Positions 1 to 32,648 of a DNA stretch of 32,648 nt are shown piece by piece (position 1 is the first letter of the stretch; the number at the start of each line of letters is the position of its first letter). Position numbers and translations under genes: made by a program. The DNA is from Elusimicrobiota bacterium (lineage in GTDB: Bacteria; CG03; SLGR01; JAGXOG01), in contig JAQICQ010000101.1 of NCBI GenBank assembly GCA_027858455.1, positions 1-32,648 of the forward strand, given 5' to 3'. The notes under the pieces are model-generated. The model was given only the letters and a program-made list of their open reading frames with translations. It did no database searches and was not told the DNA's origin.

Positions 1-635
1 GCCCAGGAATTATCATCATCCGATGCTGTCGGTATATCCTGGTTTTTTGCAAGAATCTTTGCTTCAATATTTGGATCAAATCCCTGCCAGGATTTCCCTC
101 CTTCGCTGAAAACCGGCCCTATATCTGCGCGGGGGCCGCTTGTGAAATCGCCGGGCTCCGGTTTAAAATATCTTATTCCTTCATAATCAGGCCCGCATCC
201 TTCGGCATTAAGGGAATTCATTAAATTATCGTAGCCCGACTTAGCTCCCTCCGGCCATCTTACCGACTGGTAGAAATTAAGAACATTATATCTGTCAACA
301 ACCATAGAGAGCCCGGAGTAGTGGTCGGCTCCGGCGCATGATAAAACCATAAAGTCCAAATCGCCGCCTGGCCCTATCTTTGCATCCAGAAATTCGTCAA
401 GTTTTGAATATCCCGCTGACGATGCATACCCGCCGTCTATAAGGATATACTTGTCATCGGCGGTATCTAATTTTCCGTCCGCGCCGGGGAGTTCTATAAA
501 TTCACAGTCGCCGTATAAACTCTCCCCCCAGAGAATAAAATGTATTCTCATATAATATTTTTGCGCCCGGAGAGCCGGGGCTAAACAGATTAAAAGAAGA
601 CATAGAAATACCCGTATTTTTCCTTTATTTTTCAT
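1..635 (-). CDS. Secreted MBL-fold (ComEC-type beta-lactamase-like) protein. The 3' end is cut by the window edge, and the gene is not in the supplied ORF track.
   Basis: The minus-strand frame is open from ATG 635..633 to the window edge (211 codons, no stop). The N-terminus MKNKGKIRVFLCLLLICLAPALRAQ looks like a signal peptide. IHFILWGESLYGDCEFIEL ... YILIDGG ... LDFMVLSCAGADHYSGL follows the layout of ComEC-type metallo-beta-lactamase domains. The HxHxDH metal motif reads SCAGADH, so it is partly degenerate. The gene starts 7 nt after the stop of the upstream sulfotransferase. Confidence 0.6.
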   Translation of the reverse strand, partial: MKNKGKIRVFLCLLLICLAPALRAQKYYMRIHFILWGESLYGDCEFIELPGADGKLDTADDKYILIDGGYASSAGYSKLDEFLDAKIGPGGDLDFMVLSCAGADHYSGLSMVVDRYNVLNFYQSVRWPEGAKSGYDNLMNSLNAEGCGPDYEGIRYFKPEPGDFTSGPRADIGPVFSEGGKSWQGFDPNIEAKILAKNQDIPTASDDDNSW

Positions 636-642
636 AGCCGTT

Positions 643-1443
643 TTATTTTATATACTCCAGCTCTTTAAGAAGTTCTTTAACCTTCGGGTCTTTTAACAGC
701 TCTCCGGCGCGGCGGCGATTTTGCGGCTTTTTCCATTTCCCGATGCTCCCGGAATCCAATTCCCTGACGGATTTTCTCCAGCTCCGGCTTTTTTTGATAT
801 TTGTATGGCAGGTCCAATCCATAATCTCTTTTGGATAATTTTTCTCTGTGAAATTTTCCCCTGTAAAATCACATATTTTTTGAACTGTCTCATGAAAATT
901 TTTAACAAGTTTCTCATATTTGACAGTCAGAACAGAAGGGTGCCCCTTAAATTTCAGGCCGGCTTTTACATCACGAACCCACCTTTGGGGGGTAATCCAG
1001 TATTTTTCCGAATCTTTGGGATGTTTTGAAAGCATAACATCGCGGCCGTCTCTTACTATATGGATGATTTTAACTTTACCGTTAAAATATTTAATGATAT
1101 TTTCTATATGCCTGATATTTCCCGGCGTCTTTTCGCACCAGCGGGAAACTCCCGGAGGTATCCGGCGGGTTAAGATATAGCGGTAAAGCCGGTCTATGCG
1201 GATGGGAACCTCTGTTATTTCACCGTTTATCTTTTTTTGCTCCCATTCCAGAAAAGCTCCGGTCTCATTTTTAACAGCATAAAAAGACGGGTGAGCTCCT
1301 AAAATAGAAAGCAATAAGGTGGTGCCCGAGCGGCCGCACCCACCGATAATTACAGGCGGCGCGGAAAACTTTTTCTTTTCTTTTTTTTCTCCCAGCGCCA
1401 CTACCGGCGGGCTGAAAAATGTTTTAAATTTATTTGATGCCAT
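643..1443 (-). CDS. Sulfotransferase family protein
   Basis: 266-aa ORF. The PAPS 5'-phosphosulfate loop is GGCGRSGTTLLLSILG. The 3'-phosphate motif is IIHIVRDGRDVMLS. The stop codon is TAA. Confidence 0.85.
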   Translation of the reverse strand: MASNKFKTFFSPPVVALGEKKEKKKFSAPPVIIGGCGRSGTTLLLSILGAHPSFYAVKNETGAFLEWEQKKINGEITEVPIRIDRLYRYILTRRIPPGVSRWCEKTPGNIRHIENIIKYFNGKVKIIHIVRDGRDVMLSKHPKDSEKYWITPQRWVRDVKAGLKFKGHPSVLTVKYEKLVKNFHETVQKICDFTGENFTEKNYPKEIMDWTCHTNIKKSRSWRKSVRELDSGSIGKWKKPQNRRRAGELLKDPKVKELLKELEYIK

Positions 1444-1700
1444 ATTGTTTTTTATTTTAAACTATTAACGCCGCAGTTTCAAATCCAGGTCTTTTTCAAT
1501 CTAAAAATTACAGTCAGGTTTTATCCGTGCAAAATAATTTAATAACTTCTATTTTAATCCCGCCGTTAAACAACCTAACTCATCCGGGAAACGCCGGACT
1601 TTTTATTTGAAGATTTTATGCAATATAAATATAATAATTCTATGAAATATACAACTGCATTAAAATATATCCGCCGCAACGGCGACATAGCTTTTTCTTT

Positions 1701-2426
1701 ATGAAAACCGCTTTCTTTTTTTCAACCGGCAGGACGGGAACAGACTGGGTTACTTCCCTTTTTAACGACAATATCAAAAACGCATGGAGCGTCCACGAGC
1801 CTCACCCTGCCTTTAGAAAACGGGCCCGCCGCCTTGTTTCAAATAAATTTACGCTATACGACAAATACTATTTTAAAATACCCAGGTGGTACCGCCATAA
1901 AAAGAAAAAAGAAGAATAGTATATTGAGACAAACTACCATCTCTTTGCCGCAATCCCTCTTATAAGATCAGCTTTTGGCGGAGCACTCTGTATCCATACA
2001 ATACGCGACGGAAGAGAGGTAGTCCGTTCCTGGCTGAACAGATACCGTTATATTACAAACGAGCATATCCGTCCCGTTGATTTTAATGACAGTGACGCAG
2101 CCGAAAAATGGCCAAGATGGAATCCCCTGCAAAAACTTGCATGGTACTGGAAAACAGTAAACAGCCATGTTTACAATAATAAACCCGACCTGTGGATAAA
2201 GTACGAAGATATTTTCAAGGGCGACCGGAAAGGCGTATTTGAAATTCTTGACCTCTTTGATGACCTAAAATATTCGGAGAAAGATATAAAAAATTACCTT
2301 GACCGTAAAGTAAACAAAAATCCTTTTGATTTTTTCCCTTACTATAAAGACTGGCCCGAAAAATGGAAAGTCCAGTTTGATGAAATTGCGGGCGATGCAA
2401 TGAGAAAATTTGGATACTCTAAGTGA
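1701..2426 (+). pseudogene. Second sulfotransferase (241 codons) interrupted by a single in-frame TAG at 1917..1919
   Basis: The ORF track shows only the first 72 codons (MKTAFFFSTGRTGTDW..., a PAPS loop). The same frame stays open from 1920 to TGA 2424..2426. That stretch encodes YIETNYHLFAAIPLIRSAFGGALCIHTIRDGREVVRSWLNR...WYWKTVNSH..., which is the rest of a sulfotransferase including the RDGRxVV motif. There is no ATG, GTG or TTG in the downstream part, which explains its absence from the track. There is no Shine-Dalgarno sequence before ATG 1701. Confidence 0.7.
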
Positions 2427-2565
2427 CCTTACGGTAAAACCTGCCGTTAGATGCTTCTTTTTAAAAAACCCCTTTAAAATAACCTGCAGGTATTTTAACT
2501 TGCCGAAGGCTCTGGGCGGCCCTTAAAACAAGACACGACAATAATATTTGTTTTATTTGCGCGCT

Positions 2566-2988
2566 TTAGTTTATTTCAACTAATTTTATGTCAAATATAA
2601 GATCCTCACCTGCAAGAGGATGGTTTAAATCAACTGTAATGCTTTCGTCATTTACCGTGGTAATTTCACCGTTAAATTTCTGGCCGTCCTGACTTTGCAG
2701 ATTTAACCTTCTCCCTATTTCAGGCTCAAAATCTTCCGGAAAAGACTTCATAGGAACATTCTGGATAAGCTCTTCTTTTTTGTCTCCGTAAGCGTTATCT
2801 GACTCTATGGAAATTTCTTTTTCCTCGTCAATTTTCATGCCTCTTACCGCCTTGTCAAAGCCGGGTATTATCTTTCCGTCGCCTACTGTAAATTCCAGCG
2901 GCTTGCCGTCTTTTGAACTATCAAATACGTCTCCGTTTTTTAGTTTCCCTGTATATTCAACCTTAACTTTGTCGTCAACTTTAACCAT
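2566..2988 (-). CDS. FKBP-type peptidyl-prolyl cis-trans isomerase, SlyD-like with an insert-in-flap domain
   Basis: 140-aa ORF. VKVEYTGKLKNGDVFDSS...LEFTVGDGKIIPGFDKAVRGM and the C-terminal VDLNHPLAGEDLIFDIKLVEI are typical of SlyD/FkpB-type FKBPs. GAGGAG lies 6 nt upstream of ATG 2988. A possible upstream extension to about 3108 encodes a lipoprotein signal (see findings). Confidence 0.85.
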   Translation of the reverse strand: MVKVDDKVKVEYTGKLKNGDVFDSSKDGKPLEFTVGDGKIIPGFDKAVRGMKIDEEKEISIESDNAYGDKKEELIQNVPMKSFPEDFEPEIGRRLNLQSQDGQKFNGEITTVNDESITVDLNHPLAGEDLIFDIKLVEIN

Positions 2989-3209
2989 TTGTTTCTCCTC
3001 TTTTACCTTACTTTGCTTACTCTCTTTTTTATCTTCAGCTGCCGTGCATCCGGATATAATTAATCCGGCGGCAAGAATAAATATTGTTTTCCTAAATATT
3101 TTTTTGATGATTGGCTCCTTTTTTTACTCTGCTTTTTGCAACTGTTGTGTTATTATAACAAGATGAGTTCACAAATCAAATATTCCGGCGGGATATAAAA
3201 ATAAGGACT

Positions 3210-5330
3210 TTATATTTGGCGGTATCTGAATCCGTCTTTTAATTTTTTCCCTTTTTTCTTAAAGAGGTCCCTTATATGATCATCCATGGTAAAATAAAAT
3301 ATCTGCCACCCTGCCGCGGCCGCAGACACCAGGCTTTCTGTTAAATATTCTCTTCTTTTCCAATCCGTATGCTGGAAAGCGTCGTCAAATATAAAAAACA
3401 TCTTCCTGTCCCCCATGACTTTGCGGGTAATTCCCATCCTCAGGGCAATAAGTATCTGTTCAAGAGCGCCGGTGGATATGTCCGCGACATTGTAATCCCT
3501 GTATTTATCCGAAACAATAACTTTTTTGCCGTCAAGTTTCACCCTGTTATATCTTTGGGTAATCTCTTTGACGGGGGACTGGACTATATCCGACGAGAGG
3601 CTCTCTTTAATTTTTTTGTCCTCTTTTAATTTTAGTTCTTCAATTACTTTATATACAGAATTCAACCCTATAATTTTTGCCCGGAGCTGTTTCAACCTGC
3701 TTAAAATATTTTCCCTTTTCTTCCTCAGCTTATCTATCAGCCTGTTAAAGCTCTCGTTTATATCGGCTGAAGTTTCCTGCACCAGCCTGTTTTTAATTTC
3801 CCCCAGGCTGTCGAGATATCCCTCTCTTTTCTCTTCTGCCTTTTGTCTTTCTTCTTCAAGCTCTCTTAATTTTTTTTCATCATATTCCTCGCCGGCTCTC
3901 TCTTTTAAATATTCTTCCTGACCTAAATTTAATTTGGCGAGTTCTTTTTCGGTATCGGATATGTTTTTCTCGTTTTCCCTGATTTTATTTTTAAAATCAT
4001 CTGCGGCTTCTTCCCATTTTACCGTTTCCGGTGCTTTAGCCGGTTCCGGTACATTAGAAGGTATCTTTAAAAATATTTGATTTATCTCATTTGTTAAGCC
4101 TTGCAGTTTCCGGCGCGGCTCTTTTATGTTCTCTTTTATATCACTCGCGCGGTCGCGGTATCTTTCTTCTTCCTTAAGTTTCTCTTTAAGATCGCTGAAT
4201 CCTGTTAATTCCCGTCTAAAAAGCCGATTATATTTCTCCCGTATAGCTTTTACTTCTTCAGAAGCATTCTTGTTGATAAAAACACCCCTCTTTTTAAAAA
4301 TTAAAAAAAGAACCGCAAATATAGCTGCAATAACCGGAGACAGCATTTTAGAAATACCCAGCATCGGCACCAAAGCAGTAAGGGCAAGAGCTGTTATTAT
4401 TAAAATATTCTGGCGGAAAGAACTAATTTTTCCCCCTTTTAAAATACCGTCATAAATATCCGCCGCTTCCGCGAGCCAGACATAATTCCCTGATAAACTT
4501 TTTGCTTCTTTTAATCTCGCCTCGTCCCTGACGATATTTTCTTTGGTGGTTTTATATTCAACAATTTTATTCCTAAGCATCTCAGCTTCGTCGGGATTGA
4601 GCTCGCCGCGAAGGCTCTTTAATTCTTCCGCCCGGCGGAATAATATATATCCCCGATGACGGCGCGCGCGATTCTGCTCTTTTATCTTTTCATCCGCAAG
4701 CTCCATCTCGCGGTTTAACGATACCACCGGCCCCAGTGTATAGTTTCTATTTATATCATTTAAAAGTTTCTCGGTTTTCTCAAGTTCTTCCCGCGCGGCA
4801 TACATATCCCTGGCATCGTTTGATTTCCTGGAAATATTTATTATACCTTCTTTTACCTGCGCTTCCGTGAAAGTCGCGGGTATCTTTCCTTCTATTTTGT
4901 CTAAAATTTCCCTTTCCGACAAAAGCCGTTTAACGGCTCCGGGATTTACGCCTCCGGGACCGTCTGAAATAGCCGAATCGGCACCTTTTATCACAAGGAG
5001 TTTCTCAAGGCCGGGAGGAAGCCCTCTGCCTGTCTTTTCCATATATTTTTTAAGCTTTTCTTTTGCGGCGGGAGAAAATTCTTTGGCCTTTTCATGAAGC
5101 CCGCTGACCGTGATTTTTCCCACGGACCCGATATCTCTTAAGTTCCATCTCTTTTCGGAACCTAAATTTGCGGAACCTAAAAGAGAGTTTATAATAAATT
5201 CTACAATATAGGTTTTTCCCGTTTCATTTTTTCCGTATATTAAATTAAGGTCACCCGGCTCCATTATAAATTCATCAACCGGGCCCAGCCGGCTGATGCT
5301 TATTTTTTTTATCCTTACGGAGTTATTCAT
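3210..5330 (-). CDS. Rad50/SbcC/YhaN-like SMC-type ATPase with a central transmembrane hairpin
   Basis: 706 aa. The N-terminal Walker A is LIYGKNETGKTY (5211..5234). Long Lys/Glu/Arg-rich predicted coiled-coil arms follow. The C-terminus has the ABC signature-like ISTGALEQ, Walker B KMFFIFDD and an H-loop-like AFQHTD. Residues about 307-346 are two hydrophobic helices. The protein contains no cysteine. Its start overlaps the upstream gene by 8 nt. Confidence 0.8.
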   Translation of the reverse strand: MNNSVRIKKISISRLGPVDEFIMEPGDLNLIYGKNETGKTYIVEFIINSLLGSANLGSEKRWNLRDIGSVGKITVSGLHEKAKEFSPAAKEKLKKYMEKTGRGLPPGLEKLLVIKGADSAISDGPGGVNPGAVKRLLSEREILDKIEGKIPATFTEAQVKEGIINISRKSNDARDMYAAREELEKTEKLLNDINRNYTLGPVVSLNREMELADEKIKEQNRARRHRGYILFRRAEELKSLRGELNPDEAEMLRNKIVEYKTTKENIVRDEARLKEAKSLSGNYVWLAEAADIYDGILKGGKISSFRQNILIITALALTALVPMLGISKMLSPVIAAIFAVLFLIFKKRGVFINKNASEEVKAIREKYNRLFRRELTGFSDLKEKLKEEERYRDRASDIKENIKEPRRKLQGLTNEINQIFLKIPSNVPEPAKAPETVKWEEAADDFKNKIRENEKNISDTEKELAKLNLGQEEYLKERAGEEYDEKKLRELEEERQKAEEKREGYLDSLGEIKNRLVQETSADINESFNRLIDKLRKKRENILSRLKQLRAKIIGLNSVYKVIEELKLKEDKKIKESLSSDIVQSPVKEITQRYNRVKLDGKKVIVSDKYRDYNVADISTGALEQILIALRMGITRKVMGDRKMFFIFDDAFQHTDWKRREYLTESLVSAAAAGWQIFYFTMDDHIRDLFKKKGKKLKDGFRYRQI

Positions 5331-6399
5331 ATACTGCCTTTAAGGCCTCAAGGAGAAGACCGTTCTTTGACGGAGAGAGGGGGTCTGAAAAATCCCAGTC
5401 CAGGTTATTCTCTATCCATTCCTTAACTCGTGAAGCTATCTCGTCAAGTTCTTTATTGCCGGTTATGTGCAGATTAGTTGTGTCTATCTGTTCGCCGTCG
5501 GCGTTATCGTAAAAATTAAACCCGGAAAAGCTGTCCCGGATTGCGCTGACGGCCTCTTTTATATCTCCGATATATCCCGATGCTTTTATCCGTATGCGGG
5601 TCTTTTTAATCTCATTTTTGCTTAATTGCCATTTTTCAATTAACTCCCGCGACACTGATTTAATATATTTTTTAAGGTCGTCAACCGGAAGGAGTATAAT
5701 TTCTTCCGACTGGTATATGACAGGAGAATCCGTCCGGACAGATTCTATCTTAAGGGATTTTGTATCTAAAAGTATAAACCTTCTTTTTCCGGTTTCGTTT
5801 ATATCCAGGGGCGCCGGGGAGCCTGGATAATGAATTTTTGAGGTATCGGTAATCTTATGAATATGGCCGAGAATAACTTTTGCCGGACGGTATCTTTCAA
5901 TATCGGTATCAGAAAGAGGCATATATACTCCCGGCTCAAGAGGATTTAGATTCCCGGCCCCGCGGAGCCGGTCGCCGTGACCTATTAGAACCCATTCATC
6001 TTCTTTTAATTTTTGTTTAAAAGGCTCTATTGCCTCCCCCATTGTCTTTTCGGCGTCATACGGGACAAACAAAAAAACACGGCCGCCGATTTTAATTATA
6101 TCCGGAGAGCCGTCTATGACTTTTACATTGTCTGCTTTAATTTTTTTTGCGGAAAATCCGGCATCGTGGTTTCCCGGTATAACGTATATATTTATACCGT
6201 TAAACTCTTTTGAAGAACAAAGCTTATCAAAACCGGAATAATTAGTCATATCTTTGTCAAAAAGGTCACCGGCGATAATTAAATCTTTGGTGCCGGTTTT
6301 TTTTAACCGGGTTAAAATATGCTCAAGGACGGCGTATCTTTCAGGCCTCTCTTTATTTAAATGTATATCTGCGGTTATCGCTGTCTTATAATTATAAAT
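5323..6399 (-). CDS. Mre11/SbcD/YhaO-like calcineurin-type metallophosphoesterase, with the start revised upstream to ATT 6399..6397
   Basis: The ORF track starts at ATG 6249 and includes VIPGNHD, LIGHGD and VILGHIHK. The same frame is open upstream to a TAA at 6402..6400. That upstream stretch encodes IYNYKTAITADIHLNKERPERYAVLEHILTRLKKTGTKDLIIAGDLFDKD, which supplies phosphoesterase motif I (DxH) and motif II (GDxxD). It contains no ATG, GTG or TTG. A GGGGGG run at 6412..6407 sits 7 nt before the ATT. The stop codon is certain and the exact start is uncertain. Confidence 0.75.
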   Translation of the reverse strand: MYNYKTAITADIHLNKERPERYAVLEHILTRLKKTGTKDLIIAGDLFDKDMTNYSGFDKLCSSKEFNGINIYVIPGNHDAGFSAKKIKADNVKVIDGSPDIIKIGGRVFLFVPYDAEKTMGEAIEPFKQKLKEDEWVLIGHGDRLRGAGNLNPLEPGVYMPLSDTDIERYRPAKVILGHIHKITDTSKIHYPGSPAPLDINETGKRRFILLDTKSLKIESVRTDSPVIYQSEEIILLPVDDLKKYIKSVSRELIEKWQLSKNEIKKTRIRIKASGYIGDIKEAVSAIRDSFSGFNFYDNADGEQIDTTNLHITGNKELDEIASRVKEWIENNLDWDFSDPLSPSKNGLLLEALKAVYE

Positions 6400-7396
6400 T
6401 TAACGGCCCCCCTGAATAGTTTTTCTGTTCATACATCTTTTTATCCGCTTCTTTTATAAGCCCACCTAAATTTCTTTTGCTTTTGCCGGAATAATCTATC
6501 GCGTACCCTATGCTTATATCGGGAGTTATCGTGACTTCCGGCGCAATATTAACGGTTAACTTTTCCAGTCCGCCTTTAAGCCTAGCAATAAACTCCCCGG
6601 CTCTCTCCGCATCCTGGTTAAAGAGCATAAAAATAAATTCGTCACCGCCGTAGCGGGCCACGATGTCCGAAGCCCGGATTTCCTTTTGAAATAGATTTGA
6701 CACTTGCACCAGGACTTTATCCCCTGAAGGATGTCCGTACCGGTCGTTTATTTCCTTGAATTTATCTATATCGCAAAGCAGTACGGCGACCGGTTTTTTA
6801 TCTCTTCGCGCTACTTCCAACAGAAAAGCCGCATTCTGGAAAAAATATCTTCTGTTTTTAAGCCCTGTCAGCGGATCCCTGACGCTGGCAGTAACCAATT
6901 TTCTTTTTTCATTCAATAAAAGCTTAATGGAATTTAAAAGAACGTATTTCATCCGATCATTTTTAAATTTTTTAAGCCCTATGTCGGTAAATCTGTCAAG
7001 ATGATCTTCATACATCGTTTTAGGGTTAAAAACCGTCTTGTCAAAAATTATATCATGGGTATTCATTATCCTCTGCATAGGCGAAATCAAGGCGGAATAT
7101 TCCATATTCATGGTAAATTCCAGCATTTCAAGCGGAGTATAATCATTATTTTTAACTTTTTTGAGGGTTTTCCCGGCTTCAGCTATAAGTTTTTTCATTA
7201 TATTTTTTGCTCTTTTTTTGTCTTCCAGCTGAAGCACTTTAAGATTATATTCTCGCTCCTGTAAATAATGCCAATACTTTAAATGTTTGCTCTCGTCCCT
7301 GGACATCTCTTTCCACATTTCTTTGAGGTCTTTAGGAATACCCGGCTTCATGGACAGAGCCATATAAATATTTTCCAGCAGCGCGTCAAGATCCAA
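6392..7396 (-). CDS. Diguanylate cyclase (GGDEF domain) with an unassigned N-terminal helical domain
   Basis: 334 aa. Motifs are DPLTGLKNRRYF, LLCDIDKFKEINDRYGHPSGD and the active site RYGGDEF. RASD (an RxxD I-site) lies 5 residues upstream of the active site. The roughly 170-aa N-terminal domain has no motif I recognise beyond an ExxH-like ESKH. The track start is TTG 7396 with no SD. ATG 7363 and ATG 7351 are alternatives. Confidence 0.85.
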   Translation of the reverse strand: MDLDALLENIYMALSMKPGIPKDLKEMWKEMSRDESKHLKYWHYLQEREYNLKVLQLEDKKRAKNIMKKLIAEAGKTLKKVKNNDYTPLEMLEFTMNMEYSALISPMQRIMNTHDIIFDKTVFNPKTMYEDHLDRFTDIGLKKFKNDRMKYVLLNSIKLLLNEKRKLVTASVRDPLTGLKNRRYFFQNAAFLLEVARRDKKPVAVLLCDIDKFKEINDRYGHPSGDKVLVQVSNLFQKEIRASDIVARYGGDEFIFMLFNQDAERAGEFIARLKGGLEKLTVNIAPEVTITPDISIGYAIDYSGKSKRNLGGLIKEADKKMYEQKNYSGGPLNL

Positions 7397-7611
7397 ATAG
7401 TTTTGAATTAATTCTTTAATTTTAAAACTACTTTTTTTAATAACTATCTTATTATATATAAAATGGTGTCGGAGACAAACTTATTAACTTATTGTTTTTC
7501 CAAACGACTTTTAAAATGGGCGAAACCTACTTTTATTTTTAAATGAGATGCCGGCATATTAAAATGCTTGCGGATAAATGATAAAATTAACCTTTTAAAT
7601 ATAATATTACT

Positions 7612-9822
7612 ATGAAAAAACAAGACTTGGAAACAGCAGTTAAAATAATCAGCAGCCTCCGGATAGCCATTTCAAATATACGCCTCTATCCTGAGACAAG
7701 CAACATAGTAACTGATTCAATTGACGATGTTTACGGAAAGATACAGAACCTTTTACATAAATACGATCATCTTTCTTTTGCCGAAACCTCTGCAAATCTT
7801 ATAATAAACGACAAAATTATAAAACAAAATTTCAAGGCGCTTATACCTGCCGATGTCTATCGGACCTTTGTAGAGACATTAATGCATTCTCATATAAAAT
7901 GCTTATCTTTTAAAGACGGGCTCAGCCGGGAAGATTTTTATTTTTTTATAAAAATATTCTCGGAAAAGCACTGGCGCCGGGAAGGCGACATGATGGTCCT
8001 GACTACTATTTTAAAAGAAAAAAATATAGATACCATACGGCTCAACGAAAAGGTATACCAGGCCGTAGGAGAGACCGACCTTGTAGTTAAAGAAGGAATG
8101 GACTATTTAAAGCGCAACGAAGGCGAAATTGATATTTTAGTAAAAACTTTAGAGGAAGTGGCAGAAATTGCCCGGACAGATAAAGAGAAGGTCTTTAACG
8201 ACGAGATACGCACAAATGTAATTAATAAAATGATGGAACTTAAACCGGAGCTTCTCGTTAACTTCTTCAAACGAAAAAGAACCCCCAAAGTTGAAAAAAT
8301 AAAAGACACAATAGTCGAAGGCCTGCCCGCCCGGCAGATAAAAGAGGTTATCTCTAAGGTTACAACGGTATATAAAACGATAAAAAATGAAACTCCTCCG
8401 GGCTCAAAAAAAGAAGCCGAACTTTTAAAACTCAAAGAGACCATCAACTCTCTGCTCTCCTCCTGCAGGGACAGGGAGGCTTCTCTGGAAATTTTTAATA
8501 TGCTGAAAGATGACAACCTTGACGAGCTCCTCCCGGCGTGGTGGGATAAACCCGAAAAATCCAAGATGGGGCTCCTTGTCTCAAAAGGCAGAATTTTAAT
8601 TGAAAAAGATTCTGCGGAACTTTTAGACCCGGCGATAAGAGACGACATCATAAAAATTATACGCCAGATGGAAAAGATAGGAAAAGAAGAGATTATCCGC
8701 GGCCTTTTACAAAAACTTAAAGAAAATTTTCTCGCTAATACAGCAGCGACGAGGCTGGAGGCGGTAAAATTTTATAAAACATTAAAACCGACGCTTGACT
8801 CTCTTGCAAATAACGAACTGGCTTTACTTTTAGAACCGGTTCTCTGGGATATCATAGAAAAAGAGACCGACGAAACGGTCTACAGCCTCATAGCCGACAT
8901 CCAGTCACAGGCAATAGAAAACTCCGTAAAGGATTGCGACTATCAAAAAGCCAGAGAGATACTTGCTATATTCAGAAAACACCGGGCGCTGAAAAAAGAA
9001 GGATTCCAGGGAAGGGCGGAAAAAGCCGAAGAATATCTTAAAAAATCAGCCACAAACCGCGTACTCAAACTTTTAATAGAAGATTTAAGGTCGAGGGAAA
9101 AAGAAAGGCAGGATAACTCCTACAAGGTGCTCCTCCAGATGGAGGAGTTTATGACTCCTAAAATGATAGGCGCCATAAAAAAGACAGCTGACCTGGGGCT
9201 GAGGGAACTTATGGCAAGAATAATAGTAAAGGTAGGAGAAAAAGCTGTTCTTTCCCTCATAAGCGAGGCAGAAAAAGGTATTCCCTCAGGCGATGTTAAA
9301 AATATAATAGAGATACTTCCCACCCTTGATAAAAAATCCATATCCCTTGCAAAACTGCGCTATACAATGAACCACTACGCCGTTGAAGTGCGGGTGCAAT
9401 CGGTAAAAACAGCAATGGAATTCGGCCCTGACGGCCGGGATATACTAATTTACGCCCTGGACGACGAAAATATAAAAGTCAGGACACTGGCAATCGAGGG
9501 AATGGGAATTTTAAAAGACAAGGAATTGTTTGACCTTTTTAAGAATAAGGACAAAACAAATATTGAAGAAAGACTTTTCTGCGAAGCTCTCGGCGGACTA
9601 AATATGCCGGCCGCCCAAAACTATCTGATTAAGATAGCCTCGCCGAAAAAAAGATTTTGGAGAAAAAGAAAACCGCGTGAAGTCCGAGTGGCTGCGATAA
9701 AAACGCTTGAACACTACCCCGGACCTAAAACAGAGAGCGTTCTTGACCGGTTAAAAAACTCTTCTGATAAGTTTATCCGCTCTAACGCCAAATACATACT
9801 GAAAAAAATACAAGAACAATAA
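7612..9822 (+). CDS. Large alpha-helical protein with C-terminal HEAT (PBS-lyase type) repeats, function unknown
   Basis: 736 aa. The C-terminal third shows HEAT-like periodicity (VRVQSVKTAMEFGPDGRDILIYALDDENIKVRTLAIEGMGIL...VRVAAIKTLEHY...DKFIRSNAKYIL). I recognise no catalytic motif. It is one of only two plus-strand genes and is divergent from the GGDEF operon. Confidence 0.6.
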   Translation: MKKQDLETAVKIISSLRIAISNIRLYPETSNIVTDSIDDVYGKIQNLLHKYDHLSFAETSANLIINDKIIKQNFKALIPADVYRTFVETLMHSHIKCLSFKDGLSREDFYFFIKIFSEKHWRREGDMMVLTTILKEKNIDTIRLNEKVYQAVGETDLVVKEGMDYLKRNEGEIDILVKTLEEVAEIARTDKEKVFNDEIRTNVINKMMELKPELLVNFFKRKRTPKVEKIKDTIVEGLPARQIKEVISKVTTVYKTIKNETPPGSKKEAELLKLKETINSLLSSCRDREASLEIFNMLKDDNLDELLPAWWDKPEKSKMGLLVSKGRILIEKDSAELLDPAIRDDIIKIIRQMEKIGKEEIIRGLLQKLKENFLANTAATRLEAVKFYKTLKPTLDSLANNELALLLEPVLWDIIEKETDETVYSLIADIQSQAIENSVKDCDYQKAREILAIFRKHRALKKEGFQGRAEKAEEYLKKSATNRVLKLLIEDLRSREKERQDNSYKVLLQMEEFMTPKMIGAIKKTADLGLRELMARIIVKVGEKAVLSLISEAEKGIPSGDVKNIIEILPTLDKKSISLAKLRYTMNHYAVEVRVQSVKTAMEFGPDGRDILIYALDDENIKVRTLAIEGMGILKDKELFDLFKNKDKTNIEERLFCEALGGLNMPAAQNYLIKIASPKKRFWRKRKPREVRVAAIKTLEHYPGPKTESVLDRLKNSSDKFIRSNAKYILKKIQEQ

Positions 9823-9902
9823 AACTGACGAAGTTGAAGAATTATCCTGCCAGCCGATTACTTTTATATTTAAGCTGCCTCACAAGTTATGATTATGCAG
9901 TA

Positions 9903-10412
9903 TCAGCAATCTGTTTTGCTAAATCCTTTTGTTTTATCTTTTTTTACCATATAAAGTCTTTTCAAATCTGATATATCAATAGTGCGGTTAGCCGCTTTCT
10001 TATTCAAAATAAGATCCTCCAAACTAATATAATATGTATCTTCCTCGCCGTATTTGCCGGCAATTTTATGTTTTATAGTTTCTCCTGTGTCTATTCCTTC
10101 AATGCTATTAGTTATATGAACCTTGATTGGATCCTCTCCTATTTGAAAAAAAGAAGGTTTATTTTTGGTAAAATATTTCTCGTTAAGTTCATACTGTTTC
10201 TCTAAACTTTCCGTAGTAATACCCATAAAGTTTGCAATAGATTTAACTGTTTTTTTGCTGTTTCCCGGTGATTTATCAATAAGACAATTAATATCTGTAG
10301 TATAGCGCGGTTTAGCATAGTAGGATACCGCCATTGCTCCTACAATACAATATTCAACTTCAAATTTATTAAAAGTTTTTATGAAATCTTTAAAATCTTT
10401 TTCATGTCTCAC
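9903..10412 (-). CDS. Small nucleotidyltransferase-fold protein (MNT-like family) with substituted catalytic residues
   Basis: 169 aa. FEVEYCIVGAMAVSYYAKPRYTTDINCLID matches the hG[GS]...DxD layout of small NTase-fold proteins, but it reads VGA and DIN where VGG and DID are expected. The C-terminal ISLEDLILNKKAANRTIDISDLKRL is typical of this family (from memory). The GTG start overlaps the upstream gene by 11 nt, and GAGGA lies 8 nt upstream. Confidence 0.6.
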   Translation of the reverse strand: MRHEKDFKDFIKTFNKFEVEYCIVGAMAVSYYAKPRYTTDINCLIDKSPGNSKKTVKSIANFMGITTESLEKQYELNEKYFTKNKPSFFQIGEDPIKVHITNSIEGIDTGETIKHKIAGKYGEEDTYYISLEDLILNKKAANRTIDISDLKRLYMVKKDKTKGFSKTDC

Positions 10413-10617
10413 GGCGCAAATCCTCTATAGATATTTTTTTTGCATATTTACGATTCATTTTCCGGGGCTTTATGCCTTTTAATTCATAATATTGTTCTCG
10501 CAGATATTGAGTCATATCAAGCCGCTGCCGGGGCGTTAGTGAAAAATCATGTTCATCAGCAGCTTTTTCAAGCTCTTCAAAAGATGCACAAATTTTGGTA
10601 TATGTTTTTTTTGTCAT
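10402..10617 (-). CDS. Small partner protein of the NTase-fold gene (antitoxin-like position, no recognised domain)
   Basis: 71 aa. ATG 10617 is preceded by TAAGGAG. The gene overlaps the downstream NTase-fold gene and lies downstream of a consensus sigma70-type promoter. Confidence 0.55.
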   Translation of the reverse strand: MTKKTYTKICASFEELEKAADEHDFSLTPRQRLDMTQYLREQYYELKGIKPRKMNRKYAKKISIEDLRRET

Positions 10618-10749
10618 TTAGGAATCTCCTTAAAATGAAAAAGGCTTCCTACCCGGGAGAAATCCTCATGAGATAAAACCTGAACAGAAAGCCCTTTTGT
10701 CTTTATTATTTTGAATATTCGCAGAATTTCCTTATTTCATATTGATAAA

Positions 10750-10779
10750 ATTATACAAAACTGATATTGAATTTGTCAA
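10750..10779 (-). promoter_or_regulatory. Consensus sigma70-type promoter for the 71-aa / NTase-fold pair
   Basis: The minus strand reads TTGACA (10779..10774), then an 18-nt spacer, then TATAAT (10755..10750). Both hexamers are perfect consensus. It lies about 130 nt upstream of ATG 10617. Confidence 0.6.
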
Positions 10780-10905
10780 ATTACTTATCTACTGAATTTT
10801 CATAAGCCGCGGCGGCAGGAGGACATTGCGGCTTTGTCTGAGCTCTTTCAGCGCGCCGGCCCCTTAAATAATTTTTAGCATACAGTATTTCCGGCCGCAG
10901 TAAAA

Positions 10906-11466
10906 CTACCTGTTTAAATCTTTTCTGCTGAAAACTTCCGCCCGGAAAGTAAGAATTTCCGTATCTTTGTCTTTCCATGCATCAGGTTCTAACCCGGCCT
11001 TAGAATAAGACAGGCTTCTTAAAAACTCTTCTTTGCTCCACCCTGTTTCATCAGCTACCTGGGGAAGATAGACCCCCTGATTCATTCCCCTTTTTATAAT
11101 AACTCCGTCCCGCCCGAGTTTTATATCTTCCGTACTTTTAACCTTTTCGGGTACGGTAAGAACTGATATCTCTATATCCAGGCCGCCTAATTCCTCCGGC
11201 GACACTGAAGAAAACCTCGGGTCTTGCGAAGAAGCCGCTACCGCCATATTTTTCACTGCTATATAAAGTTTATTTACCGGGAAGATATTTCCTATGCACC
11301 CCCGGAGACGGCCGTCTTTATGAAGAGTTACAAATACCCCTCTTTCCCCGTTAAGAGTTTTGTCGGTGATATCAAATCGCGGGACCTCTTCTTTTTTAAT
11401 GTGTTTTTGTAAAGTAACTTCCACAATGTCTAAAAGAGTTAGTTTTTGATCTTTTGTCAGACCCAT
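10906..11466 (-). CDS. AMMECR1 domain protein
   Basis: 186 aa. It carries the signature LRGCIGNIFP and the DPRFSSVSPEEL block. The stop codon is TAG. Confidence 0.85.
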   Translation of the reverse strand: MGLTKDQKLTLLDIVEVTLQKHIKKEEVPRFDITDKTLNGERGVFVTLHKDGRLRGCIGNIFPVNKLYIAVKNMAVAASSQDPRFSSVSPEELGGLDIEISVLTVPEKVKSTEDIKLGRDGVIIKRGMNQGVYLPQVADETGWSKEEFLRSLSYSKAGLEPDAWKDKDTEILTFRAEVFSRKDLNR

Positions 11467-11485
11467 AATCTTAAGAAATACCTCT

Positions 11486-12172
11486 TTAACTTAGCTCCCG
11501 GAATGTCTCTATCTTCTCCTGACTGCAAACCAGTATCATTGCATCCCCACCCTTTAATTTTGTTTCTGCCGTGGGCGGGGCGATAATAATTTGCTCGTAA
11601 TCCGTCTGATTATCGTCGTTTATAATAGGTTTTTTTCTCTTAATGGCTATTACATTTGAATTGTATTTTTTTCTGATTTGCAGCGTTCCTAAATTCTTAC
11701 CTATAAATTTTTGCGGGGCATTTATCTCTACCATAAAAAGCCCCGGGGCCAGCGGCAGTTCGTTATAACCCGGCCATAAAAGCCTTTTAGAAAGAACTTC
11801 CGCGGAATCTTTTTCCGGAAAGACCACATTGTTGGCACCGATTTTTTTTAAAACTTTCCCGTGCAGTTCATCAACCGCCTTTACCATAACCAAGGGGACT
11901 TCTATCTCTTTAAGCAAGAGCGTTATTAAGATACTCTCGCCCATATTGCCTCCTATAGAAACTACCGCCGCGTCAACATCCGAAACGCCGAGATCCTTTA
12001 AGGCTTCAATGTCGGTTGAATCGGCTTCCACTACGGAAGTAAATTCATTTTCATAAGCCCTTACCTTATCGGGATCCTTTTCAATAGCTATCACCTCTCC
12101 GCCTTCCTGCTCTAAATCACGGGCAATTGCCGAACCAAACCTTCCTAAACCTATTATCGCAAAACTTTTCAT
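11486..12172 (-). CDS. ktrA: K+ uptake system peripheral subunit KtrA/TrkA (RCK N- and C-domains)
   Basis: 228 aa. The Rossmann motif is IIGLGRFGSAIARDL. The C-terminal TrkA-C-like half contains GKNLGTLQIRKKYNSNVIAIKR. It lies immediately downstream of the TrkH/KtrB gene. Confidence 0.85.
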   Translation of the reverse strand: MKSFAIIGLGRFGSAIARDLEQEGGEVIAIEKDPDKVRAYENEFTSVVEADSTDIEALKDLGVSDVDAAVVSIGGNMGESILITLLLKEIEVPLVMVKAVDELHGKVLKKIGANNVVFPEKDSAEVLSKRLLWPGYNELPLAPGLFMVEINAPQKFIGKNLGTLQIRKKYNSNVIAIKRKKPIINDDNQTDYEQIIIAPPTAETKLKGGDAMILVCSQEKIETFRELS

Positions 12173-12216
12173 ATAAATAATCTCCTTTTTTTAAAAATTA
12201 CTTTTAATTTTCCGGC

Positions 12217-13569
12217 TTAACCTACCGCTATTTCCTGCTCGGGATATCTATGCGTCTGTTTTTTATGTTTTACTATGATAGCTGTAAAAAAAGTTATCGG
12301 TCCGAGCCTGCCGAAAAACATCGTTAATATTATCACCAGTTTGCTGAATGAACTTAAATCCGCAGTAATCCCCGTTGAAAGCCCTACCGTTCCGAAAGCA
12401 GAGGTAACCTCAAAGAGTATCTCTCTTATAGAAAAATTATCGACAAACGATATCAGCATCATGGCAATAAGTATAGAAAATATACTCAGCCCGAAGATCA
12501 CAACGGATTTCTTGACTGTATTAATGGTAAGTCTTCTTTTAAATAAAACTTGGTCCCTGCCCTCTTTTATAGTTGCTTTCATATTAAAAAGAAGCACGGC
12601 AAAAGTCGTGGTCTTTATTCCGCCTCCGGTCCCTCCGGGCGAAGCCCCGATAAACATAAGCACCACGGTAAATATTACAGAAAAATTAAGCAGGCCCCCT
12701 GTATCTATCATATTAAAGCCCGCTGTCCGGGGAGTAACGGACTGAAAAAACGCCATCAGCCATTTTTTGGATAAAGACATATCTTTAAGTGTAAGCGGAT
12801 TATTAAATTCAGCGATAAAATATATAACCGTTCCCGCAACAAGCAAAATAGAGGTTGCGGTCAATACAATCTTTGTATGTACGGAGAATCTGTATCTTTT
12901 CTTTTTAGATAAACTTTTAATATATCCCATAAAATCATTTATCACTATATAGCCTATACCTCCGAGAATTATCAGAAAAGAAACGGTCATAACCGAAATC
13001 CAGTCGTTATTTAACCCTGTAAGAGAAGCGCCGGCCTCAAAGATATCAAATCCGGCGTTGCAGAAAGCCGAGACAGAATGAAAGACCCCAAAATAAAGTG
13101 AACGCCCAAAACTGTTAAAGAGCGGTCTCATCCTCCATGTAAGCAGGGCGGCTCCGGCTGCTTCAAGAATCAGAGTCACGGCAAGAACCCTTAATATAAA
13201 TTTAGAAAGCTTTATTTTTTCAGTTCCGGCCATCTGATGCTGAACAATTATTCTTCCTTTTATGCTCATTCCTTTTCTTGAAAGTATTACCAGCATGCTC
13301 GCCAGGGCCATATAGCCCAGCGCCCCTATCTGTATAAGGAAAAGTATTATTGCCTGGCCGAGGGGAGTAAAAAACTCACCGGTGGCCTTTACCGTCAACC
13401 CGGTCACACAAACTGCCGAGGTCGAGGTAAAAAGCGCATCTATAAAGTTTATGGGGCTTACGGTAGTTCCCGGGATAAATTTTAAGGCCAGAGCGCCGGC
13501 GCCTATTACCGTTAAAAAGAGCTTGATTAAATTTACAGAGGGATTAAAAGTTTTGCCTGTTGTTTGCAT
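12217..13569 (-). CDS. ktrB: K+ transporter membrane subunit KtrB/TrkH
   Basis: 450 aa and polytopic. It has repeated selectivity-filter-like segments (SAVCVTGL, SAFCNAGF, TPRTAGF, SAFGTVGLS) typical of the TrkH/KtrB family. Confidence 0.85.
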   Translation of the reverse strand: MQTTGKTFNPSVNLIKLFLTVIGAGALALKFIPGTTVSPINFIDALFTSTSAVCVTGLTVKATGEFFTPLGQAIILFLIQIGALGYMALASMLVILSRKGMSIKGRIIVQHQMAGTEKIKLSKFILRVLAVTLILEAAGAALLTWRMRPLFNSFGRSLYFGVFHSVSAFCNAGFDIFEAGASLTGLNNDWISVMTVSFLIILGGIGYIVINDFMGYIKSLSKKKRYRFSVHTKIVLTATSILLVAGTVIYFIAEFNNPLTLKDMSLSKKWLMAFFQSVTPRTAGFNMIDTGGLLNFSVIFTVVLMFIGASPGGTGGGIKTTTFAVLLFNMKATIKEGRDQVLFKRRLTINTVKKSVVIFGLSIFSILIAMMLISFVDNFSIREILFEVTSAFGTVGLSTGITADLSSFSKLVIILTMFFGRLGPITFFTAIIVKHKKQTHRYPEQEIAVG

Positions 13570-13716
13570 TTTTTATAATATTTTAATAGTAAAAACCGCG
13601 ATTTAAAACCATACTGCATCTGCCCGGACACACCGCCCCGTCTGGCCGCATCGTATAAGCTTTTATTATAAAAACCCTCCTTAATTTGCTGAAATTATAC
13701 CTGTTATTGCTATGAA

Positions 13717-13745
13717 TTTATATCAAATAGAATATGACATGTCAA
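13717..13745 (-). promoter_or_regulatory. Sigma70-type promoter upstream of ktrB
   Basis: The minus strand reads TTGACA (13745..13740), then a 17-nt spacer, then TATAAA (13722..13717). It lies about 150 nt upstream of ATG 13569. Confidence 0.55.
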
Positions 13746-13792
13746 CAGAATTTCCCGGGCTTTTCAAAAGACCTCAAAAATACTGCGGGCGC

Positions 13793-16700
13793 TTATCGGG
13801 ATCTGTCCCGTAAATCTTTTTTCTTATTAAATATCTCAGCTATTTTACGAAGAAGATCTTTGACATTATAGGGTTTATTTATAAACGGTATATTATTTTT
13901 TACTATCTCTTCTGTCTGACCTTTTTTATCAAGATAACCGCTGGTAAGAAGCATATTTTTAGGCGGTTTTATCTTTTTTAGTTCTTCTATGAGTTCAAGT
14001 CCTGTGCCGTCGGGCAGAATCATATCGCTGAAAACCAGATCAAAATCGCCTTTTTGCTCTTTATAGATATTTACCGCCTTGCCTTTATCAGAGGCGGAAA
14101 CAGGTTTATAATTATTTTTTCCAAGAATTCTGGCGGCAAGCTTTAATATCTGCTGCTCGTCCTCAACGATTAAAATCTTTTGCCCCCGGCCAGTATCTGC
14201 TTTATGGTCTTTTTCTTTTACCGGTTTTTTATTTATTTCTTCTTCCAAGGCCGGAAAATACATACTGAACCTGGTTCCCTCTCCCGGCTCTGTCCATACT
14301 TTTATCACAGCGTCATGGTCTTTAATTATGCCAAATACTACCGATAAGCCCAGACCCGTGCCCTCTGTTTTTTTTGTGGTAAAAAATGGTTCAAAAATAT
14401 TTTCAACCGTCTTTTTATCCATCCCTCTGCCTGAATCTTCTACAGTAAGACAGATATACTTTCCCGGAAAAATATCACCGTATATGGTATGCTCTGTTTC
14501 TTTTATATTTTCAACTTTAGTTTCAATAATAATTTCACCGCCGTCCGGCATAGCATAGAGAGAGTTTACCGTCAGATTGGTAATAACCTGCTCTATATTT
14601 GTCCTGTCAGCTTTCACACTAACCCCCTCTGCGGCAAGCCGGGCATCTATAGTAATATCTTCCCCTAAAAGCCGGCCGAGCATCTTCAGCATATCTTTAA
14701 CTACGGCGTCTATATTAATATTGTTTTTTTCCGCCGGTGTTGTCCGGCTAAATACCAGCAACTGCCCGACAAGGTCCGCCGCCCGCAATGAGCTTTTCTT
14801 TATGTTTTCTATGTCTTTTCTGTCCTGCCCCTTAATTCTTTCTTCTTCAAGAAGCAGTTCCGCATCGCCTATTATTGATGTAAGTATATTGTTGAAATCA
14901 TGCGCTATCCCCCCGGCGAGAGTCCCTATTGACTCCATTTTCTGGGAATGCTGCAGCTGATTCATCAAACTTTCACTATTTTTTGCCATCTTTCTTTTCT
15001 CTAAGTCATGGCTTATTATATGGACCACATCATTAATAAATAATTCAGTGCTTTTATCTAATTCGGGTTTTACCTTATTAGAAAAACATATATCAAATGA
15101 AAGCGCGGCGGCTAATTTTTTTTCTCTATAGACAGGATAAAGCCATAAATAATCTATATCCCACTCTTCTTTGAATTTTTTTACTACACTGTTAAAAAGG
15201 GGCTTTAAAAAAGCCGGGATTTTATCTTTTAAGATATCTTCGTTTATCAGATGTTTTCCTGTTTTCAGCGCATAGTCTAATAGCTTTCTCGGTACGGCTT
15301 CACCCCGTGTAGATTTAACTCCGTCCGCCACCCACTCTACGGAGACGACTTTTTTATCCTGTTCGGCTGTGTAAATATAACTCACGCGGGAAACATCCAA
15401 AACCGGACCTATCTTGTTTAGCACTCTCTCTATAAGAGCCTTTTCATCCGAGAAAAATTTTTCATCCGAACTTTTAAGCGCGGCCAGTTTCCATATCTCG
15501 GTTTTTATTTTATTAAACTTTCTCTGTTTCTTACGTATATGCTGATATTTAATACTTTTGGTTATATCTTTACCCATGCCCGAAAAGCCTGTAAGGTGTC
15601 CGTCTTTATCAAATATCGGAGAAATTGTAAGTTCAATATATATTTTTTCGCCGGACTTAGTCTTTTCGGCAATCCTTAGCGTCTGCGGTTTTTTTTCTTT
15701 TATTACCCGGTCTTTTGCTTTCTCTATAATTTCGCGGTCTCTTTCAGCATGATACATCAACCGAATTTGCTTTTTGCCTATCATCTCTTTTGCGCTGTAT
15801 CCAAAGATATTCTGCGCGCCCTTGTTCCAGTAGGTTATCGTCCCGTCTATATCGGAAACAATTATTGATACAGCCAAAGAACTTTCCAAAATATTATTTA
15901 AAAATATGTTAAGGGACTCTTTCTCCCTGACGGATTCAGCGAGGTTTAATTCCGCCTCAGATAATTTTATATTTTGGTGGTTTAATTGGGAAGTTTTTTT
16001 TCTAACTTTTTTCTTTAATACAACTGACCATATAAACGAAAATAGCATTACCAGTAAAAGCGGAATGATTACATAAAGTCCGTATCTTAAAAAAGACGCC
16101 AGGTTGTTTTTTTCATAAACACCGAACCATTTATCATATATTTCCCTGTAGCGTCCTGTTTCATTTATCTCCGCAAGAGCCGCCGACAGGAGTCCTGCAA
16201 GCCGGATGTCGCCTTCTTTAACCGCAAAACAGTATTCTTCCGAAGAAATCGGTATTTTCGCTAACTCTATATTTTGTAAATTATTTTCTTTTTTCAGGTA
16301 AACCGCAGTTAAATAACTTCCGAGAGCGCAATCGTAGCGGCCTCCGTCAATCATCTTAAGCGCTTCCTCCTGGTTAGCGACGACAGTTATATTTTTCCCG
16401 TAACCGTACTTAAGAGCCTGCTCGTGCATAATATCGCCTTTCTGGACTAATATGGATTTGCCCTCAAGCTTCTTTAGGGATTTTAACTTCTCCCCCCCTT
16501 TTCTATAGGCAATACCCTGACTTATTACTGTATGGGACTGACTGAAATCATATATTTTTTCGCGCTCCGCGGAATAAAGCATTCCCTGGATAATATCTAT
16601 CTTGCCTTCGGCAAGGCGCTCTTTGGTTTCCGCCCACGGAGCAAGTATGATCCTTATATCCAGCCCGGCCTGCTCGGCAACTGCTCTTATGATATCTACA

Positions 16701-17569
16701 TTAAAACCGGCAGGGCGCCCTTTTTTATCCAAAAATTCATAGGGCGGGAAATCGCTGTCTCCTCCGACAAGCAACTTCGTTTCCCCTCTTTTTTCAACCG
16801 GCCTTATCCACTTAAGATAAAGGCGGCGGTATATATCTTTTGCTATGACCCTTGAGAGCCCTTCGTTTAACACACTTAAAAGTTCTGCATCGCCTTCTTT
16901 TACAGCAAAACAAAAATGCTGGGGAAACTCTTCTAGCGGCTCGCCGGCAATCTTTAAATTATCAAGCCCGAGGTCATCTGTCAGCTGCAGGGCAAGAAGC
17001 TTCTGGATTATAACGGCGTCAACTTTGCCCGCCGATAATTTCTTAACTGCTTCCTCATAAGTCGCCTCAGCTATTATGTCGGCATCAAGGTTAATGCGAC
17101 TTACAAACTCTTCGGCATTGTCCCCTTTCATAACCGCTACTTTTTTGCCTTTAAGGTCATTTAAAGAAAATATGCCGGTCGTCTCCCCGCGGACTAAAAT
17201 CACTCCGCGCATCGTAAGGTAGGGAACCGTAAAATCAAAATTCTCTTCCCTTTCCCGGGTTCGCCCCACAAGGGGAAGAAAATCAACCTCTCCCTTTTCA
17301 AGAGATTCTTTAACATCTTTCCAGTACCCGATTTTAAATTCAACTCCCAATCCCATCTCTTTAAGCGTTGCCCTTAAAAGCTCGACGGCAAAGCCGTCAG
17401 CTTCTCCCGAATCATCTACAACAGAGTAAGGAGGATAACCTATTTCACTGGCTGATTTTAAAACAGTTCCTTCAGGAAACCGGCGCTCTTGCGCTTCAAC
17501 CGGTAAGCCGGAAAACAGCAGCAACCCTGCCGGGATAATTATCTTTAAAATCTTAAATTTTAGTTTCAT
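13793..17569 (-). CDS. Hybrid sensor histidine kinase: two periplasmic solute-binding (SBP_bac_3) domains, TM, PAS, unassigned region, HisKA, HATPase, receiver
   Basis: The track ORF starts at TTG 17644. I prefer ATG 17569 (MKLKFKILKIIIPAGLLLFSGLPVEAQ, a signal peptide), and ATG 17599 is also possible. The two SBP-like domains contain EIGYPPYSVVDDSGEADGFAVELL and GGDSDFPPYEFLDKKGRPAGFNVDII. The TM segment is YVIIPLLLVMLFSFIWSVVL and the PAS domain contains DGTITYWNKGAQNIFGYSAKEMIGK. Kinase motifs are the H-box GGIAHDFNNILTSI and the G-boxes DSGRGMD and GTGLGLS. The receiver contains ILIVEDE...LVFSDMILPDGTG. Confidence 0.85.
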   Translation of the reverse strand: MKLKFKILKIIIPAGLLLFSGLPVEAQERRFPEGTVLKSASEIGYPPYSVVDDSGEADGFAVELLRATLKEMGLGVEFKIGYWKDVKESLEKGEVDFLPLVGRTREREENFDFTVPYLTMRGVILVRGETTGIFSLNDLKGKKVAVMKGDNAEEFVSRINLDADIIAEATYEEAVKKLSAGKVDAVIIQKLLALQLTDDLGLDNLKIAGEPLEEFPQHFCFAVKEGDAELLSVLNEGLSRVIAKDIYRRLYLKWIRPVEKRGETKLLVGGDSDFPPYEFLDKKGRPAGFNVDIIRAVAEQAGLDIRIILAPWAETKERLAEGKIDIIQGMLYSAEREKIYDFSQSHTVISQGIAYRKGGEKLKSLKKLEGKSILVQKGDIMHEQALKYGYGKNITVVANQEEALKMIDGGRYDCALGSYLTAVYLKKENNLQNIELAKIPISSEEYCFAVKEGDIRLAGLLSAALAEINETGRYREIYDKWFGVYEKNNLASFLRYGLYVIIPLLLVMLFSFIWSVVLKKKVRKKTSQLNHQNIKLSEAELNLAESVREKESLNIFLNNILESSLAVSIIVSDIDGTITYWNKGAQNIFGYSAKEMIGKKQIRLMYHAERDREIIEKAKDRVIKEKKPQTLRIAEKTKSGEKIYIELTISPIFDKDGHLTGFSGMGKDITKSIKYQHIRKKQRKFNKIKTEIWKLAALKSSDEKFFSDEKALIERVLNKIGPVLDVSRVSYIYTAEQDKKVVSVEWVADGVKSTRGEAVPRKLLDYALKTGKHLINEDILKDKIPAFLKPLFNSVVKKFKEEWDIDYLWLYPVYREKKLAAALSFDICFSNKVKPELDKSTELFINDVVHIISHDLEKRKMAKNSESLMNQLQHSQKMESIGTLAGGIAHDFNNILTSIIGDAELLLEEERIKGQDRKDIENIKKSSLRAADLVGQLLVFSRTTPAEKNNINIDAVVKDMLKMLGRLLGEDITIDARLAAEGVSVKADRTNIEQVITNLTVNSLYAMPDGGEIIIETKVENIKETEHTIYGDIFPGKYICLTVEDSGRGMDKKTVENIFEPFFTTKKTEGTGLGLSVVFGIIKDHDAVIKVWTEPGEGTRFSMYFPALEEEINKKPVKEKDHKADTGRGQKILIVEDEQQILKLAARILGKNNYKPVSASDKGKAVNIYKEQKGDFDLVFSDMILPDGTGLELIEELKKIKPPKNMLLTSGYLDKKGQTEEIVKNNIPFINKPYNVKDLLRKIAEIFNKKKDLRDRSR

Positions 17570-17671
17570 TAATATATTTTCCAAATTCTTTTCCATCATC
17601 TTATTTACAAGTTCCGGTAAACAAACCCCTTCCTGCATAACCAACCCACTGCTATTTACAAGTAATAACGG

Positions 17672-19177
17672 CTATACTGTCTGCTTTTCAAATGTTTTTC
17701 TGAAATGAAAACCGTATATTGAAAGCGTTACAGCAAGAGGGAAGGTTTTAGGGCGCCATATAATAGACCAGGCTAACAATCTCCAGTAATAATTTCTTTC
17801 TTTTCCAAATACACCCAGTTTAAAGATTGATTTTATGAAAGCCGTTATATAACAGAGTTTTAACTTCTTTTTTGCTTTTGATTTTGGCCTGTAAACTTTG
17901 AGAAAATTCTTTATTCTGCGGTAATAAACTTTCGGCGAGTAGATTGTGCTGACAATCTTTTCATACCCTTCCATTAGTTTATCGGTATCCATGCTGGGTA
18001 TAAAATTCATTGAAAAATCAGTATTATTGCCCTGTTCCTCGCCTTCTAAAAGTCGGTCTTCCTTTTTAAGCCGCCTGTAAAGCTGAGTTCCCCGCAGAGC
18101 ATTTAAGAGTCCTACCATGGCAGTTACTATACCGGTTTTTTGTATAAATTTAATCTGAGCATCAAATATGGAAAGAGGGTCGTTGTCAAACCCTACGATA
18201 AATCCCCCCTGCACCTCTAACCCATATCTCTGAATAGTTTTTACCGCCGCCACCATGTCCCGTCCGCGATTCTGAGATTTTGTGCATTCGGCAAGACTTG
18301 CGTCGTTAGGGGATTCAATCCCGATAAATACTCTGTCAAAACCCGCTTCGGTAAGAAGAGTCATTAACTCTTTATCTTCAACTATATCAATCGAGGTCTG
18401 GGTGCTGAAAGAAAAAGGATATTTTCTTTCTTTTGACCATTTTATAATAGCCGGTAAAACCTTTTCCTTTAATGCCCGCCGATGAGCAATAAAATTATCA
18501 TCAACAAAAAAAACATTTCCTTTCCAGCCCTTTTTATATATAAGTTCAAGTTCGGCTATAATCTGCCCTGTGGTCTTTCTTCTCATCTTATGTCCGAAAA
18601 GATGAGTAATATCGCAGAATTCGCAGTTATAGGGACAGCCCCGCGAAAATTGTATACTCATAGAAGCATAATCAGACATATCACCTAAATCCCAGTCGGG
18701 GACCGGGCTTTTACTCATATCGCACCACTGCTGCGTAGAATAATATTTACGGGCTTTACCGGCCTTAAAATCTTTCAAAAACATAGGCAGTGTAATCTCT
18801 CCCTCGTTTAAAATAAAATGATCCACACCGGAAAAATCTTCATGTCCGGTAGTAAACATAGGACCTCCGGCGACGACGCGTATATCCTTCTCCCGGCACC
18901 GGCTTATTACTTCTTTTGCGGACTCTTTCTGAACGGACATACCGCTTATGAATACCATATCCGCCCAGTCCAGCCGGCTGTCTGAAAGTTTATTTATATT
19001 TAAATCAACAAGTTTTTTCTCCCAGTTTTCAGGAAGCAGCGATGATACAGTCAGCAGTCCCAAAGGAGGATTGGCGGCTTTTTTGCGAATAAATTTTAGC
19101 GCGTGCTTAAAGCTCCAGAATGTGTCGGGATTTCGCGGATATACCAAAAGTATTTTTTTGTTATTTTTTTGTTTCAT
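17672..19177 (-). CDS. B12-binding domain radical SAM protein (with a DUF4070-like C-terminus)
   Basis: 501 aa. The N-terminal region is cobalamin-binding-like (ILLVYPRNPDTFWSF...PPLGLLTVSSLLP). The radical SAM cluster motif is RGCPYNCEFCD (CxxxCxxC). The stop codon is TAG. Confidence 0.8.
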   Translation of the reverse strand: MKQKNNKKILLVYPRNPDTFWSFKHALKFIRKKAANPPLGLLTVSSLLPENWEKKLVDLNINKLSDSRLDWADMVFISGMSVQKESAKEVISRCREKDIRVVAGGPMFTTGHEDFSGVDHFILNEGEITLPMFLKDFKAGKARKYYSTQQWCDMSKSPVPDWDLGDMSDYASMSIQFSRGCPYNCEFCDITHLFGHKMRRKTTGQIIAELELIYKKGWKGNVFFVDDNFIAHRRALKEKVLPAIIKWSKERKYPFSFSTQTSIDIVEDKELMTLLTEAGFDRVFIGIESPNDASLAECTKSQNRGRDMVAAVKTIQRYGLEVQGGFIVGFDNDPLSIFDAQIKFIQKTGIVTAMVGLLNALRGTQLYRRLKKEDRLLEGEEQGNNTDFSMNFIPSMDTDKLMEGYEKIVSTIYSPKVYYRRIKNFLKVYRPKSKAKKKLKLCYITAFIKSIFKLGVFGKERNYYWRLLAWSIIWRPKTFPLAVTLSIYGFHFRKTFEKQTV

Positions 19178-19418
19178 TTTAATATTATATCACTTATACG
19201 TTTAACAATCAATTTGAATTTATCATATTTATTATCTTGTTTAGAATACCGCCCGGCGAGGATATTTTTAAATATACCGGCCATTTTAAGAGTAATCTTA
19301 CGTTGGAAATTAGCTTCTTGAAAATTCCAGTCTGCCTGTATTTATTTAAAAGAGGGGGCTTATCTGTCAGGTTTTTTTACAATGTCAGTTTTTTTAAACG
19401 TTTTTTTACAGACCTTTT

Positions 19419-20750
19419 TTAATCTTTGCTTTTAAACATTGAATACGGCTGGCCGGTCGCTTCCATGACGGTACGCCATAATCTGCCGTCGGAATTAACT
19501 TTTTTTCTGCCTTTGGTAACCATTTCTATGGGCAGATGTATATAATGAGCGTTCCACTTACTTATAAGCATATCTGTCCTTCCCGAGAGGGCGGCATGCA
19601 CAGCATTCTGGGCTAGCTGCACACAATAAAGCGAATCCATGGCGTTGGCGGGGATACTTCTAATAATATAACTTGGGTCAAAATATTTTATATTTATTTC
19701 AATCTCTTCTTTTTTAAAAAAATCTTCTAATTCATCCTTAAGATATATCCCTATATCTTTGAGTTTTTCATTTCCGGATTTATCTTTTTGTCCCTTTTTA
19801 GATTTCTTTCTCATATTTTTTCTCATAAGGTCCTGTCCCGCGCCTTCTGCCGCGACTATAACCGCATGCTGTTTTCTCTTTATTCTTTCTTTTAAAATTT
19901 GAAGAAAACCGTCTTTGCCTTTCATCTTAAAAGGAACCTCCGGAAGAAGGCAGTAATTAACATTTCTGTTTGCCAGGGCGGTATGCGACGCGATAAACCC
20001 CGATGTTCTTCCCATTAATTTTACCAGGCCTATACAGTTCGGAGCTCCTTTAGCTTCGGTATGAGCGCTGTCAATTATATCGGCCGCGGCCTGCACGGAT
20101 GTCTCAAATCCAAAAGAGTTCTTAACAAAACTTATATCGTTGTCAATAGTTTTAGGTATCCCCACGACCGAAATGGCTAAACCTCTCTCTTTAATCTTAC
20201 CGGCTATTGAATGAGCGCCTTTCATTGTCCCGTCGCCGCCTACGATAAAAAGAACACCTATACCCCGGTTGACTAAAGTATCTATCATTTTGTCTTCATC
20301 CTGAGGCCCGCGGGACGAAGAAAGCATTGTGCCGCCGTCACGGTGTATGGAATCCACTAATTCCGGATTTATTTTTATGGGTTTAATCTCGTCTGCTTTC
20401 GCCAGTCCCCTGTATCCGTATCTGAACCCTTCTATTTGTTTTACTCCGTAACCCTGCCAAAGTTCAATAACCAGTTCGCGTATAACATCGTTAATCCCCG
20501 GGCACAGGCCGCCGCAGGTAACGATACCGCATTTTAATTCTTCGGGATTAAAATATATTTTTTCTCTCGGACCGGCAAGTTCAAAAAACTCCGGTCTCCC
20601 CTTCTCAATTTCAGAAAGAAGATTTTTCTTATGAAGCTGCGCCACAACATCATTTTCGGAAGAAATAAAATGCACCCATTCTTTATTTTTAAGCGACGAG
20701 GGTATTTGGGGAGTTCCGACTTTACTTATTTTTATTTTTTTTGGTTTCAT
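19419..20750 (-). CDS. pfk: 6-phosphofructokinase, PfkA family (ATP versus PPi specificity not resolved)
   Basis: 443 aa. Motifs are GGLCPGINDVIR, VGGDGTMKGA, PKTIDNDI and LMGRTSGFIA. There is a Lys-rich insertion (RKNMRKKSKKGQKDKSGNEK). Confidence 0.85.
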   Translation of the reverse strand: MKPKKIKISKVGTPQIPSSLKNKEWVHFISSENDVVAQLHKKNLLSEIEKGRPEFFELAGPREKIYFNPEELKCGIVTCGGLCPGINDVIRELVIELWQGYGVKQIEGFRYGYRGLAKADEIKPIKINPELVDSIHRDGGTMLSSSRGPQDEDKMIDTLVNRGIGVLFIVGGDGTMKGAHSIAGKIKERGLAISVVGIPKTIDNDISFVKNSFGFETSVQAAADIIDSAHTEAKGAPNCIGLVKLMGRTSGFIASHTALANRNVNYCLLPEVPFKMKGKDGFLQILKERIKRKQHAVIVAAEGAGQDLMRKNMRKKSKKGQKDKSGNEKLKDIGIYLKDELEDFFKKEEIEINIKYFDPSYIIRSIPANAMDSLYCVQLAQNAVHAALSGRTDMLISKWNAHYIHLPIEMVTKGRKKVNSDGRLWRTVMEATGQPYSMFKSKD

Positions 20751-20885
20751 GGTTTTTATATATTATTATTTATTTAGAAAATATGTCAAAATTTTTAAAC
20801 TTAATTTCACAGCGTTAACTGATCTTATCTTTTACACTATTTCTGTAATTTTTTATCTTTTTAAAATGACGCTTGAAAAATTCTT

Positions 20886-21908
20886 TCACCGCGGCGTCTC
20901 TTTTATCCGGTTTATCATAAATTTTACATCCGGATCGGCATTTTTTACTTTTATATTTTTACCGGGGTGCGCCTTTTTCCAGACTCTGAAAACCTCATCG
21001 GTAAATGCCTGCCCCACAGTTTCCACACCTTTAAAATCTAAAGTTATTTCCTTGAAATTTTCCAGACCTGTAAGTATTCTTTTAGCGTGAGTACGGGATA
21101 TATATCTTTTTTTAGATTCAAATAATGGCACATATATCCGGGTTTTGCTAAAATCAAATTTACCTTTTTCGGTATATTTATTAAATATTGTTTCTAATTT
21201 TTTTGCGCTTTCTCTCTCTATTTCAAATTTTATTCTTGTCCCTTTTCTTTTTTTTACGCTTTTTTTAAATATGTCGTTTATTTTATTGTCAAATATAAGT
21301 TTTATATCTGAACTTTTAATTATAAAAAAATCCGCAGCCCGGGACACGAAAAAAATACCCTCGCCGGAATGCCCGTCCGGGGCTGTTGTCTGCTTCCCTT
21401 TTAAAAGGTGCGCCGCGGCGGTGTCGGTGTCTTTGAGATTAAATTTATTTTTAATCCTGTTAAATATGCCTATTCCGCGGTCATTTATTTCAAATACCAT
21501 TCTTTCTCTGTCAGAATAAGCCAATATATCAATTTTTTGTGATTCTGAATGTTCTATGGCATTATTGAGAATCTCGGTAAACGCATACTCATATATTTCT
21601 TCAGCCTGCATAGACGCATTTTCTAAAACAGCGGACTCCCGCTTGATTCGGTCATAAATTATATCTTCATCAAGCTCTTGATTTTTAATAAACCGGTGTG
21701 TTTTCAGCGGTTTTTTAATTTTCATATCCGCAGGGACATAACGGGCGCTGTTTGCCTTTCCGATTAATTTTATTTTCCCCTCCCTGCGCAACTCTTTAAA
21801 TATCCTGTAAATATAGACCCGCGAAAAGCCTGTAATATCCACTATATCGGCAACTTTCAATTTCCCGTCTTTTTTTATTCTCTTTAATATTATTTCTTTG
21901 ATATCCAT
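20886..21908 (-). CDS. Fusion protein: N-terminal winged HTH, a GHKL (anti-sigma-kinase-like) ATPase, and a C-terminal STAS-like DUF4325 domain
   Basis: 340 aa. The HTH is KVADIVDITGFSRVYIYRIFKELRREGKI. The GHKL N-box is FTEILNNAIEHS and the G1-box is FEINDRGIGIF. The C-terminal ITLDFKGVETVGQAFTDEVFRVW is characteristic of DUF4325 (from memory). Confidence 0.65.
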   Translation of the reverse strand: MDIKEIILKRIKKDGKLKVADIVDITGFSRVYIYRIFKELRREGKIKLIGKANSARYVPADMKIKKPLKTHRFIKNQELDEDIIYDRIKRESAVLENASMQAEEIYEYAFTEILNNAIEHSESQKIDILAYSDRERMVFEINDRGIGIFNRIKNKFNLKDTDTAAAHLLKGKQTTAPDGHSGEGIFFVSRAADFFIIKSSDIKLIFDNKINDIFKKSVKKRKGTRIKFEIERESAKKLETIFNKYTEKGKFDFSKTRIYVPLFESKKRYISRTHAKRILTGLENFKEITLDFKGVETVGQAFTDEVFRVWKKAHPGKNIKVKNADPDVKFMINRIKETPR

Positions 21909-21915
21909 ATTGTTT

Positions 21916-22061
21916 TAGTTAACTACTTTTAAATATTTGTATTTATATAGTTGTTACTTAGTTGCTGCTTAACATTAACATATCTCACCAATAAATTCAA
22001 TAATTTAGTTAACAACTTTTCTATATATAACTATTTTAAGTTGATAACAAGTTGTTAACTA
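21916..22061. repeat. Cluster of GTTAAC-core repeats in the promoter region of the wHTH-GHKL-STAS gene
   Basis: TAGTTAACAACTT (22006..22018) and AAGTTGTTAACTA (22049..22061) are a perfect 13-bp inverted repeat. AAGTTGATAAC (22038..22048) and AAGTTGTTAAC (22049..22059) are tandem direct copies with one mismatch. Related copies are TAGTTAACTA (21916..21925) and TAGTTGTTAC (21948..21957). Confidence 0.75.
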
Positions 22062-22267
22062 TATCGAAGAGATTATTTATTAGCCGTCAAAAAACGCTCA
22101 TAACCGGTTACCCGCAGCGGTTCTTTATATTACCCCATAAACACCGGCACTCTAAGATACCTCATGTCGAGAAAAAATTTAAATCCCGCTGAATAAAAAA
22201 AACCCTTAGTTACAAAAAGGTAATTTAAAATAAGACCGGTTAACTTTTTTAAGACTGATATAATCAG

Positions 22268-23518
22268 TTAAGGCCCCAGAGCCCCAATAGGTATAACTTC
22301 TACCCCATCCTTCCTGGAATAACCGTACCCCTTTCCCACTATCACACCTAATATTTCAGGTTCCCCGCACTTTTTAGTATCTACTTTATCTACAAATTTA
22401 AGAAGGCTCTCGGCTCCGTCATTTATCCGCTCTTTTCCCAGTTTGATTTCAAAAGCACCCCAACGCCCTTCCGGAGTTTCAACAATTGCGTCAACCTCAA
22501 GACCGGTGTTATCTCTATAATGAAAAACCCGCCCACCAAAAGCTTGAGAATATACACGCAAGTCCCGGATTACCATAGATTCAAATAAAAATCCGAAAAA
22601 TCTTATATCCTTTAAAAGTTTCTCTGGAGTCCCTCGTAAAGCAGCTACAGCCAAAGACGGGTCAACAAAATGAATTTTCGGAGATTTCCGTAACCTTGAT
22701 TTAGAACGCAAATGGGGAGCCCATGCGGGCTGCTCCTCATAAATTTTAATTCGGGTAAGTGCGTCTAAATATTCCCTCACAGTATCATCATGCAGGGCTC
22801 CGTTAGTGCCGCCTGTATCAGCAGCTATAGTAGAAACAGTGGCCGTTGTAGCTATATTTCGAGCCAAAGACTTCAACATCCTACCAACTTTTTCAGGCTC
22901 GCGTTTAACCCTGTCACTTTGCGAGATTTCTAATCTTCTTATTTCTTCAAGATAATCCCGTACGTTCTGAATTGAATTTTCTACATTAAGTTCTATATTT
23001 ACAGGCCAACCACCTACTGAAATATATTCAGCGAGGTTTTGAACGGTTAAGCCGGGGTCTTTACATTTTTGAGCCTGACCGTTAAATATTTTTTTTAGAG
23101 AAATTTCACCGGTTGAATAACCTGACTCAAACAAAGTCATAGTCCTCATGTGCAGACGGGTAAGCCGGCCGGCGCCAGAGTGACGGGTAATATCATCAGC
23201 AGGAACGGCAGACCCTGTTAGTATATATTGACCGGGCTGGTTTCTCTCGTCAATGCTGCGACGTATATAATTCCAAATCTCCGTTTCCAACTGCCATTCA
23301 TCAATTAACCTGGGAACCTCTCCCGCTAAAACCAATTCGGGTTCTATTTTTACAGTTTCACGCGCATTTCTATCAACATCAAAAAGCACTTCACTTGCAG
23401 CTACCTGCCTTGCTGTGGTTGTTTTGCCACAGGCTTTTGGGCCTTCTATAACAACAGCACCTATAGCTGACAAACGACCGTCTAATTCAGAATCCACTAC
23501 GCGTTTAAGGTATTTCAT
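22268..23518 (-). CDS. AAA ATPase of the AAA_14/DUF4143 family, function unknown
   Basis: The track ORF starts at TTG 23629. I prefer ATG 23518 (MKYLKRVVDSELD...) because AGGAGGG lies 3 nt upstream of it. Walker A is EGPKACGKTTTA and Walker B is PRLIDEWQ. The C-terminal RDNTGLEVDAIVE...GAFEIK block is typical of DUF4143 proteins (from memory). The protein is Arg/Ala/Gly-rich and Lys-poor, unlike its neighbours. Confidence 0.7.
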   Translation of the reverse strand: MKYLKRVVDSELDGRLSAIGAVVIEGPKACGKTTTARQVAASEVLFDVDRNARETVKIEPELVLAGEVPRLIDEWQLETEIWNYIRRSIDERNQPGQYILTGSAVPADDITRHSGAGRLTRLHMRTMTLFESGYSTGEISLKKIFNGQAQKCKDPGLTVQNLAEYISVGGWPVNIELNVENSIQNVRDYLEEIRRLEISQSDRVKREPEKVGRMLKSLARNIATTATVSTIAADTGGTNGALHDDTVREYLDALTRIKIYEEQPAWAPHLRSKSRLRKSPKIHFVDPSLAVAALRGTPEKLLKDIRFFGFLFESMVIRDLRVYSQAFGGRVFHYRDNTGLEVDAIVETPEGRWGAFEIKLGKERINDGAESLLKFVDKVDTKKCGEPEILGVIVGKGYGYSRKDGVEVIPIGALGP

Positions 23519-23549
23519 AAACCCTCCTGTTCTATCATATTCCCCTTCT

Positions 23550-23588
23550 AACCGGGAGATTGCAACGGTTTCAACCGGGAGATTGCAA
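23550..23588. repeat. Perfect 16-bp tandem direct repeat upstream of the AAA/DUF4143 gene
   Basis: AACCGGGAGATTGCAA occurs at 23550..23565 and again at 23573..23588, with a 7-bp spacer and a 23-bp period. It lies 32 to 70 nt upstream of ATG 23518. Each copy reads TTGCAA on the coding strand, which is -35-like. Confidence 0.8.
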
Positions 23589-23721
23589 TATCTATGAAAA
23601 ATAATAGCAAATATATGTCCTACCGTCAACCTATTGCTATTTTAATGCTACATCAATTCCTTTTTCTATAGTTTTGGATAGGCGCCTTCTAAATTAAATT
23701 ACCTTGGCGGTGATAAAAAAA

Positions 23722-23940
23722 TTATTCTTTAAGTTTTACGGGTGAGCAGAGACGGTCATTATCTCTTGCCGCCCTGCCGCAGCAACTGCAGATATATTTC
23801 GGATTTTTGGATAATTTCTTTACCTTTTCAATATCAAAATTGCCGGCAGGGCGCGAAAGCATGCACATCCGGTGTCCGGGGATGTTGTCACACTTACAAC
23901 TATCGGAAGAATAGACGCGCGAAACATTTTTTTTACTCAA
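23722..23940 (-). CDS. Small Cys-rich protein, third gene of the ars operon, function unknown
   Basis: 72 aa. TTG start 23940 is preceded by AAGGAGAAGG and lies 14 nt after the acr3 stop. It has 8 Cys (CKC, MCM, ICSCCG, LCSP) and 1 His. I recognise no known domain. Confidence 0.6.
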   Translation of the reverse strand: MSKKNVSRVYSSDSCKCDNIPGHRMCMLSRPAGNFDIEKVKKLSKNPKYICSCCGRAARDNDRLCSPVKLKE

Positions 23941-23954
23941 TTATCCTTCTCCTT

Positions 23955-25004
23955 TTAAATTTTCTTTTTAAACCGGTGTCTTGTCCGAAGCGAAATTTTT
24001 ACCAGCATAAGCATCACCGGGACTTCTATAAGAACCCCGACCACCGTGGCCAGGGCCGCTCCGGAACGGACTCCGAAGAGAGTCACCGCTGTGGCGATAG
24101 CTACCTCAAAATGATTTGACGCACCTATCATCGCCGCCGGGGCGGCGTCCTCATACCTGAGCCCTATAACCCGGGCAGTTTTATACCCAATAGCAAAGAT
24201 AAATACTGTCTGAATAAAGAGAGGCACGGCAATAAGGGCTACAACCAGCGGAGAGGACATCAAAACCCCTCCCTGGAGCATGAAAAGATATACCAGCGTA
24301 GCCAGAAGGCTTACCTTTGAAACGGTGCCCATATCTTTTAAAAATACAGATTCATACCACTTTATACCTTTCTTTTTTATCAGCGTCGTCCGGGAAATGT
24401 AGCCGGCCACAAGGGAAACACCTACATAAAGTATAATACTTAAAAATATGGTTATAAACGGAATAGGCATATCAGCTACTCCCAGCAGAAAGTTTCCAAG
24501 AGGCGCGTAAAGAACAAGCATAGTCAGTGAGTTTATTGCTACAAGAACAAGAGTAAGTCCCATAAATCCCCTGGCCAGATAGCTCCAGACCAGAACCATA
24601 GCCGTGCAGGGGGCAATCCCGAGAAGTATCATTCCGGCCATATACTCTCCGGCCATTTTGTCAGATAAAAATGGAGCAAAGATAACTCTCATAAAAAGCC
24701 AGGCAAAGAAAAACATAGTAAAAGGTTTTACCGCCCAGTTTATAATAAGGGTCAGCAGGACCGGCCGGGGGGCCTTTACGGCATTTTTTACCTCGGAAAA
24801 ATCAATCTGTACCATAATCGGATACATCATCCCGAATAAAAGCACCGCAATCGGAAGATTGACACCTTTCACGGAAAGAGATTCCAGAAAACCCGCAGAG
24901 GAGGGCAAAAGAGCCCCCAGACCTATACCGGTAATTATTCCCAGAAAGACCCAAAGGGTGAGATATCTTTCAAAAAAACTTATGTCGTATTTTTCTTTAC
25001 CCAT
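23955..25004 (-). CDS. acr3: Arsenite efflux transporter, ACR3 family
   Basis: 349 aa and polytopic. The N-terminus ISFFERYLTLWVFLGIITGIGLG and the GIAPCTAMVLVW segment with its conserved Cys are typical of ACR3. It lies 22 nt downstream of arsR. Confidence 0.85.
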   Translation of the reverse strand: MGKEKYDISFFERYLTLWVFLGIITGIGLGALLPSSAGFLESLSVKGVNLPIAVLLFGMMYPIMVQIDFSEVKNAVKAPRPVLLTLIINWAVKPFTMFFFAWLFMRVIFAPFLSDKMAGEYMAGMILLGIAPCTAMVLVWSYLARGFMGLTLVLVAINSLTMLVLYAPLGNFLLGVADMPIPFITIFLSIILYVGVSLVAGYISRTTLIKKKGIKWYESVFLKDMGTVSKVSLLATLVYLFMLQGGVLMSSPLVVALIAVPLFIQTVFIFAIGYKTARVIGLRYEDAAPAAMIGASNHFEVAIATAVTLFGVRSGAALATVVGVLIEVPVMLMLVKISLRTRHRFKKKI

Positions 25005-25026
25005 TATTATAATACCTTTATTAATT

Positions 25027-25359
25027 CTACCCGCACATATTCCTTATTTCTTCCTCTTTACATTTTTTATAATTGCTGATGTCTTTATCCGATAAAGAGA
25101 GGTCTTTTAAAAGCACCCGTATAAAATTCATATTTAATATTGAGGGATTGACTAAATAAATATGCCATTTGCCCTCTTTGCGGCTCAAGACTAAATGACC
25201 TTCCTTTAGTTTTCTTAAGACATGGGAAATACGCGACTGCTTCATCTCAAGGATACGGACAAGTTCACATACACAGAGCTCACCTTCATTTAACAGAAGA
25301 AAGGCCCTGAGTCTGGTCCTGTCTGCAAGCGCATTTAATATTTTTAATGTCTTTTTCAT
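25027..25359 (-). CDS. arsR: ArsR-family metalloregulator
   Basis: It contains an HTH and the As(III)-type motif ELCVCELVRIL. The track start ATG 25377 overlaps the -10 hexamer of the promoter below. The second ATG (25359, MKKTLKILNALADRTRL) has GGAG 6 nt upstream and is preferred. The stop codon is TAG. Confidence 0.85.
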   Translation of the reverse strand: MKKTLKILNALADRTRLRAFLLLNEGELCVCELVRILEMKQSRISHVLRKLKEGHLVLSRKEGKWHIYLVNPSILNMNFIRVLLKDLSLSDKDISNYKKCKEEEIRNMCG

Positions 25360-25375
25360 TTTTTTCTCCGTTAAC

Positions 25376-25404
25376 ATATTACAATACTATAATACGTGTG
25401 TCAA
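25376..25404 (-). promoter_or_regulatory. Sigma70-type promoter of the arsR-acr3 operon with an imperfect dyad in the spacer
   Basis: The minus strand reads TTGACA (25404..25399), then a 17-nt spacer, then TAATAT (25381..25376). The spacer and -10 region contain the imperfect dyad ATTATAGT/ATTGTAAT, a plausible ArsR operator. Confidence 0.55.
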
Positions 25405-25437
25405 TAAACGGATTTAGAAATCAGGAAGATTTAAAAA

Positions 25438-25842
25438 TTACCAGAGCTGTTTTTGTTTGATTTTAAGTAAATAATAATCGTAATTTCCCGCCAGGCCGCA
25501 GTAAATCCAGAAAAATAAAGCCGGTATGCCCGCAAATAGTAACGAAACAACAAAAAACAGGACGGACTTGCCCCAAAGTCCCTTATAAAGATACCAAAAA
25601 ATACCAAAAAAAAAGGCGGCCCAGTTCCACTTTACCTGAAAGCGGCCTCCTCCTGAATCAAACTCATTAAATATCCGGCGGTAATAAGGAGGGTATTTTG
25701 AATAGTTCCCGCTGCCTGCTGAATTATCCCGGTCTTCGCGATATATTTCAGCAGGAGTTTCGGACTGTAAATATTCACCGCAGTAACGGCATTTTACAGC
25801 TTCGTCTTTTATGTTTTCACTACAAAAAGGACAGTTTTTCAT
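25438..25842 (-). CDS. Zinc-ribbon plus DUF2628 membrane protein
   Basis: 134 aa. The N-terminal zinc ribbon is CPFCSENIKDEAVKCRYCG (CxxC...CxxC). The C-terminal WNWAAFFFGIFWYLYKGLWGK is DUF2628-like and has two hydrophobic helices. Confidence 0.7.
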   Translation of the reverse strand: MKNCPFCSENIKDEAVKCRYCGEYLQSETPAEIYREDRDNSAGSGNYSKYPPYYRRIFNEFDSGGGRFQVKWNWAAFFFGIFWYLYKGLWGKSVLFFVVSLLFAGIPALFFWIYCGLAGNYDYYLLKIKQKQLW

Positions 25843-25890
25843 TTTTTTAAAGTCGTCCGTTTAATAGTTTTTTTAGCGCAGGCAGGTTAC

Positions 25891-26019
25891 TTACCCTGTT
25901 TGTAAATCCATAGGTTTACCGCAGCAGACAAGTTCTCCTCCCCCTACTTCTTTTACTTTGACAACATTTCCGCATATAGTGCATCTATAAACTTCGCCTT
26001 CTTTTTTTACATTGGTCAT
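25891..26019 (-). CDS. Desulforedoxin (42 aa), missing from the ORF track because of its size
   Basis: ATG 26019 is preceded by AGGAGGAAAAT. The protein is [42 protein letters not shown], ending at TAA 25893..25891. The CxxC...CC pattern and the EVY.C..CG..V.V...GGG.LVCCG block match desulforedoxin and the N-terminal domain of desulfoferrodoxin (from memory). Confidence 0.85.
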
Positions 26020-26394
26020 ATTTTCCTCCTGTTTCATCGTCTTTGGTTAAAGCTGTCTTTGCCTGTTTCGGCATTTTAAAAGACAGCACTTACCCGCATA
26101 GAACGCCTTTCTGTTTTTACTATTAGCCTTTAATAATTTTTAACACCATATCGTTAAAAAAGCAAATTAATAAAGCCGCCGACAGTCAATTTAAACCACC
26201 CTAAAGCCATCAGCAATATGGCAACACCCAACAAGTATGCACAAATAATTTTTAAGACATTCTAAAAAAATATGGCGACAAAAAGGAGGAAAAATTGAAT
26301 TGCAATTTTAATTATAGTTTGTGTGTTTTTACACCCTGATTGAACATTATGAGATTCGGCAACGGACGCGGCCGCTAAATTATTAAGGAAGGTC

Positions 26395-28197
26395 TTACTT
26401 TTTTGAACTTTTACGTTTGTTGTGGTCGAGTATCTTTTTGCGGAACCTTATATTGTTCGGAGTTACCTCCATGAGTTCGTCTTTGCTTATATATTCAAGC
26501 CCCTGTTCAAGTGTGAATATTTTGGCCGGCTCCAGGTTCAGCGCGTCATCAGACCCGGCAGCTCTGACATTGGTAAGTTGTTTTGTCTTGCAGACATTTA
26601 CCACCAAATCAGCATCGCGATTATTTGCTCCTACTATCATTCCCGCATATACTTTTTCTCCGGGCTCTATGAAAAATATTCCACGGTCCTGAAGCTTATC
26701 TAAGGCATAGCCTGCCGCTTCGCCGGCATTCATGGATATGAGCGCTCCTTTTGACTTACCCTCTATATCTCCCCGGTAAAGTCCGTATTCGTAAAAGACA
26801 TGGTTTAAGATACCCGTTCCTCGGGTGTCGGTTATGAATTCGTTCCGGTAGCCTAAAAGCCCGCGGGAGGGTATATGAAACTCCAGCCGGGTATAGCCGT
26901 CGCTGCCGGCGGACATCTTTATCATCTCCCCTTTTCGTTTACTGAGTTTGCCTATTACCGCCCCGGTAAATTCGTTGGATACATCTACAGTAACATGTTC
27001 TATCGGTTCAAACTTCTTGCCGTGCTCCCGGCGGAATATAACCCTGGGGCGTGAAAGCTGAAGTTCGTATCCTTCCCTCCGCATATTTTCAATCAATACC
27101 GCAAGCTGAAGTTCCCCCCGCCCTTTTACACTGAAACTGTCGGCGGCGGCGGTCCTTTCTACCTTTATACTGACATTGGACTGAATCTCCCTCTGCAGAC
27201 GGTCCCATATATGTCTTGAAGTCACATATTCCCCGTCCAGCCCGGAAAACGGCGAATCATTTACCAGAAACTCTATAGCCAGAGTCGGGCGGTCAATCTT
27301 AATAACCGGAAGAGCTTTGGGATTTTCCCGGTCTGCTATTGTTTCTCCCACATCAATGACCTCCGACCCGGCAATAGAAACTATATCACCGGCATAGGCA
27401 TTATCTACCTCTATTTTCTCAAGCCCGGAATATGCATATACTTTAGTGACTTTAAATTCCTCTTTTGAAGAATCCCTTTTAATAAGCACGACACTGTCGC
27501 CCTTTTTAACCTTTCCGTTATGAATCTTGCCGGTTCCTATTTTGCCCACATAACTGTCATATTCTATGGCTGAAACCAGAAACTGAAAAGGCTTTTCTCT
27601 ATCCCCCAGAGTATCATCAACATGTTCAAGTATGGCTTTAAAGAGCGGTTCAAGATTGTCGGATTTATCCTCTATCTCTTTTTTTGCAATTCCTTCCTTT
27701 GCCGAAGCGTATATAACCGGAAAATCAAGCTGGCTGTCGTCGGCTTCAAGTTCTACAAAAAGGTCAAAAATATTATCCAGCACCTCATGAGGCCGGCTGT
27801 TGGGACGGTCTATTTTATTTATAACTACCATTACTTTAAGTCCGAGTTCAAGGGATTTCTTTAAAACATATTTAGTCTGCGGCATTGGCCCTTCAAATGC
27901 ATCTACCAGAAGGAGCACCGAATCCACCATCTTAAGAATCCGCTGGACCTCCCCGCCGAAATCAGCGTGGCCCGGAGTATCCACGACATTTATCTTGTAT
28001 CCTCCGTATTTAAAGGCGGCGTTTTTAGAAAAGATAGTTATCCCTTTTTCTCTTTCTAAATCATCGGAATCCATCACCCTGTCAACGATTTTCTGGTTCT
28101 CCCGGAAAACCCCTGTCTGCCTAAGTATGGCATCTACCAGGGTCGTCTTGCCGTGATCAACATGCGCAATTATTCCTATATTTTTTATCTTATTCAT
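26395..28197 (-). CDS. typA: Translational GTPase TypA/BipA
   Basis: Motifs are IRNIGIIAHVDHGKTTL, DTPGHADFGGEV and NKIDR, with an EF-G-like C-terminal half. The track ORF starts 12 codons earlier at ATG 28233. ATG 28197 (MNKIKNIGIIAHVDHGKTT) matches the usual TypA N-terminal length. The start is uncertain by 36 nt. Confidence 0.9.
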   Translation of the reverse strand: MNKIKNIGIIAHVDHGKTTLVDAILRQTGVFRENQKIVDRVMDSDDLEREKGITIFSKNAAFKYGGYKINVVDTPGHADFGGEVQRILKMVDSVLLLVDAFEGPMPQTKYVLKKSLELGLKVMVVINKIDRPNSRPHEVLDNIFDLFVELEADDSQLDFPVIYASAKEGIAKKEIEDKSDNLEPLFKAILEHVDDTLGDREKPFQFLVSAIEYDSYVGKIGTGKIHNGKVKKGDSVVLIKRDSSKEEFKVTKVYAYSGLEKIEVDNAYAGDIVSIAGSEVIDVGETIADRENPKALPVIKIDRPTLAIEFLVNDSPFSGLDGEYVTSRHIWDRLQREIQSNVSIKVERTAAADSFSVKGRGELQLAVLIENMRREGYELQLSRPRVIFRREHGKKFEPIEHVTVDVSNEFTGAVIGKLSKRKGEMIKMSAGSDGYTRLEFHIPSRGLLGYRNEFITDTRGTGILNHVFYEYGLYRGDIEGKSKGALISMNAGEAAGYALDKLQDRGIFFIEPGEKVYAGMIVGANNRDADLVVNVCKTKQLTNVRAAGSDDALNLEPAKIFTLEQGLEYISKDELMEVTPNNIRFRKKILDHNKRKSSKK

Positions 28198-28351
28198 TTT
28201 TTTTATCTTCTTTCTCTTTGTTAAATACCGCATTTATTGTTTGACCGCGGTAAACCCGTGAAAGTTAATTATAGATAAGTATTTAATAATTACAAACAAA
28301 TGAAAATATTATCCCTTCAAACTATCTTCCACAGAAATTATTTTCGGCCGG

Positions 28352-29230
28352 CTAAAATAAATTTTTACGCTTTAAAACATTTACGGTAGTAAGCCACCTG
28401 CATTCACGGTTTAAATCCGATAAGCTGCTGTAAACCGGCTGTTTTATGGAATTCGGATTAATATAAAATTCAGCGCCCTGATTCCTTTTTGCCTCTACTG
28501 CCATTTCATCTAATTTAGTTATTAAAGCTCTGAAATTGCCGTAAATATTATGCCGTATATCTTCTTTAAGGCAGGTGAAATCAAAATTATTTATATCTAT
28601 TCTTAAATATATAAAGGGTTCTTCAAGTACTATATCTATATAATAATCCACATCCGTCTTATGCTCGGTTTTTTTTACTTCCTTGGTTTTTCCCGTGCCG
28701 ATAGGCAGACCTGTTGTCATCATAATACCCATTCTAAGAATTTTGGTGCCTGTGCCGGGCCCTTCTTTTTTTACCGTTGTAGTAGTTTCCGACCTTTCAA
28801 TCTTTGCTGCCGCAAGAAACGCTATCTTATCCCAGAAGACTTTTTGGTCTTTATACCCTTCTATAAACAGAGTTAAGCTGCCTTTGCGTATATCAAGTTT
28901 ATTAACAGCTGAGGGTGCGGGTAATTTTACTATAATATTTGCCGGAACGGCTTTTGCGCTGATACCTTCCCTGTTGAGAGCATCTTCTAATTCAGCGGCT
29001 TCTTTTTTGCCGAGTTTTTCAGAAATTATACCCCAGCAGTTTGCAATCTGCCGGGCTGAATCATAAATTGATTTTTTCTGCACTCTGCTGAAAATATTAG
29101 TTATGATTTCAGCATTCATGCTTTTAATACCGCCTATAATAACCGCATATTGAGTTTCCGAAGTTGTCACAAAATTTGTCTCCTGTAAGTTGTAAAAATC
29201 ATACTTTTTATTCGGCCCGGCGTCTATCAT
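28352..29230 (-). CDS. Hypothetical protein, no recognised domain
   Basis: 292-aa ORF with coding-like composition. It is co-directional with typA and ptsI and has a central Thr/Gly/Lys-rich linker (SETTTTVKKEGPGTGTK...GLPIGTGKTKEVKKTEHK). The stop codon is TAG. Confidence 0.5.
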   Translation of the reverse strand: MIDAGPNKKYDFYNLQETNFVTTSETQYAVIIGGIKSMNAEIITNIFSRVQKKSIYDSARQIANCWGIISEKLGKKEAAELEDALNREGISAKAVPANIIVKLPAPSAVNKLDIRKGSLTLFIEGYKDQKVFWDKIAFLAAAKIERSETTTTVKKEGPGTGTKILRMGIMMTTGLPIGTGKTKEVKKTEHKTDVDYYIDIVLEEPFIYLRIDINNFDFTCLKEDIRHNIYGNFRALITKLDEMAVEAKRNQGAEFYINPNSIKQPVYSSLSDLNRECRWLTTVNVLKRKNLF

Positions 29231-29339
29231 AAGTTTTTATATATAATACAAGGGGGTTTCCTTTTACCTATAATAATTAAAACTTTGTATTGGCTATTTA
29301 ATTAAAAAAGTTAGTCTGCAAAAAATATTAGCTAACTAA

Positions 29340-31064
29340 TCATATCTTTTCTATGAAATATTCTCTGATCTTCTCTTTAGAATGAATCTTGTAAAAATCT
29401 TTCAGCATATCCTCATTCTTCGGAATATTCAGATTCATAAGTTCGCATTTTATATCGTTAAACTTGGTAACGGCCACGCTGAAACTTCTGAGCCCCATCT
29501 GCAGAAATAAGGGGTAGAACTCTTCAAAAAAAGCTATCTCGCCGCAAAGACATACTTCTTTCCCGGCTTTCCTGCCCGCCTTCGTTATAATCTCCATCAT
29601 CTTAACCAGCGTCGGATGAAGAATATGGTAACGGTCCTCCACCATCGATTCACCCCTGAACGCCGCCATCGAATACTGTAGAAGGTCATTGGATCCTATA
29701 TTTATAAAATCCACTTCCTCCAGAAGTTCTTCTACCATCATCACGGCTGACGGGGTCTCTATCATTACCCCTTCTTTTATATTTCCATCATAGAATTCAA
29801 CTTTTTCTTGCCTGAGTATCTTTCGGGCCTTTTTGAAAATATTCCTGAATGTCTCAAGGTCATGTAAATCAGATACCATCGGATACAACACCTGCAGGTT
29901 AGTCATGCCGGCGCCTGCGCGCAGCAGAGCTTTCACCTGGTTGATATATATATCCGGAAATACTTCTACCGCAACAGCTCCGCGAAGCTCTATTTCATGA
30001 GCCATTTCCTCTATTAATTTAAAGTATTCGGGCATCTTGTCTAATCCTATATCAAGCAGTCTTATTGAGACCGGTTTCTCCGGGTCGGTCTGTAATATGT
30101 TTTTATACATCTCGTACTGTTCTTCTTCGGAAGGGGCATCGTCGCGCCGTACGAATAAAAATTCTGTTCTCAGCAGGCCTATACCGTCATATGGCATGTC
30201 TTCTATTGCGTTTAATTCTTCTAAAATGCTAATATTTAGTTTCAGTTTAATCCGCATGCCTTCTTTTGTTTTAGGCTCGTGATCTTTTTTTATCAGGCAG
30301 TACTTTTTTTTCTGCTCAAAGGTCTCTATCTTCCGATCATAGTAATTTCCGGTCTTTTCATCGGGAGAGACAATAACCTTCCCCATAGATCCGTCAACAA
30401 TGATTTCCATTCCGCAATCAAGATTATCAGCAATATCTATACCATATATATTAGGCACGCCGTAAGATCGGGCAAGTATAGTCGCGTGATTTGTAAATCC
30501 CCCGTGCTCTGTGACAAAGGCCAGGACATTCTCCTTCTGAATATTCAATACCATTGACGGCGTCAGCCTCTCTGAAACCACTATCACCGGCTCGGTTTCA
30601 CCGGTCGTGCATTTAAACTTTCCGGAGGTAAGGTTAAAGGCCCCGATAAGGCGGTTCCTTATATCAACAAAATCATTTATCATTTCATTAAAATGGCTGT
30701 CTTTTGCTTGAAAAATCTTTATGTATTCTTCAAAAACATCGTTTACCGCATGTTCGGCATTAATTTTTCTTTTCTTAATTAAACCGGATATCTTTTTATA
30801 GAGGCCCTTGTCATTAAGAAACGCTAAATACGCGTTAAATATATCCCTGGCTTCCTTATCGAGCTGTCTTTCCGCCAGCTGGGCCATTTCATCCATCTCT
30901 GTCCTTGCCGCTATTCTGGCTTCATCCAGACGGTTTAATTCTTTTGGAATATGTTTATCTTTTATCTGATAATGGGGAAGCGATTCATCAACTTCATTTG
31001 AATAAAGGCATACCTTCCCTTTGGCGATACCTGAAGAAACAGAAATGCCCTTTAATACTTTCAT
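29340..31064 (-). CDS. ptsI: Phosphoenolpyruvate-protein phosphotransferase (PTS enzyme I family)
   Basis: 574 aa. The phosphohistidine loop is EHGGFTNHATILARSYGVP. The PEP-binding TIM-barrel motifs are GLLRTEFLF and NIGSNDLLQY, with the catalytic Cys region VCLCGE. No HPr or EII gene is present in the window. Confidence 0.85.
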   Translation of the reverse strand: MKVLKGISVSSGIAKGKVCLYSNEVDESLPHYQIKDKHIPKELNRLDEARIAARTEMDEMAQLAERQLDKEARDIFNAYLAFLNDKGLYKKISGLIKKRKINAEHAVNDVFEEYIKIFQAKDSHFNEMINDFVDIRNRLIGAFNLTSGKFKCTTGETEPVIVVSERLTPSMVLNIQKENVLAFVTEHGGFTNHATILARSYGVPNIYGIDIADNLDCGMEIIVDGSMGKVIVSPDEKTGNYYDRKIETFEQKKKYCLIKKDHEPKTKEGMRIKLKLNISILEELNAIEDMPYDGIGLLRTEFLFVRRDDAPSEEEQYEMYKNILQTDPEKPVSIRLLDIGLDKMPEYFKLIEEMAHEIELRGAVAVEVFPDIYINQVKALLRAGAGMTNLQVLYPMVSDLHDLETFRNIFKKARKILRQEKVEFYDGNIKEGVMIETPSAVMMVEELLEEVDFINIGSNDLLQYSMAAFRGESMVEDRYHILHPTLVKMMEIITKAGRKAGKEVCLCGEIAFFEEFYPLFLQMGLRSFSVAVTKFNDIKCELMNLNIPKNEDMLKDFYKIHSKEKIREYFIEKI

Positions 31065-31353
31065 CTTACTGTTTCTTTCAAGGTATGGTGCCCTGAAACC
31101 CCATAATAAGCTATCCCTATATCCTTATATTTCTGCAGTCTTTTTATTTCCATTATTATTATTTTCCTTTGTTTTTCTAAAGTTAATGCGCCCGCGTATT
31201 TTAATATTTAATTATATATAATTTTCATAATTATTAAAATCAAGTATAAATCCCGGACTCAAGGGCGCGGATATACCCTGCATAACCCGGCTTTACCTGT
31301 ATTTATATTAAGCATACTAAATATGTGCGGTATCATTTCTGTATCTTTCATTA

Positions 31354-32055
31354 TTAATAGGCACCATCCCCATTGTCAAGTTTTAATATCAACAGCATCG
31401 GCCAGCTTATATATTTTTTTGCTCTGGGCTTTTTTGCGGCGAGTTTTTCGGTGCCTTCATACTCCCGGATGTCAGAAATATTTAAGCCACAGTTTATCGC
31501 CGACTTTACAAAATCTGAAACGGTATGATTAATGCTTCTCAGCTTAATTTTTTCTCCTGTCCCGGGGTTAGTGTAGGCGGCCTGCGCCCCTTTCAGCCTC
31601 ATAGCCGGGTGCATCTCTGAGATTAAGATAAATCCGCCGGGTTTGCAGATGCGTTTCATTTCCCTAAAGAGTGATTCAATATTTTCAATATGCTCAAAGA
31701 CAAGAGTGGAAAGTATGCCATCAAATTGGTTATCGTCAAAAGGTAGGGGCTTGCGGATATCATGCTGAATAAATTTCGCGCGACCGGATGATATCTTTTC
31801 AGATGCTTCCTTCAGCATTTTCTCCGAAAAATCAATACCAACAACCTCGGCACCATCTTTTATAAGCCGATTAACATGCCGCCCGGTGCCGCATCCGAGA
31901 TCAACAATTCGTTTACCTTTAATATCACCCCATAAACCCGGAACGATACCGCCTTCCAGCGCCATAAGGGGGTTGCCGTCCGTGTCATACTGTTTTGCCC
32001 AGTTGTTATATCCCCGACGAACCGGACTGCTTTCATTTTTAGGTTTATTCTTCAT
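31354..32055 (-). CDS. Class I SAM-dependent methyltransferase
   Basis: 233 aa. Motif I is IVDLGCGTGRH, post-I is VVGIDFSEKML, and FDGILSTLVFEHI follows. Confidence 0.8.
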   Translation of the reverse strand: MKNKPKNESSPVRRGYNNWAKQYDTDGNPLMALEGGIVPGLWGDIKGKRIVDLGCGTGRHVNRLIKDGAEVVGIDFSEKMLKEASEKISSGRAKFIQHDIRKPLPFDDNQFDGILSTLVFEHIENIESLFREMKRICKPGGFILISEMHPAMRLKGAQAAYTNPGTGEKIKLRSINHTVSDFVKSAINCGLNISDIREYEGTEKLAAKKPRAKKYISWPMLLILKLDNGDGAY

Positions 32056-32132
32056 TTACAGTTCCTTTTGACTCACGGGACCCTAAAGAGGGATAACCTT
32101 ATTATAACCCGGGCCTTATGCAAAACTATATC

Positions 32133-32333
32133 TTAGGTTTGGTTTTTTATACTGTCAGATATCAGCTCTCCGCCGACTCCTACATTATCGGGAGTATTCT
32201 CTTTTATCAGAGCCACATAAACTTCCCGCGGGAACCCGTAAGCTTTTTCAAGAGCATCGGTGACTTCTTTTACCAGTGTCCTCTTTACTTCAACATCTTT
32301 AATTTTCGGTCCTTCTATCATTGCGCTCGGCAT
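32133..32333 (-). CDS. 4-oxalocrotonate tautomerase family protein
   Basis: 66 aa. It begins with Met-Pro, giving the catalytic Pro1. The layout MPSAMIEGPKIKDVEVKRTLVKEVTDALEKAYGFPREVYVALIKENTPDNVGVGGE matches the 4-OT fold. AAAGGAGG lies 7 nt upstream of the ATG. Confidence 0.8.
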   Translation of the reverse strand: MPSAMIEGPKIKDVEVKRTLVKEVTDALEKAYGFPREVYVALIKENTPDNVGVGGELISDSIKNQT

Positions 32334-32648
32334 AATAATGCCTCCTTTTTATAAATACTTCCGTCATAATCTCTGTATTTTATTGTAAGAAAATATAAAT
32401 TAAGAAAACTTAATTACACTTGTTATATCCGAATTATTGAATTGAACGATGAAATCACTGTACTTACTTTATCTCACATGATTTATAACTTTTATTGTAA
32501 TTTTCACTGTCTTTTATCTCTAACAATATATTTCTATCCCGGCGGTATCTTTGAGTTTAGACAGCCGGTCATTTAATATAAAAATCAACATTCTAATTAT
32601 ATTTTATTAAATCCCTGACTTTTTTATAAACTTTTTTTACAAATACAC

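Follow-up and report, generated by a model that had tools for sequence, protein, structure and literature searches.

The nuclease and ATPase genes of this locus most likely constitute a conserved functional unit, a two-gene module made of an SbcD/Mre11-like nuclease and a Rad50-like ATPase. The cyclase gene that precedes them is probably independent of the module and placed beside it by an event local to this lineage, in which case the coupling between them would concern expression only and would not reflect a dedicated c-di-GMP-linked machine. The window, i.e. the whole stretch of 32,648 nucleotides that we analysed, encodes the three proteins in minus-strand open reading frames at the positions given by the earlier note, and motifs and profiles bear out its domain assignments (GGDEF cyclase, phosphoesterase with Mre11/SbcD motifs, Rad50-like ATPase). 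The genes and their junctions are as follows.

6392..7396, minus strand: gene of a GGDEF diguanylate cyclase of 334 aa, with TTG as start codon; full-length homologue of PDB 3EZU
5323..6399, minus strand: open frame of an SbcD/Mre11-like metallophosphoesterase, 358 codons; its first codon, ATT, follows directly on an in-frame TAA
3210..5330, minus strand: Rad50/SMC-like ABC ATPase gene, 706 aa, YhaN/SbcE type
6392..6399, minus strand: junction 1, ATTTATAA, where the putative AUU start of the nuclease overlaps the TAA stop of the cyclase
5323..5330, minus strand: junction 2, ATGAATAA, where the ATG of the ATPase overlaps the TAA of the nuclease

The nuclease and ATPase genes adjoin in 88 of 90 genome loci and in 56 of 57 metagenome loci, across many phyla. 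Their junctions overlap in 41 of 137 cases and show a gap of 30 nt or less in 84 of 137. The family comprises about 750 clusters at 50% identity (E <= 1e-30) and occurs chiefly in uncultivated Elusimicrobiota, Actinomycetota, KSB1, Calditrichota and Chloroflexota. Within clades the synteny holds; for example, PolX and endonuclease III lie upstream of the pair in Actinomycetota. In the window nuclease, motifs I to V of Mre11/SbcD are all present in order and invariant in the nuclease alignment (D11/H13, D45, N77-H78, H141, H179/H181). The protein matches PF00149 above its cut-off (47.9 bits, cut-off 21.5), scores below the cut-offs of TIGR00619 (40.3 bits, cut-off 77.65) and NF008206 (40.8 bits, cut-off 450), and has SbcD as its best PDB profile match (9e-14). 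The ATPase shows three landmarks.

5214..5237, minus strand: Walker A GKNETGKT, residues 32-39, by direct reading; N35, E36, G38 and K39 are invariant
4284..4415, minus strand: predicted central transmembrane helical hairpin, residues ~306-349, at the coiled-coil apex, where it replaces the zinc hook
3363..3476, minus strand: signature STGALEQ (residues 619-625), Walker B FFIFDD (residues 645-650) and D-loop, together residues 619-656, by direct reading and invariant columns

No Pfam model matched the window ATPase at E <= 0.01; seven of 15 relatives matched AAA_27 (PF13514, best E 5.6e-7), and SMC_N was also matched by seven of the 15. Rad50 came first in the profile search (1.4e-6) and was the top Foldseek match of the AF2 model (7zr1, 2e-11; model pLDDT 81), in which the arms are long helices. 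The window ATPase lacks Cys altogether, and a central CxxC occurs in 1 of 136 family members. Hydrophobic segments (Kyte-Doolittle, 19-residue window, score of at least 1.6) are present in all 136, at a median relative position of 0.47; 34 members have one and 102 have two or more. The charges flanking the hairpin (..FRQN / FKKRGVFINK, direct reading) fit a cytoplasmic location of both ends.

The pair resembles Mre11-Rad50 and SbcCD in several respects: adjacent and often overlapping genes, five phosphoesterase motifs in Mre11 order, and a split ABC head joined by an antiparallel coiled coil. It departs from them where Rad50 and SbcC have a zinc hook and the window ATPase a predicted transmembrane hairpin. 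The coiled coils are also much shorter than those of SbcC, and Walker B ends in Asp-Asp (D649-D650, invariant across the ATPase alignment, without a Glu directly after the Asp), whereas Rad50/SbcC have Asp-Glu. The lack of a CxxC hook, the hydrophobic hairpin and the SbcD scores below cut-offs agree with the earlier suggestion that the pair is closer to YhaO/YhaN (SbcF/SbcE) than to classical SbcCD. As in YhaO/YhaN, the phosphoesterase gene lies directly upstream of the SMC/Rad50-like ATPase gene. YhaN also shares with the window ATPase the order from Walker A to signature and Walker B, the two long heptad arms and a hydrophobic centre in place of a CxxC hook, and JGI names one distant ATPase relative 'YhaN'. 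YhaN is longer (963 aa), and the window has no yhaM-like exoribonuclease gene downstream, unlike the YhaO/YhaN locus. We therefore regard the pair, likened to YhaO/YhaN by description, as a distant module of this type; it is neither classical SbcCD nor a recognised defence system. In Bacillus subtilis, where the SbcD-like gene also directly precedes the SMC-like ATPase gene, SbcE has a hydrophobic, insoluble central domain, and genetic data led to the proposal that SbcE/SbcF take part in the repair of double-strand breaks and in transformation (Krishnamurthy et al. 2009, PMC2811018).

By analogy with Mre11-Rad50 and SbcCD, two nuclease and two ATPase subunits would form an ATP-driven complex with the heads and the nuclease in the cytoplasm. 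At the tip of its antiparallel coiled coils, a transmembrane hairpin of two helices would stand in for the zinc hook. Through this hairpin the complex would be held at the inner face of the cytoplasmic membrane, and may in addition be dimerised. It would probably process DNA ends close to the membrane, as proposed for SbcE/SbcF in B. subtilis. A membrane tether would also suit the interception of entering DNA, and one may ask if the module, alone or together with the cyclase, defends against phages or plasmids in the manner of systems that combine an SMC-like ATPase and a nuclease (Lamassu-, Septu- or Wadjet-like), cutting incoming DNA at the membrane. PADLOC gave weak matches to LmuB and PtuA (E 5.5e-7 to 7e-4, and up to 2.4e-3 over all matches), mostly over ATPase residues 5-56 (the P-loop region), and one LmuB match (PDLC03868) spans residues 367-575 (E 3.5e-4). 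Lamassu LmuB and JetC are among the fold matches of the ATPase, and one relative (L001) is flanked by a type I R-M system on one side and a methyltransferase on the other. Yet Rad50 ranks above the defence ATPases in both sequence and fold searches, PADLOC found no system-level match and no partner genes, and synteny is stable within clades, including the PolX and endonuclease III genes of Actinomycetota. The window itself shows a housekeeping neighbourhood typical of an ordinary chromosome (TrkAH, BipA, PFK, PtsI, AMMECR1), with even base composition across the region. A role in defence is hence highly improbable, and the defence module raised in the earlier note finds no backing in system-level matches or in a defence-island context.

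The domains of the cyclase and the nearest promoter match are listed here.

6887..7396, minus strand: N-terminal six-helix sensor-type domain, residues 1-170, with weak ferritin-like (diiron-carboxylate) similarity
6419..6883, minus strand: GGDEF catalytic domain, residues 172-326, with RYGGDEF and an RxxD I-site
7451..7478, minus strand: sigma-70-like promoter match TTGTCT-16-TATAAT, 10/12, ~55 nt upstream of the GGDEF start; consensus match only

The catalytic domain matches PF00990 (142.4 bits, cut-off 23.8; residues 172-326) and TIGR00254 (154 bits, cut-off 37.4), and its fold is close to that of the Thermotoga maritima GGDEF domain (TM 0.9, rmsd 1.7 A). Direct reading gives RYGGDEF at residues 248-254 and likewise DIDKFKEINDRYGHPSGD. 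The RxxD I-site, R241-A-S-D244, is followed by IVARY and then GGDEF, i.e. it lies five residues before GGDEF. The cyclase is thus canonical in its catalytic motifs, as previously noted. In an alignment of cyclase relatives, the Asp and Asn residues of metal and GTP binding (D209, N217, D218, D226) are invariant, as are R241 and D244 of the I-site and, in the N-terminal domain, E35, H38, W42, E99, Y129 and H132. PDB 3EZU (NP_951600.1 of Geobacter sulfurreducens, a structural genomics entry of unknown function) matches the cyclase over residues 5-337 of 342 (E = 3.6e-59) and has the same helical N-terminal domain, which matches on its own at 6.6e-15. It reads RYDGDEF where the window cyclase has the canonical RYGGDEF. 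The protein stands alone, and nothing ties it to a nuclease/ATPase pair. The window cyclase is probably an independent, soluble and active diguanylate cyclase, and its helical N-terminal domain is possibly a metal or redox sensor.

None of ~75 genome loci with upstream DNA and none of 49 metagenome loci carries a GGDEF gene as the immediate upstream neighbour of the pair. The sole exception is contig L007, which belongs to the same species (99.0% identical DNA) and has an identical cyclase-nuclease junction. The gene on the other side of the cyclase provides a reference point in the comparison with other genomes.

7612..9822, plus strand: divergent HEAT-repeat gene, a synteny anchor, with an 81%-identical orthologue in L004

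L004 is the nearest relative with upstream DNA (nuclease 62% and ATPase 59% identical). There, the nuclease gene is immediately preceded by the divergent HEAT orthologue, and no GGDEF gene intervenes: a 177-nt spacer followed by ATG-AAA occupies the place where the window carries the cyclase gene. Homology between the spacer of the window and that of L004 is limited to ~32 nt beside the HEAT start. GGDEF orthologues at 60%, 44% and 33% identity sit in other contexts, the nearest of them adjoining a ferredoxin gene or a GAF-HD-GYP gene. We found no flanking repeats marking a mobile insertion. Since the GGDEF neighbour is restricted to one species, the three-gene 'system' most probably arose by a rearrangement at this locus. 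That it is private to this species rests on one close comparator (L004) and on parsimony over ~125 distant loci; the databases hold three lineages closer than 50% identity, and one of them (P0002, 63%) ends at a contig end inside the nuclease gene. The earlier note had proposed a functional coupling of the cyclase to the pair and had named in advance a neighbour confined in this way as evidence against it. We do not favour this proposal.

It is nevertheless important to weigh the case for a genuine, lineage-restricted three-component system. The cyclase would then be the sensor or output subunit of a membrane-tethered nuclease machine, with c-di-GMP controlling the complex or DNA-end sensing controlling c-di-GMP, and with stoichiometry set by translational coupling. 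Both overlaps are of 8 nt, the nuclease start overlaps the cyclase stop, the junction is identical in a second sample, every catalytic motif is intact, and plausible initiation of the nuclease occurs only via the upstream gene. In a second clade, too, a REC-GGDEF gene occurs upstream: in a separate KSB1/Calditrichota synteny block, it lies 0.7-1.6 kb upstream on the same strand, with an opposite-strand ACT gene between. We nonetheless consider this reading quite unlikely. The arrangement is conserved in no more than one species, while the cyclase orthologues and 3EZU are stand-alone or occur in other contexts. Domain searches of the three proteins revealed neither a c-di-GMP receptor domain (PilZ, MshEN) nor any additional domain, the nuclease and the ATPase match in length those of relatives without a cyclase neighbour, and none of the 120 nuclease relatives listed is a GGDEF-nuclease fusion. 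Genomes of this kind carry many GGDEF genes, which makes a chance neighbour plausible. There is a precedent for the coupling proposed in the earlier note. DisA, a c-di-AMP synthase, scans DNA integrity, and in DisA-RadA a cyclic-dinucleotide synthase is connected, in concept and in genome context, with the processing of DNA damage. DisA differs in its product (c-di-AMP), in its DAC domain and in that the synthase itself binds DNA. Many genomes conserve the DisA-RadA linkage, unlike the GGDEF linkage of the window. A more specific version, in which a cyclase with a ferritin-like sensor was captured as a true third subunit or regulator and the nuclease is made by reinitiation at the overlapping AUU, is very unlikely; if true, the captured cyclase would tie c-di-GMP signalling to membrane-proximal DNA-end processing, in stoichiometry and in function.

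The nuclease gene has lost the start codon of its family. Of 153 informative family members, 140 carry an ATG, TTG or GTG at a distance of exactly 7 codons ahead of the motif-I Asp; the codon at that place in the window is TAT. No canonical start is present at 6399, and the first ATG, GTG or TTG in the nuclease frame is at 6249, giving 308 aa. With only ATT left, the nuclease is either made by non-canonical or coupled initiation or disabled at its N-terminus. The earlier description of two junctions of the same shape accordingly holds for the letters, both being 8-nt overlaps, but junction 1 depends on a putative AUU start. One further element lies close to it.

6407..6413, minus strand: AGGGGGG, a Shine-Dalgarno-like run ending 7 nt before the ATT at 6399; direct reading

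Shine-Dalgarno use is variable across the window. The rearrangement may have crippled the nuclease, which would be untranslated or made as 308 aa from the ATG at 6249; the module would then be decaying or act as ATPase or scaffold only. A start at 6249 would delete the metal-binding motifs I and II. The missing canonical start before motif I is in line with this, and two gene callers picked the truncated frame, one of them in the JGI call of L007, which starts at the ATG equivalent to 6249. Comparison with L007 shows no synonymous excess (synonymous/nonsynonymous changes: nuclease 2/2, ATPase 5/8, GGDEF 0/4), with counts too small to test selection. However, the 50 codons before ATG 6249 are open and keep all catalytic residues, and they are ~60% identical to L004 (28 of 47 positions, hand count) as against 62% for the whole protein. 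The AGGGGGG run is ideally spaced before the ATT, AUU is a known weak bacterial start codon (as in E. coli infC), and the downstream ATPase is intact. Loss of a functional nuclease is thus unlikely.

We favour an independent cyclase and a conserved pair that is still expressed. In the lineage of this species, the cyclase gene would have come to separate the nuclease gene from the divergent HEAT gene, replacing the 5' region of the nuclease gene and its ATG. The pair is now probably transcribed from the cyclase promoter, the match at 7451..7478 being the sole good candidate promoter for all three genes by consensus. Translation of the nuclease would then start at the AUU over the cyclase stop, either assisted by the Shine-Dalgarno-like run or by termination-reinitiation. 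Some features fit less well with a rearrangement alone. The 8-nt overlap and the AGGGGGG run 7 nt before the ATT look organised, and co-expression has possibly been selected. Catalytic residues are also intact in all three proteins.

These results have implications beyond this locus. A rearrangement that removes a conserved start codon and leaves an AUU over an upstream stop is a natural example either of gene decay or of initiation that is coupled or non-canonical. The protein 3EZU gains a functional context, that of sensor cyclases which stand alone and whose helical N-terminal domain possibly binds metal. The pair belongs to a large and essentially unstudied family of SbcD-like nucleases and Rad50-like ATPases with a predicted transmembrane hairpin instead of a zinc hook. 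This family carries the poorly understood SbcE/SbcF type well beyond Firmicutes and provides a clean sequence set for asking what role a membrane-tethered Mre11/Rad50 plays.

The ORF listing of the window places three minus-strand ORFs between 7396 and 3210:

7396..6392, minus strand: GGDEF cyclase ORF, 334 aa, TTG start
6399..5323, minus strand: calcineurin-type phosphoesterase, open frame, PF00149 at 47.9 bits
5330..3210, minus strand: Rad50-like ATPase ORF, 706 aa

The junctions read as the earlier note had written them, with 8-nt overlaps between cyclase and nuclease (ATTTATAA at 6399..6392) and between nuclease and ATPase (ATGAATAA at 5330..5323). Domain matches, motifs, and profile and fold searches show that the sequence features it described are real and that it was right to assign the last two genes (hereafter, the pair) to a nuclease and an ATPase. 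The nuclease frame has the five Mre11/SbcD motifs in order. When its family profile was compared with solved structures, the best match was E. coli SbcD (9e-14), then Mre11 (4e-5); the protein falls below the curated SbcD thresholds (40 bits vs 77.65 and 450). The ATPase has a Walker A motif (GKNETGKT) near the N terminus, and STGALEQ and FFIFDD near the C terminus. It has no Pfam match at E ≤ 0.01, and its family profile matches the C-terminal lobe of Rad50 (1.4e-6). The AlphaFold2 model (mean pLDDT 81) combines a split ABC head with long helical arms and, at the apex, two short helices (306-324, 331-347). In the fold search it comes closest to Rad50 from the Chaetomium MRN complex (2e-11), with Smc5/6, MukB and Lamassu LmuB next.

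All 136 full-length ATPase relatives examined have the hydrophobic apex, whose median relative position is 0.47, and only one of them has a central CxxC; the window ATPase has no cysteine. In the latter, the hydrophobic stretch has basic residues on both flanks and a connecting loop of about five residues, so the apex would fit a transmembrane hairpin that leaves the two coiled-coil arms on the cytoplasmic side. Throughout the family the Walker B motif has Asp-Asp instead of Asp-Glu (D649-D650, window 3381..3386, are invariant in the alignment), which suggests slow or unusual ATP hydrolysis. Some relatives of about 870-900 aa (P0006, P0012 and others, from Bacteroidales and Saccharicenans) are longer by some 170-200 residues. 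Since the family profile matches them in three stretches, the extra length points to an additional coiled-coil segment.

The earlier note likened the pair to YhaO/YhaN (SbcF/SbcE) of B. subtilis rather than to classical SbcCD. The comparison is apt when set against the published description: SbcE (YhaN) is SbcC-like, has no CxxC, has a unique, hydrophobic and insoluble central domain, and is encoded downstream of the SbcD-like yhaO (SbcF) (PMC2811018). SbcE takes part in double-strand-break repair and in transformation, and in competent cells it gathers into polar foci (PMC2811018, Krishnamurthy et al. 2009). In Pfam, the YhaN-type domain AAA_27 is matched by 7 of 15 relatives, and SMC_N also by 7 of 15. 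Likened to the B. subtilis proteins by description, the pair is a distant YhaO/YhaN-type module and not a classical SbcCD, that is, a new, distant member of the known but poorly understood SbcE/SbcF kind. A literature search on SbcE/SbcF follow-ups, membrane-anchored Rad50-like proteins, COG4717 and PF13514 returned nothing beyond the 2009 paper.

The family is large. A word-indexed search retrieved only 21 ATPase relatives, and scanning a single genome for each species by pattern gave 318; an exhaustive HMMER search gave about 750 clusters at 50% identity (E ≤ 1e-30), mostly of about 700 aa, with a subclass at about 870-900 aa. Nuclease relatives number 686 at E ≤ 1e-20; in the scan of metagenome contigs a single nuclease sequence gave no match, and the scan was repeated with an alignment as query. 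The carriers of the pair are mostly uncultivated and belong to Elusimicrobiota, Actinomycetota, KSB1, Calditrichota, Anaerolineales and other Chloroflexota, Spirochaetes and Bacteroidales. In 88 of 90 and in 56 of 57 loci the nuclease gene immediately precedes the ATPase gene; contig edges and one 286-nt gap account for the rest. The two genes overlap at 41 of 137 junctions and are separated by 30 nt or less at 84.

Clustering of the neighbours revealed no third gene conserved across the family; the candidates (Rnf, PolX/Nth, ACT and, in nine loci, Met_synt_B12-like) show clade-specific synteny only. In locus L013 (8013..8729) and eight others, the ATPase gene shares its 3' end with the overlapping start of no other family but a same-strand gene whose product has a Met_synt_B12-like (methionine synthase activation) domain. 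One Actinomycetota clade (L014, L016 and about 16 more loci) has genes for a PHP-domain family-X DNA polymerase (PolX) and endonuclease III 1-3 kb upstream of the nuclease, on the same strand, and Rnf-complex genes downstream of the pair on the other strand; the DNA-repair flavour of the PolX/endonuclease III surroundings is confined to this clade. One relative (L001) has a type I restriction-modification system on its downstream side and, upstream, a separate N6_N4 methyltransferase. GGDEF genes do occur near the pair elsewhere. In a block of KSB1/Calditrichota type (loci L015, L020, L041, L043, L044, L071, L084, L096, L097), a two-component cluster ending in REC-GGDEF(-EAL) lies about 0.7-1.6 kb upstream of the nuclease on the same strand, always parted from the pair by an opposite-strand ACT-domain gene and sometimes also by a thioesterase gene. 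It forms a second GGDEF neighbourhood, independent of that in the window, but is not an operon, and the blocks probably reflect one ancestral arrangement.

We then turn to whether the cyclase belongs to the pair, as the three-gene system proposed in the earlier note would require. Across genome and metagenome loci, only L007, outside the window, has a GGDEF ORF immediately ahead of the nuclease. This locus is the same species from another sample, given its 99.0% identical DNA and identical junction, so adjacency is limited to one species among the loci examined, an outcome that the earlier note had itself named as refuting its hypothesis, and the proposed system does not hold. No more than two further lineages exceed 50% identity. 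In P0002 (63%) the contig ends inside the nuclease gene. In L004 (nuclease 62%, ATPase 59% identical), the upstream gene is divergent and encodes a protein sharing 81% identity with the HEAT-repeat protein of the window (736 aa, function unknown; 7612..9822, plus strand); the pair thus evolves much faster than this neighbour. There, a spacer of 177 nt separates the HEAT gene from ATG-AAA-ATT-GCA... In the window the cyclase gene sits exactly where L004 has the spacer, and homology between the two spacers is limited to about 32 nt beside the HEAT start. Parsimony over about 125 loci indicates that the cyclase gene came to adjoin the pair within the window lineage. Nor is there any sign of insertion by a mobile element, since the GGDEF gene is not flanked by repeats, direct or inverted. 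The HEAT-repeat neighbour, considered as a conserved partner, occurs elsewhere only in L004.

The cyclase has its own relatives. It is a full-length homologue (E 3.6e-59) of 3EZU, a GGDEF protein from Geobacter that stands alone and whose function is unknown. Its GGDEF domain (residues 172-326; PF00990 142 bits, TIGR00254 154 bits) carries RYGGDEF, an RxxD I-site (RASD, five residues upstream) and the DxD...ND...GD substrate/metal residues, all invariant among the few full-length relatives. The fold search with the cyclase model was dominated by this domain, and the N-terminal fold was placed by sequence profile only: the six-helix domain (residues 1-170, 6887..7396) matches 3EZU (6.6e-15) and then, weakly, ferritin-like diiron proteins (TM1526 at 0.0077). 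Its invariant E35, H38, E99 and H132 might bind metal. Relatives of this domain are absent from every other locus examined, and the pair was not found beside the closest full-length cyclase relatives: a ferredoxin gene follows the one at 60% identity, TusA and MJ1433-like genes precede that at 44%, and a GAF-HD-GYP phosphodiesterase gene precedes that at 33%.

The rest of the window is ordinary chromosome, encoding an FKBP isomerase, a sulfotransferase, AMMECR1, TrkA/TrkH, a hybrid histidine kinase, a radical-SAM enzyme, phosphofructokinase, BipA and PtsI. The region is uniform in base composition, and PADLOC matches are mostly P-loop-level. The histidine kinase (13793..17644, minus strand, 1283 aa) has two periplasmic SBP_bac_3 domains, PAS, HisKA/HATPase and a receiver domain. 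At 9903..10617 (minus strand), two small overlapping genes (71 and 169 aa) have a layout resembling a toxin-antitoxin pair; the 169-aa product has a weak, below cut-off match to the DUF6036 nucleotidyltransferases (E 2.7e-4).

The arrival of the cyclase gene would have cost the nuclease its own start codon. Of 153 informative family members, 140 have a canonical start (ATG 93, TTG 40, GTG 7) at exactly seven codons ahead of the motif-I Asp. This position is TAT in the window and L007, and neither has any canonical start upstream of motif I; the sole other member lacking one at this position, L047 (468..1541), has CTG. The frame begins with ATT (6399), right after an in-frame TAA. This ATT overlaps the stop codon of the cyclase and lies 7 nt beyond the end of an AGGGGGG run; Shine-Dalgarno use across the window genes is variable, real for some. 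The most economical reading is that the nuclease would start by AUU initiation or by termination-reinitiation coupled to cyclase translation. Alternatively, the nuclease may be N-terminally disabled in this species: its first ATG is at 6249, where a start would lose motifs I and II, and both the window's ORF listing and the JGI gene call on the 99%-identical contig give this shortened 308-aa ORF. The region upstream of 6249 is about 60% identical to L004 (28 of 47 aligned residues, counted by hand on the alignment), the same as the whole protein, and keeps every catalytic residue; dN/dS against L007 involves too few substitutions to tell selection. A cyclase-nuclease fusion by frameshifting was rejected. 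A -1 slip on A_AAU_UUA enters a frame stopping within a few codons, and the +1 shift that would be required lacks a suitable slippery site. RNA structure at the cyclase/nuclease junction does not exceed that of shuffled sequence (z = 0.07), hence no frameshift-stimulating element, and none of the 120 nuclease relatives listed is such a fusion.

No evidence was found for the c-di-GMP input or output of the nuclease machine that the earlier note had supposed; coupling, if any, lies at the level of expression. The three genes are best explained as a species-level juxtaposition, in which a stand-alone sensor cyclase has been placed before a conserved, probably membrane-tethered Mre11/Rad50-like module.
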